Virus record (IMG/VR): IMGVR_UViG_3300049855_000474
Location: 64,001-128,000 of that record
Length of the DNA stretch: 64,000 bases
Direction: 5' to 3' (one strand)
DNA from: a virus
In this document: piece after piece, positions 1 through 64,000 of the stretch
How the letters are laid out: each line of letters starts with the position of its first letter
Position numbering within the stretch: position 1 is the stretch's first letter
Translations under genes and position numbers: made by a program
Notes under the pieces: model-generated
The model's database searches: none
What the model was told of the DNA's origin: nothing
Seen by the model: the letters and a program-made list of their open reading frames with translations, nothing else

Positions 1-1733
1 GGTGCTCCACCTCCACCGAGGTCACCACCCATACCACCTGGTGCACCGCCAAGGTCACCTAACCCACCGAGATCACCACCTAAATCAGGGGGAGGACCTC
101 CACCAGGAGATCCTGTATCAAGGTCCAAACCTGGACCCATGCCACCGCCACCGATACCGCCACCGATACCACCGCCCAAACCACCACCAAGCCCACCACC
201 ACCTGGAGCACCCATGGTTTCAGGAGCGACTTCTTGTATTTTCTTAGCATGAGCAGAAAGTTGTTTTCTAATTTCGATATCGTCATCAAATTGTGCAATT
301 TCTGAATCTAGGCTGAAGCCTGCGGAGGCTGCCCAGGTACGCATAGTGACAGGAATACCTTTAGAATTCATGAACTCCAGGATTTCCAGGTAATCTCTAT
401 CAGCCACAGGGCGAAGGGATTTTTCCCACTTGAAATCTGGGAGCAGAAGGGTTTCATTTGTAGCGTCTTTAGCAACTCGAACCCGGTGATTCAATTCCGC
501 AGTTGTTCGCTTTACAAAATTATGCTTTTGAGCAATGGGCTTAAGTAGGCGATCAATCAGCAAGTAATGCGTCATGAAATTACGATGCGCCCTAATCTTC
601 TCTAGGAAGATAGACATTTGCTGTTCGAGGGTGGAGAAGTTAGCATCACCTCTAAGAAAAGCTTCACTTACACCTAGCGAGTTTAGTTTTCCTGATTGCA
701 GGAAACTCCACTCATCACTGATCTTGAGTATATCCTGTGGAGTACCTCCACCGACCTCATTGGTCTGAACGCCTGTTCGTGTTACAACGATAGCACCAAC
801 AGGGTCTTCATCTGCTTGCATGAACAAGCTACTGATACCATCAAGTTCTTGGGGACTGGGCTCCCAATCATCAAGACCTACCTGGATGTGACGAATTCTA
901 GAAAGTCTACGCTTAGCAGAAGCAATTGTACCATTGACAAGTGCCTTCTCGTATGCGACAAACATGAGAATACGTGTATAAGCAGAAGCACCAATAGTAT
1001 CGTAAGGAGCTGTTTTTCTTGGAATATAGAAAGATTGTTCTGGTGGTAGTGGAATTTCTTTACCACTTCGAATCAAATCAACCAGTTCTTTAATTTCACT
1101 CTGGGCGGCTACGTCACGTTCATCTACACTGACAGCCCACCTGCGGTGCTGGGGTGTTGGGATAATATCCAACTTAGGCTGAAAACCTGGAATCGGGATA
1201 GGGTCCACACGAATCCAGTCAGGATCGTGGATAATCATTTTAGTGAAATAGCCTTTGGAATCATCCATATGAAGATGACCAATAACCTTACCCATTTTGA
1301 GAAATTCTGCGCTGATTTCAGGCAGTTGAGCAGTTATATTAATGGCATTCAAGCAATCGGTGTAGGTCTGAAGGACCTCTTTATCTTCAATACCAGTCAG
1401 TTGGAAATCTGACCAAGGAAGTTCTGTATACAAGTCGAGAGCTGGACCAGCAACAGGGTCTTGCAAATGAATACGCCGCCAGATACGATGCAAACGCCTG
1501 GGGTCAACGGGCATAAACTGTTCGATGATTGTACCTTCAGACAAGTCATCGTAAACAGGATTGAATTGGGTACGTCCACCTGCGCCTTGAGCAGGGACCA
1601 TACCACCGGATTGACCACCGAAACCGAAAGTACCAGGATTAGAGTTGCTTGGACTGCCACCGCCAAAAGGAGCTGCTGTCTTCCTACGAAGGGAAGCGAT
1701 GCGCATGCGGTCTGGATGAAATTTAATGGACAT
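1..1733 (-). CDS. Portal protein (3' end outside window; absent from the ORF track)
   Basis: Manual translation from the ATG at 1733 (TAATG overlap with the upstream stop) gives 577 open codons to the window edge: MSIKFHPDRMRIASLRRK...RIHLQDPVAGPALDLYTELPWSDF...ADEDPVGAIV...SLGVSEAFLRGDANFSTLEQQMSIF... and a Gly/Asp/Pro-rich tail. Size, motifs and head-module position fit a jumbo-phage portal. Confidence 0.8.
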   Translation of the reverse strand, partial: MSIKFHPDRMRIASLRRKTAAPFGGGSPSNSNPGTFGFGGQSGGMVPAQGAGGRTQFNPVYDDLSEGTIIEQFMPVDPRRLHRIWRRIHLQDPVAGPALDLYTELPWSDFQLTGIEDKEVLQTYTDCLNAINITAQLPEISAEFLKMGKVIGHLHMDDSKGYFTKMIIHDPDWIRVDPIPIPGFQPKLDIIPTPQHRRWAVSVDERDVAAQSEIKELVDLIRSGKEIPLPPEQSFYIPRKTAPYDTIGASAYTRILMFVAYEKALVNGTIASAKRRLSRIRHIQVGLDDWEPSPQELDGISSLFMQADEDPVGAIVVTRTGVQTNEVGGGTPQDILKISDEWSFLQSGKLNSLGVSEAFLRGDANFSTLEQQMSIFLEKIRAHRNFMTHYLLIDRLLKPIAQKHNFVKRTTAELNHRVRVAKDATNETLLLPDFKWEKSLRPVADRDYLEILEFMNSKGIPVTMRTWAASAGFSLDSEIAQFDDDIEIRKQLSAHAKKIQEVAPETMGAPGGGGLGGGLGGGIGGGIGGGGMGPGLDLDTGSPGGGPPPDLGGDLGGLGDLGGAPGGMGGDLGGGGA

Positions 1734-2761
1734 TAAGCCTCTGACTTAGAATCGGTACGCTTTTTCAGCGAGGAAGCTAGAGCTAGCTCCAGGGCTGTAG
1801 TATCTACGCCATCTACATTCTGTATGAATAATCGAAGGTAATGAGCATTGCCTGCTTTGATCAGGTACTTCTCGGCGGCAGGAATGTTGGCGCCTTCGAT
1901 ATTTTTAGCAAAAACGTAAATAGTTTGAAGGTCAGCGGAGTCTAAAACCTTCTGTTCCAACCTCTTTATATCTGCACCTTTTACATCTTTAGCGAAAAAA
2001 TAAGCCATAGAAGGTGTACCGTTTTCAAATACAACAGCTTCCAATTTCTGGAGAACAGCAGTGGAAAGGTCTTCCTGGTAACGTGAAGCTACACGGAGTG
2101 CTTGTTCAGCATCCTTAGCCACAACGATCCTGTTTATCTCTCCATATGCCACCTTTAACGCACCTGTAGTTAGATACTTTCCAACACCGCTAAAAATTTC
2201 ACTTAGACTGTCCGCTAAAAGATACATTTGAAACAATGCGTTGGCGTAGTAAATGTTTTTGTTATCCTCAGTTATATAGACGCTTCCACCGTTGAGGGAG
2301 ATCTCTGTGAAGAATCCAGATACTTTTCTTTTGAATTGCGATGGAATCATTTCATGGGAAAAAGGGGCAGGAATCTTGATAAGATACACTTCAGGACTAT
2401 GAAGTAGGCTTCTAAGCTCAGCTCGGATAGGTTCTTCGATATTCAAGTTTTTAACGTTTTCAACAGAATAAGAAATATGAATATCGTCAAAATCAGATGG
2501 TGGGCGATTCTGTTCAGAGGTATTAGGTGGAGGGAGAGGCGAAAGTTCTACGCCATGGGACACCTGGAAAGCGCGCTCAAGAGAATAGTTCTGGCACACT
2601 TTAGTAGTGCACTGTGTTGTTTTGGGTCCATTTTCTGCTTGTAGGTCTCCACACAAAGGGCAAGCCCCTGCAAACTTACGCAGATGCGCAATCAAAGTGC
2701 GTACCCTAGACAAGGAACCCATAAGTAAAACCCTTATCGGACAGGAACTGTCACGTGACAA
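1733..2761 (-). CDS. Hypothetical protein, N-terminal Cys cluster and C-terminal helical repeats
   Basis: 342 aa; CPLC...C...C, then ~26-aa repeats (AKDVKGADIKRLE, AKNIEGANIPAAE, IQNVDGVDTTALE). Confidence 0.6.
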   Translation of the reverse strand: MSRDSSCPIRVLLMGSLSRVRTLIAHLRKFAGACPLCGDLQAENGPKTTQCTTKVCQNYSLERAFQVSHGVELSPLPPPNTSEQNRPPSDFDDIHISYSVENVKNLNIEEPIRAELRSLLHSPEVYLIKIPAPFSHEMIPSQFKRKVSGFFTEISLNGGSVYITEDNKNIYYANALFQMYLLADSLSEIFSGVGKYLTTGALKVAYGEINRIVVAKDAEQALRVASRYQEDLSTAVLQKLEAVVFENGTPSMAYFFAKDVKGADIKRLEQKVLDSADLQTIYVFAKNIEGANIPAAEKYLIKAGNAHYLRLFIQNVDGVDTTALELALASSLKKRTDSKSEA

Positions 2762-3069
2762 CTGGAACAGTAATAAGCTTCAACTGCGTTAGACAGCTTT
2801 ACGCCATTCATTACTGAGTTACAGCGAGGACACGGAGCCATACGACTAGTCGAAGCCGAGGCTGTTCGAATAGAAGAAGCCGACTTAGGCTGCAGCTCCG
2901 CAAGAACTAGGTCTAGAGCCAAAGTAGTATCCTCTGGACGAACGGAATCCTTAATATCAGCAAGAGCTAGCTTGAAGCGGATCTCACGACGACGCAGTGT
3001 GGTGAGTGGTTCAAAGCCATAAACCTGAGCAGTATCGTTCAAAAATTCGTCAATTGTCTTTTTCGCCAT
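2734..3069 (-). CDS. Small zinc-ribbon protein in head module
   Basis: CPRC...YYCSSCH at the C-terminus. Confidence 0.6.
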   Translation of the reverse strand: MAKKTIDEFLNDTAQVYGFEPLTTLRRREIRFKLALADIKDSVRPEDTTLALDLVLAELQPKSASSIRTASASTSRMAPCPRCNSVMNGVKLSNAVEAYYCSSCHVTVPVR

Positions 3070-3134
3070 AGCAAACCCTCAATTACCAGATAACCAGTAG
3101 AGACAAAGTTTTATAAGTACCCGTAAATTCAAGA

Positions 3135-3668
3135 CTATTTCTTACTTAGCAAGTCATCCAAGGTATCTTCTGAAGTTTTCGATGCAGGGGACTTCATATC
3201 TTCTGTCCGGCGAAGCTTGTGCTTGACGGGCTGATGTTTCTCTTGAGCCTTGTGTTTAATCGAAAGCCGTTTCATAGTAGAAGCAAGCTCCTGAAGATCA
3301 CCAAAGTTCTTGGAGTATTGTTCCAATTGGGCTGATAGCTCATTAAGCTCGGAAGTAGCTTTAATTTTAGCTACCTCTTTAGTGTCCTGCCCAGGCTGAA
3401 GGACCTCGGAGAGCTGAGTAGAGATCTTATTGAGGTACTTCTCAATCTGAGTAGCCGCATCATCCAAGGCATTAATAGCTTGTTTTATTTCTGACTTTTC
3501 TGGTAAGTCCTGCAGAAGAGCCACAAATTCATCAGTATTATCCTGAAGTAGCCCCAGAGGGGTGACTTTAACGGTCTTATCCTCACCTTTGTAACCAACA
3601 CCTCGGGTATTAGTAGTATCAGCGAGCTTAGTAAGCCCCTCAGCGATTTTCTGTATTTTAGTAGACAT
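3135..3668 (-). CDS. Helical hypothetical protein, possible internal head protein
   Basis: 177 aa, coiled-coil-like, coupled to the upstream gene. Confidence 0.55.
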   Translation of the reverse strand: MSTKIQKIAEGLTKLADTTNTRGVGYKGEDKTVKVTPLGLLQDNTDEFVALLQDLPEKSEIKQAINALDDAATQIEKYLNKISTQLSEVLQPGQDTKEVAKIKATSELNELSAQLEQYSKNFGDLQELASTMKRLSIKHKAQEKHQPVKHKLRRTEDMKSPASKTSEDTLDDLLSKK

Positions 3669-6232
3669 TACTCGCTCTTTTTGCTGGGTGATGCTACATC
3701 CGGAGTCAAGAAACGAATCTTTGGACGACCCATCCCCATCGGTCCACCGTCAACAGGGGAAAAAGTAACGAAAGTACCACCATCAGGAGGAGCCTCCTCT
3801 TCAGAGGAATTATCGTCTTCCTCTTCATCAAGTTCCTCAGTCTCTTCCTCTTCCTCTTCCTCTTCCTCTTCCTCTCCATCAGAATCCTGAGGATTGTCCT
3901 CAACCAACATAGGAGGTGGCGGAGGGGGTGGAATAATCATAGCAGGAGGTGGAGCCATAGGCTCTTGGGGAGGAGGAATAAAAGAAGGCTGAGGTACTCG
4001 AAGCAGATTCATCAGAGAGCTAAAAGCTTCTGGTGTAATTTTGATAGTGACACAATCGACGCCCTCAGAGCCGATCACCATGGAGTGTGGCACTGCCTCA
4101 GCGGCAACAAAAGCAAGCTCTTCCTCGACAACTTCACCAGTTTTGATATCCCTGATGCAATCTTCATCCAGTTCTACAATACGACCAGCTTCCGTAAGGA
4201 CCCGAGCCCCGACAGGCTGATTGACACCAATAAAACCATCTTGCTCGTAGACTTCATCAGCACAAGCTATGACAAAGAAGTCACTGACACGCAGACTAGC
4301 GGCAACAACTTGAAGCTTGCTAGCAACAGTACCGGTAGATTGAGCAGCAATATCGTACAACTTATCAGAAAGCCTCAACATAGGAGGTTTACGGTCAAAG
4401 TCAGAAGCAGCTACAATCTTAGCTTGCGAAACGATGGTCATAGCACAAACGTCATGCTGCCGATAATCAAATAATTCAGGACTCTCGACAACCTGGAAAA
4501 CTTGAATAGGATAACCAAAGTCACACTGAAGCTCAGTCAGGATACGACCCTTATCAGCCTCTAGCTTAAAGGGAACATCCCAAGTGTTTTCAGTGAGCTT
4601 TAGGGCATTGAGCTTCCGCATATAATCAAGGAAGTTCGTATCCATGCGAGCATTGGACGTGAAGGTCATACGCATAACTGCGCTTGTTCGTACAGTGGCA
4701 ACTTTAGGCATAGGCGTTCCTTTATCAAGATCTTCAAGCAACTGACGGTCGGCGCAGATAGCTACCTCGTTTGTCATCAAAAGAGGTTCTCCTGCTACGT
4801 GATACATTGTATAGCTATGAATACCAACACGCTTAGAACTAGGATAACGATCCAAAACAACTGTAATACGATCATCAGAGATCCGAGCGTAATACAATTT
4901 ATCGTCTCGAGACTCTGCCACTTTGAACAAAGCCAAGATTTGGGGGTCATCCTTAGAAATATCCTTGAGCTGATCAATCAATGCTTGATCATCTAATTCC
5001 TCAATCAGACTGAAAAAGGAAGCCAAACGATGCGTTCCAGCAGCAGAACAAATCACATTCTCCCCATGAACACCCTGGTAAGCCGGACACTTTTTATCAT
5101 TAGCCATTTTGCAGTAAGCAAATTTGTCAGTAATATTAGTGTTCTTGGTAGGGAACTCTGGAGCCGGGCAATCATCCAGGTAAACCATCCAAGCACTTCC
5201 CGTGGTAGCAATAGCGGGAATATGACCACCAGAGAAACTCTCTTCCTTGGCAGCTTGGATTAAACCTTCCAAGTCTTCAGCATTTCGCAAATGAAGATTC
5301 TTACGCAGAAGCTGTTGAATAGTAACCAAACGATTCAATGAAGCTTCTTTCATAATAGACAGGGAAGTGTTCAATTCCTGCAATCGACCAGGAAAACTAT
5401 TGACGACATCCACCCATTGAGGGTACAATACCTCACGGTAGTCATTCCAGACACCAGACAAAGTGTCCCAATGAGCTGTCAGATCCTCAAGAAATGCTTG
5501 ACGAGGACGACTAGAAATCTCTACGAACTTATTTACAGTAGCAGCAGAAACGTTCCGAAGCTCTGTATACATTGCCTGGGTTTCAACTTGCAGGGTGTGC
5601 AAGTCATCACGAAGGCGATCTAGAGTCTCATCCTTAGCGAGACGTTCAGCAATAGAATCTACAATTTCTTCAATTTGGTCCTTGACCTTATCGAAACGAG
5701 TAGACAACTCATGCTCGTGAAGCTGGTCAAAGAACCATTGGCATTCATCTACCAAGGCTTCAAAGGTCATAAGCTGAGGTATGACCGTCGTTAGATATTG
5801 GGCAAAGTTGGAATCTTGGAGGTCTTCCCACTCTACAATAGAAAGACCAAGTTCTTTTCGAATATCAGTAGCATCAACAGAGGCTGTAAGGAGACCAAGA
5901 GCAGCAGGTGTTCCACCTTTTCCACCCTTGCCGCCTTTACCCTTGCTCTTTTTCTTATTGACCTTGTGCTTTTGACGCATCAACTTCAAGCGCTGGTGGT
6001 CCTGCTCAGTTCGAATCTTGAGAGTATAAACACCAGTCTCTTCACCCTGCTGGGTATTCTCAGCACGATAATGAAGCTTGTACTTACGCATAGTGGACTT
6101 GAAATGCTGAACACGAGCCTGGTCCGTCAGCTTGTAGTGAAGAACTCCGCTCTGGGAAAGTCCTTTGAAAGCGAGCCCATGCTGCTCACAAAGCATCTTG
6201 ATTAATTTACGTCCCTTTGCGTTAATCGGCAT
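3668..6232 (-). CDS. Large hypothetical protein with poly-Pro and poly-Glu tracts, possible internal head protein
   Basis: 854 aa ORF; basic N-terminus, coiled-coil middle, Cys cluster, low-complexity acidic C-terminus. Confidence 0.6.
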   Translation of the reverse strand: MPINAKGRKLIKMLCEQHGLAFKGLSQSGVLHYKLTDQARVQHFKSTMRKYKLHYRAENTQQGEETGVYTLKIRTEQDHQRLKLMRQKHKVNKKKSKGKGGKGGKGGTPAALGLLTASVDATDIRKELGLSIVEWEDLQDSNFAQYLTTVIPQLMTFEALVDECQWFFDQLHEHELSTRFDKVKDQIEEIVDSIAERLAKDETLDRLRDDLHTLQVETQAMYTELRNVSAATVNKFVEISSRPRQAFLEDLTAHWDTLSGVWNDYREVLYPQWVDVVNSFPGRLQELNTSLSIMKEASLNRLVTIQQLLRKNLHLRNAEDLEGLIQAAKEESFSGGHIPAIATTGSAWMVYLDDCPAPEFPTKNTNITDKFAYCKMANDKKCPAYQGVHGENVICSAAGTHRLASFFSLIEELDDQALIDQLKDISKDDPQILALFKVAESRDDKLYYARISDDRITVVLDRYPSSKRVGIHSYTMYHVAGEPLLMTNEVAICADRQLLEDLDKGTPMPKVATVRTSAVMRMTFTSNARMDTNFLDYMRKLNALKLTENTWDVPFKLEADKGRILTELQCDFGYPIQVFQVVESPELFDYRQHDVCAMTIVSQAKIVAASDFDRKPPMLRLSDKLYDIAAQSTGTVASKLQVVAASLRVSDFFVIACADEVYEQDGFIGVNQPVGARVLTEAGRIVELDEDCIRDIKTGEVVEEELAFVAAEAVPHSMVIGSEGVDCVTIKITPEAFSSLMNLLRVPQPSFIPPPQEPMAPPPAMIIPPPPPPPMLVEDNPQDSDGEEEEEEEEEEETEELDEEEDDNSSEEEAPPDGGTFVTFSPVDGGPMGMGRPKIRFLTPDVASPSKKSE

Positions 6233-6236
6233 CGAA

Positions 6237-8525
6237 TTATCCTCTAAGAGCCTTGCGAAGCCCTGAAGCTATACGCACAAATGCCTTTACAGATTTCTGT
6301 TTATCTAAGTACTCCAACAGCTTAGAATACAGCTCTTTCTTCATGTCAGATAAGCCATCAACGTACTTTTCTAGACGTTTGGGATCGGCATCAGACATGC
6401 GAGTATAATGATTGACCAATAGAGGGTAGTTATCAGCTTCAGGATGCTTTTTAATGTGGTCGAAAAGCATATTTTCGATTTTCTTACCATCTAAAAGATC
6501 CATATCAGCAACATTAACCAATTTTTGCATAGTAAGATAATCACCGACTTTAAACACGTAGTCTTGAACCTTCTCAACTGCCTTTTTATCTTTATACCAT
6601 TTACCCGCTGTCAGAGCGTTTACGACATAAGCAGGTTCCTCAAGCTCCATAAGACCCTCAAGACAGATCATAAATAGGTCTTCTACCGGAACATTTTTCT
6701 TATCAACTCGAGGAAACAGCTGGGACAAACGAACAATTTCCTGACTCGATACTGCGATGCTTGTATACCTCTCTACCAAAGAATGATAAGGAATACCTTC
6801 AATATCATGACCTACCATTTTACTGATAAATCCAGACAGAGGCATCAGGTCAGCATTCTCTAGGTAGAACTTGGAGATCTTTTTACGGTCTGTACCATCA
6901 AGGGTAGTCAGTTCGGACAGTACAGGCCACATACCAGCGGAGGAATCATCTTTAGCGCGAAGCAAAATAGCATCTTGAAAAAGCTGTAGAACTTCAGGCT
7001 TCTTATTGCGAGATTTAAGGAAGCCACCAACTATCTTAAATAGAAAGCCAGAGTCTGCCTCATCAACAATAGGATAAATCAGTTGCTTGTATTGCTTAGG
7101 TGTAAGTTCCAGTTTTGGATTTACAATTATGGCATACTTTATTCTGGAACCTTCAATGGTTAGGGCATTACCCAGCATGGAATCCAGGTCCAGAAGATCA
7201 CCGTACTCCGTATAGAATTGACCAAGAATACTCACCTTCTGGATTTTCTCGATTAGAGGCTGGAGCTGTTTAGCATATCTATCACCTAAATAATCAAGAG
7301 CATCGTAGGCATTATCAGGTGCTTCCTCATCCGTACAAGTGAGCAAAGCAGCCACGATATCAGAATTGGTAAAATAGTCATGAGCACGACGTCTAACAGA
7401 TAATACTATAATAGAGTTTTTAGAAGCTAATGCTTTGTTGTATAGCTTCTTAGATCCCTCCTCATTTATGCCATGAAGAGCACTGGCGACCTCGACAAGC
7501 ATAAGATCCTCAGCTTTTTCTCCAAAAGCTAAAAGCTCAGGAGAAATCAAGGTCATGTACTCATCACCTGCAAATTCCGCCAACATTTCCGAAACTACAG
7601 TTTCATCACCGTTCTTCAAGATATTCCGAGCTATATCTACATTGAAGCCATTACGTTGCATTTGCGTCATAAGAAAATGAGGGTCTGTATTGAGGTACTC
7701 AGTTATCTTTTCTTGGTATTCTGGAGTACGGGCTATTTCCCAGTTGGAAACAATACGAGCCCAATGCTTCAATTTCGGTTCTGAAAGAAACCAAGCTAAA
7801 ATATACTTCTGGTATTTAGCGACAGGTGGTTGATTTTCTTTACCATAAATCTGAGTTACGGTAAACTCCTGAGCTTCGATAGTCACGTGGGGCTGATTTT
7901 TAGAATCTCTTAAAGAGAAAATCTTGCTATGTCCAGAAGATACGTTATCACAATAAGTACCTACGCAGTGACCCATTAGGTTGCCCTCAACCTCCAGGTC
8001 ATCAGGATCCTCAATAGCCACTATCGTAAAGCCATCAGAAAGTTTACTAACAACTTTCTTGGTCTTATAACTACCTACGGGTCCGTCACCTTTAAGGTGC
8101 TCATGCCAGTGCTGTGATTCCTTGAATGCCTGGTCATACGACAACCTAGAAATATCAGTACCGGTACCACGAGCCCAATCCAGAACAAAAGGAAGATTAT
8201 AATGGGTATCACCCTGCTGCTTCATCAGCTGGTTAGCGAACCACTTAATCTCGTTTTTATCCATATCAAAAGGAACTTGACGTAGAGTATCAATAACTTT
8301 GCTAGGGAATACAGGACCGTCCAGCGCCATACGCTGAAGATTCTGAAAGAACTCCTTCTTGTCTTGCTCAGGAGTAGGCTTATGCTCCGCATTCAACTTA
8401 TCAAAATTGAGTTGCTGAAGATACTTAGCGGCATTGAAAGTAGCTACCTTGTAGGTTCCTAGACTCCTGCGCTGGGCGCGAGCTACCAATGTCAGCAATT
8501 TCCTAGCTAGTACAAGTTTTTTCAT
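6237..8525 (-). CDS. PcfJ-like domain protein with C-terminal helical repeats
   Basis: DLEVEGNLMGHCVGTY...IFSLRD...PHVTIE...QIYGKEN matches the PcfJ-like pattern; the C-terminus is a long helical region. Confidence 0.7.
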   Translation of the reverse strand: MKKLVLARKLLTLVARAQRRSLGTYKVATFNAAKYLQQLNFDKLNAEHKPTPEQDKKEFFQNLQRMALDGPVFPSKVIDTLRQVPFDMDKNEIKWFANQLMKQQGDTHYNLPFVLDWARGTGTDISRLSYDQAFKESQHWHEHLKGDGPVGSYKTKKVVSKLSDGFTIVAIEDPDDLEVEGNLMGHCVGTYCDNVSSGHSKIFSLRDSKNQPHVTIEAQEFTVTQIYGKENQPPVAKYQKYILAWFLSEPKLKHWARIVSNWEIARTPEYQEKITEYLNTDPHFLMTQMQRNGFNVDIARNILKNGDETVVSEMLAEFAGDEYMTLISPELLAFGEKAEDLMLVEVASALHGINEEGSKKLYNKALASKNSIIVLSVRRRAHDYFTNSDIVAALLTCTDEEAPDNAYDALDYLGDRYAKQLQPLIEKIQKVSILGQFYTEYGDLLDLDSMLGNALTIEGSRIKYAIIVNPKLELTPKQYKQLIYPIVDEADSGFLFKIVGGFLKSRNKKPEVLQLFQDAILLRAKDDSSAGMWPVLSELTTLDGTDRKKISKFYLENADLMPLSGFISKMVGHDIEGIPYHSLVERYTSIAVSSQEIVRLSQLFPRVDKKNVPVEDLFMICLEGLMELEEPAYVVNALTAGKWYKDKKAVEKVQDYVFKVGDYLTMQKLVNVADMDLLDGKKIENMLFDHIKKHPEADNYPLLVNHYTRMSDADPKRLEKYVDGLSDMKKELYSKLLEYLDKQKSVKAFVRIASGLRKALRG

Positions 8526-8854
8526 GAGCGCCTTCGAGTCCTATTCACAAGGTCAGAAAGTGCCTGCAGTTGCTTTTTCTGGTCCTCAGTGGTAGCAACG
8601 GGCATATTAGTAATATAAGTAACTTCTTGCTTGATTTCTGCTTCTCGTCCCTGCGCTTTACCAATCTCCAAAGCAGCCTGGATACGAACATCAGCCAAAC
8701 GCTTCTGCAATACTACAGCAGCTTTATCAATAGTCTCTTTTTGAATGTCCTTCTTCCGGAAGGCAAACCAAAGTAGAAGACCACCAAATACAGCAGCACC
8801 TACAATTAAGTACCACTTCTCTTTGAACCAAAGTTTTATTGCTGGGCTAATCAT
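8522..8854 (-). CDS. Single-pass membrane protein with coiled coil
   Basis: Hydrophobic WYLIVGAAVFGGLLLWFAF followed by RKK and a helical tail. Confidence 0.6.
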   Translation of the reverse strand: MISPAIKLWFKEKWYLIVGAAVFGGLLLWFAFRKKDIQKETIDKAAVVLQKRLADVRIQAALEIGKAQGREAEIKQEVTYITNMPVATTEDQKKQLQALSDLVNRTRRRS

Positions 8855-9270
8855 ATAATTGTCGGTGGGTAGGTGGGGGTTATCAACATAGACTCCTCAT
8901 AGAGTCCCTCAAACCAAACATGAACTATTTCAGTGACTAAACCCTGATTAGTGACTTCAATGCTATGAAAGTCCAATATCCCATCCACAGCTATCGTCTC
9001 CAGAGTAACGGCAGTGCGGTCACCCAAAGCAGACAACACTTCATCATGCAATGTTGAGGTGTAGTTAGCGGACAACAGAGGATTAGCATTGGGTCCAACA
9101 GTAAAACGCCTCTTCACCACCACACGAACCGTAGAAACAGCAGCCGTGTTCAGGAAAAATAACTTAGGGAACAAGACATTCGGAACAGCCGCCACAGCCT
9201 CAAGAGAGAAAATAGTGGTGGCTCCAGCAGCAATACTGCAAGGAAAATGTTGCTTGACAGGCACTAACAT
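8851..9270 (-). CDS. Hypothetical beta-rich protein, possibly structural
   Basis: 139 aa, overlaps its neighbours in operon fashion. Confidence 0.5.
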   Translation of the reverse strand: MLVPVKQHFPCSIAAGATTIFSLEAVAAVPNVLFPKLFFLNTAAVSTVRVVVKRRFTVGPNANPLLSANYTSTLHDEVLSALGDRTAVTLETIAVDGILDFHSIEVTNQGLVTEIVHVWFEGLYEESMLITPTYPPTII

Positions 9271-9530
9271 ACAGTTCTCCTAAGACCCGAAGAGATTTCA
9301 CGTAACTTAGCGGATTTTGCCACGCTATGACTTTTACAATTATAAGGCTCAATACCTCGAGACTGACAAGCCCGCTCAAACATTTTGAATGCCCTGGACC
9401 ACTGGTCACTAATTTCACCAGAACTGAAAATCAAGTCAGCGTACCGACTCAATACATGAATCCAGATATGACTCGCCTGCTGATTCATACCAGAAGGGAA
9501 GTTGAATTTACCGGGAGAATTAAATCTCAT
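9264..9530 (-). CDS. Hypothetical protein
   Basis: 88 aa, ATGA overlap with the upstream gene. Confidence 0.5.
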   Translation of the reverse strand: MRFNSPGKFNFPSGMNQQASHIWIHVLSRYADLIFSSGEISDQWSRAFKMFERACQSRGIEPYNCKSHSVAKSAKLREISSGLRRTVC

Positions 9531-9916
9531 AACCCCTCATCCTTCCGCTTCTGACTACGGAAGTCATCCGATTTCAGGACATTGGAAGCCAAAGGAATCT
9601 CATCCTCACCATCAGTACGAATCGCGACAGTCCTAGAAAGTGCTGTAGTATCTACAAGAACGATATCTACCTTAAACTGTAGATTCTTGATCTTGGGTGG
9701 GTGCGAAAAAGTAAACTTGAAAGCACCATCCGAGTTGCCCATACGCTTATCGAAAGCCACAAGCTTAGTGATGGCAGTCCCCAAGAAAGTCACCGTAGCT
9801 GTACCCGAAGCAACAAGCTCCGGATGGAATACGTCGTCAATCTCGTCAAGGACATAAGCCTCGGCAAGGATCGTATCCCCATCAGGAATATACTCAGCGG
9901 TAATATCCAATATCAC
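9527..9916 (-). CDS. Hypothetical beta-rich protein
   Basis: 129 aa, coupled to both neighbours. Confidence 0.5.
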   Translation of the reverse strand: MILDITAEYIPDGDTILAEAYVLDEIDDVFHPELVASGTATVTFLGTAITKLVAFDKRMGNSDGAFKFTFSHPPKIKNLQFKVDIVLVDTTALSRTVAIRTDGEDEIPLASNVLKSDDFRSQKRKDEGL

Positions 9917-10350
9917 TTAGATGGCTTCTTCCTGAATAGTTTATCGACATTGTCCTCTTCCCATCGAAGAGACTTTGTGAAGTACTTGTACTTAGCTTCT
10001 TCTTGCTTGAATGTCTCTGTGTGAAGTATTACTTTATGAGGCTCCCCTACAGGATGCTCCCATGGTACAACCGAGTGAAGCATTTCATGGAATAAGATGT
10101 ATTTTACAAAATAACGAGGAACTGTTTTACAGTCCAAAACAGGACTAATCACTATCAAGTTAGGACCAGAATAATAAGCACCCATTCGGATATTAGAGGA
10201 ACCTGCACGAGGCCACCGACCCCAACTAACTGTAAGCCCCAAATCCTTATGATCGAAATACTCTTCTTGTAAATCTTCCATATACTCTGCAAGGTCATGA
10301 CACTTCCCATACTGGGAACGTCTCATTAAAGGCAAGGAAATTAGCATCAA
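9913..10350 (-). CDS. SprT-like / M48-like zinc metalloprotease
   Basis: RMGAY...IVISPVLD...VPRYFVKYILFHEMLH...HTETF: HExxH plus a downstream His. Confidence 0.75.
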   Translation of the reverse strand: MMLISLPLMRRSQYGKCHDLAEYMEDLQEEYFDHKDLGLTVSWGRWPRAGSSNIRMGAYYSGPNLIVISPVLDCKTVPRYFVKYILFHEMLHSVVPWEHPVGEPHKVILHTETFKQEEAKYKYFTKSLRWEEDNVDKLFRKKPSK

Positions 10351-10376
10351 AACCCCAGGAATACAGGATATAAGTA

Positions 10377-10979
10377 TTAAATTTTTGCGGCTAACCTCTG
10401 TTTACGAGCAGCTGTCGCATCCGCTCTAAGATTGATGGGCATCATAGGACGCTGAAGAAACCCATTAGCATTCAGAAATTTAGTACCCTCAGCAAGGTCT
10501 GCGGGATCCCAGCAGTGAGAAACTGCCAGACTCAAATATTCATGAGCAACTTTGTACTTGACATACATCTCAGCCATCTGCTCGATGACCTTTTGGTCAC
10601 GAATAGCTAGTTGTTTCATTCTAGACAAAAAGTCCTCAAGATACTGAGGAGGGAGAGCCTTCTCCAATAGAAGGTACCAAGCATTATCCTCAGCAACAAT
10701 CTGCCAAAGCTTCTCCTTAGGAGCATACTGAACCACAGCTTTCTGCTGCTCCAAATGAAGCGTAGGTATTTCCTCTGGCTGGGCATTCGGATCGGGCTTA
10801 TTAGAGTCAGGAACATTAGGTTCCGCGTACTCCACAGTCGAGGCAGGCTCTGAACTATTGATCACCTTCTCAATCAGACTCTTTAATAGCCCAACTTCCT
10901 CCGGTGTAAACAAGGAGCCCAGTAATACACTTTTCTGATTTTCCATTTGTAGTACTTGTTCTCCCAAGAAATTACCCAA
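10377..10979 (-). CDS. Hypothetical protein
   Basis: ~200 aa ORF, start uncertain. Confidence 0.5.
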   Translation of the reverse strand: MGNFLGEQVLQMENQKSVLLGSLFTPEEVGLLKSLIEKVINSSEPASTVEYAEPNVPDSNKPDPNAQPEEIPTLHLEQQKAVVQYAPKEKLWQIVAEDNAWYLLLEKALPPQYLEDFLSRMKQLAIRDQKVIEQMAEMYVKYKVAHEYLSLAVSHCWDPADLAEGTKFLNANGFLQRPMMPINLRADATAARKQRLAAKI

Positions 10980-11003
10980 CTACCTAAATAGACAACGCAG
11001 AAA

Positions 11004-12542
11004 TCATACCGATTTAAGCCACTCACGCAGTTTAGTGGCTGCATCTAAACTGTAGTTACGTTCCATGAAAGGAACTGCCTTATTACTAACTGGCATTTCA
11101 GCAGGATGAGACTGCGTCTGAGGACCCCTACGACGAGGAGTAGCATGAGAATCATTTCCATCATTGTAAGGAACAGAAGGAACACCCGCCTCTACCCCAC
11201 CACCAGCATCACCACCGTCACCACCGTCACCACCGTCACCACCGGCATCACCACCGGCATCACCACCGGCATCACCACCGTCACCACCAGCGTCAGGTGC
11301 TTCATCAGTATCCCGACCATTGTCATCAGTGAGTAGATTCAAAACCTTATCGGTCGCATGATCCAAATGCTCAGGCAACACGTAAACCCCAAGCTGGGAC
11401 CGGAGCTTAGTAATGAACTTACCTACAGACTTATCCTGCTTTTTCTTCTTTTTCTTCGCCACAATAGCCCCCGCTAAACGCTCCACAGTCTCAGCCCCTC
11501 GACTGTACCCAAGCGCTTCCAATCTACTAGAAATGCTATCCGCCAAATCTTCCAAGCTCCGGTCAGTCAAAACAGAAGCCTCTAGTTGCTGACCTGGCTT
11601 GATACACGTAGGCTCACCATGTAGATCGCGCGTAAACGACAAGGGATAACCAAATTTCTTGGTTCCTTTAAAGGACAACGAGACATCCTTCACCAACCAA
11701 GCAATAGGCTTGATCACAGGAAGAGGCTCATCCTTATCCACATACTGCACAGTCAAATGAGGAACAAAGCTAGGAAACGACTCCGTATCCACTAAGTCAG
11801 GATCCAACGATTGCAAACAAGAAACCAATTGATCCCGAAACTTAACAAGCATCGGAGCCTGTATCCGAGCAAAATGAGGAACCTTAGCCTTGTCAGAAGG
11901 AAAAGAACCAGAACCAGAAATAGTCACATGGAAAGGTGCCCAAGTAGAACACAACTCTTGTACAACAGCCTGAACATCCTCAAGCTGATTCTTCTTCAGA
12001 GTCAGGGAACAAAGAGTAATATGCGGTGGATCCTCAAGGTCCTTCGCCCCAGGTACCCGACCACAAACCTGAGCCCAGATATTCTCAGGTACTAGAACCT
12101 CTACGATACTCGACTCATGAGCCTTCGCATCAACCACTAGAGAAGCCTGAGTAATACTAGCTGACCGAATGCTAGTAACTACCATAATAAACTTGTGATT
12201 CAAAGCATCAGCAGCATCAGCCCCAGCAACCAACTTAGTCGTATCTGCCAAAACCCCTAAAAATTCCTCTCTACCAACCTTGAAACGCATCGCATTGTTA
12301 ATAGAAGAACGAAGTGAATTGTAGATTTTTAGAAACTCGTTAGAGTCCTCGTACCGCCAAAGGAACTCCAAACTAAGCTCATCATCCGACTTATCACCAG
12401 TTGCACTCGCACGCAAAAAAGTGATAGGATGAGAAGAGCCATTTAACGACAACTCCACATCCATCCCGTTGTATTTGCCCAAAGCATGGACAGCGACCTG
12501 GGGATTTGTAATGCTTTGCTCAGCCGTGACTACTCTAAACAT
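11004..12542 (-). CDS. 2H phosphoesterase (2'-5' RNA ligase-like) domain protein with N- and C-terminal extensions
   Basis: Two HxT motifs (PPHITL, VPHLTV) about 90 aa apart; Gly/Asp repeat near the C-terminus. Confidence 0.8.
   Translation of the reverse strand: MFRVVTAEQSITNPQVAVHALGKYNGMDVELSLNGSSHPITFLRASATGDKSDDELSLEFLWRYEDSNEFLKIYNSLRSSINNAMRFKVGREEFLGVLADTTKLVAGADAADALNHKFIMVVTSIRSASITQASLVVDAKAHESSIVEVLVPENIWAQVCGRVPGAKDLEDPPHITLCSLTLKKNQLEDVQAVVQELCSTWAPFHVTISGSGSFPSDKAKVPHFARIQAPMLVKFRDQLVSCLQSLDPDLVDTESFPSFVPHLTVQYVDKDEPLPVIKPIAWLVKDVSLSFKGTKKFGYPLSFTRDLHGEPTCIKPGQQLEASVLTDRSLEDLADSISSRLEALGYSRGAETVERLAGAIVAKKKKKKQDKSVGKFITKLRSQLGVYVLPEHLDHATDKVLNLLTDDNGRDTDEAPDAGGDGGDAGGDAGGDAGGDGGDGGDGGDAGGGVEAGVPSVPYNDGNDSHATPRRRGPQTQSHPAEMPVSNKAVPFMERNYSLDAATKLREWLKSV
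11200..11295. repeat. Coding tandem repeat of 9/12-nt units (GGD/GGDA)
   Basis: Runs of ccaccgtca and ccaccggcatca encode AGGDGGDAGGDAGG. Confidence 0.85.
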
Positions 12543-12544
12543 AA

Positions 12545-12814
12545 TTAAATCTTCCTATCCATCTCGCGAAGTAAGCGACGACAAATTGCATCCCATTGAG
12601 GATCCTCTAAAACTTTCTCAATAGCCTCTCTAAGCTCAAGCTCTGCACTAGAGTTCTTTACAGGTACAGGAGAAAATTCAGGATAAGCCGGTCGAGCTAT
12701 AGACCCCCAAGGATGAGGTCCATTATAACCCTGAGCCATGTAATATAAAGTTCGCACTAACTCAGACTTAAACTTAACCCTGGCTCTCTCCGTAGTTAGA
12801 GAGTTTCGACTCAC
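12545..12814 (-). CDS. Hypothetical protein
   Basis: 89 aa, coupled to neighbours. Confidence 0.5.
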   Translation of the reverse strand: MSRNSLTTERARVKFKSELVRTLYYMAQGYNGPHPWGSIARPAYPEFSPVPVKNSSAELELREAIEKVLEDPQWDAICRRLLREMDRKI

Positions 12815-13401
12815 TTACTAGCCTCAATATGTGCCTTAAGCTGCTCGGAAAAAGAAGCTGTTTTAACCGCTGCTTCACGTGCAGCTATACGAGCCTTCCG
12901 TGCCTCACCAGCAGCAGAAACCTTAGCCAACTTCTGTCCGCCAACGTACTTTCGAAGCATCTTAGCCATGAAAGAAACAACGGACTTCACATCCTTAGCG
13001 CTAATAGCCCCTGCATTAGCCATCGACTTAGCCATCTGAGCCAAAGGATTCACCACCTCAAAAGGCACAAGCCCACCCTTCAAGAACTCAGCAAAAGCAG
13101 CCACATCCTCTTTCTTAGCCACAGGCAATTCATCAGTCGCAGGAAGAGGGGGATGAACTTTGTCCTTAGGCTTATCAAGAACACGCTGATTCTGATGGAG
13201 AGCGCCAGTATCATCCTTCTCCTGAAGATCATTCAAAGTTTTCTCTTGCTCTTTACGAAAAAACTTCTTCCAGAAAGGCGATTCCGCCTGCGGCTTCTGC
13301 TGTTCCAGAGCTAGACGCGTCATACCCGCCGTACGGTCCAATACCGCAGCAACCGTCAATAGGCGCTTTTGCACATCTTTTCGCATTGTTACAATCCCCA
13401 A
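12811..13401 (-). CDS. Hypothetical Ala/Lys-rich protein, possible internal head protein
   Basis: ~190 aa; the real start may be the ATG at 13386. Confidence 0.55.
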   Translation of the reverse strand: MGIVTMRKDVQKRLLTVAAVLDRTAGMTRLALEQQKPQAESPFWKKFFRKEQEKTLNDLQEKDDTGALHQNQRVLDKPKDKVHPPLPATDELPVAKKEDVAAFAEFLKGGLVPFEVVNPLAQMAKSMANAGAISAKDVKSVVSFMAKMLRKYVGGQKLAKVSAAGEARKARIAAREAAVKTASFSEQLKAHIEASK

Positions 13402-13537
13402 GGTTAGTAGAATGGCTTGAACCGCTAATTAAACGCGGAAAGCACTGTCCCTACCAAATAACCAGGGTTGTAGGTATGCTCGGAACTTAGGGAGATAGCT
13501 AGGAAATCAGAGTTCTCACCACAGGAAAGTATGTCAA

Positions 13538-14578
13538 TCAAACCACAAAATCCAACTGCTTTTGAAGCTCAGAAAAGGAACCAAAAATCTGCTTCTTAAT
13601 AGACTTACCCAAGATGTAGATAGATGTAGGTACATTCCAGTCCTGCTGGATAGCGGGAAGTACCTTATCGTTCCAACGCTCCCAAGCCTTAGGATGTCCC
13701 TTAACTTCAATAATACAATCATATTCCGGCAAGTAGAAATCTGGGAGATAAAGGATTCCACCAAATTCATACGGAACTTCCATAAGGTAGTCAATCCCAA
13801 GACTAATTAAGACATTGGCTAAGTCAGCCTCCCAAGAACTGCGGAACATTTGAATTGATCCATCCACCATTACAAAGTCCCTGACAGGGATTCCTAACGC
13901 TGCCTTTACACGCGCAATTTTAACATCAAGCGGCATATTAGCCCAATCGTCCTGAACACTTGAAGCAATCTTAGAATTGATTTCGTGGCGATAGGGAGCT
14001 TTTGTAGCCACTGCCTTGGCACGAGCTTCTGGAGAATTGCAATTTACGAAGTTATCCATATTCTTCAACTTGGACTCTTCACTGCGAGTATCCCAAGCTT
14101 GTTTGGCTAGATCGATGTACTTCTCGGGATTACTATTCCTGGTTTCAGAGATCTTTCTTCCATGATCCGGGTTATTCCGTATCTTAGCTCCAATTAGCTC
14201 ACCCCGACGCCTCTTCTGTTCCGACGTTTCCGCAGCCCGGATGGCCTTCATCTTATTAGATTGAGCTTTTCTCTTCTCCTCAGTATAAGAAGCTTTGGTT
14301 TTTGCAGCTATTTTCGCTTTTTGCTCAAGAGTCTGATTTGCACATCGGATTTTATTTACTGCACTAATTTTAGTATCAGAATCGTTTTTAGCTCTAGTTT
14401 CCAGAATAACCTCAATAACTTTTTGTTTTTGTTCAGTACTACGAGCTGCATGCATCGCCTTACTATTTTCACTAATCTTCTTACGGGTTTCCTCTGATAC
14501 CTTAGTTTTTCTATTCAAAGCAGCTAACCGCTGACGCTCTTTTGTCTCTTCGCTGACTACCTGACCTTTTCTCGGCAT
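13538..14578 (-). CDS. NUMOD3-repeat / PD-(D/E)xK homing-type endonuclease
   Basis: SEETKER / SEETRKKIS repeats, then FRSSWEA...YLPDFYL...IIEVKG. Confidence 0.8.
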   Translation of the reverse strand: MPRKGQVVSEETKERQRLAALNRKTKVSEETRKKISENSKAMHAARSTEQKQKVIEVILETRAKNDSDTKISAVNKIRCANQTLEQKAKIAAKTKASYTEEKRKAQSNKMKAIRAAETSEQKRRRGELIGAKIRNNPDHGRKISETRNSNPEKYIDLAKQAWDTRSEESKLKNMDNFVNCNSPEARAKAVATKAPYRHEINSKIASSVQDDWANMPLDVKIARVKAALGIPVRDFVMVDGSIQMFRSSWEADLANVLISLGIDYLMEVPYEFGGILYLPDFYLPEYDCIIEVKGHPKAWERWNDKVLPAIQQDWNVPTSIYILGKSIKKQIFGSFSELQKQLDFVV

Positions 14579-14656
14579 AAACTAATACTCTGTAATGTGG
14601 GTTAAAGAGGAAAACCTCATTACTCGACAAGGTAACGAGGCTCTATCTTTTGTCAA
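14579..14656 (-). promoter_or_regulatory. Sigma70-type promoter overlapping a terminator-like hairpin (copy 1)
   Basis: TTGACA (14651-14656), 16 nt, TACCTT; stem 14615-14623/14632-14640 followed by TTTT on the minus strand. Confidence 0.6.
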
Positions 14657-14676
14657 GCTAATTGAAAGCACTGAAG

Positions 14677-15054
14677 TCACTTTTGCTGCTTTAGGTCCAA
14701 AGAAACTTCCCTTGCACGAATTGCTCGCACAGACTCCGCCTGTTCCTGCCTCTTCTCCTCAGTATAAATAGCCTTCAGCTTAGCAGTCCGTTGATTCCTC
14801 TGTTCCTCGGTTTCTTCCGCTCTAGCCTTCCTTTGACTTTCACTAAGCTTCGCATCAGTTCCATTTTTAGCTCTAGTTTCAAGTTTTGCTTCTTTAACTT
14901 TCTGTTTTTGTTCTGAACTGCGTGCGGCGTGCTGTGCTTTACTTTTCTCGCTAAGCTTCCTGCGCGTTTCTTCTGACATAGGCTTCCTAGTCAGGGCAGC
15001 TAATCGTTGTCGCTCTTTCGTTTCTGCACTAACCGTTTCACCTTTTTTTGACAT
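14677..15054 (-). CDS. NUMOD3-repeat protein, nuclease-less paralogue of 13538..14578
   Basis: Aligns by eye to the first ~115 aa of the neighbour (ETKERQRLAAL, AARSxEQKQKV, LETRAKN, YTEEKR, AIRA), then stops. Confidence 0.75.
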   Translation of the reverse strand: MSKKGETVSAETKERQRLAALTRKPMSEETRRKLSEKSKAQHAARSSEQKQKVKEAKLETRAKNGTDAKLSESQRKARAEETEEQRNQRTAKLKAIYTEEKRQEQAESVRAIRAREVSLDLKQQK

Positions 15055-15131
15055 AAATAAACTCCGTAATGTTGGTTAAAAGAGGAAAACCTCGTTACCA
15101 ACACAGTAACGAGGCTCCATATATTTGTCAA
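15055..15131 (-). promoter_or_regulatory. Sigma70-type promoter overlapping the capsid-gene terminator hairpin (copy 2)
   Basis: TTGACA (15126-15131), 17 nt, TACTGT; perfect 9-bp stem 15090-15098/15106-15114 followed by TTTT. Confidence 0.65.
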
Positions 15132-15169
15132 CTGCTTTGAAGCAGAAACCTTCTTTACAAGTTTACAGC

Positions 15170-16306
15170 TTAGACGCGGATACCACGAACCAAACCACGC
15201 GTGTTACCCAAAACTTGCGCCTGAATTTGCTGCAAAAACCAGCCGCGAGCAGCTCTTGACTGGTTGTAAAGATCAATGGCTCGGCTGTCAAGTTCCTTGA
15301 TCTGACAGATGGTACCGAGAGTCACGGGGCTCGAAACCACGAACACCTCACCAGGCTGCAAGACCTGAAGGGTGGGGTAACGGTAACCGTCCGTGAGGAT
15401 TTCCATACCAAGTAGGCTGCCGAGGCGACCTTCAAGGATAAGCTCATGCTTGTGAACCTGGTCGTACCAAGCAGTGAACTCACTATGTGCGATGATGTCG
15501 TTCCAAAGGTCGAACGAGATAATCATCGTCGCAGCGGGGGTGCCCCAACGATTGACCGCAGTACGCATCGTGGTCAACACCGAGGGAGTGAACGAGGGGA
15601 AAAGAGTGAGGTCGTTATGGACCGTCGCGCCTTGCACCATAAGTGCGCGCGAGATATTGTCCTCCTTACGAAGAACAGCCTCAAGACCGTCCTGGAACTT
15701 CTGGTCCAAGAGATCCGTGGAAGCCTGAGCAATTTCCTTGTCTTCGATGATGATCGAAGCCGTGATGTAATACTCGGGAGGATAGATCCAATCCTGACGA
15801 ATGCGCTGCTCTTGAATCTTGGTATCCGACGTCACCTGGTAGGCAATGACGTCCTTTTTGCGAACCTTGACTCGGGCGTTCTGACCGGGCGCAACGTTCT
15901 GCATCGCAAAGATCTTACGGCTGAAACCTTCGCGACCGAGGGTCTCCCAGATCTCATCCGAATACACTTCACCAAGAACCGAGAACTTCTCACTCGAACG
16001 GTCATGGAAAGCCTGGACCAGCTGAGCCTGACGCTCCGCAGCAGCTTCCTTCGTGATACCACGACTCATAACGGTCTCAGTTGCCGACTGCTGAACAAGC
16101 TGCGCAATCACTTGCAACAGCTCCTTATTCGAGCTAGCATTCAGCTGACCATTCGCGCCGAAAGCAGGACCATCCGACATGCGGACAGAACTACCAACGC
16201 GCACACCACCACGAAGACCATCCTGCGAAACGGCAGGAACATCACTGGCACTCGCCATCACTCGAACAGGCTTATTGGCACCACCAGGTGCGTAGGGACT
16301 AGACAT
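15170..16306 (-). CDS. Major capsid protein (HK97-like fold)
   Basis: 378 aa, strong AAGGAG RBS, strongly biased codon usage; REGFSRKI, PPEYYITA, DLLDQKFQDGLEAVLRKED, EGRLGSLLGMEILTD, LQPGEVFVV, RGWFL as in jumbo-phage capsids. Confidence 0.85.
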   Translation of the reverse strand: MSSPYAPGGANKPVRVMASASDVPAVSQDGLRGGVRVGSSVRMSDGPAFGANGQLNASSNKELLQVIAQLVQQSATETVMSRGITKEAAAERQAQLVQAFHDRSSEKFSVLGEVYSDEIWETLGREGFSRKIFAMQNVAPGQNARVKVRKKDVIAYQVTSDTKIQEQRIRQDWIYPPEYYITASIIIEDKEIAQASTDLLDQKFQDGLEAVLRKEDNISRALMVQGATVHNDLTLFPSFTPSVLTTMRTAVNRWGTPAATMIISFDLWNDIIAHSEFTAWYDQVHKHELILEGRLGSLLGMEILTDGYRYPTLQVLQPGEVFVVSSPVTLGTICQIKELDSRAIDLYNQSRAARGWFLQQIQAQVLGNTRGLVRGIRV

Positions 16307-16502
16307 TACAGTTTCTCCTTACAAACTAATTTTTGTTTGTATCAATTTGAATCAGTTTTCCGTTTGTAATTCTGTTAAGTCTATCGAACTAGTTCTGGTG
16401 GATAGTTCAGCCGTAAATTAGGGTAGTTATTCTTATCGTGTCTAAAGTCGTCAATTTGCTGACATTTTTTAGGTCAGCAAAACTGACCAACTAAGACAAT
16501 CC

Positions 16503-16763
16503 TCACAGGAAGCGAGTGACGCGAACGCGAGGAGAACCGGTGGCAAAGTCAGTATCGGGAGCCGTGATGAGTACAGGTGACCCATTTAGCGGTGCGATAA
16601 TTGCTTTGAACCTATTAATAGATACTCTGGGCAAATCATTAGCGATTTTGACGCTAGATTCCGTAGTATTATCGGCATAGGTAATATCCACAGCAGAGTC
16701 CACTGTGTTATCCCTCTGAGCAGTGAGGGTCTCGCCAAAATACACACCAGATTTCATTGACAT
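16503..16763 (-). CDS. Small hypothetical protein upstream of the capsid gene
   Basis: 86 aa ORF. Confidence 0.5.
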   Translation of the reverse strand: MSMKSGVYFGETLTAQRDNTVDSAVDITYADNTTESSVKIANDLPRVSINRFKAIIAPLNGSPVLITAPDTDFATGSPRVRVTRFL

Positions 16764-16878
16764 ACAAAAATATAATATGTCAAATTAGTAGTTTAGCCTC
16801 CTAAGATAGGGCTTCATGGTAGAAATCGTCCAAAAAGTACCAAAAATCGACAGGATGCCATGTAAAAGAGTAGATACG

Positions 16879-17454
16879 ATGCCAGAACTCACAAAAACAC
16901 AAATCGGAACATTCAAGTCTGAGGACTCTATAGTCGCTGGGGATCTGGCGGCTGGGGCGGATTCGGGGCTGATCTTTGCAGCTAAGCCGGGAATATGGAA
17001 AATATTCCGCTTAGCGGATGAGACTCACACGCATGAATTGATAATAATTCATGAAAGTGTGAAGTCCTTTTCTGAGGAGAGGGCGTCTTGGATTGCTGAA
17101 CCTGCTGAAGTGTCTATAGTTTCTGAAAATTGTGGGTTGTTTGACTTGCAGGGATTTCAGACAAACAAAGAAGAAATAGAACTTATGTTTGATCGAAAAA
17201 TAGGTACAGCAGGGTATCTTACAACAGAGTTAGGCTGTTTGACTAAGGCTGGGTACGGAATAGGCTCGTACAATTTGCTTTTGTGCTATAATAAGGATGG
17301 CGAGGCTATCGCTGGCAAGTTGATTTTTATTGACGAAGTTTACGATAATGATTTTGAGAGTTATGAAGACGATAAGTCAATTGACGAGTGGGCTCCATCG
17401 CTTTGGGACGAAGATTTAGATTTTGGAGAAGATGATGACTACGAAGAAAACTAA
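16879..17454 (+). CDS. Hypothetical protein with acidic tail
   Basis: ORF track starts at 16816; I prefer ATG 16879 because TGTAAA lies 12 nt upstream. Confidence 0.55.
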   Translation: MPELTKTQIGTFKSEDSIVAGDLAAGADSGLIFAAKPGIWKIFRLADETHTHELIIIHESVKSFSEERASWIAEPAEVSIVSENCGLFDLQGFQTNKEEIELMFDRKIGTAGYLTTELGCLTKAGYGIGSYNLLLCYNKDGEAIAGKLIFIDEVYDNDFESYEDDKSIDEWAPSLWDEDLDFGEDDDYEEN

Positions 17455-17866
17455 AGTTAGCAAGAAGAAAGCCAAGACGCCAAAGCAGGCAAAGCCTAAA
17501 GGTCGTCCTAAGAAGATTAGGGTGGTGGTTCTGGAATCAGAAGTACCACCTCTTGGTGAGGATGGGGCTGTTGATGTAGTTGACGCACCAAAGCCAGAGG
17601 ACCCCACGCCGGAAGGTGAGAAGTTGGACTTTGACGGTCAAGCTTCGAAGGTAGAAATCTACTCTTCTTATTGGGGTCCTTGGGGAACGCCGGACACGTC
17701 TAAAGAAACAATAATCCCTACTGCACTTCCGCAGGAAGTTATGTCAGAGGAGCAGATTCAGGACTTCAAGGATATTGTGAACAGCAAGCACCTGCAACTC
17801 AGGATAGAGTTACCTTGGTACAAGCGATGGTGGGTAGCTATCTGGAAGTTTTTGAAATCTAAGTGA
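17423..17866 (+). CDS. Hypothetical protein, basic N-terminus and Trp-rich amphipathic C-terminus
   Basis: Ends LPWYKRWWVAIWKFLKSK; followed by a terminator. Confidence 0.55.
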   Translation: MEKMMTTKKTKVSKKKAKTPKQAKPKGRPKKIRVVVLESEVPPLGEDGAVDVVDAPKPEDPTPEGEKLDFDGQASKVEIYSSYWGPWGTPDTSKETIIPTALPQEVMSEEQIQDFKDIVNSKHLQLRIELPWYKRWWVAIWKFLKSK

Positions 17867-17872
17867 AGCAGC

Positions 17873-17900
17873 AGAAAGGGAGCCAATTGGCTCCCTTTCT
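17873..17900. terminator. Bidirectional terminator
   Basis: Perfect 28-bp palindrome agaaagggagccaa/ttggctccctttct between convergent genes. Confidence 0.8.
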
Positions 17901-18457
17901 CATTTCTGCCTCTTACCTAGCGAACTTGTCGGACCCATCTGACCTTGGTAGTGGGAACCCAGAGCTTTATTTCCGTAGGGTACAGCGACAGGAGTTGACA
18001 TCCTAGTGAAGTTCATTTGGGCAATTTCCATGCCTTCGTATAGCTTAATTGGCCAGGGACCTAGATTGACAATCTCTAGAGTGACTTGACCAGTGAAACC
18101 TGGGTGGATCCAACCGGCTGCTACGTGGGGTAGGAGGAACAGACGGGCGAGGCTGGATTTGCCTTCAACTCGAATAGCGATGTCCTTAGGGCAAGTAATA
18201 ACTTGCTGGGTTGATCCTAATACACAGTGTCCTGGGTCTAGTCTCCAGACAGGAGAGTCGACTTCCTTCATGTAGTCTCTAGGATTATGAATCCTGAGAT
18301 CCAAGCCATCAGCCTCCACAAGCTGATTAGAATGAAAGGGAACAAGGAACCCTCGGGCTAAAGAGAGGTCATAGCTAGCAGGCTGGACCCTGTCGGCATC
18401 GTAAGGATGGACGATAGAAGGACAAATTTCTCTAATATGGACATCACTTAATAGCAT
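17900..18457 (-). CDS. dcd: dCTP deaminase
   Basis: MLLSD, VQPASYDL, VEGKSSLARL, PGFTGQVTLEIVN, YQGQMGPT. Confidence 0.92.
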   Translation of the reverse strand: MLLSDVHIREICPSIVHPYDADRVQPASYDLSLARGFLVPFHSNQLVEADGLDLRIHNPRDYMKEVDSPVWRLDPGHCVLGSTQQVITCPKDIAIRVEGKSSLARLFLLPHVAAGWIHPGFTGQVTLEIVNLGPWPIKLYEGMEIAQMNFTRMSTPVAVPYGNKALGSHYQGQMGPTSSLGKRQK

Positions 18458-18466
18458 AAATCTCTT

Positions 18467-18745
18467 TCAGCTAATACAGAAGTTGGGGCTGTTTTTAATG
18501 GTTTCATATACAGTTGCGAAATCTTTTTGCTCGTGAAGATACTCACAAAGTGCCAAATCTAGAGCAGCTAAGGCTCTGGCTTCCTCGGGGCAATTTTGCT
18601 TGAAAGCAAGCCACTCTTCGGAAGTATCTAAGTTGAAACGTAAGAGATAGTAGCTATTTAAGCAGTTCTCTAGGTACTGTACGGTTATAATTCCAATAGA
18701 GTAATTCTTAGCTAGCAAATCGATTTGATCTACGGTTAGTCTCAT
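18467..18745 (-). CDS. Hypothetical protein
   Basis: 92 aa, coupled to neighbours. Confidence 0.5.
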   Translation of the reverse strand: MRLTVDQIDLLAKNYSIGIITVQYLENCLNSYYLLRFNLDTSEEWLAFKQNCPEEARALAALDLALCEYLHEQKDFATVYETIKNSPNFCIS

Positions 18746-20082
18746 AATTTCTTCTTCATCGGGGCAGCTGGAATTGTTGAACGTTGCGCATCATAATTAT
18801 AGGAAGGTGGGAGAACTGCTGGGATGGTCAGTTTATCATCAGTGCGCTTACGTTCAATAGCAGTCTGCGATATTTCCAGAGATAAGTCCAGTTTAAACAT
18901 ACCAGAGGTAGAATCAACAGTGACATCCCAATTTGTTATCTTCAGGTCTTTAGAAATCTGATGGATACTAGCAGGGTCGACTGTTTTAGATTCCACAGGA
19001 GGATCCGTGGGAATCCAAGAAGATATTTCTACATCAGGGTTATCGAGATCCACAGTTTGTCCTTGCAGTGGGCGATCTGACCAAAACTGCACAGAGCGAT
19101 GAACCTGATCAGAACTAGATCGATCTACTTCTGAGGCGGTCAGAAAGTAGAGAGGAAGGCAATTGGGAGATGAGAGATTGACACCAAACTGGTCACTATA
19201 ATCCCGAGCGACATTCGCCGCCTCGACACACTCCCCAGATACACCTTTATGTGCCCATAGAAAGGAAGGAAAGGGATCGGATCCGGAACTGGTTCCGGCT
19301 GTAAAACCTGGACTGCCTACAGAACTATGTTGAACTAATACCTCGTTACGAATGCCCCAGTTGGCTATGTCGTTACGAAGGAGTGTACTCGCCATGCTTC
19401 CTCGCGAGGCAAGCCCTAGGTCAAGGCGATCCACAAACAAGGTTTCGGAAGAAATATTTCGATTGCAATCCGAGAATTCTCCACGTTCACGAGCTAAGTG
19501 GATGGATGTTCTATAAGCCCAATGCGAAATACTGAAGAACAGTTCATCAAGGAAAAGCCGGCATAGGTCGTTATTTCCATAAGGGATACCAAGGCGAATC
19601 AGCAATTCAGCCAAGCCAAAAGAACCTAGACTGAGGTGACGTCGAGGATGAGTGCATACGGAATCTAGAAAATGAACAGCTGTTTCTATTACATGCTGCA
19701 GTTCCAGCCACTTCACTTTCTGGCAAACCTCAACAACCTGATGTTCTACCACAGAGGAACTACAGGTAAAAAACGTCTCAGGTCCGAACTTAGAGAGGTT
19801 CAAATAGCCACAGGATTCTTTGGTATCTAGGATATCCTTGGCAGGAAAAAACAAACCACTATCAAGGATTTCCCTATAGAGTGCCTCTTCCGAGGCAAGA
19901 GCCGGCATATCCCAAGTGCACAAACCCCTTGAAAGAGCAGGGTTTACCGCCCAGTCAGAGGAGAAACCCTGGGCTTCAGACCTAGAAGACACTAAAAGTG
20001 ACATAAGTCTGGAGAGATCTTTGTAGCCTAATAAATCAGTCATAATACTTTCTAAGTTATCAGGAGCACTTAGACGACCCAC
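18742..20082 (-). CDS. Degenerate ribonucleotide-reductase paralogue (probable pseudo-enzyme)
   Basis: ESCGYLNLSKF, RRHLSLGSFGLAELLIRLGIPYG, AYRTSIHLARERGEF, GIRNE...GTSSGSDP mirror RNR barrel motifs, but NPCGE is absent. Confidence 0.75.
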   Translation of the reverse strand: MGRLSAPDNLESIMTDLLGYKDLSRLMSLLVSSRSEAQGFSSDWAVNPALSRGLCTWDMPALASEEALYREILDSGLFFPAKDILDTKESCGYLNLSKFGPETFFTCSSSVVEHQVVEVCQKVKWLELQHVIETAVHFLDSVCTHPRRHLSLGSFGLAELLIRLGIPYGNNDLCRLFLDELFFSISHWAYRTSIHLARERGEFSDCNRNISSETLFVDRLDLGLASRGSMASTLLRNDIANWGIRNEVLVQHSSVGSPGFTAGTSSGSDPFPSFLWAHKGVSGECVEAANVARDYSDQFGVNLSSPNCLPLYFLTASEVDRSSSDQVHRSVQFWSDRPLQGQTVDLDNPDVEISSWIPTDPPVESKTVDPASIHQISKDLKITNWDVTVDSTSGMFKLDLSLEISQTAIERKRTDDKLTIPAVLPPSYNYDAQRSTIPAAPMKKKL

Positions 20083-23000
20083 AGGTCATACAAGTGACAC
20101 AACCCTGCTGATACGACAGCTCGGTGGACTTGCACTCTTTACAGTGCTTTTCTGAAGTAGTTTTAGTTCCATCTGGAATGTAATGCTTGCTGAGCACTCT
20201 GGCGATGACAGTGCTAAAGGACCACATATCGCTGTGTTTGTCTTTACGCAGCTGCTCCACTAGGAACTTTACGGGAACACCATGCCTAAGAGCAAGAGAA
20301 ATCGTACGTGTGAAGGCGCCGTAGATTGGATTATCGAATACCGTGACAATGTCCTTAATGACAAGCTGGTCATCGTCCCCGATGGGGATTTCTAGGTTAT
20401 ACAGAGAAATACCATCTGCATTCTTGCCGTTCTTAACTAGGCGACCTTCTTTGACACGCTTCGGAATCTCTACATTCAAGGAGAGACCGCAGAACAATTC
20501 GTAAGGACGATCATCGAGCCTACCTACTACTACAAGGTAGGACTCGCCCTTAACGTTAGCACGATGTATATCACAAGGAAGAACCTTGGGTCGCTTGGGA
20601 GCATGAGTGTCTACAATAATAATTTCTTTGGCGGCTTCCTCGCTAAACATCACACCATCACGACTACCTTCTCGGTAGATCGTTACGCCCTTACAACCAC
20701 TTTCCCAGCCTCGCATGTAGATCTGCTTGACGGTATCAACGGTGGTTTCCTTTGGAATATTTGTAGTATTCGAAATAGAATGGCAAATCCACTTCTGAGC
20801 TGCCGCCTGGATATCAATCTTTTTGACCCAGTCAATGTCCTCAGAGGTAGCTTTCCAGTAGGGGGATTCCTCAATATTCACATTGCCAGTAACTTCCATC
20901 CACGTCTTTACGCCATGATGGAACACTGTGTAATGCTGCCACTTGTCCCCAAGCTCATCAACGAAATCAATCTTAGCGTCCTGATCGTTAGGATTGTGTT
21001 TCTTCCTTCTAGTATAGGCGAGCTTGAAAACAGGCTCACAACCCGAAGTAGACTGTGTCAAAATAGAAACACTACCCGCAGGGGCTGTTGTAGTTAGCCC
21101 GATGTTGCGTCGTCCATAGAGAAGGTAACGACCTTCAAGTGCCTGGTCTTCAGCCATAATTTGGCGAAGAAAGGGATGATTACGTTCAATTTTGAGATCA
21201 AAGGCAGGAAAAGCACCTCGCTCTTCCGCCATCTGAACCGAGGAACGATAAGCTCCCATAGCAAGAGCCCGGTAGATATCATGGGTAGCTGTTACGGATT
21301 CATCAGAACCATAACGAATACCCAAAGCAGCTAAAGCATCCCCCAGTGCTGTAATACCCAGACCTGTTCTGCGTCCTCGAACAGCAGAGTTTCTGATTTT
21401 ATTCCATAGAGTAACTTCAAGACTCTTGACATCCTCAGGCTCTGGGTCCTGCTCGACTTTAGCAAGAATGCGATCAATGCACTCAAGCTCTAGGTCAATC
21501 ATGTTATCCATAAGACGTTGTGCCTTCTGCACGACACAATCAAACCTAGAGTAATTAAAACGAGCTTTAGACGTAAACGGGTCATCCACAAACCGATACA
21601 AATTGACCAACATTAGCCGGCAGCTGTCATTGGAATTTAATGTGATCTCGCCGCATTGGCGTGACACTGTAAAAAGTGCGGCAGGAGTGGAAAACCCGTC
21701 CAAACTTTCCTCACCAAGAGCCATACAAAGGTTGTGAAAGTTATCTACTGTTCCATTGTAAACATCTTCAGTACCTACATATTCCACACTAACCACCCGA
21801 TGATTGTAGGTGGCAGCAGTAGATTTAACGTCAGCCCAATCACGAAAACCAAATTTAGTTCCAGTACGATATGAAAAACCAAGAGAGTGACAACGAGATT
21901 CCAATTCCTTTTGATAAGGATCTCGACCTAACTCCAAACGAAGTTGAGTAAAAGTATCAAGAATAGCGGTCTTGGATTTTTCAGCTTTAGCTTGATAAGT
22001 GGTGTGTAAAGAAGCCGTTCGATTGACATTAGCAGAAGTTTTACTATTAGCATAGTAATTAGAACAGCTAATAGAGCAAAAGCAGCCTTCACGTTTAGAG
22101 TAGGACGAAACAAAGGAAGAACCACAGTGCTCGCAACAACGCTCAACAGTTACTTCATTATCAATAATGTCTGCAGTATACCCTTGTTCTAGAGCCTTCG
22201 TCAAGGTACGGTGCAGACGTGGGTCTAAGGAAGGATAAGTAATACCACACTCAGTAGCTGCCCAAATTGATAGATCATAGAAAGAGCCGAGAGTAGAACT
22301 TCTCCAACAAGAAAAACTTTGGGGAAGATTATTTTCTTTTGCATACTTGTACCAAATCTTAATGGACGCACGACAACCCAGGCTTCTAGTCAAAAGAATA
22401 ACGTGCTGTCTTATGTCTTCATCAGATACTGTCGCGTAAGCATTCCCGTTATCACTACCGCTAGTAGCCAAGGACATTGTCTTTGAATACTGCGCAAATC
22501 TCTCAGGGTCAGCTTTGATCTTGAAGATAGGATTTAGATCTCCTTTGATACATTCCGCATGAAGCTGATCATAGTCTCTTTTTTGCATAAGATGCAAGTT
22601 TTCTACAGAATTATTGCTAGCGTGGAAATCTGCATGATGTATCACATGACCAGGAGGAACTTTACAATTGTGATGATGCTCCCAAATTAAACGATGCTCT
22701 GTTCGCCACCTAGAAGAGTTACAATCCTTAACCCACCAATAATTTTGAGATTGTGTAGCTTTATAATAAGGCAACGCTTCATGAAAACGAGCGGAAACCC
22801 TATGAGCTATCCATAACGAGTCCCCATTTTTAAGCTCGTCCACTCTCTTTTCTGAGCCGTCACGCAAAATCATTTTATGATTAGGTGTAGCCTTGAACGA
22901 ATGTCCCCCTTCAAGTGTCACCTTGTAAACAGGCTGATTATGTCCTGTTAGTCGTGGGTGTCGCATCTTACGAACAGCAATTTTCCCTGTGGCTGTATCC

Positions 23001-24013
23001 ATACAGTACACAGGAACATCAACCTCCGCCGCTGCAAGGTCCTTAATAGGAACGTAACCACGACCGTCAGCCACAGCAATTTTAGTATCTCCAGTTAAAC
23101 AGGGGTTAGTAGACGTAGATCGGAACTCCGGATACACATCAGCAGGTCCTCTACCAAGGATAGTATCCCAGAAAAGCAAACCAGGTTCTGCACAAACGTG
23201 AGCGGCTTCAATTATTTCAGTCCACAATTCCCGTGCATCAACGTCATTAGAAATCTGGTGAGTAGCTTCCTTCTCTACAGGAAAGCGGAGTTGGACAGTG
23301 TCTCCATGCTTCACTGCATTCATAAATTCGTCGGTCAAACGAATTGAAATATTAGCTCCAGTGACCTTCTTCTTATCACGCTTGATATTGATGAAGGTAC
23401 GAATTTCTGGATGATGCACCGACACGGAAAGCATCAAAGCACCACGGCGCCCACCTTGAGCTACTTCCCGGCAGGTATTACTAAAACGCTCCATAAACAC
23501 ACCGATACCATCTGTGGTACTAGCGGCATTGGCTGTAAGGAGTCCTCGGGGACGAATAGTCGAAATATCAAAACCTACACCGCCACGCCGCTTCATCAGC
23601 TGGGCTTGTTCTTGGTCGGTCTTCATGATTCCACCATAGGAATCATAAGGTGACTCAATTACAAAGCAGTTCGACAATGACTGAAATTGGTGAATGTTTC
23701 CAACGGCAGACATAGGGCTGCCCTGAGGAATCACATCACCCATCCCACGCTGACCTGTGACAGGGTCAAAAGAGGAGAAGAGATCAAAGATCTCTTCGTA
23801 GGACATGGGGTTAGGGTACTTAGATTCTACACGATAGAACTCTCTAGCGAGACGTTCGTGCATAGCAGTAGGGGTAAGCTCTGTATAAGCACCAGAGGGT
23901 AACTTCAGTGCATACTTACCAGCGAATACTTCAGCCGCTAACTGGTCATTATCGAAATAGGCAAGAGACGCATTACGAACGTCGTCGTAGGTCAAGTTCT
24001 CACTCTTTGTCAT
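20060..24013 (-). CDS. nrdJ: Class II (adenosylcobalamin-dependent) ribonucleotide reductase, intein-containing
   Basis: SLSNCFV, RRGGVG, QGGRRGA, AEPG, TNP|CGEI, RRTGLG, APAGSVS, KGVTIYR, TSCPD-like C-terminus with CxxC..CxxC...KCS; no beta-subunit gene nearby. Confidence 0.92.
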   Translation of the reverse strand: MTKSENLTYDDVRNASLAYFDNDQLAAEVFAGKYALKLPSGAYTELTPTAMHERLAREFYRVESKYPNPMSYEEIFDLFSSFDPVTGQRGMGDVIPQGSPMSAVGNIHQFQSLSNCFVIESPYDSYGGIMKTDQEQAQLMKRRGGVGFDISTIRPRGLLTANAASTTDGIGVFMERFSNTCREVAQGGRRGALMLSVSVHHPEIRTFINIKRDKKKVTGANISIRLTDEFMNAVKHGDTVQLRFPVEKEATHQISNDVDARELWTEIIEAAHVCAEPGLLFWDTILGRGPADVYPEFRSTSTNPCLTGDTKIAVADGRGYVPIKDLAAAEVDVPVYCMDTATGKIAVRKMRHPRLTGHNQPVYKVTLEGGHSFKATPNHKMILRDGSEKRVDELKNGDSLWIAHRVSARFHEALPYYKATQSQNYWWVKDCNSSRWRTEHRLIWEHHHNCKVPPGHVIHHADFHASNNSVENLHLMQKRDYDQLHAECIKGDLNPIFKIKADPERFAQYSKTMSLATSGSDNGNAYATVSDEDIRQHVILLTRSLGCRASIKIWYKYAKENNLPQSFSCWRSSTLGSFYDLSIWAATECGITYPSLDPRLHRTLTKALEQGYTADIIDNEVTVERCCEHCGSSFVSSYSKREGCFCSISCSNYYANSKTSANVNRTASLHTTYQAKAEKSKTAILDTFTQLRLELGRDPYQKELESRCHSLGFSYRTGTKFGFRDWADVKSTAATYNHRVVSVEYVGTEDVYNGTVDNFHNLCMALGEESLDGFSTPAALFTVSRQCGEITLNSNDSCRLMLVNLYRFVDDPFTSKARFNYSRFDCVVQKAQRLMDNMIDLELECIDRILAKVEQDPEPEDVKSLEVTLWNKIRNSAVRGRRTGLGITALGDALAALGIRYGSDESVTATHDIYRALAMGAYRSSVQMAEERGAFPAFDLKIERNHPFLRQIMAEDQALEGRYLLYGRRNIGLTTTAPAGSVSILTQSTSGCEPVFKLAYTRRKKHNPNDQDAKIDFVDELGDKWQHYTVFHHGVKTWMEVTGNVNIEESPYWKATSEDIDWVKKIDIQAAAQKWICHSISNTTNIPKETTVDTVKQIYMRGWESGCKGVTIYREGSRDGVMFSEEAAKEIIIVDTHAPKRPKVLPCDIHRANVKGESYLVVVGRLDDRPYELFCGLSLNVEIPKRVKEGRLVKNGKNADGISLYNLEIPIGDDDQLVIKDIVTVFDNPIYGAFTRTISLALRHGVPVKFLVEQLRKDKHSDMWSFSTVIARVLSKHYIPDGTKTTSEKHCKECKSTELSYQQGCVTCMTCGSSKCS
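21656..23101 (-). mobile_element. 482-aa intein with HNH endonuclease, inserted at NP|CGE of the RNR
   Basis: Starts CLTGDTKI; block B ATPNHKM; EHRLIWE...IHHADFHASNNSVENL; block F EDVYNGTVDNFHN; ends VSRQ before C+1. Confidence 0.9.
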
Positions 24014-24036
24014 TACACGAAAACTCCAAGGTCAAT

Positions 24037-24255
24037 TTACGATTGAAAACGTTTAGATAACTCCACCATACGCGGTGTACCGGTTAGGCAGGCACAAGTA
24101 AAGATCACATTCTGTACTGCAGTCATTGTGAAGCGTTTGCCTTTACAAACAGGACACACAACTGGTAATTTTTCGCCTTTAGTATTACTATTGAGAGCCA
24201 ATTTACAGTTTCTTCCCAGAAGTAAATTCCGCAAATATGGTGTGTAAAAGCACAT
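24037..24255 (-). CDS. Small Cys-rich protein
   Basis: CPVC...CAC; TGTAAA 12 nt upstream of the ATG. Confidence 0.5.
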   Translation of the reverse strand: MCFYTPYLRNLLLGRNCKLALNSNTKGEKLPVVCPVCKGKRFTMTAVQNVIFTCACLTGTPRMVELSKRFQS

Positions 24256-24294
24256 AATGATTTAGCATTTACAATCCTACGGTAAGGAGTACCG

Positions 24295-24618
24295 TTACAA
24301 CCATTTTCGTAATGATTTCGTCAGCAGTTCAAGATAATACAGAGTGAGTTGGTAGGTGGAATCTACAGATTCTTCAGTATCCATAGTTGTTACAGCTGAA
24401 AATAATTCGTCTTGTGCTTTTTTATACAAAACTTCGTCTATTTTGTACAAGTGAAGAAGCTTAAAATAGCTTCCTACTACAAAAGTTATTACATGAACCT
24501 TATCACTATAAGTCATGTCCTCTGACAACATAAAAACCTTAAATTTCCTAATTACTAAAGTTAGATGGGTTGCCAGTTCAACGGTTGCCGCCTTATTGAT
24601 AGAAGCCACTGTTCTCAT
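24295..24618 (-). CDS. Hypothetical helical protein
   Basis: 107 aa, ATGA overlap. Confidence 0.5.
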   Translation of the reverse strand: MRTVASINKAATVELATHLTLVIRKFKVFMLSEDMTYSDKVHVITFVVGSYFKLLHLYKIDEVLYKKAQDELFSAVTTMDTEESVDSTYQLTLYYLELLTKSLRKWL

Positions 24619-25418
24619 ATCTTTACAGCTGCTCCATCGGATAAATTAAGTTTCTTGGCAAGGTCTGGACGAAAGCAGATAGGGGTATAGATACAATACT
24701 TTTCCTCCCCTTCTTTCTGGTTATTACATATGCCTTCAGGGAGGACCTTGAGACGCACACAATCCTTACCAAACTCGTGAGCTTGAACCTGCCCATCCAA
24801 AGTAGTTTTGATGGCAGGGACTACGAAAATCTTACGAACATTAGGATTTTCTCGTGAAATGTAAAGCATGGCAATCTTATCAAGATTCCAGCCATACATT
24901 CTGTTGAGAGCTGTTGCGTAGACACTAGCCTGAAGAGACCACTCGTACCAGATAGGTTCGGTCATTTCTTCAATTCGCCTAGTGCTCTTTGACTTTATCT
25001 CAAGTACAGCATTATATTCAGGTATAACACCGTCAATAAAGCCACCGATACCATTCATAGCCTTATCAATACGGTATTCTCTGTAATGAGGCCACTTGCC
25101 ACAGACCAAGCACTTGGAGGCTTTTCTGTTCTTTAAAACTAAACCACAGCACTTCCAGTCACCAAACAATAAACCAGCTTTACCCAAGTGTTGCTGCGTC
25201 ACAGCATGGATTACATGTCCCTGCTGGGTATAGAATTCACCAGAGTAACCCCAGGACTGACAGGCTTGGATGTCTTCAGTAGCATGATGGTATATTACAT
25301 AACGGCGAGGGCAGAATGGTAGAGTACTAGGACTAAACTTATCCTTGTATCGGCTAATATCGACAAAGTTGAAAGCTTCTCGAATAGCATGATCTAAGGT
25401 TTTTGGTTTCAGTTCCAT
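24615..25418 (-). CDS. Cas4-like PD-(D/E)xK exonuclease
   Basis: SPS...CPR, GHVIH, IDG...LEIKS, QASVY, C-terminal C..C...C cluster. Confidence 0.8.
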   Translation of the reverse strand: MELKPKTLDHAIREAFNFVDISRYKDKFSPSTLPFCPRRYVIYHHATEDIQACQSWGYSGEFYTQQGHVIHAVTQQHLGKAGLLFGDWKCCGLVLKNRKASKCLVCGKWPHYREYRIDKAMNGIGGFIDGVIPEYNAVLEIKSKSTRRIEEMTEPIWYEWSLQASVYATALNRMYGWNLDKIAMLYISRENPNVRKIFVVPAIKTTLDGQVQAHEFGKDCVRLKVLPEGICNNQKEGEEKYCIYTPICFRPDLAKKLNLSDGAAVKI

Positions 25419-26411
25419 TTATACGCTCACATGATTCTTAAGCCAGGAAAGCTGGTCAAGGGCTAAAGAGCCAGGATCCGTGCCTTCAGGCAAGACAATG
25501 TTATCAACATGATTGAAATAAACAGTGCCTTTAGAGTCCCCAACAAGCGAGCCAAAAGATTCTGTGCCTTGAAATAGATTTTTGGCAGCTAGGCGCCCAG
25601 CGCTATCTCCATCCATACAGACATAGACGTTATCAATGCCTAGAGTCATAAGAAGAGTACGTTTGTCATCTGACCAGTTGTTTGTTCCCATCAGGCAAAG
25701 AGCAGGAATCCCGAACTGAACCAATACAAGAGCATCGATTTGACCCTCAACCAAAACAATTGTTTTTGGTCGCATAGCTGCTACGTAATCAAACGGGAAT
25801 AGAATTTTACGAGCCTTAGCCCAGGGTGCGTTGTAATACTTTTGAGTAGTATTATCATCAAGACGCCTACCCGTATATCCCACAAGCTCCCTTTTCTGCA
25901 TAAAAGGGAGCAGGATTCTATTGGTAGTGTATCCATTTCTCAGGTTACGCTGACGCCAGTACTGCGCATTGATGGAAGTTAGAAAAGAAACGGATAGACC
26001 ACGCCAGGGTTGATTCGTATAGTCAGCCCATGGGATAATATTATCTGGTAACTTCCCTGCGTCCGAAGATTCCTCCTCCTCTTCCGCTATAAGCTGAGCA
26101 TGTACATGATCTACCAGATCTATACCACTTGTGTAGCTTTCTTTGGAATAACCGTGACCACCTTTGAGGGTTTGGAGTCCTAGATTCTTAGCAACAGAAT
26201 CCCAGGAACCTTTCCAGTCACAAACCCAACAATGAGCCCGCCTACCGTCTTTAGTAATCTCGAGCTTCATTTTCAGTCCATCTTCTAATGAAGGACAGGC
26301 TGGGTTTAGACAAATAGTAACAAAGTCCTTACGTTTTTCGATAAAACGTCGAGCGGACTTCAGCAACTCCTGCCTAATTATGTGTTCGGCTTGTGGATTA
26401 GGAGTGAACAT
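25419..26411 (-). CDS. dnaG: DnaG-type DNA primase
   Basis: Zn-binding CLNPAC...HCWVC; RILLP, GYTGR, KYYN; Toprim VEGQIDAL and DGDSAG. Confidence 0.85.
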   Translation of the reverse strand: MFTPNPQAEHIIRQELLKSARRFIEKRKDFVTICLNPACPSLEDGLKMKLEITKDGRRAHCWVCDWKGSWDSVAKNLGLQTLKGGHGYSKESYTSGIDLVDHVHAQLIAEEEEESSDAGKLPDNIIPWADYTNQPWRGLSVSFLTSINAQYWRQRNLRNGYTTNRILLPFMQKRELVGYTGRRLDDNTTQKYYNAPWAKARKILFPFDYVAAMRPKTIVLVEGQIDALVLVQFGIPALCLMGTNNWSDDKRTLLMTLGIDNVYVCMDGDSAGRLAAKNLFQGTESFGSLVGDSKGTVYFNHVDNIVLPEGTDPGSLALDQLSWLKNHVSV

Positions 26412-26460
26412 ACCTAATCATTTACAAGACAAGCAAGCAATTCAGTAGAAAAGGATTTCT

Positions 26461-26922
26461 CTAGACTAGACCATATAAAGCTAAAGGATTACCGTAATCT
26501 CTTGTAGCTCGAACGGGGTCTTGTTGGAATTGTTCTAGAAAAAACTTTTGATTTTGGTTAGGGTTGCCCTCCCAGCTCGGGAGTTCAACTACTAGGTCAT
26601 TACCTACAGAAGTCCAGTTAAAGTCGTACATATAAGCAGGAGCCACCACATAACGATAGGGTCTTTTAGCACTGGACAACCGTTGGTGTCTCATTACCTG
26701 ATGAAAGAAAGGAATATCCTTAGCGAAAATCTCACTCATATGCAAATAGGGCATATAGTAACCTCGGTAAGCATAGGTATGTCCCCAAAGATGTATAAGC
26801 TTAACCAAAGGTTTATCCTTTCTTTGTGCAGACGCTGCGTAAAAGTTAGTTGTATTACCTACAGTACCTGCTACATGTCTCTGTAGAAAAGGGTCCTGCT
26901 CTATAGGTACCCTGACTTCCAT
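26461..26922 (-). CDS. Hypothetical protein ending in a terminase-like segment
   Basis: C-terminal LPSWEGNP...F...DPVRATRDYGNP parallels terminase YATWEASP...F...KPVTFWRDFGAQP. Confidence 0.6.
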   Translation of the reverse strand: MEVRVPIEQDPFLQRHVAGTVGNTTNFYAASAQRKDKPLVKLIHLWGHTYAYRGYYMPYLHMSEIFAKDIPFFHQVMRHQRLSSAKRPYRYVVAPAYMYDFNWTSVGNDLVVELPSWEGNPNQNQKFFLEQFQQDPVRATRDYGNPLALYGLV

Positions 26923-26950
26923 CTGCTGATGTTTAGCATCAGCTTGGTAA

Positions 26951-27262
26951 TCAGCTATTTGGAGGCTGAAGGATTCCTCTAGCTTGCAACAGCCAGCTGT
27001 CGAGATTACTCTTGAGCTGCCCGTCTACCTGCTGCGCCACGTTCTCAATTACAGGTAGAATAGCTTCAAGCAAGGCATTATGCACGTGGGGAGTAACAAA
27101 TAACTGAAGTAGTATCATAGGATCTGAGGTATCGAATTTGACATCTAGAGCTATTTTACCTAGTTCAAAGATACCAGTGGGTGTTTCAGTAAAATAGGTG
27201 ACTATCTTCTCACCGTTTTCAAATGTGACTGTATACTTTACAAGTGTCTCTGCTAGTAACAT
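26951..27262 (-). CDS. Hypothetical protein
   Basis: 103 aa. Confidence 0.5.
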   Translation of the reverse strand: MLLAETLVKYTVTFENGEKIVTYFTETPTGIFELGKIALDVKFDTSDPMILLQLFVTPHVHNALLEAILPVIENVAQQVDGQLKSNLDSWLLQARGILQPPNS

Positions 27263-27997
27263 TTAGAGCTCCAGTTCCAATTCATCAAGAGTGAGACTTG
27301 TCATAGCAAATTGAGAAGCCCAGGCATCACGTAGTTTAGACCCATCGTGAAGTGGCGGGTTTGATTGACTAACTCGAAAAGTTGCTGCCCATGTGACACT
27401 AGCAGGTTTTTGCGCGTCCTCAGTTACTGTAATAGGACTTTCGGGCTCAAAGAAACCACGAAGTAGTATTGTAGGATAAAGAAGACTGTGATACACAATA
27501 TTTACGAAGTTTGGTCTCCCACTAGAAAGAATTTTAGGCTCATCCAGAAGAGAGAAAAAATCGTAGTAGTCTAAAAGACCAGGAGGAAGAAAGATAAGAG
27601 AAGCTGTGCCATCAGCCCGAACAGCTTCCCTTACAGGCATGATATTACCAGTCTGGAAGGTAAAGGATACAGAAGGGTCATCAAAGAAAGTAGTGCGCTT
27701 ATTATCCAACCAATAGTGAGCAATATAACCAGTCCTAGTCTGCTGGGTCACACCACGCTGCTGGAAAGTCCAAGTAGTATTCTGGGGACCGGACCAAAAC
27801 AGAATATACTTACCGCGATCACCAAGCGTGACTTGCTGATCGGTAGTAATTATCATGGGTATAAATTCACGAGAAACACGTTGACCACGAGCGAGCCTTG
27901 CAGACTCTATCTCGGAAGTACGATCCGAAAAAGCCCCCAAGGAGGTTAATTGCTGTAGGATCCTGTCAGAGTTGATTACTTCAGTACCCATCAGCAA
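27263..27997 (-). CDS. Putative tail-tube/baseplate-hub-like structural protein
   Basis: Beta-rich: TQQTRTGYI..W, FTFQTGNI, LRGFF...VTEDAQKP..VTW..TFRV, a pattern typical of tube-fold baseplate proteins. Confidence 0.55.
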   Translation of the reverse strand: MLMGTEVINSDRILQQLTSLGAFSDRTSEIESARLARGQRVSREFIPMIITTDQQVTLGDRGKYILFWSGPQNTTWTFQQRGVTQQTRTGYIAHYWLDNKRTTFFDDPSVSFTFQTGNIMPVREAVRADGTASLIFLPPGLLDYYDFFSLLDEPKILSSGRPNFVNIVYHSLLYPTILLRGFFEPESPITVTEDAQKPASVTWAATFRVSQSNPPLHDGSKLRDAWASQFAMTSLTLDELELEL

Positions 27998-28051
27998 AAC
28001 CTCAATAGGAAAAGGAAATAAGACTGTGTTTGAGGCTATAACAGCTACGGA

Positions 28052-28771
28052 TTAATCTTCGTCGGAGTCACCCGACACATCGAGGCTCTGACCACGACGA
28101 GCAGCAAATTCCTGCTTAGCGTACTTCTCTACAAGACCCTGGCTATTAGCCACGATGTAGGCAAGATCTGCCTCACTAAGGTCGAGCCCCTCAAGCTCGC
28201 TACGAACTTCTCGAGCCTTCTTTTCCCTTGTAGTAAGAGCTGCGACAAGGACCTTGACACGAGCCTGGACATCGCCATCCTCATCATTGTCAGCAATCCC
28301 GACATCTTGAGGATCAACAGGCTGCGACAACGAAACGCCAGGGTTCTCCCCAACCACGATAGCATCGTGCTGCTTATGGTAGAGCAAGGCATCGTCCTCG
28401 GGACGACCAGTCTCTCGCATCTTTCGAATCTCAGGATTACCGTAATCCAGATACTGATAGGCGCGATCGACATCCTCACGAGCGCGAGGATTAGTCTCGT
28501 AATAAGCCTCCGCCTCAGCAGGAGGCACGATCTCAAGAACGCGACGCATGATCAAATCACGGAGGTCACGACTGTTCCGGAGAGTATCGGGAGTAACACG
28601 ATCCGAAAGGCAGACAGGGTGCTTGACACCAGGGATATCAAGCTTCTGAACGCGACCGGAGCGATCCGTCATCGTGAGGATGATAAGTCCTCGCGGCTTG
28701 TGGACGTTACGTACCCAAATTGGCTTATTTTCATCTAGAATTTGATCGATGTGACGAATGCTATAACTCAT
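28052..28771 (-). CDS. Probable abundant virion (head decoration) protein
   Basis: AAGGAG RBS; capsid-like codon bias; IWVRN...DLRDLIMRRVLEIV N-terminal domain. Confidence 0.6.
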   Translation of the reverse strand: MSYSIRHIDQILDENKPIWVRNVHKPRGLIILTMTDRSGRVQKLDIPGVKHPVCLSDRVTPDTLRNSRDLRDLIMRRVLEIVPPAEAEAYYETNPRAREDVDRAYQYLDYGNPEIRKMRETGRPEDDALLYHKQHDAIVVGENPGVSLSQPVDPQDVGIADNDEDGDVQARVKVLVAALTTREKKAREVRSELEGLDLSEADLAYIVANSQGLVEKYAKQEFAARRGQSLDVSGDSDED

Positions 28772-28908
28772 GAATTAGTCTCCTTAATTAAGTCTTTATC
28801 GGAAGTTTCTTTAGTAACTTCTTCCTTAGAAGACTCTTCCTTCAAATCAGGCTGTTGTTTATCGGTCTCAACAATCTTTTCTTCTCGAACTACACCATAC
28901 CGTATCAT
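28768..28908 (-). CDS. 46-aa charged protein (below ORF-track cutoff)
   Basis: MIRYGVVREEKIVETDK...ETNS; its stop overlaps the next ATG (ATGA). Confidence 0.45.
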   Translation of the reverse strand: MIRYGVVREEKIVETDKQQPDLKEESSKEEVTKETSDKDLIKETNS

Positions 28909-29056
28909 ACACTACCACTCACCTGCTCTCATCGAGCTTTCTGTTTCATAGACATGCTGTTAGCAGTGGCCTCAACAGACTGTCGCCGGGGCGGAACTCG
29001 GCGAAGATACTAATTACTTTGTAAGTTGCTATCGGCAGTTGCCTAGTAACACAGAT

Positions 29057-29401
29057 TTACATCTGTGATAACGAATCTGCGATAAGAAAAGCAATTGTTT
29101 TACTTGTCTTTTCTACATCTATAACGCAAAGGAGCTTCTTCTCCCCAGAAACAGGCTTCCAATGAACCAAGTACTCAAAACGAATATCAAATTTCTGCAG
29201 GGTCAGCGATCCTATCTTCGTCTCTGTAATCCTGGAAAATACATCAAACTCTACAGGAGACTTAAAGAGAATCAGCTTACCTATACTGTCTTTTACAAGT
29301 TTGTGGTTAATAAGCGACTCTATGTCGGGAAGCTTAGAAGCTAAATGCTCCTCAGGAGTTCCACGACAACAAGACATTCTATTTAGTATCCACGTTAGCA
29401 C
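29057..29401 (-). CDS. Hypothetical protein downstream of tubulin
   Basis: ~110 aa, overlaps the tubulin stop. Confidence 0.45.
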   Translation of the reverse strand: MLTWILNRMSCCRGTPEEHLASKLPDIESLINHKLVKDSIGKLILFKSPVEFDVFSRITETKIGSLTLQKFDIRFEYLVHWKPVSGEKKLLCVIDVEKTSKTIAFLIADSLSQM

Positions 29402-30503
29402 TTAGCTGTTTCAACTCCTGCAATCGGGCAGCTGGGGGCTCCAGACCCGAAATCATAGTAAAGACCTTCATCCCAGAGTTAGCACTTTCATAAACACCGT
29501 TATGAAGAGTAATTCCTTCATTTCCAATGATACGTCCTAAGCTGTGGAAAGCTGAATCAAGATGTTCCATAGGAAGCTCGGCAAGAACATCATCGTGAGC
29601 TACAATAATAGCCCCTGCCATATCAGCCTTGGTTAGATCAAAACCATCAGCCAGAAGAGTACCTGCCAAGTTCTGACGAATAGCTTTACTGATATCTTCC
29701 TTGGAGTCCCATTTCTCCACAGAAGTCATACCGAAGATAAGAATGCCGTTCCGGAGAATAGAACGAAAATCAGAACGGTCAAAAGTACTGTACTCGCTAT
29801 TCTGAGCTGCCAGAATATTGAATGTATGAAGCACAGAAGCGAAATTCTGATTGGCAACCTTCCAGAAGTTCTTCACGGAAAGCCCAGGCAAAATAGAATG
29901 AATCTTAGCATTATCAACAAGAATTAAAGTCTTGATATCACCACGGTCACAAAGCTCGATAGCTTCTTCCAAAGCTTTGAGCGCATTTGCCTGGACGCGT
30001 GCACCTTCTGAGCGTTTTGGCATAGTCATAATAACGCCAACTTTTCGCTCAGTAGTCGACTCAATCTGAGTCGTACTCAAATATTCCTTCAACGCCCGTA
30101 AAGCAACAGACCAAGAGCCTGTACCAGAACCACCACCAGCACCAACACACAAAAAGGCTTGCTCTACATCCTGACCATACACCCGGAGAAGCATCTCCAT
30201 AATGTCTTCAAATGATTCCTCAGCCGCAAGTCTTCCTTGTTCTGGGTCTTTTCCAGCACCACCGCGATCTTTACCAATAACCAATTTATTTGGAATTGAA
30301 AGACTTGCAAGGTCCTGGTCTGTCGTATTCAGAGCACAGACGCGAACGTAGCCAAGGTCATGAAAAGCTTGAGCAACACGACCACCGCCCTGACCAACGC
30401 CAAGAAAAGCCATCTTCAAGGCAGAAACAAATTGATCTTTAATCACAACTGTATCAAACTTAGGCTGTTCAGCTGCTTTAAACTCGGGTAATTCGATTGC
30501 CAT
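29379..30503 (-). CDS. Tubulin/FtsZ-family GTPase (PhuZ/TubZ-like role inferred)
   Basis: LGVGQGGGRV, ALNT..DL, GAGKDPEQG, GAGGGSGTG, LVDN, T7-like FDRSD; start placed at ATG 30503 behind GAGG (track start 30650). Confidence 0.9.
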   Translation of the reverse strand: MAIELPEFKAAEQPKFDTVVIKDQFVSALKMAFLGVGQGGGRVAQAFHDLGYVRVCALNTTDQDLASLSIPNKLVIGKDRGGAGKDPEQGRLAAEESFEDIMEMLLRVYGQDVEQAFLCVGAGGGSGTGSWSVALRALKEYLSTTQIESTTERKVGVIMTMPKRSEGARVQANALKALEEAIELCDRGDIKTLILVDNAKIHSILPGLSVKNFWKVANQNFASVLHTFNILAAQNSEYSTFDRSDFRSILRNGILIFGMTSVEKWDSKEDISKAIRQNLAGTLLADGFDLTKADMAGAIIVAHDDVLAELPMEHLDSAFHSLGRIIGNEGITLHNGVYESANSGMKVFTMISGLEPPAARLQELKQLSANVDTK

Positions 30504-30660
30504 AGGTGACCTCTTCGTGGAAGATTGGGGAACAGTCTGTTCTAATTTTACAGGAACAATAGTACTTTCGGCATAAGAGGGAACTACTTTATAGTTCTCT
30601 ATGCCAGGTAAAGGCGTTCCAAAACGCAATGTCCCTTTTACATTTGTCAAGAAACAAATC

Positions 30661-31143
30661 TCAAGATTTTTTCAAAAAATTGTACAAATCAGCAGGAGTA
30701 ATAGAGGAGGGTTCCAGATCAGCAGAACCCGGATAATCGCCTGCTTTAAGCATAATTACTATAGCTTCGGAGCAAAAAATGGCTTTAGTATTGAATGGAT
30801 TACTCCATTTAAGCCGCAACCAACGACCTAACAAAACAAAAATCGTACCAAAAACACCAAAGTAGTCATACCTACGACCTAACCACTGAGTGGCTTTCTG
30901 GATAGCTGATTCTTTTAAATTATCAAGTGGGATAATGTATACAATTTTATGTTTCTTATCAAAAGAAGACAAAGTCACCAGTTGAAAGCCACCAGGCACA
31001 GCTTCAAGAACCATATCTATACCAAGAAAAGAATTACGAAGAATGAGGAATGCGTGACTAACAGTGCTACGGGTAAAAAACCGTATAACTTTCGAACCTA
31101 TATTTCGACTTCGAGAAAAGCCAATACTTACCTGGACTGTCAT
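30661..31143 (-). CDS. Permuted papain-like (YiiX/YebB-type) amidase
   Basis: VSHAF...LGRRYDY...FCSE...ITPADL, His before Cys. Confidence 0.8.
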   Translation of the reverse strand: MTVQVSIGFSRSRNIGSKVIRFFTRSTVSHAFLILRNSFLGIDMVLEAVPGGFQLVTLSSFDKKHKIVYIIPLDNLKESAIQKATQWLGRRYDYFGVFGTIFVLLGRWLRLKWSNPFNTKAIFCSEAIVIMLKAGDYPGSADLEPSSITPADLYNFLKKS

Positions 31144-31144
31144 T

Positions 31145-31453
31145 TTAAGTTCTCCAATGATCCAAAGCGTACCAAATAAACAAGACACCAACGACGCAAG
31201 TCAAAGGGTCACTAACCCACGCATTCAGCCAGGACTCGGGTGTAAGCCAAATGTCAGGCTTCCGAGGCTCCATAATTCTCTCAAAAACTTCCCAAGCGAA
31301 AGCTAGGAACAAACAGAGACCCATAGAAAACCAGCGGTTCCACTGGAAGGACCACGTGATAGAGCCAAAATAGATCCAAAAGCTGATGTGGACAATAGTC
31401 CAAACATCAACAAAAGTTCGACCAGTCTTAATAGGAAAAAGCCAATCCATCAT
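31145..31453 (-). CDS. Small membrane protein with H/E/D metal-ligand pattern
   Basis: DVWTIVH...AWEVFE...ESWLNAWVSD with three hydrophobic helices. Confidence 0.6.
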   Translation of the reverse strand: MMDWLFPIKTGRTFVDVWTIVHISFWIYFGSITWSFQWNRWFSMGLCLFLAFAWEVFERIMEPRKPDIWLTPESWLNAWVSDPLTCVVGVLFIWYALDHWRT

Positions 31454-32574
31454 TCACTCTCCGATCTACAATAAAAGGTTGCGGTAGCCATATAACCAAC
31501 AAAAGGTTCATGGTGCTCTAAATATACACGAAGCTCCATACCTTTTGCACTAGATAACGAGACGCTACCCAGGTAGTCCCAATCAAAAGTAGTTACAGCA
31601 TGATGCTGTGAACGCCAGTTGTCAGGATCGCCTAGGGCTGGGTAGGAAGGATACGAACGAAAAGCATCATTATGAAAGTCAGCCATGGTTTTATACGCCA
31701 ATCGCTGTAGGCGAATCTTATAACCAATACCATAAGGTATTCCATACGCTGTCATTTGGGCTGATGTCAGGAAGAAGTCTGCGATACCCCAAGCCTCAAA
31801 TAAAACAGTGTCTCTTGGATCTACATCAGAAGAGAATTGTACCTCAGCAATATCGATCAAAAGTTGTTTACCAGCCAAAGGCTTAACTGTATATATACTA
31901 TTTATGGCGTAGTGGTACGTTACTTTGATAACATCAGCAACATCTTTTACTGATTCAAAAATAACTTTACCAAGTTCGTAATTAATCGTATAATCTCCAC
32001 CTGTCCCGTAATGAGGATCCTGTTCAGTCTTCACGACATCATTAACTTTCACTACAACACGAAGGGAGTGTCCGCCGGAACCTAGCAAGTCGTCTTCTTG
32101 TGTTATTCTTCCATGATAATTATCTATCACCCGGTTCTGGGCTAGGTTATAAGTGATATGATCTCCGGAGTCTGTAGCTACTTCGTCTACAATACGTGTC
32201 GCCGTCTGATACCAAGTACAAGGGTCGGTAAAATCATAAGAAAAGAAATTTGTACGTACATTCTGAGATTTCTCTATAGCGATACGTTGGCGACCATCGG
32301 AGGTTTTTGCTGGATTAACAAGCAACTGACCGACACCCACGATATAAGCGATAGCCTCATCTTCACTAACGATCTGGATAGATGTACGATCCTCTAACCA
32401 AGCGGTAAAATCAGTAGTATCCACATCGGATACGTAAGTTACATAAAAGTACTCCAAATTTCCGGCATACAGATGAAAAGTTTGGTCATCAACAGGTTGT
32501 TTATAAACTACCCAGTGATGATTAGCGTTCAAAACTAGCTTCCAGGTAGTATAAGGTATGTATAATCTACGCAT
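31450..32574 (-). CDS. Putative virion structural protein
   Basis: 374 aa beta-rich (DYTINYELGKVIF) in the fibre/decoration block. Confidence 0.6.
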   Translation of the reverse strand: MRRLYIPYTTWKLVLNANHHWVVYKQPVDDQTFHLYAGNLEYFYVTYVSDVDTTDFTAWLEDRTSIQIVSEDEAIAYIVGVGQLLVNPAKTSDGRQRIAIEKSQNVRTNFFSYDFTDPCTWYQTATRIVDEVATDSGDHITYNLAQNRVIDNYHGRITQEDDLLGSGGHSLRVVVKVNDVVKTEQDPHYGTGGDYTINYELGKVIFESVKDVADVIKVTYHYAINSIYTVKPLAGKQLLIDIAEVQFSSDVDPRDTVLFEAWGIADFFLTSAQMTAYGIPYGIGYKIRLQRLAYKTMADFHNDAFRSYPSYPALGDPDNWRSQHHAVTTFDWDYLGSVSLSSAKGMELRVYLEHHEPFVGYMATATFYCRSESE

Positions 32575-32580
32575 TTTGCC

Positions 32581-35568
32581 TCAAGAATCGTAGTAATCAA
32601 AGGAACCACGGAAAATATTGGAAGTTCCAGAAACTGGAGTTACATACATGACAATTCTAGCAGGACCAGGTACCTTAATGTATGATCCGTAGTTACGAGG
32701 AACTTGGCTGGACTGACCATGCAACGTCAAGAAATCACCAACCTGCTTTTCTGGCTGGTTTGCCACTGGTAGACTACGAACTTTCAGAACAAAAACAGAG
32801 CCGTTACCAGCTACAGTTGAGTTACTACCAATTAAAGTACCTGTTACGCTGCATACTAGACCTGAAGCCACATAATGATGTGCCCAAAAAGTTTGATTAT
32901 TGGTGGCTGCTATGGTGCCTACAGCGGTCCCACCACCAGCAGCTCCTGTAAATAGAGTAATAATCCCAACATTGGATCCGGTACTACCAACAGTTAAGAC
33001 CTCCATTTTTTCAATAAAACATTTCGTAGTAGTAACTAGATTAACAGCAGTTGTACCGTTGAGGGTTACATCTTCAGTGCCTACAGTGGTACCTGTAGCA
33101 TCCATCCAAGTAATTCTAACCTGGCGAGCGCCCGTACCAGCAGAAGAATCGTTTGCACTCGAGGAAACGATAGAACCGGTAAAATTAGCTGCAGGCTCTG
33201 TATAAGAAGTACGCCTAACAGCAGCTTGAGCTGTGGAAGCTAGGGAAGGGTCTCCAAACGCAATTCCTGGAATAGAATTTTCCGGAGCAGAGGTGACGGG
33301 GATAGCTAACTGATTAGGAGACAAAACAACTACAAGAGCCTTATCTGAAGCAACTGGAGCCGTACTTGCAGGTTTGACCGATACAGGACCAGTAGTGCCA
33401 TCAGACAACTGATTGAAAATCGAACGGGCAACGCTATCACCCGTAGGCAATGTGTTGGTTCCGTCAGTTATACGAACAGGCCAGTACCCGGACAAAGAAG
33501 CAGCGGTGCCTTGGTTCGCGGTAACCGTACCGTCCACAGTAAGAGATCCACCATTGTCCGTAACGGGTATAGCAGTCTGATTACTAGCAAGTACAACAGG
33601 AGAACTTGCCGCCATAACAGCCTGACCAGCAGATAAGGTCTTAGTATTAATAGCAGACAGGGTTGTTTCGGTTGCAGCTCCTGATGGAAGCGGTAACGAC
33701 GCAGCAGAAATTGGGATAGTATTATTAGGACTGATAGCAACTACAAGAGCGGGGTCCGCTGCTACTGCTGCTGTAGAGGCAGCTTTGATCGTAGCTGTAT
33801 TGGTGCCATCTGTGATCTTTTCAAAGATAGCCCTACCAACAGCATCCCCCGTTGGCATTGTATTAGTGCCATCTGTTACTCTAACAGGCCAATACCCAGC
33901 AAGAGAAGCGGCAGTGCCCTGAGTAGCAGTAACAGTACCATCTACAGTAAGCGATCCGCCGTTATCAGTAACAGGAATAGCAGTCTGATTACTAGCAATA
34001 ACAACAGGGGAGGAGGATGCCATAGCTGCTTGACCCGCAGCTAAAGTCTTCGTATTAATAGAAGATAATGTAGTTTCCGTAGCCGCACCTGTTGGAAGCG
34101 GAAGAGAAGCCGCAGAAACAGGCTGTGTTACACTGGAACCATCAACTCGAAGCCCGCCAGCGGTATTTAAAGAAAGTGAACTTAGTTGTCCAGTTGTATA
34201 AGAGGGAGCCGCCGTAGTGACAGAGCCACCAATAGAAGTTGCTTGAGCTGGTGGAGAGGAACCCGTAGCACTAACGCTAGGATTACTAGCCACAATTGGA
34301 GTATTAGGAGAAATAGCAACAACAAGAGCGGTATCAGCCGCCACCGCTGCTGTAGAAGCTGATTTTACCGTAGCTGTATTAGTACCATCATTAATCTTGG
34401 TTGTTTGATTACCAAGAGTAGTTTGGTTCGCAGAAGTTGCAGCACCTGTAGGCAGAGGAAGGGATGTCGCTGAAATTGGTTGAGTTGTTGTCCCGGTTGG
34501 GTCTACTCTTAAAGGATCTGACGAAGTACCAGCTTCAACAGAACCGCCAGAGGCACTTTTACGAAGAATTGTACCTAAAATAAACTGAGTACCTGCACCA
34601 GAATCCGCATCAAATACCCTAGCGGCCTGTAGATTAGTTCCATCAGAACCACCAACCTGAGTAGAAGAGGTTGGAATAGATGTATTATTGGATCCAACGG
34701 AAGGGTTTGTTGCAGTAATTGAGCTGTTAGGACTAATTGCTACAACAAGAGCAGGGTCTGACGCGACAGGAGCAGTACTAGCCGCCTTAACCGCTGCGAT
34801 ATTTGTTCCATCCGTAATCTTCTCAAAGAGTGCTCGACCAGCAGTATCTCCAGTTGGCATTGTATTAGTGCCATCTGTTACTCTAACAGGCCAATACCCG
34901 GACAAAGAAGCAGCTGTACCTTGAATAGTTGTAACTGTACCGTCAATAGTAAGCGATCCGCCATTGTCTGTAACTGAGATTGCGGTCTGATTACTCGCAA
35001 TTACAACAGGATAACTCGCAGACATAACAGCTTGACCCGAAACGAGCGTCTTTGTATCAATAGAAGCAAGCGTTGTCTGCGTCGCTGCGCCTGCTGGAAG
35101 CGGTAAAGATGTAACACTAACAGGCTGGGTAGTGGTTCCAGTAGGATCAATTCGAAGGGGGTGCGTATTATCCCCCAAGAAATCTGTATTATTAGGACTA
35201 AGTATTTTGCCGTTAGCATCGACAGTACCGCTGGTAACAGTGACCGTTCCGCTTGTAACATTGACATTCTGTGGGTCATCTGGTAAAGCTATACCAGAAT
35301 GATCACCTAAAATACTCCCACCAGAAGCTGGTGAATTAGGAGTTTGCGATGACAAACCATCTAAAGTATTCTTCTCTCCGCTAGCAAGAGGATCTTTGAA
35401 CCAAATTGTAAGACTATCATCCCCTGGGGCTGTGATACCACCAGCAACGTAATCAATTTGAGTTACAATAGAACTTAATTCTATTTCACGACGTAACCTA
35501 GCAACACTAACTAATCCAGAAGGGACATCGGTGCTGATTGTATATACGTAACTAGTAGGCGTAGGCAT
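32581..35568 (-). CDS. Repeat-rich fibre/surface protein
   Basis: 995 aa Thr/Ser/Ala/Gly-rich; SLPLPxGAAT...PVVIASNQTAI.VTDNGGSLT.DGTV...YWPVR.TDGTNT.PTGD...ALVVAISPN occurs three times plus partial copies. Confidence 0.75.
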   Translation of the reverse strand: MPTPTSYVYTISTDVPSGLVSVARLRREIELSSIVTQIDYVAGGITAPGDDSLTIWFKDPLASGEKNTLDGLSSQTPNSPASGGSILGDHSGIALPDDPQNVNVTSGTVTVTSGTVDANGKILSPNNTDFLGDNTHPLRIDPTGTTTQPVSVTSLPLPAGAATQTTLASIDTKTLVSGQAVMSASYPVVIASNQTAISVTDNGGSLTIDGTVTTIQGTAASLSGYWPVRVTDGTNTMPTGDTAGRALFEKITDGTNIAAVKAASTAPVASDPALVVAISPNSSITATNPSVGSNNTSIPTSSTQVGGSDGTNLQAARVFDADSGAGTQFILGTILRKSASGGSVEAGTSSDPLRVDPTGTTTQPISATSLPLPTGAATSANQTTLGNQTTKINDGTNTATVKSASTAAVAADTALVVAISPNTPIVASNPSVSATGSSPPAQATSIGGSVTTAAPSYTTGQLSSLSLNTAGGLRVDGSSVTQPVSAASLPLPTGAATETTLSSINTKTLAAGQAAMASSSPVVIASNQTAIPVTDNGGSLTVDGTVTATQGTAASLAGYWPVRVTDGTNTMPTGDAVGRAIFEKITDGTNTATIKAASTAAVAADPALVVAISPNNTIPISAASLPLPSGAATETTLSAINTKTLSAGQAVMAASSPVVLASNQTAIPVTDNGGSLTVDGTVTANQGTAASLSGYWPVRITDGTNTLPTGDSVARSIFNQLSDGTTGPVSVKPASTAPVASDKALVVVLSPNQLAIPVTSAPENSIPGIAFGDPSLASTAQAAVRRTSYTEPAANFTGSIVSSSANDSSAGTGARQVRITWMDATGTTVGTEDVTLNGTTAVNLVTTTKCFIEKMEVLTVGSTGSNVGIITLFTGAAGGGTAVGTIAATNNQTFWAHHYVASGLVCSVTGTLIGSNSTVAGNGSVFVLKVRSLPVANQPEKQVGDFLTLHGQSSQVPRNYGSYIKVPGPARIVMYVTPVSGTSNIFRGSFDYYDS

Positions 35569-35574
35569 AAATCC

Positions 35575-36504
35575 TCAGTTATCAATCAGCCAAAGCGTTA
35601 GGTATACATCTTGAATGCCTGCACTACCTGAACCGCCAGCAAAGCGGTAGTCTACCGTAAAGGTATGTACGCCGGATAACGCGACTTGCACGCTATGACC
35701 CGAATTGCTGAATTGGGAGCCTGCTGTACTCGCTTTATTAACTACTAAAAATAGATTGGTGGCGCCATCTTTACGTACACGGCTTTCGACCTGCGTATTA
35801 TTATTCGATCCATTCGTGATGTAGGACCAAAATAGAATGTAATCGCCGACAGGCAAGCTCGTAGTCGTCAACGTTAATTTAGTAATAAAGGTAGCGCTCG
35901 TAGTGGTACTCAGCACCAAGGAATTTACACGATTTAACTCAGCAGCTACACCGGCTACAACAGTAACCAGGTTCCAATTTCCTGCTCCATCCGACTGCAT
36001 CATACGACCCGCAGGAGCGGCGCCAGAACTTAGGTTTTGTGCAGTAATAGGTTGAATGCCTCCTACATAATGCTGAGAGGCATGCGCAGTGGCTTGAGTA
36101 TCCAAATCCTTTAAAACAGCTTGAGCAGTACTATTTGCGGAAGCTACGAAAGTCGAGGTGTCCACACCGACACGAAGAGCACCGGACTTGTTTCTAAAAG
36201 CGGCTGTTCCTCCTGTGGAGGTAGCGATAGCTTCAACAACATCAAGAGATTGATCAGTGAGAACGTTGGCTACGGTGTAGGTCCCGTTGGCACCCGAAGT
36301 ACCAGTGAGAACAACTTTATCCCCAACTTCAACAGGGTCATCTCCATAAATCAGACTTACAGAGCCTGGAAAGAGGATGACTTTTGTGCCGGAGGTAGTG
36401 GAAGTAACAGTGTTTCCAGTGCGATAAGAAGTTACACCCGTAGCTGCTAACTCAGTAGAGTCAACAATATCAAGGTCTACAATATCGGCTTTGGATATAC
36501 CCAT
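35575..36504 (-). CDS. Putative fibre/decoration protein
   Basis: 309 aa Thr/Gly-rich with a C-terminal beta-sandwich (GVHTFTVDYR). Confidence 0.6.
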   Translation of the reverse strand: MGISKADIVDLDIVDSTELAATGVTSYRTGNTVTSTTSGTKVILFPGSVSLIYGDDPVEVGDKVVLTGTSGANGTYTVANVLTDQSLDVVEAIATSTGGTAAFRNKSGALRVGVDTSTFVASANSTAQAVLKDLDTQATAHASQHYVGGIQPITAQNLSSGAAPAGRMMQSDGAGNWNLVTVVAGVAAELNRVNSLVLSTTTSATFITKLTLTTTSLPVGDYILFWSYITNGSNNNTQVESRVRKDGATNLFLVVNKASTAGSQFSNSGHSVQVALSGVHTFTVDYRFAGGSGSAGIQDVYLTLWLIDN

Positions 36505-37001
36505 TACTTCTTAGGGGATTTACCTGAAGGTATAATACGAACCCCAGGAATATCCGTAGAAACCCCAGATAGTTTCTCCGCAATCTTCTCTACTTGCTTA
36601 GTAGTCACTTTTTCTAAAGGCGTTTCAACTACAGCAGTAACAGTTTCGTCAACTTTTTCAGCTTCTTCACGCTCTTTAGCAAGAGCAGCCATCTCTTCCA
36701 AACGCCGTACTTCCTGTGTATTGAAAGCTGCTACGATGTTAACAATAAGGTCACCCATGTCATTACAGGCTTTCATACGACCATGCTCCTCACCAATCTG
36801 GTGAGTCAGACGTTCTATTTCCCGCTGACTTTTGATCTTGATTCCTTCGATACCATTTAGTATCTGAATCATTTGACCTTGAAAAAGCTCAGGAGTTACG
36901 ATATCATAAGTAATAGCTTTTGTAAGCTCAGACCTAAGTTCAAGAAGACGCTCTTTGTAATTTTTCTCGTGTTTATTTCCGCGTGGCTCTATTCCAGACA
37001 T
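36504..37001 (-). CDS. Coiled-coil hypothetical protein
   Basis: 165 aa, AGGAG RBS. Confidence 0.55.
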   Translation of the reverse strand: MSGIEPRGNKHEKNYKERLLELRSELTKAITYDIVTPELFQGQMIQILNGIEGIKIKSQREIERLTHQIGEEHGRMKACNDMGDLIVNIVAAFNTQEVRRLEEMAALAKEREEAEKVDETVTAVVETPLEKVTTKQVEKIAEKLSGVSTDIPGVRIIPSGKSPKK

Positions 37002-37009
37002 AAAACTCC

Positions 37010-37270
37010 TTAGAACTTATTATACTTTTTCTCATCTCTAGCCATTCTATTTGCTAAATAGAGACACTGTTCGCAGTACACACCGTGACGATCTTTAGGA
37101 AGCAAATGTAAATCCCCGGATATCTGAATGAATCGCATCCGTTGGACTTTACCGTCTCTCTCCATAAATTCGTCAGCGGTGTGACCAGATTTGCACCAGA
37201 GATCTTGAGGATAGTCAAGATCGCCTGGATTTATTACTCTCTGAGTTAAGTCAGCTTTAAGCTTTGACAT
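37010..37270 (-). CDS. Small zinc-finger protein
   Basis: CKSGH...CEQC. Confidence 0.55.
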   Translation of the reverse strand: MSKLKADLTQRVINPGDLDYPQDLWCKSGHTADEFMERDGKVQRMRFIQISGDLHLLPKDRHGVYCEQCLYLANRMARDEKKYNKF

Positions 37271-37287
37271 AAGTTAGCAACTATATT

Positions 37288-39114
37288 TTACAGGATGAAA
37301 TAGTTAATGTGGTCACCAGAGTTAATCTTCTGGAAAGCCGTGATGGATGTCGTGCTAGTTTCGGTATAATCGTTACCGCTAGTAGAAGGTCCGGGGTCCC
37401 GCAGAAGACCGCGCCAGAATACCCAGAGACCAACACCGTTATTGGTGCCGTCAAGAAGGTAGGTATTGCCACCAGGCAATGTATGAGCCGTGCCCGCACT
37501 AATTTGAGCAGCCAAACGCTCAATAACACGAGTTACGCTTGCGCTTGAGATAGCAGAGGAAAGTGCCTGCAAGCTGGCGGTGATAGTCTCACCATCCGTA
37601 AGATAGGGACCCGTGTAATCACGAATACCAATCTGTTGGTTGATCTTGTTAAGAACCTCTGTTACAGAGGGATTCTGATCAAGACCCGAGAACACGTAGA
37701 AGTTGGAAGTATTGGTCAGACCTTCAAGGAAATCATCACCATCAGAAACACCAAGCAAACTGCGGATATCAGAAATATCCTGAGCCACACCAGCGTCACC
37801 AACGATACCATTGACTAATGTCCTACGAAGAGCGTTTTCGCTCATAAGGTCAAGACGTTCGCGGAAACCGTAGAACACGTTGACGGAAGTAGGCAGTAGC
37901 TTTTCCCAGGTATAAGCAGCGGAACCCGAGAGAGCTGCGCCTTGCGCTACCTTGCGGAAGTGAGCTTCATACGAATCACCATCTACAGCGCCACCACCAA
38001 GAGAACGGGCGAAGATACGGAAGCCCGCGTCAGCAGTACCACCAGACATACCAACCACAATGAAACCAGCGTCAACGACAGTTTCAGTAATGGTTACGTT
38101 ACCAGCCGTGCCTGGATTAGTATTAAGAAGTTCAACGATAGCGCCGCCGCCTGTTGAAGCATTGATATTCAGTACAGGGGCACTGTTGACAGCTGCGATG
38201 ATGGTAGCTGCGACAGTGGCAGCTGAATCACCGCCAGCAAAGGTAATAGCACGAAGAGTATTCGACTGCACAACTGAGGCGTTACTATCAAATTCAAAAG
38301 TAACGGCAGGATTTGTGCCATCACTAAGAACGAAAACTTCACCGTCAAGAAGAGCAGCACCAGCGACGGCAGTGATTCGACCCACAGCACGCCCATCAAC
38401 CGTAAGAGCTTGACCCGTTGAAGGATTGATTAACTCAATGTAAGTTGCCTCATGATCGCCAGCGTCAGCGCCATCGAAAACCGGCACACCTGTTCTATCG
38501 ACAGCATCTGCCCAAGGCAAGTTACCAGCACTAGAAACAGTTACGTTAGTATTACCATGAGCCACAGCCTGAGCAAGGAACAAACGAGTATTGACCAAAG
38601 CCTTAGCGTCCGTGGTCTTACTGGCAATATTCGTAAGATTAGCAGGTACCGCAGTACCTACCGCAGTAGGACGCTCATACGTAGGAACAGAATCTGTATG
38701 TGAAGCAGTACCCTTAATTAACTTGCGATCCGTACGGACAAAGTTGATGTCATCTTCCAACGAATAAGGATCTCGAACAGAGTAGGTACCAGTGAAAGCT
38801 TCGGCTACACCGGAAGCATTCTGATACGTAATGACCGTACCGCTGGTGAATGCCGAAATAAGGAACGAACCATTGTTAGCGCCAGTGGTAGCACCAGCTA
38901 TTGTAATAAAACGACCTACATCAGCGGCTGTAAAGGTGGCACCTGCATCCGTAAGGGTCATATTTGGTGCGGTACCGCCGATGGTATCACCAGTACCGGT
39001 AGCAGTTGTGGCACCAAAACTAGAACTCTCATCCGTGAGAGTACGAGTATTACTTGGATTAATACTGCCCTTAATATCAATCTGTTGATCAAGGGCATTA
39101 GGTCTAACTGGCAT
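37288..39114 (-). CDS. Putative virion structural protein
   Basis: 608 aa Ala/Thr/Gly-rich, AGGAG RBS, GATFTAADVGRFITI and DYTETSTTSIT motifs typical of fibre/sheath-associated domains. Confidence 0.65.
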   Translation of the reverse strand: MPVRPNALDQQIDIKGSINPSNTRTLTDESSSFGATTATGTGDTIGGTAPNMTLTDAGATFTAADVGRFITIAGATTGANNGSFLISAFTSGTVITYQNASGVAEAFTGTYSVRDPYSLEDDINFVRTDRKLIKGTASHTDSVPTYERPTAVGTAVPANLTNIASKTTDAKALVNTRLFLAQAVAHGNTNVTVSSAGNLPWADAVDRTGVPVFDGADAGDHEATYIELINPSTGQALTVDGRAVGRITAVAGAALLDGEVFVLSDGTNPAVTFEFDSNASVVQSNTLRAITFAGGDSAATVAATIIAAVNSAPVLNINASTGGGAIVELLNTNPGTAGNVTITETVVDAGFIVVGMSGGTADAGFRIFARSLGGGAVDGDSYEAHFRKVAQGAALSGSAAYTWEKLLPTSVNVFYGFRERLDLMSENALRRTLVNGIVGDAGVAQDISDIRSLLGVSDGDDFLEGLTNTSNFYVFSGLDQNPSVTEVLNKINQQIGIRDYTGPYLTDGETITASLQALSSAISSASVTRVIERLAAQISAGTAHTLPGGNTYLLDGTNNGVGLWVFWRGLLRDPGPSTSGNDYTETSTTSITAFQKINSGDHINYFIL

Positions 39115-39139
39115 TGACGTCTCCTATAGTTTAATTGTA

Positions 39140-40351
39140 TTAAGCCAGTAGATAATCTGCTTCTATTTCAGAAAATTGATTCGGAGTAAAGCCAAGTAAA
39201 TATACAGAATCGTAACCTGTTCCAGGTCCACCGCTCTCGAATGGATAATACTCACCACCTTCAGACGGTGTTCCTGTCGTAGCTTGTTTCAAGCGACGAC
39301 CATTATGATGCACAACAATAGTTTCACCTAAAATCAAATCGTGGACAAAAACATCGGGAACTAAGAAAACCTTATTTATGCTATTTCTCAGCCCAAGTAG
39401 TGGAATTCCATACTTACGAGAAGCTGCGGTGCAGAGAGTGAGGGTGAGCTGACCAAATAGTAATCCGTGCGTTCTAGATACTACAGAGTTTAAATCCCGA
39501 ACAGCATCAATATCACCGGAACCAGAAAGTGAATTCGGAAATACACGAGAGCACTTTGTAGCAGAAAGTTGAACAATTTCCCCAGTACCAGAATAAACAG
39601 GATGTCCAGAGCTTGTAGCCGCATTAATAATGGAGTTTTCTAGTACAATTTCGGCTAGACCTGTGGACCCGGATAACTTAGATAATAAATGCCCAGTAGA
39701 TAACATTGTAACTTTGCTATGGATTAGATGAACCAAACCATTAGAAACACCAACAACAGAGACAAGATCTCCACTAGTATCACATAACAAATTTATGTTT
39801 TGAATTCTAAGAGTTCGCCCTATAATAGCTACACCATTATCAAAAATTACTGTAGGCTGTGAGCTTCCAAGCCCCTGAATAAAAACACCACGAAGGTCGT
39901 AAGTTCCGGAAGGTATATGAATAGCACTACCAGGATCCAGAGAATCATCAATAATTACAATGCCTCCACCGCTAGCTACTAGTCTGGTATACAAGGTTGC
40001 CCAATCAGCAAAAACTATATTATCAGGATATACAGTTGTTGCCATAGGACGTAAAATAAAGATGCCTGAAGCACCAGAAGCCCCTGGTACAGCGCTAATA
40101 GCCTCCGCTATGAACCGCTTAATGTCGGCAAGAGTCACATATTCGGCGTCGTCATCTTCAATTTCAGGAGTATTGAAGACGTTGAATTCTATTTTGTGCT
40201 GCTCTTGTAATAATACTAAGGAGGTTCTAAGAGCCTCTACCTCTGCCACGCGAACAAAGATCGTCCTTGTGCTGTCAGGGAGTACAATTCCCAAGACACC
40301 ATCAAATGCGATCAGGTCCAATGTTAGGTTTTTGACTCTTAACCACGGCAT
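39140..40351 (-). CDS. Putative decoration/spike protein, beta-helix-like middle
   Basis: Shares its N-terminal domain with the two upstream genes; IHIPSGTYDL precedes a beta-helix-like region. Confidence 0.6.
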   Translation of the reverse strand: MPWLRVKNLTLDLIAFDGVLGIVLPDSTRTIFVRVAEVEALRTSLVLLQEQHKIEFNVFNTPEIEDDDAEYVTLADIKRFIAEAISAVPGASGASGIFILRPMATTVYPDNIVFADWATLYTRLVASGGGIVIIDDSLDPGSAIHIPSGTYDLRGVFIQGLGSSQPTVIFDNGVAIIGRTLRIQNINLLCDTSGDLVSVVGVSNGLVHLIHSKVTMLSTGHLLSKLSGSTGLAEIVLENSIINAATSSGHPVYSGTGEIVQLSATKCSRVFPNSLSGSGDIDAVRDLNSVVSRTHGLLFGQLTLTLCTAASRKYGIPLLGLRNSINKVFLVPDVFVHDLILGETIVVHHNGRRLKQATTGTPSEGGEYYPFESGGPGTGYDSVYLLGFTPNQFSEIEADYLLA

Positions 40352-40370
40352 GTATGGAGCAATTTCAAGG

Positions 40371-41153
40371 TCAACTACGGAGTAACGTCAACGAACGATA
40401 AGTCGCGCGCAATGCTCCCTCTGTAGCCTTCCAATAGATTGCAACAATGTCTCCCGCTTCCAGGGACAGGCATGCAGTCGTAAATACGCTAGTAGAGTCT
40501 TCTTGGGTGCGCACCCAAGAGCGTTCTGAGCCCTCGAGTATGGTATCAGCAAACCCCCCACCAAAACGACCTAGACATATTTTACCCTTAGAAGAAACGG
40601 GACTGTAGAGCCCAATTTCTCCCAATACCAACCAGCGACCGGAAGAAGGTATCACTAGTTGTAAGCCATTAACAGGAGCATATGTCTGGTGAGATTGAGA
40701 GACAGCATTCTGTGCATCTGCACGAAATGCCATAGGCTGTGGAGGTGTTGTTTGAAGGTGCAGTAGCGTTTTTTCGCAATCTACAAGCTTTTCAGCTAGA
40801 AGTTGAGTTACAACTACTTGAGAGGCTAAAGCGTCATCCAGCGTAGAAACACGAGAAAACAAAGCTGCTACGGAATCTTTGGATGCGTCAAGACTGGATT
40901 GAAGCTTCTCGACACCAGGAGATGTCATCGTTAGAGCATTACGAGGAGAAACAGGAGAAACAAGATCTGAGTGGACCGTGTAAGAAATAATACCCTTAGT
41001 TTTAAGAGAGTCCAAAAGAGGCTTTAGTGCCTCGAATTCGATAGCAGTAAGCTCAACTTCTTGGGTAGCCCGCCGACCTAAGTTCGGTACGCGACTAGTC
41101 AAAGGAATTTCCGCTACTGTATTGTTTACCAAAGTAATTTTCACACTAAGCAC
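40371..41153 (-). CDS. Putative decoration/fibre protein with C1q/BclA-like C-terminus
   Basis: N-terminal shared domain, coiled coil, then IPSSGRWLV...SLEAGDIVAIYW. Confidence 0.6.
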   Translation of the reverse strand: MLSVKITLVNNTVAEIPLTSRVPNLGRRATQEVELTAIEFEALKPLLDSLKTKGIISYTVHSDLVSPVSPRNALTMTSPGVEKLQSSLDASKDSVAALFSRVSTLDDALASQVVVTQLLAEKLVDCEKTLLHLQTTPPQPMAFRADAQNAVSQSHQTYAPVNGLQLVIPSSGRWLVLGEIGLYSPVSSKGKICLGRFGGGFADTILEGSERSWVRTQEDSTSVFTTACLSLEAGDIVAIYWKATEGALRATYRSLTLLRS

Positions 41154-41195
41154 CTACAGTAGAAGGAGATGAGACTACCTAAACTAATTACTTAG

Positions 41196-41621
41196 TTACT
41201 TAGCAACCCAGCCCGTATTACCAACGCCGGTTTCTTTGACGTACAGAGTCGTACCAGCGCCGCCATTCGTACGAAGGAAAAGACAACCAACAGGAGCCGT
41301 GACAGCAGCTTCAGGCGTACCAGCACCAACAAAGATCTTGGCAGCACCCAACGTAAGAGGAGAAGCAAAAGAAGCAGTCAAGGAACCGTTCTCAAGCTGT
41401 TCCTTCATCACACCCTCAGCCGCATCATCGACGGCTGAAGTATTTGCTGCTACTGACCAAGTCAAAAGATTAGCAGCAGCTAGGCTAACCAGCATAGGGC
41501 GAGCATCCTCAAGAGCTGCCGTATTAAGCTCGACAGTTCGCGAAGCACCACCAGCCAAAATGCCAATCGAGGCACTGACAGGAAGTTCCGCACTTGTTCT
41601 ATTTGTTACAGTTACCAACAT
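41196..41621 (-). CDS. Small decoration/fibre protein
   Basis: Ends GAGTPEAAVTAPVGCLFLRTNGGAGTTLYVKETGVGNTGWVAK, a common phage fibre C-terminal motif. Confidence 0.7.
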   Translation of the reverse strand: MLVTVTNRTSAELPVSASIGILAGGASRTVELNTAALEDARPMLVSLAAANLLTWSVAANTSAVDDAAEGVMKEQLENGSLTASFASPLTLGAAKIFVGAGTPEAAVTAPVGCLFLRTNGGAGTTLYVKETGVGNTGWVAK

Positions 41622-41647
41622 GATACCACCTAGTATGTAGAGAATGA

Positions 41648-41664
41648 CCGGTTAAATTAGCAGC
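41648..41664 (-). promoter_or_regulatory. Candidate late promoter (GCTAATTTAAC)
   Basis: Lies 26 nt upstream of the structural operon; related CTAATTT sites at 16411-16421 (before the capsid gene) and 16781-16790. Confidence 0.45.
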
Positions 41665-41753
41665 TCAGAATACATTTACTCCAAGACAAAAGTCTTTTAC
41701 CAGACAATCACCAAAAAGCTACGAAATTGAACCTTTCGGAAGTTAAATAAAGC

Positions 41754-42935
41754 TTACAGTAAGCCAATTCTCGAAAGAAGAGGAAGTATTTGCCCTGTCC
41801 CAGCAGGACCTCGAAACACAGGAACAACAACACTAGAAAGACCGTAATCATAAGGACGAGTAGCAAGAGAACCCACACTGTTTCTACGAAGAAGATTTCT
41901 CTTGACTTTTGGAAGCTCTGTACGGATATATTCACCTAAACGACTGATGGCACTTTCGTAAGTACCAGTACGATCAGTATCAAGAGTAATAGTTTGACCC
42001 GAAAAGTTGAACTTCAACTCACCTTCAGCGATAAATTGAGCCTGAAGTCCCCACCAAGCAGCAGCGGCTATCAAAAAAGTATCAATTCCAGCCATACTAG
42101 AAATTGTACCAAAGCCCCACATAGTGATAGGGTTGAAGGAATTCACGATACCTAGCCCACGAACAAAATATTCGTACATATCAGAATCTGAATAGGCTTG
42201 AACGTGACCTTCTTTTTTCTGAACCTTATCCATTAACATACGAAGAGAAGGCTGTAGAAACCAAAATTGTGATTCAGGTACTCGAATTTGTTGAATAAAA
42301 TGTTGAGATGGTGATATTGGCGTCTCTCTAATAGCCCAAGTGGCTATGTAGCTGCCTACTTGCAGTTCTGAGGTATCTGCATAATACATAATGAAGCCAT
42401 CAGTATTGACTTTAACAGGGGTATAGGTCTCAACCTGCCCACCAGTATTCATCAAAGTGACAGAAAGTGAGCTAGGTTCCCTAGCCATTTTAAGGAATAA
42501 ACGCTCAGAAGTGTTTTCAAGAGTGAGGTTGGTATAGGCTCTCTCCTCAGAAGTAGCGACAATATTGTCTATTACAGTGAAAAATTGAGTCTTAGAGACC
42601 TGGCGTCCACCAGCAGTAAAGAGAATCCAATCAATACGCCAATTCTGGTCTGTAACGGACAACTCAGCATCTGCTGGAACAAACCAACTATAACGATAGC
42701 GACCATCACCCAAAGAAATCGCTACAGCCTGCTGTATTATCTCCTCCGAAGGAGAAACAATACTAACCGAAGGATACTGAGCAGGATCTATCGGAACAAG
42801 GGGATCCCCCACCTCATCTAGGAATAGTTGCTCGAAAATGGTATTTACCCCTCGAACAACTTTTTGTGGTGTTATAGCTTGTACCATCCTTATCAAATAA
42901 CGTTGGGCTACCTGTATAATAGTAATAATTGGCAA
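41754..42935 (-). CDS. Putative neck / head-tail adaptor protein
   Basis: Ig-like N-terminus, then LRMLMDK...YSDSDM...FNFSGQTITLDTDRT, an adaptor-like pattern. Confidence 0.6.
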   Translation of the reverse strand: MPIITIIQVAQRYLIRMVQAITPQKVVRGVNTIFEQLFLDEVGDPLVPIDPAQYPSVSIVSPSEEIIQQAVAISLGDGRYRYSWFVPADAELSVTDQNWRIDWILFTAGGRQVSKTQFFTVIDNIVATSEERAYTNLTLENTSERLFLKMAREPSSLSVTLMNTGGQVETYTPVKVNTDGFIMYYADTSELQVGSYIATWAIRETPISPSQHFIQQIRVPESQFWFLQPSLRMLMDKVQKKEGHVQAYSDSDMYEYFVRGLGIVNSFNPITMWGFGTISSMAGIDTFLIAAAAWWGLQAQFIAEGELKFNFSGQTITLDTDRTGTYESAISRLGEYIRTELPKVKRNLLRRNSVGSLATRPYDYGLSSVVVPVFRGPAGTGQILPLLSRIGLL

Positions 42936-42966
42936 GTTACGCTAGCACTCCTTATTTAATAGGAGA

Positions 42967-44094
42967 ATGCCTGTTAAAGGATATAGACCGCCTGACGTAG
43001 ACAGGGTCACCACCGATACTGACGTGTTGGATGACTTGGTTCAGCGCCATGTGCGCGAAGACCTACTTCCAATGATCGCACAGAAATCTAGAAATGCCCT
43101 CAATGTTACACCGGTCTACATTGAGTATTTTCAAAGGCTCAAGACAGGCAGGCGCTGTTCTTGCTTTACTGTAGAAACGGATGCAGGCGGTCAATGTCCA
43201 GCCTGCTTTGGTACAGGTATCGTAGGCGGATACACTAAACGTGGTACCAAAACGGAAGTATTTGACGTTACCTACCAAAATGTAGTGGCGGCTAACGTCC
43301 AAGCGGATTACAGTAATAGTACAAGACCTGTTTACTGGACCCTGGTGGATACAGCGGTCTATGGAACCCTAGAGTTTACAGTACAGGTTAATAAAAATTG
43401 TGGTCTTCTGGACGTTTACGAAATTAGAGACTATCAACCTACAGGCACTCTGATTCAGTACTTTGTGAGGGCAGACGACGAAATCAACTTCGTAGCTATG
43501 ACCCGAGCAGCACTAGAACAACGGCTAACAACAAGTTTTCTACATTTCAAAATTACAATAAAACGTAATAGTCCGGCAGCACCTCTACCGAAACTACAAT
43601 TGTTTAGGTTTTCTTATCGGCTGCTTCGTTTGTCTTGTTTGCGTGCGGATATCCCGAGAGTAACAGAAAGCCAAACACTAGAAGAGCTAGGACTCTATCA
43701 AAGCTGGACTAATCAGTCATATTTTCTAGACAACACGCTCAAAAACTGCTCAACCGAGGATTTTCTGATAAACCTACAGGATAATACAAGATGGAAGGTA
43801 AACGAAGTAAAGGGAAATGCTCCACTGAACATCACCTTGTCGTGGGACCTAACTTGCCGTCTTGTTCTTGATACAGAACCTTATGCACTGGTACCAGCAG
43901 GCGTCGTAGATTCGAGTGTTTTGCCTTCTCAATTTATACGTTCTATACAAACTGACAAAGAGATTGTGGAACAGACTCAACTTAATCCTGGGCATTTACG
44001 TCTACCTGGGAACAGGGCGGATCAAACTAACGTCAATCAAAGCCCCGTCGCGCCTGGTATTGCAGATGTGGCAAAACCTAGTCGAAATACGTAA
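42967..44094 (+). CDS. Putative neck / head-closure protein with zinc finger
   Basis: TGRRCSC...CPACFGTGIVGGY, DNTRWKV; AGGAG RBS. Confidence 0.6.
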   Translation: MPVKGYRPPDVDRVTTDTDVLDDLVQRHVREDLLPMIAQKSRNALNVTPVYIEYFQRLKTGRRCSCFTVETDAGGQCPACFGTGIVGGYTKRGTKTEVFDVTYQNVVAANVQADYSNSTRPVYWTLVDTAVYGTLEFTVQVNKNCGLLDVYEIRDYQPTGTLIQYFVRADDEINFVAMTRAALEQRLTTSFLHFKITIKRNSPAAPLPKLQLFRFSYRLLRLSCLRADIPRVTESQTLEELGLYQSWTNQSYFLDNTLKNCSTEDFLINLQDNTRWKVNEVKGNAPLNITLSWDLTCRLVLDTEPYALVPAGVVDSSVLPSQFIRSIQTDKEIVEQTQLNPGHLRLPGNRADQTNVNQSPVAPGIADVAKPSRNT

Positions 44095-44106
44095 ACGAGG
44101 AAGAAA

Positions 44107-44451
44107 ATGGCGACGATTACTATCAAGATAAATACTGCGACAGTACCGGAAAAAGCGGTTATCGTTCTAGGTGATTATCAACACGTCAAAAATTTGAGTC
44201 AGACTGTATCGGTAAACAAACCTCCGGTAGTCAGCACACATCACGGAGTTTCTAGGACACAGGAGTCCTTTATAGGCGGTTTAGTAATCAGTCAGTACGA
44301 GCAATCGTACGACCAGGAAATTTTCAAGCGATGGAACTGGGGAATGATCGCCGAACTAGCCACATTGATTGAGAAAAACAAAGTTTCTGTGAAATTAGAT
44401 GGGGCAGCCCAAACAGCAACCCAAATACGAGCAATGTACACTTCGACGTAA
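44107..44451 (+). CDS. Small putative virion protein
   Basis: 114 aa, GAGG RBS. Confidence 0.5.
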   Translation: MATITIKINTATVPEKAVIVLGDYQHVKNLSQTVSVNKPPVVSTHHGVSRTQESFIGGLVISQYEQSYDQEIFKRWNWGMIAELATLIEKNKVSVKLDGAAQTATQIRAMYTST

Positions 44452-44460
44452 AGCTAAAAT

Positions 44461-44760
44461 ATGAAACCTACATACACCGAGAAGAGCATCGAAGGTATTC
44501 ACTACTTCGCAATGTCAAAGACCGCCGCTGTTTCACAGGTGGTCCTTCGAATTTGTGAACTAGCAATATTGCATCGAGCGCATTTCGGAGATGTCATTCT
44601 TGACTTATCCGATGCTAAAGATTCAGATATCCCTTTACTCAATAGAGCTGTAAAGAAGTTGGTAGCGACCAATAGAAAAGTCGTAACCATAGGCAAACAA
44701 TTTCAAAATATGCCCGTGCATACATCTATACAGTCTGCGGTGTCAGCCTTGAAGGATTAA
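44461..44760 (+). CDS. STAS-like (anti-sigma antagonist fold) protein, degenerate
   Basis: 99 aa; DVILDLS, RKVVTIG and PVHTSIQSAVSAL match the STAS layout. Confidence 0.55.
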   Translation: MKPTYTEKSIEGIHYFAMSKTAAVSQVVLRICELAILHRAHFGDVILDLSDAKDSDIPLLNRAVKKLVATNRKVVTIGKQFQNMPVHTSIQSAVSALKD

Positions 44761-44788
44761 AGTTTTAATGTAACCAGGAGAAGAGCCT

Positions 44789-44986
44789 ATGGCGTACGTT
44801 GTAGTGGATATGGTTAATGATACCGAAGAAATTCTCTGCAGTGATAAATGTTGCGCAAGTTGCAACTGTTCATTAGAGAACTGCACAACCTACGCAGCGG
44901 GGGCTTCGCAGATATGCGTCGATTGCGCCAAACAAGAAGCTGCAAAGTATCATGAACATGTGATGCCTAGGCTTGAAACTTACTAA
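44789..44986 (+). CDS. Small Cys-rich protein
   Basis: CASC...ICVDCA; AGGAG RBS. Confidence 0.55.
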   Translation: MAYVVVDMVNDTEEILCSDKCCASCNCSLENCTTYAAGASQICVDCAKQEAAKYHEHVMPRLETY

Positions 44987-45052
44987 ATTTCCTTTAGTTT
45001 ACTCTTAGCTTAATCTTTGGCTTACCACCTTACACACTAAAGGTGCTCAGCC

Positions 45053-45349
45053 ATGTCTAATACTATTATAGCTCTTGTAAGATGTACAGGATGTGAGGTA
45101 GACAGCCTGGCTCGTATCGTTCTTCAAGAACGTGAAGGTCAACCTTTCCGCTGTATTGAGCCTCCTAGACCCTGGCTATATGTATGGGCTGCTACAAGCA
45201 GTAAAGAAAAAGATTCAGTCTTCGCATGCTGTCGCTGGTGTGCTCGTGATATTATGGCGGAAATCGTCAACACGACCAATGAAAAGATTGTGTACTCCTG
45301 GTGTGAGCAGACACAAGTTAGGGAGCGGTACGAGGTCAAAGATGAATGA
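45053..45349 (+). CDS. Small zinc-finger protein
   Basis: RCTGC...PPRPW...ACCRWC. Confidence 0.55.
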   Translation: MSNTIIALVRCTGCEVDSLARIVLQEREGQPFRCIEPPRPWLYVWAATSSKEKDSVFACCRWCARDIMAEIVNTTNEKIVYSWCEQTQVRERYEVKDE

Positions 45350-45454
45350 GAGTCGTTATATAATTGAAGGATGCGAAAAGTGTATCCAAGGCAGTATAAG
45401 CCTAATACACTAGTAATTTCGAGAACCTCCAAGGAAGGAAGGAGGACGGGGTCA

Positions 45455-45958
45455 ATGACTAAAAGCAAAAAGTCGATTAAGAAAACTCTAAATCGACCGA
45501 AACGTGTTTTGGGTCTTGACCCCGGTTAAATTTGCACCGTGAACTTTGCATTTAGTTTCTTAGTAGACGGCACACTAGAGGAAACTGGTTGGTTAAAGCC
45601 TCAACCGAATGTCACAGATGACGCTGCTTTCCTTAATAACATCATAGAACTAATTCTTAGACTAAAGCCAGATGCCATAATAGCAGAACGCTATATGTTT
45701 CGTGGTATACAGAGCATACAAACTGAGCTAATTAGCCAAATGCTGGGACGCATAGCCATTATCACCAGGTATTATCTAGGTCAAGAATTGTATCAGATTA
45801 CAGCGTCGCAATGGAAAAACTTCTATAAAGTCAAGAAGCTAAAGAACGGTGTATACGACCTGTTCCCAGAAGACACAGAGAGATTTGACCTAATCCACCA
45901 AGTGGACGCTGCCTGTATCGCTAAATACGGACAAGAGCGTTGGTGTTTACTAAAATGA
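45455..45958 (+). pseudogene. ruvC: RuvC-like Holliday junction resolvase interrupted by an in-frame TAA (split, recoded or pseudogene)
   Basis: GGAGG RBS, ATG 45455, MTKSKK...RVLGLDPG-stop(45527-45529)-IC-TVNFAFS...PDAIIAERY...ITASQWK...HQVDAACIA, all in one frame. Confidence 0.75.
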
Positions 45959-46242
45959 CAGATTTCAACAAAGAATATCCAGCCTGGTCAGTAAATAAAC
46001 AAGAAGCCAAGAAAATTGGGGATCGTTTAGGTGTGGACTGGACAAGATTCCCTATCGAAGAGTTTCAAAAAGGGATTGAAATTGAGTTCGAACACGTGAC
46101 CGACATCGTGGAAGCTGCTCGGATTGCTATTATGCACCTAGTAGAATCTAAAACTTACTACAGGGACTTGGAGAGTGTTGAAAATAAAAAGGTCTCCGAG
46201 CACAGAAAAGTTCTCCTTGCCTTTATTAGGCAAGATCGATAG
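45940..46242 (+). CDS. DUF5661-like protein
   Basis: EFQKGIEIEFEH...ARIAIMHLVE...YYRDL; likely start ATG 45955. Confidence 0.65.
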   Translation: MVFTKMTDFNKEYPAWSVNKQEAKKIGDRLGVDWTRFPIEEFQKGIEIEFEHVTDIVEAARIAIMHLVESKTYYRDLESVENKKVSEHRKVLLAFIRQDR

Positions 46243-46526
46243 TTAAGCTCACCTACCATGTGTAGGTAGAGTAACGGGGTTGTTAGGCAACCCCAGCCTT
46301 TTCACAGCAAGCTAGGCAATAGTGCTGACCTGACGGGTCCTTGCTGTAAAACCGACGTTGAAAAGCGTCCGTTACGGAAACACTCAGCGCCCCGGCAAGT
46401 CTGGTTCAAAGAGTGAGACTCTAATGTCTAGGAGGGAATCATATGGAACTATGTAGTCTAGAGGCATGCAACCCCGAGCCGGCAGGTAAGCAGCAAAGTC
46501 GAGCCTAATATTCCCTGAAAACTTAC
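46243..46526 (+). ncRNA. Candidate large structured RNA, family unassigned
   Basis: At least seven stems, a GAAA tetraloop and G-U pairs favouring the plus strand; ends at a terminator. Confidence 0.55.
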
Positions 46527-46551
46527 AAAGCCCACCAAAAAGGTGGGCTTT
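46527..46551. terminator. Bidirectional terminator
   Basis: aaagcccacc-aaaaa-ggtgggcttt between convergent units. Confidence 0.8.
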
Positions 46552-46558
46552 CCTAATT

Positions 46559-47533
46559 CTAGACAACTCGATTGAATTCCTCTTGAAGAGAGGAGATATC
46601 CACTCGAATAGGACCGTAGTTTTCAATCATGCGATCCTGAATAACCGATGTTTTTTCACTGAAAGCGGCTAACCAAGTAGGCGCCTTACCCACACGCTTA
46701 GTCAAAGCCAGAGAATTATCGGGAACTTCCTCAGGAAATAAATCAGAAAGACCAAAATGCAGATGCTCTTGAAGGAGCCCATTTAGTAATTTAGAGGAGA
46801 GACCTAATGCTTCCTCTAAGTTACCTTGGGTGTTATACTTACGAATGGCCCAATTCAAGACCTCTGTAATCTCAACCCCGCACGAAGATTCCAAAGATAG
46901 GACATGAACAGGCTTAGAAATCGAACAAGAAATACTACAATACTTATACCCATGATCTTCAATAGGAGCTTCGGTTAATGGTTGTTCACAAACAGAACAT
47001 ACAGAAAAATTCAACAAAGTTACAAAACGAGAATCGATCTCATACCCAGAGGTAGTATCTACCGATTCCTGACGTAAGAATAGCAATGCTTTATTGGTAT
47101 CCTCGGTAATTTGCTTATGAGGGGTCCCGAGAATCATGCTCAACTCCAAGGTACTGAGCGTATCTACCTTGTGCTTACTCATATAAACTAAAATACAGTT
47201 TCGTACTCCTGGGTAGGTAGTGTAAAAAGAACAGTCACGAAGAGCACAATCAGTAATAATAGGCTCACCATGAACTTTACACTTGACGTCTCCGACCTTA
47301 GCGCGAGCGGTTTGCCATAAACCTAACTTCTGAAGAGCCGAAACTGCCATATTCTTATCAAATATTGACATAATCTCTAATGATTTAGGCATATTACAAG
47401 CACTACAGGCTTGTAATGCTGGTAAACCACTTTGAGAGAGTTCGGATTCTAGCTGATCGCAAGTTGAACTACGTTCGAGTCCGTGCTTACAAGAAGCATC
47501 TTTTAGTACAGTCAAAGTATATTTTGATGACAT
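46559..47533 (-). CDS. Cys-rich protein with sigma region-4-like HTH (putative transcription factor)
   Basis: Several Cys clusters; TLSTLELSMILGTPHKQITEDTNKALLFLR; second HTH-like LEEALGLSSKLL. Confidence 0.55.
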   Translation of the reverse strand: MSSKYTLTVLKDASCKHGLERSSTCDQLESELSQSGLPALQACSACNMPKSLEIMSIFDKNMAVSALQKLGLWQTARAKVGDVKCKVHGEPIITDCALRDCSFYTTYPGVRNCILVYMSKHKVDTLSTLELSMILGTPHKQITEDTNKALLFLRQESVDTTSGYEIDSRFVTLLNFSVCSVCEQPLTEAPIEDHGYKYCSISCSISKPVHVLSLESSCGVEITEVLNWAIRKYNTQGNLEEALGLSSKLLNGLLQEHLHFGLSDLFPEEVPDNSLALTKRVGKAPTWLAAFSEKTSVIQDRMIENYGPIRVDISSLQEEFNRVV

Positions 47534-47636
47534 ATGCTAGCTTTTACAGTTAATGGTTATATATTTGGGAGGATACCTAACCCTCTTGTCTGTTTATCTA
47601 AAGACAATTCGCCGTTTCAGGAACCAGGAGAAAACA

Positions 47637-48467
47637 ATGAGTAATAAGATACTCGAGCGATTCGCGGCGAAGACCGCTAAAGCGGGACTTGCTTCCCGTG
47701 GTGATATGTATGTTACGGATGTACAGAGAATTGATAATTCCAAATGCCGAGTGCTTGTTGGTTATTCAAAACTAGCAGGCGGGGTACCAACGATCCCACA
47801 GCTGGAGCAATATTTTCAGCAAACTTTCGGCAACAAAGTGATTGCCCAGACTAGTTCGGCTCAAAGCCATGAAGCAGAAGCGGCTATTAGCTTGCTTGTC
47901 ACTCTGAATACGCCTAGTCGACCACTTTCGGATATGAATGATATGATCCGAGTGTCGGCAACTTCTTTCATGGATGAGAATACGAAGCATCTCTGGCAGG
48001 TGGTGGACACAGGCTCCAACAAGTATCTCACTCGCGAAGCGGAAGAGAATGTTGCGGAGATCGTGGAAGCACGTCGTTCGCGTACGAGCAAGAAAGAAGC
48101 TCGTTTCGTGAATCTTAAGACAGCGGCTCCCATGGCTATGGCAGGTGATACGGTCAAGTTTATGAGCCCACAGAATGTGGTTCTAATGGGTGAGATTTCT
48201 ACCATCAGCGACGCCAAGGCTACAATAAAAGCTAACGGAGGCTCTTTCTCTGTGGATCGACAAGCCATTATCCAGGTGGTGGAGCGTGCTTCGAAATCTG
48301 TCCAGAGCAACAAGAATATTCTTGAAGACTATTTTACTAAAGCCTACGGCGACCCTGCATTTGCCAAGCAGCTAACGGATAAGCAGTCCCAGGACCTTCA
48401 CGGTCTTGGTACTACTGTACCAGCTACCCCTTCCGTAAAGGTACCAGGACGCAAAGACGGCGAGTGA
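47637..48467 (+). CDS. Probable abundant head protein
   Basis: AGGAG RBS before ATG 47637 (track start 47553); FMDENTKHLWQV, EDYFTKAYGDPAFAKQL; followed by a terminator. Confidence 0.6.
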   Translation: MSNKILERFAAKTAKAGLASRGDMYVTDVQRIDNSKCRVLVGYSKLAGGVPTIPQLEQYFQQTFGNKVIAQTSSAQSHEAEAAISLLVTLNTPSRPLSDMNDMIRVSATSFMDENTKHLWQVVDTGSNKYLTREAEENVAEIVEARRSRTSKKEARFVNLKTAAPMAMAGDTVKFMSPQNVVLMGEISTISDAKATIKANGGSFSVDRQAIIQVVERASKSVQSNKNILEDYFTKAYGDPAFAKQLTDKQSQDLHGLGTTVPATPSVKVPGRKDGE

Positions 48468-48499
48468 AGCAGCAGACGAGAGTTAGGTAATTGAAGAAT

Positions 48500-48535
48500 T
48501 GGCCTGTGCCTGAGAAGGCCCAGGTCATTTTTTTT
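48500..48535 (+). terminator. Intrinsic terminator
   Basis: tggcctg-gcc...ggc-caggtca stem followed by T8. Confidence 0.75.
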
Positions 48536-48566
48536 GGAACCAAGTACGATACTGTAAAGGTCTAAG

Positions 48567-49181
48567 ATGTCACAAGAATCATGTGAAATTTGCGAACTGG
48601 ATATCACGACAGTAGAGCAAGTGAAACAATTATACCAATCTGGACAAGAGCCTGAAGAGATCGGTATAACTTTAGGTATCGACTTTGAGAGCCTTCAGAA
48701 GCATTGTCACGCCTGTATTAAACGACCAAGAAGCCAGCAAGAGCGCTATCGAGAGCTAATCGACCAGCTAGAGGAAGATGTCGGGCATGCTCGACAGGCT
48801 ATGATTAAAAGACCCGATTCTCCCGGATTACAGCAAGGCTACGCTAGAATAGTTACGGAATATCGCGATGCTATTTCTAAAAACGAAGACCTGATTAAAC
48901 CTGAAGATACGGTTACAGACCTTATAGTTAGGGTTATTAATCCACTGATTCGGGAAACCCTAAAGGGTATCACCGAAGAGATTGCTAAGCTACGAGGCGA
49001 GTTACAAGCAGCAGGGATAGCCCCGGACATAGCTGCCAAACTCCTGGAAGAATTTTTCAAGCGGTCTGCGATACGCCTCAAAGCAACAACAACAGGAGCT
49101 GTCATAAACATGAATAGCTATTTTGGTGCTGTAGATGACCCGATGAAAAAAGATCGCACAATAGAGAAAACAATTCAGTAA
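48567..49181 (+). CDS. Candidate terminase small subunit
   Basis: CEIC plus HTH plus KHCHAC, then coiled coils; two genes upstream of the large subunit. Confidence 0.45.
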   Translation: MSQESCEICELDITTVEQVKQLYQSGQEPEEIGITLGIDFESLQKHCHACIKRPRSQQERYRELIDQLEEDVGHARQAMIKRPDSPGLQQGYARIVTEYRDAISKNEDLIKPEDTVTDLIVRVINPLIRETLKGITEEIAKLRGELQAAGIAPDIAAKLLEEFFKRSAIRLKATTTGAVINMNSYFGAVDDPMKKDRTIEKTIQ

Positions 49182-49199
49182 AAGCTGACTGGGGAGCAC

Positions 49200-50387
49200 A
49201 TGAAATTTCTGAATTTCGACAAAACAATCGACAAAAAGGTCAAAGAAGAGGATTCTAAGAAAGAAGATGCATCTAAGAAAGATGAATCTGAAGAGTCTAA
49301 GGATAAAGGCAGAGAAAAAGACGAAAGTTCTGGGGAAGAGGTTAAAGGAGAGCCTGCTAACCAGACTTACAAGACCGATAGCCCCACGGACCTCAGTAGT
49401 GATGCTTGTCTGCCTTGGGGCACTTCTCCTTATAATCTCAAGCCTGGTCATGGACAAGCTCTTGTGGATGTACTTCGGCGTGTTGCTTCAGATGTTCGTG
49501 AGCTTGCTGGATTAAAGATTGCTAAAGGTTTGGAGGATGGTCCTGCGCCAGCTTCCAGTGAAGTCAATTGGGATCATGCTTTCTCTGTCATTGAGGACAC
49601 TTTCAAGAAGAACAATCTTCGGCTAGTGAACTTCGAAGATCGGTCACAGCCTGGGTCTATTCCATACTACATCAAGAATACATCAGACGGAATTCTATTT
49701 TGGGTTACCCCTAGACCCCACACGGATAAACCAATATACGAAGCCATCAAAGCATTGAAGGCAGCGGGTATTGTTGCTCTACGACGTGAAAGTGGCATTT
49801 TGATAATGGCGGCTATGCCCACCCAAGACGGTCACCCTGCTGATGAGGTGGCACGATTTAGCAAAGGAACGCATCTAGAGACCAAAGATCAGCGCGACGG
49901 TACCTGGCATAAAGTAGAGATCGAAGGTGTAACTATTCGTTACAAGTTCGATCCTACAAGCAATAGAATGGAAGTCCACTGCCATAGGGGAGACAAGGGT
50001 CTCATCAATACAAAAGCAGAGTTCTTATTGAATCATGCCAACTCTCGCCAATTGGCGAAGGTACTCAAGTACCAGGCGGTGCGATTCACCAAGATGTTTG
50101 ATCCAGCTACCTACGGGCTTCACGCTGAGATGGATCCTTTCCGCTTAAAGAAGCATGTGCTGATTTACTGCGGCAAGGGGAAAACACTAGTGATTGGACC
50201 AGACGACCAGGCGTTTCTAGTTACTTCAAAGGGTGAATATCCTCTATGCAAGGAAGAGGGGCGAGTTGCTCTCAACCCAAACCTAACCTTTGTAAAGCTT
50301 CAGGATATTAAAACCTTGAAGTTCGTCCATGGGGACATTTGGGTTAAGTTCGGACATCTATTACAGAAACGCGGGTTGCTTGTCTAA
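49200..50387 (+). CDS. Hypothetical protein with charged N-terminus
   Basis: 395 aa, GGGGAG RBS. Confidence 0.55.
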   Translation: MKFLNFDKTIDKKVKEEDSKKEDASKKDESEESKDKGREKDESSGEEVKGEPANQTYKTDSPTDLSSDACLPWGTSPYNLKPGHGQALVDVLRRVASDVRELAGLKIAKGLEDGPAPASSEVNWDHAFSVIEDTFKKNNLRLVNFEDRSQPGSIPYYIKNTSDGILFWVTPRPHTDKPIYEAIKALKAAGIVALRRESGILIMAAMPTQDGHPADEVARFSKGTHLETKDQRDGTWHKVEIEGVTIRYKFDPTSNRMEVHCHRGDKGLINTKAEFLLNHANSRQLAKVLKYQAVRFTKMFDPATYGLHAEMDPFRLKKHVLIYCGKGKTLVIGPDDQAFLVTSKGEYPLCKEEGRVALNPNLTFVKLQDIKTLKFVHGDIWVKFGHLLQKRGLLV

Positions 50388-52362
50388 AAAAGGTGAAAAT
50401 TCTCATCTGCTTGATATCGATCTATTAGTTGACAGTATCGTTAATAGCGGCTTATCTCCAGATGTCTTTGAAGTAGAAGTCGACATACCGCGTGCCAGAA
50501 ACGTGATCGATTTCGCTACAGGTCCAACCTTCCTCAATACGCCTCTCTATGCAAAGCAAGCAGAGCAGGCAGTAAAACTGTTTGCTGAATATTGTCCGGC
50601 GTGTTCCAATCCAGATTACGTAGCCAATGTACCTACTGGGGATAGTATATCTCAGTTTCAGGACAATATACAGCTTCTCGATTACAGCATTTGCCCCAAG
50701 TGCAAGCGTAACAGAAGAGAGTTATTCACTACTTTTCCTAACGAACTCGTAAGCTGTATTGGGCAGCGAGCTGGTAAGACGGCTCTCACGGGTGGTGTTT
50801 TAATTCCCTACCAACTGCACCGTTACTTGAAAATACCCAACCCGGCAAGATACTTAGGTGTAATGCCGAGTACAATGCTGCAGATGACCGTTGTGGCTGT
50901 TTCCGCTAAACAGGCTTACGAAACACTGTGGACAGCTATCCATGGACAGATAACAGTAGCTCCCTGGTTCACAATGTACCATCAAGCACTCCGGGATGCG
51001 GAGAAAAAGAAGGGTGTAGCTCCAGGTACTCTACTGAGGGTACTGGACTCCTATGTCTGGTATGGTGATAAAAAGATATCAGCTACCTATCAGGCTGCTG
51101 ATATGAAGACTTTGCGCGGTAGAACTCGAATAATTTGCGCGGTGGACGAATTAAGTTGGTTTAATTCTGCAGATAGCGCTGTGCGCGCAAACGCAGAAGA
51201 AACTTACATAGCCCTGTCTAACAGTCTCCGAACCGTGCGCAACAAGACGGATCAATTGTGGGCGGCTGGTGACTACGATGTTCCATCCGCCTACATGTTG
51301 AATATCAGTTCTCCTAGGTCACAGTTTGATAAGGTCATGTCCTTGTTAAAGGAAGCAGAGAGAGATCCTCGGAAGGCTGCCTTTCATTATGCAACATGGG
51401 AGGCGTCTCCGGAGTACAAAAAAGAAGACTTCAGATCAGAAGAAGTAAACAAACCAGTTACATTCTGGCGAGACTTCGGAGCACAGCCACCATTGGCTGA
51501 TAGCCCTTTCATGCAGAACAAACATGCTATTAATGCCACAAAAACAGCCAAGACTCCTGTTTTCCAAACCAAACCTAAGTATATCAACGACAAAGCAGGA
51601 TCTGGTAAGTTTATTGCGGCAGAAGTTGTTTCATGTGATACAGATAAGCAAACCGCTCGTATTATTACATGCGATGCGGGTGAAACCGGAAACTGTTTTG
51701 CTATTGCTCTACATCACGTAGAGCGTGAAGACACTGATGTCAAAATGATTCTTGACGGTGTGGTCTCTGTAGCTCCAGAGACTGTTCAAGACTCGGATGT
51801 TGTGGTATCCATACATTTCCCGACCATGTTTGAGATCATATTGAAACTTTGTAAACACTTCAATATAAAGTATGTAGTATTCGACAGATGGAACTCTTCA
51901 GGGGAGGTCCAGCGTCTCCGTGACCTTAAGGTTGTAGCAGAGCAATACAGTCCAAAATTCCAGGATTTCCAGGACTTCCGCAATACAGTGAACTCTGAAA
52001 ACTACAAGATGCCTAAGTGGGAATATGAGAACTTAGAAGACTTGGACATTACCAACTCAAGCCAGTTGAAAAACGCTCCATACACCCACTTTGCATTACA
52101 AATGGCTACAGTACGCGAAGTAGGCAAAAAGGTACTCAAACCAGAGGCTGGTGATGACGACATGTTCAGAGCAGTTATTCTGGCTAGTCGTTACTTGATT
52201 ACGTACAGAGAAGATTTCCTTAAAGCTGGTTTAGGTACGGCGAGCAGACCATTAGGATCCCTTGGCGTGGTTATCGGAAAAACGACAGCAGCGGGATACA
52301 AGGGGTCCGGAGGTCCTGTAGACTCTAAGCTAGGGAACGTAAAGAAAAGGACGCCTTTCTAA
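50380..52362 (+). CDS. terL: Terminase large subunit
   Basis: Walker A GQRAGKT, LRGRT, Walker B AVDEL, ISSP, nuclease CDAG, FDRWNS, DDMF; start uncertain (TTG 50380, track 50329). Confidence 0.9.
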   Translation: MSKKGENSHLLDIDLLVDSIVNSGLSPDVFEVEVDIPRARNVIDFATGPTFLNTPLYAKQAEQAVKLFAEYCPACSNPDYVANVPTGDSISQFQDNIQLLDYSICPKCKRNRRELFTTFPNELVSCIGQRAGKTALTGGVLIPYQLHRYLKIPNPARYLGVMPSTMLQMTVVAVSAKQAYETLWTAIHGQITVAPWFTMYHQALRDAEKKKGVAPGTLLRVLDSYVWYGDKKISATYQAADMKTLRGRTRIICAVDELSWFNSADSAVRANAEETYIALSNSLRTVRNKTDQLWAAGDYDVPSAYMLNISSPRSQFDKVMSLLKEAERDPRKAAFHYATWEASPEYKKEDFRSEEVNKPVTFWRDFGAQPPLADSPFMQNKHAINATKTAKTPVFQTKPKYINDKAGSGKFIAAEVVSCDTDKQTARIITCDAGETGNCFAIALHHVEREDTDVKMILDGVVSVAPETVQDSDVVVSIHFPTMFEIILKLCKHFNIKYVVFDRWNSSGEVQRLRDLKVVAEQYSPKFQDFQDFRNTVNSENYKMPKWEYENLEDLDITNSSQLKNAPYTHFALQMATVREVGKKVLKPEAGDDDMFRAVILASRYLITYREDFLKAGLGTASRPLGSLGVVIGKTTAAGYKGSGGPVDSKLGNVKKRTPF

Positions 52363-52793
52363 TGGACCGTCGTAAAATCGAAGCTATCGCTAAAGGTCTC
52401 GAGCGTGTAGCAGCAATGTGGACAATGCCTTCTTTAGAGGAAGAGCAGGACGAGCTAGTGCGGACGGCAAGAGAGCTTGATATACCACTGCTGCAGCTAA
52501 AGCATGGCTTCGGTAAAGCCAAGCTAGCCCTGCTGACCAATAAAGACTGGAAACGCTTAGAGAATACAGATTCCTGGAAAGTGAAAACGCTAAATCAGGC
52601 TCGAAAGTTAGCTAAAAGCTATGGTAAGGACATAAGTCCTGTGCTAGAAGCTTTTCATACAGGACATAGCTTACCAGCCCCAATCGTGCTAGAGTACAAG
52701 GACAAGCTTATCCTGATAGCCGGGAATACCAGGCTCATGATTTCGAAGATACTAAACAAATCCCCAACTGTCCTCTGGATCAAACTACCCTAA
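52362..52793 (+). CDS. ParB/Srx-like domain protein
   Basis: LPAPIVL...LIAGNTRL. Confidence 0.65.
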   Translation: MDRRKIEAIAKGLERVAAMWTMPSLEEEQDELVRTARELDIPLLQLKHGFGKAKLALLTNKDWKRLENTDSWKVKTLNQARKLAKSYGKDISPVLEAFHTGHSLPAPIVLEYKDKLILIAGNTRLMISKILNKSPTVLWIKLP

Positions 52794-52860
52794 TGTTCAC
52801 CATCTATAATTCCTGCGAGTCTCCTTAGTGACGCTCATTTGGCGCCACAACGGAGCAGTT

Positions 52861-53052
52861 GTGCATACGAATCATCGCAGGAAAAATAAGTACAAGAATT
52901 GTCAAAGTGTGATTTCAGGTAACTGGAAACCTTACTTCCGTAGGGATAAGCACAAAGTGTGCAGGCAGCAAGCTAAGCGGAAGATCTTCCACGAAGAGTG
53001 GGACGATATTCCTAACAAATACTACAAAACTCTTAGGTGGGATTATTTCTGA
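52861..53052 (+). CDS. Small very basic protein
   Basis: GGAG RBS before GTG 52861: MHTNHRRKNKYK...LRWDYF. Confidence 0.5.
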   Translation: MHTNHRRKNKYKNCQSVISGNWKPYFRRDKHKVCRQQAKRKIFHEEWDDIPNKYYKTLRWDYF

Positions 53053-53213
53053 TGACCCAGGAAGAACGATTAAAGGAATTGCTCAGGGTTCTCACTCCTG
53101 AAGAGTACGCCAAGGTGAAGGTGCCTACAAGAGAACAATTCCGAAAGGCTCTTCGCAAGGGAGCTGAAGAACTTCGACAGCACAATAATTTCAAGTACAA
53201 AGGTAGATACTGA
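53052..53213 (+). CDS. 53-aa protein (below ORF-track cutoff)
   Basis: TGATG overlap; MTQEERLKELLRVL...KYKGRY. Confidence 0.5.
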   Translation: MTQEERLKELLRVLTPEEYAKVKVPTREQFRKALRKGAEELRQHNNFKYKGRY

Positions 53214-53279
53214 TGTCTAGCTTTTTCATGCCCAGTTCTAACACCAGCGCGCCGGTTGCGCCGGCTGGTGGAGGAAATC

Positions 53280-53459
53280 ATGGGTCACTACAAGAATCGG
53301 AAACCGAAGAAGTACAAGGGTTGCTGTTGGATGTGCGCCTGCAAGGACCGTAGAGGTGGATGCAGAAATAAACGCAAACTTAAAATACAAGAACATCGAG
53401 AAGCTATCACAGCCCGAGAAGAAGGGCTGAATGTAAAGAGGAATAAGTTTGAAGCCTAA
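53280..53459 (+). CDS. Small basic Cys-containing protein
   Basis: GGAGG RBS; MGHYKNRKPKKYKGCCWMCACK. Confidence 0.55.
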   Translation: MGHYKNRKPKKYKGCCWMCACKDRRGGCRNKRKLKIQEHREAITAREEGLNVKRNKFEA

Positions 53460-54141
53460 TCCAAAAATTACCAATTTCACAGAACAAGACTGGTACAGAA
53501 GAGTTGAACCTTTCATTGAAAAAGATAACGGTTGCTGGATTTGGTGTAGATCTGCACGGCTTAAAATAGCAATAGGCAGACAAAAACAAAGTATACGAGC
53601 TTTGGCGCTATGGGTATTTCGTAAAGAATATATTGAAACCACGACAAAGGTTTCGTGTAAAAACATAAAATGTTGCAATCCTGACCATATACTCAATAGT
53701 GAGGAAGAACGCTTTTGGTACTATGTAGTTAAAGCCGAAGGCTGCTGGTCCTGGAAAGGACCTACCGTACGTGATGGATATGGTTGTTTTGGTAGTAAAA
53801 CAAAGCAAGCTCATAGATACAGTTACGAAATACACAAAGGACCAATTCCAAAAAATTTGTTGATAAGACACAGCTGCCATAATCCAAGCTGTACAAACCC
53901 AGAGCATCTTAGCACAGGAACCAAGAAAGATAACAGCAGAGATATGTTCGAAGCACAAAGAGAAAATATATTAAAAGGAGTCGACAACGGTCAGGCTAAA
54001 CTAACAAATGAAAAAGTTTTAGAAATAAGAGAGTTAGGCAGAACCGGAAATTATACATATCAAGAAATAGGGGATAAATTTAGTGTCACAAAGCAGACAG
54101 CTATGGCTATATGTAAGTATAAAACATGGAAACACCTATGA
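53449..54141 (+). CDS. HNH endonuclease (tandem domains) with C-terminal HTH
   Basis: GCWIW...CKNIKCCNPDHI, then GCWSW...AHRYSY...RHSCHNPSCTNPEHL..GT..DN, AKLT...YQEIGDKF. Confidence 0.88.
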   Translation: MKPNPKITNFTEQDWYRRVEPFIEKDNGCWIWCRSARLKIAIGRQKQSIRALALWVFRKEYIETTTKVSCKNIKCCNPDHILNSEEERFWYYVVKAEGCWSWKGPTVRDGYGCFGSKTKQAHRYSYEIHKGPIPKNLLIRHSCHNPSCTNPEHLSTGTKKDNSRDMFEAQRENILKGVDNGQAKLTNEKVLEIRELGRTGNYTYQEIGDKFSVTKQTAMAICKYKTWKHL

Positions 54142-55064
54142 AAAGCATGTATATTACGTATCAAGATAGATATTCTGGAATGAAGATTTCGGGAAATAAA
54201 GCCGTAACGACGGATTTTATAAACAAAAATGGTCATATGAAGCGTGCTTTCTATATCACCGTACAATTAGAAGCTCCTTTATGGGGCTCCGTCCAAAGTT
54301 ATGATGGGGCTGGAATGTCAGGAGGACCTCTACATTTTACAGCTGTCCTACCACGTACTATGCAACAAGGTCCTTTGTTCCAGCTTCTTAGACGTATCGA
54401 GATGGTACCAGGTGCCCCAGTTAAACCACTGTGGGATGCTTTAGCGGCTGAAGGCTGGTACGTCGCCAAAGACGGAATGCTTCGGGATAAAAAATCTGGA
54501 GCTGTTATCTCCGGAAAAGCCATTAGAAACGTCTTCACACCACAGGACGGTAAAGTACCCCATACTGGTACTGATAGAGTTAAAGCGGAAAAATGGGCTA
54601 CTCTTTTTAGCGATCTCCTGTCAGATCCAAAGACTTTTGCTGCTCAAGCCGATCACAGCATCGAATATTTGATTCTAGGTTCTGAGGAGGTGGAAATGAA
54701 AGCTTACAGGCTTTTTATTCCCAAGCTACAATCTCCCGAACGTATCGGCATAGAACCCGGCGTGGTACTTCCAGACCCTGTGGATTTGGCGATGTGCGTG
54801 TACCACGCGTTTACGCCAAACGCACCAGCTATTGCCAAACAGTGTTTAGAGGCTACTTTAGATAAAGTAGGTCCTAAGCCCTTCCCTCTATACTTCGCTC
54901 AAACACTAATTAAGACACTAGGCACGAAAAAGTATGGACGATGGGCTGACATCCAGGGTACAAAGGGAAGCCGCTACGACGCTACCCGAACAGCAGTAAT
55001 GGCTTCAGGACTTTGGAGTCAAACTGTTCCAAACCTAATAAACCTAATGCCCGTAGATTTCTAA
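54138..55064 (+). CDS. Putative lysozyme-like endolysin
   Basis: VQLEA...GSVQSYDGAGMSGGPLHF resembles lysozyme-fold muramidase active sites; ATGA overlap. Confidence 0.45.
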   Translation: MKSMYITYQDRYSGMKISGNKAVTTDFINKNGHMKRAFYITVQLEAPLWGSVQSYDGAGMSGGPLHFTAVLPRTMQQGPLFQLLRRIEMVPGAPVKPLWDALAAEGWYVAKDGMLRDKKSGAVISGKAIRNVFTPQDGKVPHTGTDRVKAEKWATLFSDLLSDPKTFAAQADHSIEYLILGSEEVEMKAYRLFIPKLQSPERIGIEPGVVLPDPVDLAMCVYHAFTPNAPAIAKQCLEATLDKVGPKPFPLYFAQTLIKTLGTKKYGRWADIQGTKGSRYDATRTAVMASGLWSQTVPNLINLMPVDF

Positions 55065-55068
55065 AGGA

Positions 55069-55776
55069 TTGGTCCAAATGAACGAAGTTCAACAATTACG
55101 AGACAAAGGACCCGAGGTCGCCAGCTTCGTTAATTTTCTAGAGAACAAGGGCGTCAGGTTCGGTAAAAAATCAGATATTTGGTGGATGCGTTTGGTAGGC
55201 ATGTTTATGCCAGACTTCATGCTATACGTAACCACAACAATAGGGAATACCATTTACTTGCCCAAGGACTTTACCAAGGGTCGAAGTAAAACAATAATAC
55301 TATCTACATTGGCGCATGAGTATGTACATATAGTAGATTACCGCAGAAATAAGCTATTCCTGATATCCTATCTATTCCCACAACTGCTTGCTGCTTTCAG
55401 CGTTTTAGCTGTCTTCGGTGCCTTCTATCAACCAATGTACTATTTCGCAGCTGCTTTAATATTTCTATTGCCTCTACCAAGCCCTTTCCGTGTGTATTGG
55501 GAACTACGAGGCTACACCATGAGTATGGCTGTAGAAATCTGGAGGAATAGACACCTATCCCCCGATACGTATAACAATGTAAGCCTCAGTCTTCGAGGTA
55601 TCACGTATTGGCACTATATTAGCAAAGCAGCCCTACATCGAAAGCTAAGCAAGCAGCTGCGGAAAATCGAAAATAGCGACATACTAGAGAGTCAACCTTT
55701 TTCCGAGGTTCAGCTGTTCCTACTAAGCCACCGGGTAGTGCTTAGTGGATCTATACCTCCACCCAAACGTAAATGA
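55069..55776 (+). CDS. Membrane-associated HExxH metallopeptidase-like protein
   Basis: TTIGNTIY...LAHEYVH, two hydrophobic helices, WELRGY. Confidence 0.65.
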   Translation: MVQMNEVQQLRDKGPEVASFVNFLENKGVRFGKKSDIWWMRLVGMFMPDFMLYVTTTIGNTIYLPKDFTKGRSKTIILSTLAHEYVHIVDYRRNKLFLISYLFPQLLAAFSVLAVFGAFYQPMYYFAAALIFLLPLPSPFRVYWELRGYTMSMAVEIWRNRHLSPDTYNNVSLSLRGITYWHYISKAALHRKLSKQLRKIENSDILESQPFSEVQLFLLSHRVVLSGSIPPPKRK

Positions 55777-56591
55777 AACTCACCACCGACGAAGCTAAAA
55801 GAATAAAAGCAGTACTAGACGACCTACTGAGCAAGTCGAATGCTCTACGTGAGCACGCAAGAGACAAAGACCCTGTAGGACTGATATACAAGTACGCTAA
55901 TAAAGAAGACCAGGAAGCTGCTGCTTTCATTGCTTCGACGCTGTCTTACGGGAAGCAAGACACTTTTCGACCTATCATAGCTCGGATATTGAACCAAATG
56001 GGGGATTCCCCAGTAGATTTTATTACAGATGTTCTAGTAGAAGACCTGGAAGACAAGTTCAGTTGGTTCCAATACCGTTTCAATAAGCCTGTAGATATTG
56101 CTTGTCTTATCCTAGCACTACGTGGCGTGTACGAAACGGGGTTTACACTAGAGAATCTATTCAAGAGTGGTTATGAGGATAACAATAGCTTCCAAGAAGG
56201 GTGTTCATACCTAACAAAAGCACTAAAGAAGGACTGGTACGTTCACGCGTATGCAGGAATACATGAACATGAGTTGAAAGGATTCCAGTATCTTATACCA
56301 AGCCCCCAAGCAGGCAGTGCCTGTAAGCGGTTATGTATGTTCCTTCGGTGGATGATTCGACAGGATGACATTGATGTAGGTAACTGGACAGATATTCCTA
56401 CAAAAGACCTAATAATTCCACTGGACACGCATGTAGCTAGAATCAGCAAGGATCTAGGACTCACAAATAAAAGTGGGGGAACCTGGAAGGTTGCTGAGGA
56501 TATCACGGACAGTCTTCGACAGTTGAATCCAGATGACCCGTTGGTCTACGATTTCCCTATCTGTACAGCTGGTATACAAGGGCAACTGTAA
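55773..56591 (+). CDS. TIGR02757 / DUF2400 family (HhH-GPD-like) protein
   Basis: KDPV...DQEAAAF...LSYG, SACKRLCMFLRWMIR, IPLDTHVARI, DPLVYDF. Confidence 0.88.
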   Translation: MKLTTDEAKRIKAVLDDLLSKSNALREHARDKDPVGLIYKYANKEDQEAAAFIASTLSYGKQDTFRPIIARILNQMGDSPVDFITDVLVEDLEDKFSWFQYRFNKPVDIACLILALRGVYETGFTLENLFKSGYEDNNSFQEGCSYLTKALKKDWYVHAYAGIHEHELKGFQYLIPSPQAGSACKRLCMFLRWMIRQDDIDVGNWTDIPTKDLIIPLDTHVARISKDLGLTNKSGGTWKVAEDITDSLRQLNPDDPLVYDFPICTAGIQGQL

Positions 56592-56619
56592 ATTCTATCA
56601 GAAGCTGTAAAAGCTTGAG

Positions 56620-56871
56620 ATGCTAAATAAGCATTCTACAAGCTCGCTGAAAGCAGAAGAGCTGATCTCCAAAATCCAAATCGATTTCGGGATGGAACGC
56701 GATCAAGTTCTTCTATTCATGGCGGAGGCTTTAGCCATAGCGGTCTTGGGTACAACTCAGGTCATGCTGATCCAGATGTTCTCTAAGCAAAGTAACCGTC
56801 TGCACTACAGGCGTCTGCGTTCTGTTTTGGACACACTGGAAAAACTAGGATTTCTCAACTTCAGGGATTAA
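56620..56871 (+). CDS. Small hypothetical protein
   Basis: 83 aa; TGTAAA 8 nt upstream. Confidence 0.5.
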   Translation: MLNKHSTSSLKAEELISKIQIDFGMERDQVLLFMAEALAIAVLGTTQVMLIQMFSKQSNRLHYRRLRSVLDTLEKLGFLNFRD

Positions 56872-56873
56872 AG

Positions 56874-57332
56874 ATGCTAACTCTCAGTACAGTGCTACGA
56901 GCAACTAATCCAGACTATGTAAGGCAAGCTAGCAAATATCGGGCTGAATATTTCAAGATAGATAATGCCAAGGATAGTCACGGGTCTCATGTCAGAGTAG
57001 CCAGCGTCATAGAAGGAGGTTCAAAGCCAAGAAAAGCTACTATTAAGTGCTACGACGCCAAGATTTCTCCAAGCTCACCTTGTATGGTAAGTTGTTCTTG
57101 TGACCTATTTCAATACAAATTGGAGATTGCGTTAGCTGCACGTGGCTCTGCCAAGGTTGATCGAGCAGAAGCTAGAATGCCTATGAAGACCAATCCACAA
57201 ATGCTCCCTGGTCTCTGCCCTCATTTAGCTTACCTGGTTAAGTTAGCTCTATCCTCCGACACAGCTAAGCAAGCAACTATAAAACAATCAGTAAAACCCA
57301 AGATAAGCCCCAAACTAAAGAAGGGCAGGTAA
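56874..57332 (+). CDS. SWIM zinc-finger protein
   Basis: VSCSCDLFQY...NP...PGLCPHL. Confidence 0.7.
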   Translation: MLTLSTVLRATNPDYVRQASKYRAEYFKIDNAKDSHGSHVRVASVIEGGSKPRKATIKCYDAKISPSSPCMVSCSCDLFQYKLEIALAARGSAKVDRAEARMPMKTNPQMLPGLCPHLAYLVKLALSSDTAKQATIKQSVKPKISPKLKKGR

Positions 57333-57335
57333 ACC

Positions 57336-58664
57336 TTGTCTTATTTCGAAGAACTTACAAAAGCAAATGACGCCGAAACGCTGCGTCAAGAAGAATTGTT
57401 TCCCTTATTTGCCAGAACTCATCGATTACTTAAGGAGTGTCTGAGAGCGCTGGTCCAGGAAAACTCTATAGTTCAGTTTGCTATTATCGATTTGGGTGCG
57501 GAGATTGCTGCAAACATCGATAGAAATAAGGCAATATTTACTAGGAGTATCGATTATAATAATAAAGATGATCTAGTAGATACAGTTGCTGATAAGAGTA
57601 AACAACAAGCAGAGATGCTTTGTCGCTGCATGGACCTGCAACAGGCAATGTCACGTAAAGATAAAGCTAAACAAGCTAAAATAGTCGAGAATACACAGAT
57701 TTCCAGATTAGTATTCGAAACAGTAATAACAGAATGGCTTAATGCAGTCAAGCACTATAACAAGCTAGTATTAAGTTATGTCAGAGCTAATTTAGATGAA
57801 AACTTGGACAAAAAGATAGAGCTAGCTGCCGCAATCTATCGTCTTGAAAAACTTTACGACTTAGATACGATATCAGGTTATGGAACTATAGCTTTCGTTA
57901 GTAAACGAATGGAGGCTATCAGGTACATATATAATAGAATAAGTAAGGCATATGCAAGAGTAGTACTGAAAATGGCACGCAGTCAAGCGGTGTCCATAGA
58001 TTACGTACTCGATAGCTATCAGGATGGGAATTGTGGACTTCTAAGAGCCATATCTTCCTATGATCATATGAGCAATGCTAGATTTCCAGGTTATGCTAAA
58101 TGGTGGATCCGGCAACGAATGCTATTCTGCATGAAGGAAAATGCGAATGTAATAAAAGTATCAAGTAATACTTGGCAGCATTATGCAAAGCTAGAATCAG
58201 TACGTATTAAAATAGAAAGCGCTAATGGTCCTGTTAGTACAGAGGAATTAGCAGAAGCTTCCGGATATGCAGAGTCTCATGTAGAAAGCATATACAATTC
58301 TATCAAAACAAGTCAAGTAAAATCCCTAGAATACCATCTAAGTTCTGAGGGATTTACTTTGATGGCGGTAGCTTCTGGTTGTTCCGATGAACCACTTATA
58401 GTGGAAGACTCTCTGGCTGCATACGAGGAAACACTTGCTTTAGAAGAGCAAACTTCACCTGAAGAACAAAACGAAAGAAATGTAGAAAGCCTACTAGGCA
58501 GAATTCCCTCCAGACTGAAAAGACTGATTTGTCTGCAGTACGGGTTGATTGATAGAATAGATCAGAATATCGACCCCGATCGAATTACCATTGAGAAGCT
58601 GAGACAGCGGTTAGCAGCAACGAAATCCAAAGATCATGTAAATGAGATCTCAGTCAAGTCATAG
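57336..58664 (+). CDS. Sigma70-family RNA polymerase sigma factor
   Basis: Region 2: DSYQDGNCGLLRAISSYD...RFPGYAKWWIRQ; region 3: STEELAEASG...SLE; region 4.1: LICLQYGL. Confidence 0.85.
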   Translation: MSYFEELTKANDAETLRQEELFPLFARTHRLLKECLRALVQENSIVQFAIIDLGAEIAANIDRNKAIFTRSIDYNNKDDLVDTVADKSKQQAEMLCRCMDLQQAMSRKDKAKQAKIVENTQISRLVFETVITEWLNAVKHYNKLVLSYVRANLDENLDKKIELAAAIYRLEKLYDLDTISGYGTIAFVSKRMEAIRYIYNRISKAYARVVLKMARSQAVSIDYVLDSYQDGNCGLLRAISSYDHMSNARFPGYAKWWIRQRMLFCMKENANVIKVSSNTWQHYAKLESVRIKIESANGPVSTEELAEASGYAESHVESIYNSIKTSQVKSLEYHLSSEGFTLMAVASGCSDEPLIVEDSLAAYEETLALEEQTSPEEQNERNVESLLGRIPSRLKRLICLQYGLIDRIDQNIDPDRITIEKLRQRLAATKSKDHVNEISVKS

Positions 58665-58730
58665 CCTAGTTATCTAAGTATAGGGCGCATCGGCTTAGCC
58701 AAATCAGCCCACAACAAAAGGAAATATCAA

Positions 58731-59735
58731 ATGAAAAGCCTCGACGAAATCAACCCACGCACTAATGACATTAAATGGAAAGACCAAGTTCTCTGGGCTG
58801 AGATGCCTAAGATCGAAACATGGTACCAGTTCCGAATCGTGGGAGGCGTATTCACCTACGCCCAGCATTGGCTCAAGTTCGTAACCAAGCAGGGGAAGGA
58901 AACAAGTTTCCCTGTCGATTGCTTGGCTTGGTCGAATGACCTTGAAGCTGTCGACCCTGCCACTGCCCACACCTGCCCTGGTTGCCAGGCTGGTATCAAG
59001 CCTGCTATCAAGTACATGTTCAATGTTATTGATCGTGCTGCTCAGGGTCGTGGGGATGCCGGTTATGTCAAGGGTTTTGAGTTGCCACCTACGGCAATGA
59101 AGAAGATTCTTGATCTCCGAAATCTTAATATGGTGCAAGGACGTCCTTTCAGCGTTGCACATCCAGATCACGGATGTGACTTGTACATCCAGAAGTGTGT
59201 GATTCCAGGCAAGAAGGGTCATGACTGGCAGTTCCAAAAGGGAGATCGCTCGGTGATGTCCCCCGAGGAACGCGCAGCAGAAATCTTCGAGTTTGATACG
59301 ATCTATGCTCCTGGAGATGCAAATAATGCTCGAATGAGCCTTATCCGTGCTGGATATTTGGGCAATACCGAGAATAGCAACAATCCAGGAAACTCCGGTG
59401 GTCCGGGATCGACGCCTACAGGCGCGCAGATGCCCCCATCCGGGGCGCAGATGCCACCTTCAGGTTCGCAGATGCCTCCTACACAGAACACAGCAGCTTC
59501 CACCAGTAATCCTATCGGATTTCAGACACCTGCCCAGCAGCATGTCCAGCTTCCTGTGACCAACAACCCACCACCTGCTACTCAAATGGCAACTGGTAGT
59601 TTAGGTCGTCCGCCAGCTGATACGCAAGGTCAGACTGAGCGTCCTCAGTGTTTCGGTGGATTCTTGGGTGCCATGGAATGCATCAAATGCGTTCATAAGC
59701 CCCAGTGCCTACAGGTCACAAGCGAACGCTCGTAA
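58731..59735 (+). CDS. Single-stranded DNA-binding protein (gp32-like) with low-complexity linker and Cys-rich tail
   Basis: QHW, C...CPGC, YMFNVIDR, HPDHGCDL; located in the replication/recombination cluster. Confidence 0.65.
   Translation: MKSLDEINPRTNDIKWKDQVLWAEMPKIETWYQFRIVGGVFTYAQHWLKFVTKQGKETSFPVDCLAWSNDLEAVDPATAHTCPGCQAGIKPAIKYMFNVIDRAAQGRGDAGYVKGFELPPTAMKKILDLRNLNMVQGRPFSVAHPDHGCDLYIQKCVIPGKKGHDWQFQKGDRSVMSPEERAAEIFEFDTIYAPGDANNARMSLIRAGYLGNTENSNNPGNSGGPGSTPTGAQMPPSGAQMPPSGSQMPPTQNTAASTSNPIGFQTPAQQHVQLPVTNNPPPATQMATGSLGRPPADTQGQTERPQCFGGFLGAMECIKCVHKPQCLQVTSERS
59421..59480 (+). repeat. Three imperfect 21-nt coding repeats (GAQMPPS)
   Basis: GAQMPPS-GAQMPPS-GSQMPP. Confidence 0.8.
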
Positions 59736-59776
59736 GCTACCAGCAAAGAGCCTGATAAGTGTAAAAGCTCTCTTTA

Positions 59777-60094
59777 ATGAGAAAAGTTACACCAAAACAG
59801 GCTCTTGAGCTAATTATCAACAAAAAACGAGTAGTTATACTCCTAGAAAAGTCTGACGAACCCTTGTGCAAGAGGGCTCGCCAGACTTTTTTGGTATCAA
59901 GGCTTCGCATAAGGCAACTAGGGTATTCCGTATATGCTGTAGAAGTAAATGAAGAAAGTTCAAAATACAAAGAGTTGGCATGCGTGCGCGTGCCGCAAAC
60001 TAGACTTTTTGTAAACCAAGAGATGGTTCAAAAGCAGGTAGGCGTGCCGTCAGAGCAATTTATAGCCGACCTTCTTACGGAGAAGTTTGAGTGA
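59777..60094 (+). CDS. Thioredoxin-fold protein lacking CxxC
   Basis: RVVILL...DEPLCK, YAVEVNE, VRVPQTRLFVNQE...VG. Confidence 0.6.
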   Translation: MRKVTPKQALELIINKKRVVILLEKSDEPLCKRARQTFLVSRLRIRQLGYSVYAVEVNEESSKYKELACVRVPQTRLFVNQEMVQKQVGVPSEQFIADLLTEKFE

Positions 60095-61899
60095 AGACTA
60101 AACCGATAGCAGAGAAACGAAAAATAGTCGTGATAACAGAATCACGGGCTAAGTCTAAGAAATTGCAAGAATTGACGACAGAAGTCTCTAAACATAACTG
60201 GAAGTTTTTTGAAGTTACAAAGGAGATGTTTAGTCTACCAAAGACAGGTGCTTGGATAGATGAATTCCTCGACCCTGTCTGGAATGTTGATAAGTCTATA
60301 CATAATATAAAAACTTCACTATTAGCAGCGGATGATGCTTACATTTGCACAGATATAGATGCAGAAGGTGAGGCTTTAGCCTACAAGCTACAAGATATTA
60401 TCCTCAAGCATTCCGAAGCTAGGTCTAGAAGAATAGTAATCGACGAGATTACACAAACTAACCTCACGATAGCACTAGGTGCAGCGAGCGTTGTGGATGA
60501 GGCTCTGGCTAAGTCACATTCCGCAAGATTAGTAATAACCAAGCTGCTTATAGAACCTCTGAAGGTCTATATAAAAAGAGCAGGAAAGCTAGTCGATACT
60601 AAAGGACATAGCTTAGAATACAGCCTAACAATTTTCCCGTTATTAGCAGAAATTGTAAGAAACGAAAGAGCCCGGCGAACTTTCATTCCTCAAAAACTGT
60701 ACTACGTCGACTGTGAAATATGCAAAGGCAAAGCAAAAGCGACATCTTTGGCTTATACCACAAAAGAAAGTGCTTTTCAATTAATTGATCGTATTAGAAA
60801 CCTAGAGCAGGGAGAGCTTCTTGAGATAGATTACTCAGAAAAATCCGAGGAAATCAAGGCATCGTCCCCAGCAACAACCAGTATCCTATTCAGGGATATG
60901 ATTCTAAGAGGATGGAAGCCAGCAGAAGTAATCCAAGCAGCAAGGATACTTTACGACAATGGATTTATTACCTATTTCAAGACCAATAGAAAGTCATTGA
61001 ATCGTAGATTCGCTGAAAAGCTGTGGGCGTATGCTAGAGCACAAAAGTTTCAGGTACGAGAAAGCCCCAAGAACTATCTAGAGCCTGGATACGGCGAAGT
61101 AATTAGACCCACTAGCTTCCTAGCTCCAGAGGAATTGTTATACGAAGATAAAATCATCAAGGATTTATACGAAATTGTTTGGTTTCGAACACTGAATACC
61201 CAGCTGCTACCTTCTAGAATAAAGAAACAGGCGGTAGATTACATAACAGAAGACGGCTACACGACCCTGCTACAAGCAGAAGGTACGGTGGTGGAGTTTC
61301 TCGGAACTAACCCCCCAGAGGCAATTCAACAGTTAGATACTAAAACACTCCATCGGCTAGGAGACATGACTATCCGAGAGGAGATGTCTAAACCACCAGC
61401 CCGATACACTATAGCAGGTTTGATTAAATGGCTAGACGAGAAAGCTATTGGTAGAGCTGAGAACTACGAAGAAGTATTGGAACAGCTCATAGATAACAGA
61501 TTTGCACAGGAAGACGAGAAAGGAGAGATGGTTTTAACAGATCGTGGTGAACTTATACACTCCACTATAGCCAATCTTTCTGATGACATTAGTGATCCTT
61601 CTTTCTGTGCACAATTCGAAGAAGACCTAGAAGCGATAGCTTCAAGGAAAGCCGAATATGCAGATATCGTGATTGAATACAGTAATTGGATTAAGTCATT
61701 ACGAATGACAGTTTCTAAATACGAGGCGCCTTACCCAGAGAGTTGCCCACAGTGTCTGGCTCCCCTGCGGGGGATGATGGACATTAAACGTATAAACCCT
61801 TATGTGAAGTGTAAAGCCTGTAGTTGGTGGAACTTCATAACCTTCGATGCTGAAGGCAATATCATACTAAGCCCAAATTTCCAGAAAAGTAAAGAATAA
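60091..61899 (+). CDS. topA: Highly divergent type IA DNA topoisomerase
   Basis: ITESRAKS, CTDIDAEGEAL, GFITY, IRPT, PPARYT, LTDRG, C-terminal Zn ribbon. Confidence 0.8.
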   Translation: MKTKPIAEKRKIVVITESRAKSKKLQELTTEVSKHNWKFFEVTKEMFSLPKTGAWIDEFLDPVWNVDKSIHNIKTSLLAADDAYICTDIDAEGEALAYKLQDIILKHSEARSRRIVIDEITQTNLTIALGAASVVDEALAKSHSARLVITKLLIEPLKVYIKRAGKLVDTKGHSLEYSLTIFPLLAEIVRNERARRTFIPQKLYYVDCEICKGKAKATSLAYTTKESAFQLIDRIRNLEQGELLEIDYSEKSEEIKASSPATTSILFRDMILRGWKPAEVIQAARILYDNGFITYFKTNRKSLNRRFAEKLWAYARAQKFQVRESPKNYLEPGYGEVIRPTSFLAPEELLYEDKIIKDLYEIVWFRTLNTQLLPSRIKKQAVDYITEDGYTTLLQAEGTVVEFLGTNPPEAIQQLDTKTLHRLGDMTIREEMSKPPARYTIAGLIKWLDEKAIGRAENYEEVLEQLIDNRFAQEDEKGEMVLTDRGELIHSTIANLSDDISDPSFCAQFEEDLEAIASRKAEYADIVIEYSNWIKSLRMTVSKYEAPYPESCPQCLAPLRGMMDIKRINPYVKCKACSWWNFITFDAEGNIILSPNFQKSKE

Positions 61900-61912
61900 A
61901 GGACATAAACAC

Positions 61913-63178
61913 ATGGCAGCCAAAGAAAAAGTAGACAAGAAATCCCTACAACTCACTAACGTAAACCCAATAGAGTTGGCTGCAAGAGCAGCGGAAATTG
62001 GGTTGCAGCTAGATAACCCACCGGTTAACCTTGACCGGGGGCGCTTCGTAACAGGAACTGTGAGCTTCGGGTCACTATCTCTTGACCTCCTAACAGGAGG
62101 CGGCTTACCTCCAGGTAAGATAGTTGATGTCTACGGACCAGAATCCAGTGGTAAGTCAACATTAACTTACCACGTCCTAGGTAACTGCATGCGTGAAACC
62201 CATCCCGGTGCCAATAATGCAATACCTACATTTTTATATGACCATGAAGCGGGAAGTGATGGCAAGTACCTGGGTGCCGTTGGTGTTAAAATTCGTCTAG
62301 CTGACGGATCTAAAAATCCAATGTTCAATTATTTCCAGCCTACTACAGGCGAGTCTACATATCGTCATATGAATCGTATCTTGGATATTCTACCAGACTA
62401 CAACGGAGGACTGGAGGGCAGACCTCGACCTACAGTAGTTTTTGCTGTGGATAGCTTGGCAGCAATGCTACCCGAGGATCTCAACAACGCCGACGACAAG
62501 AATCCTATGGGAAGCCAAGCCAAATTGCATGGCGAAGGTATGCAACTTATCAAGTCAAAGCTTGGTAGGAAAAATGCGACAATGCTTTGTACTAACCAGA
62601 TTCGAGAGAAGCCTGGGGTTATGTATGGAAACCCAGAGTATGAGCCGGGAGGGCAAGCTGTCCGTTTCTACCCCGATCTTAAAATCAGGATTCAAGGGGT
62701 AGGAAAGCCGTTCACTGAACGTGGTCGCCAAATGAGGTTCCTGACGGTACGCACCATTAAAAACAAGCAGTTTGTGCCCTTCCTGGAACTTAAGGAAGTT
62801 TTGGCGGTGGCTCATGGTCACGGTTTCGACCGTGGATACGACAGCCTAGGCTACCTACAGATGACAAACCAAGTTACCCAAGGCGGAGGAGGGTATTACA
62901 CTCTCAATATGCCAAATACTCACTGGGATGGACAGAAGTTCCGCAAAGATCCTTTGATGGAATTGTGCCACAAAAATGTATTCCGGTCGTACTTGCGCTC
63001 GCAGATTGAAGAAGGAACTGCCTTTGATATGTATTTTGCTTCCCAGAACTGGGAAGACATGTACAAAGCGGATGAAGAGGACGCCGGTACAGGTTTGGCG
63101 CCAGAAGAAACTGGACCAGCAGAGCAGAGTCTGCTAATGAAAGAGACTAACCTAACAGAGACCGTTTTACAAGAGTAA
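61913..63178 (+). CDS. recA: RecA/UvsX recombinase
   Basis: SLDLLTGGGLP, YGPESSGKST, VDSLAAM, NQIREKPGVMYGNPE..PGGQAVRFY, KNK. Confidence 0.93.
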   Translation: MAAKEKVDKKSLQLTNVNPIELAARAAEIGLQLDNPPVNLDRGRFVTGTVSFGSLSLDLLTGGGLPPGKIVDVYGPESSGKSTLTYHVLGNCMRETHPGANNAIPTFLYDHEAGSDGKYLGAVGVKIRLADGSKNPMFNYFQPTTGESTYRHMNRILDILPDYNGGLEGRPRPTVVFAVDSLAAMLPEDLNNADDKNPMGSQAKLHGEGMQLIKSKLGRKNATMLCTNQIREKPGVMYGNPEYEPGGQAVRFYPDLKIRIQGVGKPFTERGRQMRFLTVRTIKNKQFVPFLELKEVLAVAHGHGFDRGYDSLGYLQMTNQVTQGGGGYYTLNMPNTHWDGQKFRKDPLMELCHKNVFRSYLRSQIEEGTAFDMYFASQNWEDMYKADEEDAGTGLAPEETGPAEQSLLMKETNLTETVLQE

Positions 63179-63180
63179 TT

Positions 63181-63276
63181 ATGACCCAGCATGATCGCAA
63201 CAAATCTTTCAATAAAGCAATACTAGGAGCAGCTCTCCTGCTCGCGGTTACTATCTGGAGGACAACATCATGCTGA
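63181..63276 (+). CDS. 31-aa hydrophobic peptide
   Basis: MTQHDRNKSFNKAILGAALLLAVTIWRTTSC fills the gap between recA and the next gene. Confidence 0.35.
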   Translation: MTQHDRNKSFNKAILGAALLLAVTIWRTTSC

Positions 63277-63770
63277 TTATAATGGATATTGACGGTACGC
63301 TAGCAGACGATAGACATCGATACAATTACCTGGAAAACTCCGATCTTGTTAGTTTTTTCGAAAATTCTGATGAAGACGGGGTAAATAAGCCGGGTTTTGA
63401 TTGTCTAGAAGAGTTGCTTGCTAATAACAATGGTAGCAAACCGATCACAGCAGCCTTGACAGCACGCCCTAGTAGGTACACAAACCACCAGGGCGTGCAG
63501 GTCGATTACAAGAAAAGAACAAAGTTATGGTTAGCGCACCACGGTCTTAGGATCGACGAAATAAACATGCATAATCCGTCAAGTAAAAAGGACGGTCAGC
63601 AAGAAAAGCTGGATAGATTTGTAGATATCGTCCTAGAACACATGGAAGAACGAGTAATCCACTACCTAGAAAACGATGAATATATTGCGTATGCAGCCAA
63701 AGAACGCTGCCCAACTACCCATGTCTATCTAATTACGTACCACGGATATCATGAAATACACACCACCTAA
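63270..63770 (+). CDS. HAD-family phosphatase (PNKP 3'-phosphatase-like)
   Basis: MDIDGTLAD, LTARP, TKLWL, EK, LEND. Confidence 0.75.
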   Translation: MLIIMDIDGTLADDRHRYNYLENSDLVSFFENSDEDGVNKPGFDCLEELLANNNGSKPITAALTARPSRYTNHQGVQVDYKKRTKLWLAHHGLRIDEINMHNPSSKKDGQQEKLDRFVDIVLEHMEERVIHYLENDEYIAYAAKERCPTTHVYLITYHGYHEIHTT

Positions 63771-64000
63771 TAACGTAATTGACCTGAACAAGGTTTGGTG
63801 GGAAAGACAATTGGCTGGTATCAACGACCAAGCAGAGCAAGTAGAGAATGCTATCTACGAGGTGCTGGACCAAGGATTCGATTGCGAATATGAGCCTGGA
63901 GAAATCCAGTCGTTCATAGGACTTAACAACTTCCGTACTCTAGGTGAGAAGTCTGTATGGACAGCTCTCACCTTCTACATGGATAGGAAGCCTATCTTTG
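63751..64000 (+). CDS. Partial CDS running off the window
   Basis: ATG 63751, MKYTPPNNVIDLNKVWWERQL..., open to the edge. Confidence 0.5.
   Translation, partial: MKYTPPNNVIDLNKVWWERQLAGINDQAEQVENAIYEVLDQGFDCEYEPGEIQSFIGLNNFRTLGEKSVWTALTFYMDRKPIF

Follow-up and report, generated by a model that had tools for sequence, protein, structure and literature searches.

A stop-containing coding gap of 5-9 nt behind the catalytic Asp-Pro-Gly of a predicted phage RuvC-type resolvase: a candidate natural stop-hop

To our knowledge, programmed translational bypass has been established at the bench essentially for T4 gene 60 and for the yeast mitochondrial 'byps', with the gaps of Streptomyces phage phiHau3 standing as a supported candidate. 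In T4 gene 60, take-off occurs from a glycine codon with a stop codon in the A site, and involves a 5' stem-loop located 9 nt upstream together with a nascent-peptide signal (bioRxiv 10.1101/2024.12.09.627546; 10.1101/2022.08.31.505936). The refolding of this 5' stem-loop at the ribosome exit was proposed to drive the forward movement (bioRxiv 10.1101/2024.12.09.627546), and a 'hit and run' origin was described for some gene 60 homologues (bioRxiv 10.1101/2022.08.31.505936). Far shorter gaps, 10 nt in length and following GWG, are found in the terminase of phiHau3, for which the junction peptide was detected by mass spectrometry in E. coli (PMC10732093). Synthetic 9-nt 'stop-hops', in which matched codons flank a stop, have likewise been described in E. 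coli, and no natural in-frame stop-hop was known according to a 2016 review (PMC5009743).

The gene considered here is situated in a window of 64,000 nt (the whole stretch of DNA that was analysed), which represents bases 64001-128000 of one 153,375-nt phage-like contig with a G+C content of ~45%. A head-tail connector gene lies near the resolvase locus, and a nucleotide search of the INPHARED phages returned no match. The window resolvase is not one continuous reading frame, being interrupted by an in-frame TAA directly behind the Gly codon of its Asp-Pro-Gly motif, with a junction of GGT + TAAATTTGC + ACC (Table 1). The initial annotation had described a precise, stop-first insert of 9 nt after DPG, the deletion of which restores a clean gene; the former was borne out by direct reading of the sequence and by gapless homologues, and the latter by the resulting DPG-TVNF, as found in relatives. 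The edges of the insert are ambiguous by up to 2 nt, given that deletion of 45525-33, 45526-34 or 45527-35 each yields Gly-Thr. The two halves had also been called undecayed and furnished with a strong ribosome-binding site, and this description holds, with AGGAGG read ahead of the start, ORF2 open to its TGA and the catalytic residues of AERY and HQVDAA intact.

Table 1. Features of the interrupted resolvase gene, in window coordinates.
Feature	Position	Strand	Description
Leader, ~105 nt	45350..45454	+	From the upstream 98-aa gene to the resolvase start
SD AGGAGG	45440-45445	+	9 nt ahead of ATG 45455
Hairpin enclosing ORF1	45447..45524	+	Start codon sequestered; last base is the first G of the take-off GGT
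Hairpin helices	45447-55/45516-24 (9 bp), 45457-60/45512-15, 45462-67/45505-10, 45472-78/45491-97, 45480-82/45487-89		
ORF1, 24 codons	45455..45526	+	Basic N-terminal tail, strand beta-1 and catalytic Asp (RVLGLDPG)
Proposed take-off codon GGT	45524-45526	+	Last ORF1 codon, after CTT GAC CCC
Coding gap TAA ATT TGC	45527..45535	+	TAA stop 45527-45529; ATT TGC 45530-45535
TGC	45533-45535	+	Landing codon that a hopping tRNA-Gly would need
ORF2, 140 codons	45536..45958	+	From ACC (Thr); ACC GTG AAC TTT GCA; remaining RuvC fold
GTG (Val of TVN)	45539..45541	+	Gene-caller start of the 139-aa truncated product (P0002); possible restart codon
ORF2 stop TGA	45956-45958	+	Overlaps ATG (45955) of the downstream DUF5661 gene
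Gap-site flanks			CTTGACCCnGGTTA on the 5' side, ACCGTGAAyTTTGC on the 3' side

The gene product is a predicted RuvC-type Holliday-junction resolvase. Its only family match was to PHROG 18317 'Holliday junction resolvase' (E 1.4e-15), and a PDB sequence profile search returned RuvC matches that were marginal only (E 0.46). Recourse was therefore had to a comparison of folds: an AlphaFold2 model of P0003, a gap-free homologue with 79% identity (pLDDT 94.7), retrieved RuvC chains 4ld0, 7w8d, 6s16 and 1hjr as the best Foldseek matches (E 5e-7 to 7e-6), with TM values of 0.6-0.74. The likeness to RuvC resides in the fold of this uninterrupted homologue, which resembles those of T. thermophilus (4ld0), D. 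radiodurans (7w8d), E. coli (1hjr) and Lactococcus phage bIL67 (4ktw) at TM 0.63-0.74 and a Foldseek probability of 1.00, and in the catalytic set D-E-H-D, represented by D24, E77, H147 and D150 (P0003 numbering) and invariant in 41 relatives. It differs from RuvC in showing a sequence identity of only 12-20%, in the failure of Pfam to assign any family to the read-through and truncated window proteins, and, for the window copy, in being an interrupted ORF. All four catalytic residues are kept in the window (DPG, AERY, HQVDAA), the first Asp being encoded by ORF1 and the other three by ORF2. In the P0003 model, strand beta-1 comprises residues 19-24 (RVLGLD) and the following turn residues 25-29 (PGTVN), which places the modelled position of the break two residues past the first catalytic Asp, within the beta1-beta2 turn.

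Among relatives, the insert is exceptional. Five aligned full-length relatives show DPG followed by T/V/K, V/R/A and N, with a 3-column gap facing X-I-C; at the DNA level, 12 other loci read GAY CCN GGN with the next codon immediately after, and some 35 relatives carry DPG, two residues and N uninterrupted. Further gapped alleles were sought in the protein collection, in 1.84 billion cluster representatives (by HMMER), in IMG/VR, in JGI metagenomes and in GTDB genomes, and apart from the second allele described below, no third interrupted allele was found in any of these; matches of 142-143 aa proved to be proteins simply starting at M-DPG. Within the genome itself, a raw scan for a stop, a short gap and a matched codon gave 1027 matches and was uninformative. 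When filtered for a short SD-led ORF abutting a long frame, the scan left the resolvase site standing out for the stability of its hairpin (-0.43 kcal/mol per nt); the sole other GGT...GGT match was a normal boundary between two genes, the second of which has an ATG of its own, so that the search for other short stop inserts suggested by the initial annotation yielded no second gap in this genome.

The public sequencing runs carrying the sequence comprise one DNA run (X1) and no listed RNA run. A Logan contig of X1 (26,353 nt, depth 53) is identical to window 45000-46400, with 0 differences and no indel; it is a separate assembly of a run that is possibly the source of the record, and does not constitute independent sampling. 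As this separate build reproduces the insert, an assembler slip is ruled out. Of the two ideas that had been put forward together, assembly error falls away, and a recent pseudogene is made less likely by the observations given below. Run X1 may be the source sample. It also holds a second contig (5,261 nt, depth 10.7), a diverged relative of the gene block matching window 45608-46352, the resolvase of which (...ERTGWVDSQD...) resembles the gap-free L003/P0004 over the compared stretch, downstream of the DPG site; a single sediment sample may thus contain a gapped lineage alongside one that is probably gap-free.

A second gapped allele, locus L002, was found by protein search in a different sequencing run. 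Its product P0005 (138 aa) is 74-75% identical in protein to that of the window, and its DNA reads GAC CCT GGT-TAGGT-ACC GTG AAT, broken at the same phosphodiester as the window gene. This insert is 5 nt long, begins with TAG and shifts the frame, and in both alleles a stop thus directly follows the Gly codon (GGT TAA in the window, GGT TAG in L002). GGT is repeated exactly 5 nt on in L002, where re-pairing at +5 would resume decoding at ACC to give DPG-TVNFAWS, as in intact relatives. The corresponding TGC of the window matches at only two of three positions, as against the identical GGT of L002, and its mismatch falls at codon position 1, which is usually important for P-site re-pairing. The chance of a GGT match for a random stop-first 5-mer is ~1/16, and that of a random insert being stop-first ~3/64; these figures concern two gapped alleles, each known from one metagenomic contig. 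With lengths of 9 and 5 nt, 4 nt apart, the frame relation is not conserved, in agreement with bypass, and read-through cannot be the mechanism of both. Apart from TA, the inserts have no motif in common (aligned as TA-R...G-Y). As to whether insert and stem are kept among homologues, the alignment gave a divided answer, the insert being missing from all except L002 with its own 5-nt version, and the hairpin recurring in L002 and, in weaker form, in L001 and L012. In databases both gapped alleles are annotated as proteins of 138-139 aa without the catalytic Asp.

The 9-nt complementarity first noticed between 45447-45455 and 45516-45524 is exact, and it forms the outermost helix of a hairpin in which ORF1 is entirely enclosed. 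This hairpin has an MFE of -36.2 kcal/mol over 84 nt (z -6.9), and none of 200 dinucleotide shuffles was as stable. L002 folds into the same architecture (z -3.45), comprising an outer GGGUCA/UGACCC helix, a second helix in which codons 2-4 are paired to those for V-L-G, and a hairpin inside these. Weaker hairpins are present in the gap-free L001 (z -2.9) and L012 (z -1.7), and none was found in the gap-free L003, L004, L013, L010 and L011, the most stable hairpins being those of the gapped alleles. About 20 paired nucleotides connect the start region with the V-L-G-L-D-P codons in both gapped alleles, in slightly shifted registers, and the synonymous Leu/Gly codon differences between the two are absorbed by changes close to the start codon. 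The helices were compared by hand from single folds; the architecture is conserved between the window and L002, and strict covariation is not claimed. In view of the weaker versions in L001 and L012, the hairpin probably began as an initiation control of the resolvase, maybe before the gap arose; in T4 gene 49, control is exerted by a hairpin that covers the start site. When GGU occupies the P site, the inner helices stop 8 nt upstream of it, about where the 5' stem-loop of gene 60 lies (9 nt). Local folds at the A site were no better than shuffles (z -0.15 in the window, +0.65 in L002) and offer no take-off stem-loop.

As a separate observation, the stretch 45509-45535, composed of the hairpin foot and TTAAATTT, scores as intrinsic-terminator-like, and the insert may also attenuate transcription in the window phage. 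A terminator as the common function of the gapped alleles was considered and set aside, L002 having no U-tract. Downstream, the resolvase stop and the DUF5661 start overlap as ATGA (45955-45958), and because the same overlap or a near-overlap is kept in relatives, the sequence suggests that the DUF5661 gene is translationally coupled to ORF2. The DUF5661 gene is followed by a non-coding spacer of ~310 nt (46243-46558) that separates it from a convergent 324-aa minus-strand gene, and a strong terminator-like hairpin for the latter is located at 46527-46551. An Rfam search of window 44000-47600, including the resolvase locus and this spacer, gave no match at E<=1.

The best reading of these data, which we hold at about even confidence on the strength of sequence and analogy, is a short stop-hop translational bypass by peptidyl-tRNA-Gly. 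Initiation would take place at ATG 45455 and 24 residues would be made, ending in ...LDPG, whereupon the ribosome would stall, its P site occupied by peptidyl-tRNA-Gly paired to GGU and its A site by UAA. A fraction of ribosomes would then not terminate; the pairing of codon and anticodon would be given up and the ribosome would slide by 9 nt (5 nt in L002), the tRNA re-pairing with a perfect GGU in L002 and with a two-of-three UGC in the window, and decoding would restart at ACC to give a contiguous DPG-TVNF enzyme. The hairpin of ORF1 might refold behind the ribosome and impose a forward bias, in the manner of the gene 60 5' stem-loop, and the basic nascent peptide with its Asp-Pro-Gly end might slow termination. 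Since success of the hop would be partial, production of a potentially toxic nuclease would be throttled by the gap, for which the strong SD and ATG of the gapped alleles would compensate. The stem-aided hop had been one half of a suggestion made initially, and it gains from the matched GGT codons of L002 and from the presence of the hairpin in both alleles; its other half, read-through, does not survive the frameshift of L002 as a common mechanism. The proposal is tempered by the small number of gapped alleles (two), the imperfect landing codon of the window, the lack of a nearby nuclease cassette, the occurrence of weaker hairpins in gap-free relatives and the failure to find a second gap in this genome. 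The window gap is in frame, and the window allele alone does not demand a hop. ORF1 is rich in Lys/Arg, but the N-termini of gap-free relatives are equally basic, and beyond composition it bears no similarity to the KKYK...SIKSSS nascent-peptide signal. The fuller statement, of a natural and selected stop-hop in freshwater phages of ~150 kb that is hairpin-driven, covers 5-9 nt, dispenses with a take-off stem-loop and an endonuclease cassette, and acts as a throttle on a toxic nuclease, is one to which we would accord slightly less than an even chance.

Set beside T4 gene 60, the resolvase locus shows a number of parallels. In both, a Gly take-off codon stands directly before the stop, and the insert falls at an invariant catalytic motif, the Asp-Gly of Toprim in gene 60/Topo2L and Asp-Pro-Gly here. 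Both have a short ORF1 encoding a basic nascent peptide (46 codons there, 24-26 here), RNA structure upstream near the take-off codon (which is not gap-specific here), and, in the case of L002, codons for take-off and landing that match each other, with flanks that are contiguous in insert-free relatives. The differences are nonetheless considerable: the gap spans ~50 nt in gene 60 and 5-9 nt here; there is neither a significant take-off stem-loop nor, 6 nt ahead of the landing site, a GAG mini-SD; the resolvase has no gene for MobA or another endonuclease in its vicinity, and searches of Pfam and PHROGs with the nine flanking proteins gave no nuclease family; the cassette is unrelated in sequence and interrupts another gene; and the landing codon of the window is unmatched. 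Because homology, take-off stem-loop, mini-SD and endonuclease are all wanting and the gene is a different one, the resolvase gap falls outside the gene 60 cassette family.

The phiHau3 terminase is closer in scale, sharing very short frame-disrupting blocks within a conserved enzyme gene, flanks that are adjacent in related phages, take-off after a Gly codon, a 5' stem-loop and SD as proposed stimulators, and a proposed regulatory role; it differs in gene, host range and gap sequences. With regard to the synthetic stop-hops, L002 corresponds to the exact design (GGU UAG GU, with the identical codon 5 nt on) and the window to a 9-nt in-frame version, the difference being that those hops were engineered and of low efficiency.

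The evolutionary setting of the gap bears on whether the gene is alive. The window, L001, L002 and L003 form a supported clade (95/99), in which the ORF2 tree pairs the window weakly with the gap-free L001 (87/94) and not with L002, and gives the gapped alleles tips of 0.21 and 0.17 as against 0.067 and 0.048 for the gap-free ones; both features are compatible with independent insertions and some relaxation. The four closest lineages are deeply diverged, and to much the same degree in every pair, at a nucleotide identity of ~0.68, with third positions 0.2-0.5 identical and pS of 0.7-0.9, near saturation, at pN of 0.12-0.20 in ORF2 and 0.36 in ORF1. Between the window and L002, RVLGLDPG has undergone synonymous changes only (CGT/AGA, TTG/TTA, GGT/GGC, CCC/CCT) and pN is 0.18 in ORF2, neither gapped allele carries private changes at outgroup-conserved columns, and no extra stops, frameshifts or losses of conserved residues were found in either half of either one. 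Gene order at the locus is that of the gap-free relatives.

The 5' ends of the genes set the two groups apart. In both gapped alleles a leader is present that carries a strong SD, and the start is an ATG with GGGTCA just before it; the leaders are partly alignable between the window and L002 (AATACAC, CTCGA-AGGAG, GGGTCA-ATG). Gap-free members of the wider clade have a conserved, SD-less GTTATTTnnTAnnGTGG start (GTG) at most ~15 nt behind the upstream gene, the region being located at L001:1016-1035, L003:1445-1464, L012:1487-1506, L004:1424-1443 and L013:545-564. Elsewhere in the window, the GTTATTTnnTAnnGTGG motif shows no enrichment (one match against 1.8 expected). At window 45353-45373 there is a degenerate copy of the region, GTTAT-ATAATTGAAGGATG, followed by an in-frame ATG at 45371. 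An ORF1 extended to 52 codons from that ATG was considered and rejected, as the leader motif common to the window and L002 is not in the same frame in both, for which reason the leader is probably non-coding. The idea that these two phages exchanged their 5' module recently was likewise dismissed, nucleotide identity being flat along the gene (~0.56-0.76) for all pairs. The common 5' module suggests one old origin of the gap with a compensatory strengthening of initiation, which would be unexpected for a dead gene, and a single old origin appears somewhat more likely than two independent insertions. Both scenarios argue against an ordinary pseudogene: under a single origin, because the halves would have stayed intact and constrained while synonymous sites became saturated, and under two origins, because both inserts would have struck the same bond stop-first, with one of them recreating the take-off codon.

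That the resolvase is nevertheless dead in both phages, the centre of a GGTACC-type palindrome and the foot of the hairpin having attracted small insertions as a hot spot, is an explanation that we regard as unlikely while granting it real weight. The insert-free flanks are palindromic (CGGT/ACCG in the window, GGT/ACC in L002 and a 10-bp palindrome in the gap-free L003), the hairpin ends at the insertion site, the gapped tips are about three times longer than their gap-free neighbours, the landing codon of the window is imperfect, and the gap is found in just 2 of ~35 relatives. A hot spot does not, however, readily supply a same-bond, stop-first pair of which one recreates the take-off codon in register (of the order of 1e-3 to 1e-4 by simple counting), and it must also contend with two halves free of further lesions, with a strong SD and ATG that both gapped alleles have and gap-free relatives lack, and with the gapped allele being the one assembled at depth 53. 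Termination followed by re-initiation at GTG 45539, 9-12 nt on, would instead produce a 24-aa peptide and a 139-aa fragment, acting as a split enzyme or as a junction binder that does not cut. This would make the frame relation irrelevant, fitting the unequal 9 and 5 nt, and would agree with the protein-level constraint on ORF1, with the GTG found at the equivalent codon in both gapped alleles and with its choice by gene callers (P0002, P0005). The main fragment would, however, lack strand beta-1 and the invariant first Asp, the core of an RNase H-like fold, and we know of no RuvC that works in two pieces. L002 does have AGGT 4 nt upstream of its GTG, but the window GTG has no SD, the same GTG serves as a Val codon in the gap-free L001, and a restart does not predict that the GGT codons of L002 should match. 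We consider it improbable.

Read-through of UAA by a near-cognate tRNA, in the window allele only, would give DPG-x-I-C-TVNF, the beta1-beta2 turn being lengthened by three residues. In its favour, the 9-nt insert is in frame and lies in a surface turn (model residues 25-29). It is inapplicable to the 5-nt frameshift of L002, and the turn has a fixed length across ~35 relatives. The claim that TAA is a normal stop elsewhere was confirmed, TAA being the commonest stop at the ends of 137 long ORFs genome-wide (TAA 64, TGA 50, TAG 23), in a genome whose tRNA genes are Asn, Phe and Lys only, with no suppressor tRNA. A known read-through context or 3' structure is also absent, and the chance of this explanation appears slim indeed. 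Least credible is removal of the insert at the RNA level, as a micro-intron or by editing, or its origin as a sequencing or assembly artefact. Such accounts can draw only on the insert being precise and in register; against them, the X1 build holds the same insert at depth and without indel, and the L002 version comes from a different run. The micro-intron proposed at the outset found no support, given the lack of an Rfam match and inserts alike only in TA, and no splicing mechanism known to us excises 5-9 nt from bacterial or phage mRNA.

Should the stop-hop by peptidyl-tRNA-Gly prove true, it would represent a near-minimal bypass of three recognisable ingredients, namely a Gly take-off codon, a stop in the A site and an upstream hairpin, with a gap of 5-9 nt. 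Such a minimal set would allow a direct test of which signals are sufficient for take-off and landing, with the window and L002 providing a natural pair of unmatched and matched landing codons, in frame and out of frame, respectively. If gaps of this kind were common in the enzyme genes of phages, many 'truncated' phage genes would be mis-annotated.

Follow-up and report, generated by a model that had tools for sequence, protein, structure and literature searches.

What does the spacer between two convergent genes of an uncultivated phage encode, and does it have anything to do with an interrupted gene nearby? The stretch of DNA analysed here (the window) comprises 64,000 nucleotides, bases 64001-128000 of the 153-kb IMG/VR virus record IMGVR_UViG_3300049855_000474, and the region in question, window positions 46243-46551, lies between a DUF5661 gene on the + strand and a convergent gene for a 324-aa protein on the - strand. 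An earlier note on this DNA had described the region as an unassigned RNA of about 300 nt with several stems and possible pseudoknots, and had speculated that it is a trans-acting ribozyme or a guide for an insert in ruvC. Our analysis examined whether a conserved RNA exists at this locus, how it is built, and which of the possible functions its conservation supports.

CheckV rates the records G000, G001 and G002, of 153, 133 and 68 kb, as 36%, 34% and 17% complete, which points to genomes of about 400 kb in this uncultivated clade; we regard the phage as very large on the basis of the 153-kb record and its rating of about 36%. The gene for the terminase large subunit lies about 4 kb downstream of the RNA region, and its product is only about 30% identical to the terminases of jumbo phages. 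The 324-aa gene adjoins the RNA in every contig that extends far enough, and the gene layout around the RNA is the same in the relatives. No homologue of the 324-aa protein matched a Pfam family above threshold, the only signal being that of a weak treble-clef zinc finger at about residues 175-205; the protein also has invariant Cys/His clusters and an HTH-looking segment at about residues 115-140, and its AlphaFold2 (AF2) model, with a pLDDT of 50, was too poor for a fold search. In one relative (L007:3979-4497) the DUF5661 gene is called at 42 aa only, next to a spacer of about 390 nt, and this upstream gene may therefore be in decay there while the RNA is retained.

Starting from homologues of the 324-aa protein and of RuvC, we reached 11 more contigs in which the gene order is preserved, giving eight lineages in all. 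Alignable spacers of 245-390 nt occupy the equivalent place in all 11 relatives, and a conserved RNA domain of about 145 nt, corresponding to window positions 46299-46440, is common to the 12 members. A covariance model of this domain (R1; 145 positions and 30 pairs) was built from nine training sequences, which it scores at 113-139 bits; three contigs outside the model obtained 128.5, 109 and 52.5 bits, the last of these being a reduced variant, L079. Seven helices are described here, of which six (P1, P1b, P2, P3, P3a and P4) were modelled and counted, and P1a was assessed by eye and in single-sequence folds, outside the counted model. In the 12-member alignment, 94.2% of the cells are standard pairs, a percentage that is somewhat inflated by the fitting of this alignment to the covariance model, and compensatory changes are found in 19 of the 30 pairs. 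Controls with slid partners were 28-42% paired with one to five pairs changed on both sides, and none of 500 shuffles matched the observed paired percentage or covariation score. An independent MAFFT alignment, evaluated on the local stems listed in the earlier note, gave 89% pairing and 17 compensatory pairs. The 309-nt region has a minimum free energy of -103.1 kcal/mol, against -88.3 +/- 5.1 kcal/mol for its shuffles (z = -2.9).

About 30 cells of the alignment are G.U pairs that would become A.C mismatches if read on the opposite strand, and in the relatives the T-tail of the terminator, as read from their sequences, is at least as strong in the + orientation as in the other; for these reasons we assign the RNA to the + strand. 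The core is non-coding. An explanation of its conservation by coding could be ruled out, given the stops in all six frames of the window and likewise in most members, the absence of any frame open family-wide, and indels that are mostly of 1-2 nt. The RNA is single-copy in three phage records. We conclude that the region holds an evolutionarily conserved, covarying folded RNA that belongs to no Rfam family, and the description of it as an unassigned ncRNA was correct. The features of the locus are collected in Table 1.

Table 1. Features of the ruvC-DUF5661 locus and of its RNA, in window coordinates; pairing and compensatory changes refer to the alignment of the RNA with its relatives.
Feature	Position	Strand	Support or remark
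ruvC	45455-45958		Directly upstream of DUF5661 gene
DUF5661 gene	45940-46242	+	PF18905, E = 2.6e-14; own stop codon at 46240-42
Variable 5' hairpin, GGGGUUG/CAACCCC	46276-46294	+	92% paired, 2 compensatory pairs; peripheral to core
Pyrimidine tract CUUUUC	46298-46303	+	Directly 5' of P1
P1 three-way junction	46304-46347	+	P1 closes P1a and P1b
P1	46304-11/46340-47	+	98% paired, 7/8 pairs compensatory
P1a	46315-18/46323-26	+	Varies: GGCA/UGCU, AGCU/AGCU, UUACUUA/UAAGUAA
P1b	46327-31/46335-39	+	100% paired; conserved YGACG segment at tip
P2 hairpin	46354-59/46364-69	+	94-100% paired, 3/5 pairs compensatory
J2/3 junction	46370-46380	+	Invariant columns AC...GAA; ACCCGAA in 7/12 members
P3	46381-85/46411-15	+	80-98% paired, 3/4 pairs compensatory; encloses P3a and conserved internal loops
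P3a	46392-95/46401-04	+	88% paired, 2 compensatory pairs
P4 hairpin, AGAC/GUCU	46416-19/46426-29	+	Stacked on P3, abuts SD
Shine-Dalgarno (SD) region, AGGAGGG	46430-46436	+	UCURGGAGG invariant in 12/12 members
Micro-ORF, 21 codons + TAA (MELCSLEACNPEPAGKQQSRA)	46443-46508	+	Conserved SD/ATG/ORF layout
C-rich anti-SD-like motif, AUUCCCU	46510-46516	+	3' of micro-ORF stop
Intrinsic terminator, 10-bp stem and U-rich tail	46527-46558	+	Stem 46527-51; shared with convergent gene
Convergent Cys-rich gene, 324 aa	46559-47533	-	Constant neighbour of RNA

The local stems of the earlier note stood up well to comparison with the relatives, and its long-range pairings, pseudoknots and closing pair did not. 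Its P1, P2 and P3 stems are conserved helices of the family, with the qualification that the loop of P2, GAAA in the window, varies in the relatives. The 5' hairpin is well paired where it occurs, but it is missing in L003 and L006, and L081 has no space for it, since the core begins there at the upstream stop codon. The stem 46251-56/46262-67 is real in the window but is not conserved, being common to L008 only. Five pairings had to be rejected, as only 62-72% of their cells pair on the alignment and compensatory changes are few. They are the stem 46271-77/46369-75, the proposed closing pair (46243-50/46501-08) and three loop-to-distal pairings, CTAGGCA/TGTCTAG, GTGCTGA/TCAGCGC and GAGACT/AGTCT, for which the figures are 65-72% and 0-3 compensatory pairs. 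These loop-to-distal pairings are in competition with the conserved local helices P1a, P1b and P4, which had been missed, as had P3a. Among the three, GTGCTGA/TCAGCGC (46322-28/46384-90; 65% paired, three two-sided changes) may be kept as a weak pseudoknot candidate.

Within the fold, the P1b change in L011 converts ACC/GGU into AUU/AAU, and P4 covaries as GAC/GUC, GAU/AUC and GACG/CGUC, its count of 77% paired reflecting a one-column alignment shift in one subgroup. The J1/2 junction contains a conserved AAC. In the reduced variant (L079:4440-4680) the P1a/P1b junction, including the conserved GACG loop, is swapped for a plain hairpin, and 147 nt of extra spacer precede it; P2, J2/3, P3, P3a, P4 and everything downstream are retained, which indicates that the P1a/P1b junction is peripheral. 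Another observation concerns a short repeat: in 8 of the 12 members the sequence of the P3a 3' strand recurs in the region of the P3 5' strand (CCUG ... CAGG ... CCUG), most clearly in L002, L003, L007, L008, L081 and L079, and the window, L011 and L006 are without it. The repeat makes possible an alternative hairpin that is mutually exclusive with P3 and P3a and that could be a putative switch. On the 5' side, the variable hairpin is followed by AGCC and a U-tract directly before P1 (window 46276-46303; also L002, L007, L008, L009 and L010), an arrangement that resembles a leaky intrinsic terminator and may represent one, or an attenuator, between the DUF5661 gene and the RNA.

The unit located 3' of the fold, which comprises the SD, a micro-ORF, a C-rich motif and a terminator, had been overlooked. 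The fold ends 0-1 nt before the invariant SD, and every one of the 12 members has an ATG 7-10 nt past GGAGG that opens an ORF of 18-28 codons, the +1 and +2 frames being closed by stops in all nine members tested. Length differences of the micro-ORF relative to the ATG are multiples of three, unlike the 1-2-nt indels of the core. Its stop codon, TGA or TAA, stands at a homologous place, except that the window and L003 lack the homologous stop and have ORFs longer by 2 and about 7 codons; a conserved Gln codon is either CAG or CAA. In the deeper comparisons pS exceeds pN (0.72/0.19, 0.81/0.22 and 1.15/0.26, respectively for pS and pN); the closest pairs, with pN close to pS, are uninformative for selection and leave the peptide under weak constraint. 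Conservation of the peptide is higher in its C-terminal half (N/D, then H/P/L, and a Q-x-S/N end) than in its N-terminal half, and the exact C-terminus is not retained in the window or L003. We infer that the micro-ORF is translated.

Two pairings could hide the SD. In single-sequence minimum-free-energy folds of the window, L002, L010 and L006 the pyrimidine tract pairs with the flank of the SD, and its pairing with the GGGAA of the SD region may form a putative closing helix. The other partner is the C-rich motif, with UCCC found 1-19 nt past the stop in most members and, in L079, whose SD is without GGGA, replaced by CCUCC, which is complementary to GGAGG. The earlier note had listed this pairing (46433-39/46510-16) as a stem; it is a perfect 7-bp match in the window, and a comparable duplex beats shuffles in 4 of the 12 members (L002, L010, L006 and L079) but fails to do so in L003 and L081, which leaves sequestration of the SD by the motif as a possible, putative arrangement. 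It is important to note that these candidate pairings, with the 5' U-tract or with the post-stop UCCC/CCUCC, are not uniform across the members. As for transcription, P1 begins about 5-12 nt past the DUF5661 stop codon in L003, L006 and L081, which argues that the RNA is part of the operon transcript and not an independent gene, most likely co-transcribed with the DUF5661 gene.

Two observations in the window alone speak for the proposed link of a group-I-like RNA with ruvC: 7-bp loop-to-distal pairings can be drawn in the order of group I P3, P4 and P7, and a segment of the RNA has 8-11 nt of complementarity to the ruvC site, with a duplex energy of -13.6 kcal/mol. The relatives do not sustain either observation. 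The P3/P7-like pairings are among those rejected above and clash with conserved local helices, and the group I intron model RF00028 had no match at E <= 10 on the region or at E <= 5 in six homologous loci. The resemblance to a group I intron is limited to a comparable size and several hairpins; this RNA differs in having no covariance-model match, no conserved P3-P8/P7 pseudoknot and no exons, and no G-binding site was identified. The earlier note had itself found no host exons, and indeed the flanking genes are complete and separate, the DUF5661 gene ending at its own stop and the next gene being convergent. A group I intron was rejected on these three points, namely the missing long-range core pairings, the missing RF00028 match and the missing exons.

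The insert itself is 9 nt in frame (TAA ATT TGC, 45527-45535), located right after the catalytic LDPG of RuvC, and the remaining ORF looks intact. It occurs in this genome only: in the ruvC alignment the five relatives read LDPG-T/V-x-NF without it, and all five carry the RNA, which is found in all 11 relatives. The RNA and the insert are consequently independent of each other, the outcome that the earlier note had named as fatal to its ruvC link. The segment claimed to pair with the break site sits in the variable 5' hairpin and is missing in L003 and L006, and a duplex-energy scan of the window, run on both strands, put the ruvC site at rank 17, with 16 sites pairing as well or better. We therefore give almost no credence to a trans-acting, group-I-like ribozyme or guide acting on ruvC; the insert may have arisen as a recent lesion or through an error of assembly, or it may be a site of read-through or bypass.

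The explanation that we favour, with a probability of about one half, is that the RNA is a new structured translational leader, riboswitch-like or operator-like, for the micro-ORF that would end the ruvC-DUF5661 operon. This reading rests on the fusion of the fold to an invariant SD, with the start, spacing and frame kept in all eight lineages, and on invariant loop and junction nucleotides of the kind seen in ligand-binding or protein-binding RNAs. The leader and the micro-ORF would constitute the last unit of the operon; the fold would bind something, whether a metabolite, a protein or the ribosome, and the bound fold would set the accessibility of the SD, which could alternatively pair with the pyrimidine tract 5' of P1 or with the C-rich motif after the stop, and what would be regulated is the production of a small and weakly conserved peptide. 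One feature expected of a translational riboswitch was found, namely a conserved, covarying fold that resembles an aptamer and has invariant nucleotides in its junctions. The position immediately 5' of an ORF, with the SD abutting P4, agrees with a second, for which the pairings that would sequester the SD are plausible but differ among the members. The gene-association evidence usual for riboswitches is absent, since a single genomic context is known for this RNA, and a peptide of about 19 aa would be an unusual regulated product, which counts against the leader. The weak constraint on the peptide, the loss of the homologous stop in the window and L003, and the failure of the SD/anti-SD duplex to beat shuffles in L003 and L081 weigh on the same side. 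The narrower proposal that the fold of ~145 nt serves as the aptamer for a new class of riboswitch, or is another ligand-sensing or protein-sensing RNA, specific to huge phages, is an unlikely one at present; if true, it would describe a metabolite-responsive or signal-responsive translational switch of the phage, gating a peptide of about 19 residues.

The main rival to the translational leader, which we consider possible but doubtful, is a stable RNA that would act in trans or have a dual function. As with RNAIII and with sRNAs that derive from 3' UTRs, processing would release it from the 3' end of the operon, and it would act by binding a protein or an RNA of the phage or of its host; the role of the micro-ORF would then be secondary, or limited to loading ribosomes for stability. 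The place of the element at the terminator-closed 3' end of the operon agrees with such a role, and so does the distribution of constraint, given that the YGACG, AAC and ACCCGAA nucleotides of the loops and junctions are more conserved than the weakly constrained peptide. Against it, an RNA-only function would have no need of the SD, the ATG spacing and the ORF length that all 12 members retain, and the sole target complementarity proposed so far, that to ruvC, is at chance level. The better conservation of the C-terminal half of the peptide and the distance of about 19-33 nt between stop codon and terminator could also suggest a regulatory leader peptide or nascent-peptide sensor, in which translation or termination at the micro-ORF would govern the terminator next to it and thereby antisense read-through into the convergent 324-aa gene. 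We judge this improbable, because a ribosome terminating at the stop codon would not cover the terminator, the exact C-terminus has not been kept in the window or L003, no gene in the same orientation follows, and no antiterminator pairing was found in the consensus fold. An ordinary leader-peptide attenuator was likewise rejected, the next gene being convergent and the consensus fold having no antiterminator.

It could still be argued that the region has no dedicated function and consists of terminator hairpins and chance stems in the spacer of convergent genes, given that a shared terminator and a terminator-like 5' hairpin are present. This is very improbable: over eight lineages, conservation and compensatory changes exceed the slid and shuffled controls by far, loops and junctions contain invariant nucleotides, and the members reach 109-139 bits (52.5 in L079) with the covariance model, compared with at most 15 bits for 66 chance pattern matches.

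Among known systems, the translational leader can be compared with the Downstream-peptide/glutamine-II riboswitch (RF01704) and the glnA RNA, which are also conserved structured RNAs located just 5' of very short ORFs and have the ribosome-binding region beside or inside their fold. Downstream-peptide and glnA RNAs occur in cyanobacteria and in marine metagenomes rich in phages. In contrast, cmscan matched neither of them in the region, even at E <= 10, nor in the homologous loci, and RF01704 is a two-hairpin pseudoknot of about 60 nt, compared with about 145 nt, 6-7 helices and a three-way junction here. The dual-function sRNAs (S. aureus RNAIII/hld, SgrS/SgrT and SR1/SR1P) share the combination of a multi-helix RNA, a micro-ORF, predicted to be translated at this locus, and a terminator; they show no homology, and the present element differs in the fusion of its SD to the fold and in its presumed co-transcription with upstream genes. 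Structured elements at the ribosome-binding site of the next cistron in polycistronic phage mRNAs are known from the T4 gene 32 and regA operators. The phage csRNAs of Fremin et al. 2023 (PMC10690425), whose catalogue counts 10,006 candidates, some of them upstream of GP20/GP32, are, by their general description, similarly placed. The RNA reported here is much larger and more ornate than these operators and csRNAs, and the cistron it would control has just 18-28 codons.

Regarding its distribution, Rfam 15 yielded no match in the 64-kb window at the gathering threshold, and permissive scans of the region (E <= 10) and of the six homologous loci returned only sub-threshold, terminator-like matches of no relevance; ARAGORN found no tRNA or tmRNA. 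Searches of the isolated phages in INPHARED, by blastn with the region and with 5 kb around it and by tblastn with the 324-aa protein, gave no match. A pattern scan of IMG/VR DNA recovered just two contigs, both already known, and the scan of JGI metagenomes gave no strict match and 65 loose ones, all of at most 15 bits by the covariance model. In GTDB one match was obtained, in an Acidimicrobiaceae MAG, where the covariance model found nothing at E <= 1. No members were thus seen outside the phage clade in these three pattern scans, and in the searches made the RNA is confined to one small clade of uncultivated phages of very large size. It appears to be new, with no Rfam family, nothing similar in isolated phages and no member outside this clade.

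Complex RNA folds that are backed by covariation and lack a family are rare, and they have repeatedly proved to be riboswitches, ribozymes or RNP scaffolds. Our analysis removes the more spectacular reading of this locus, that of a free-standing group-I-like ribozyme repairing ruvC, and leaves in its place a fold that is ornate and well supported, with a narrow distribution. An RNA that appears to be wired to a ribosome-binding site and a mini-gene would be a case of post-transcriptional control in these phages, and its product may be a conserved phage micro-peptide.
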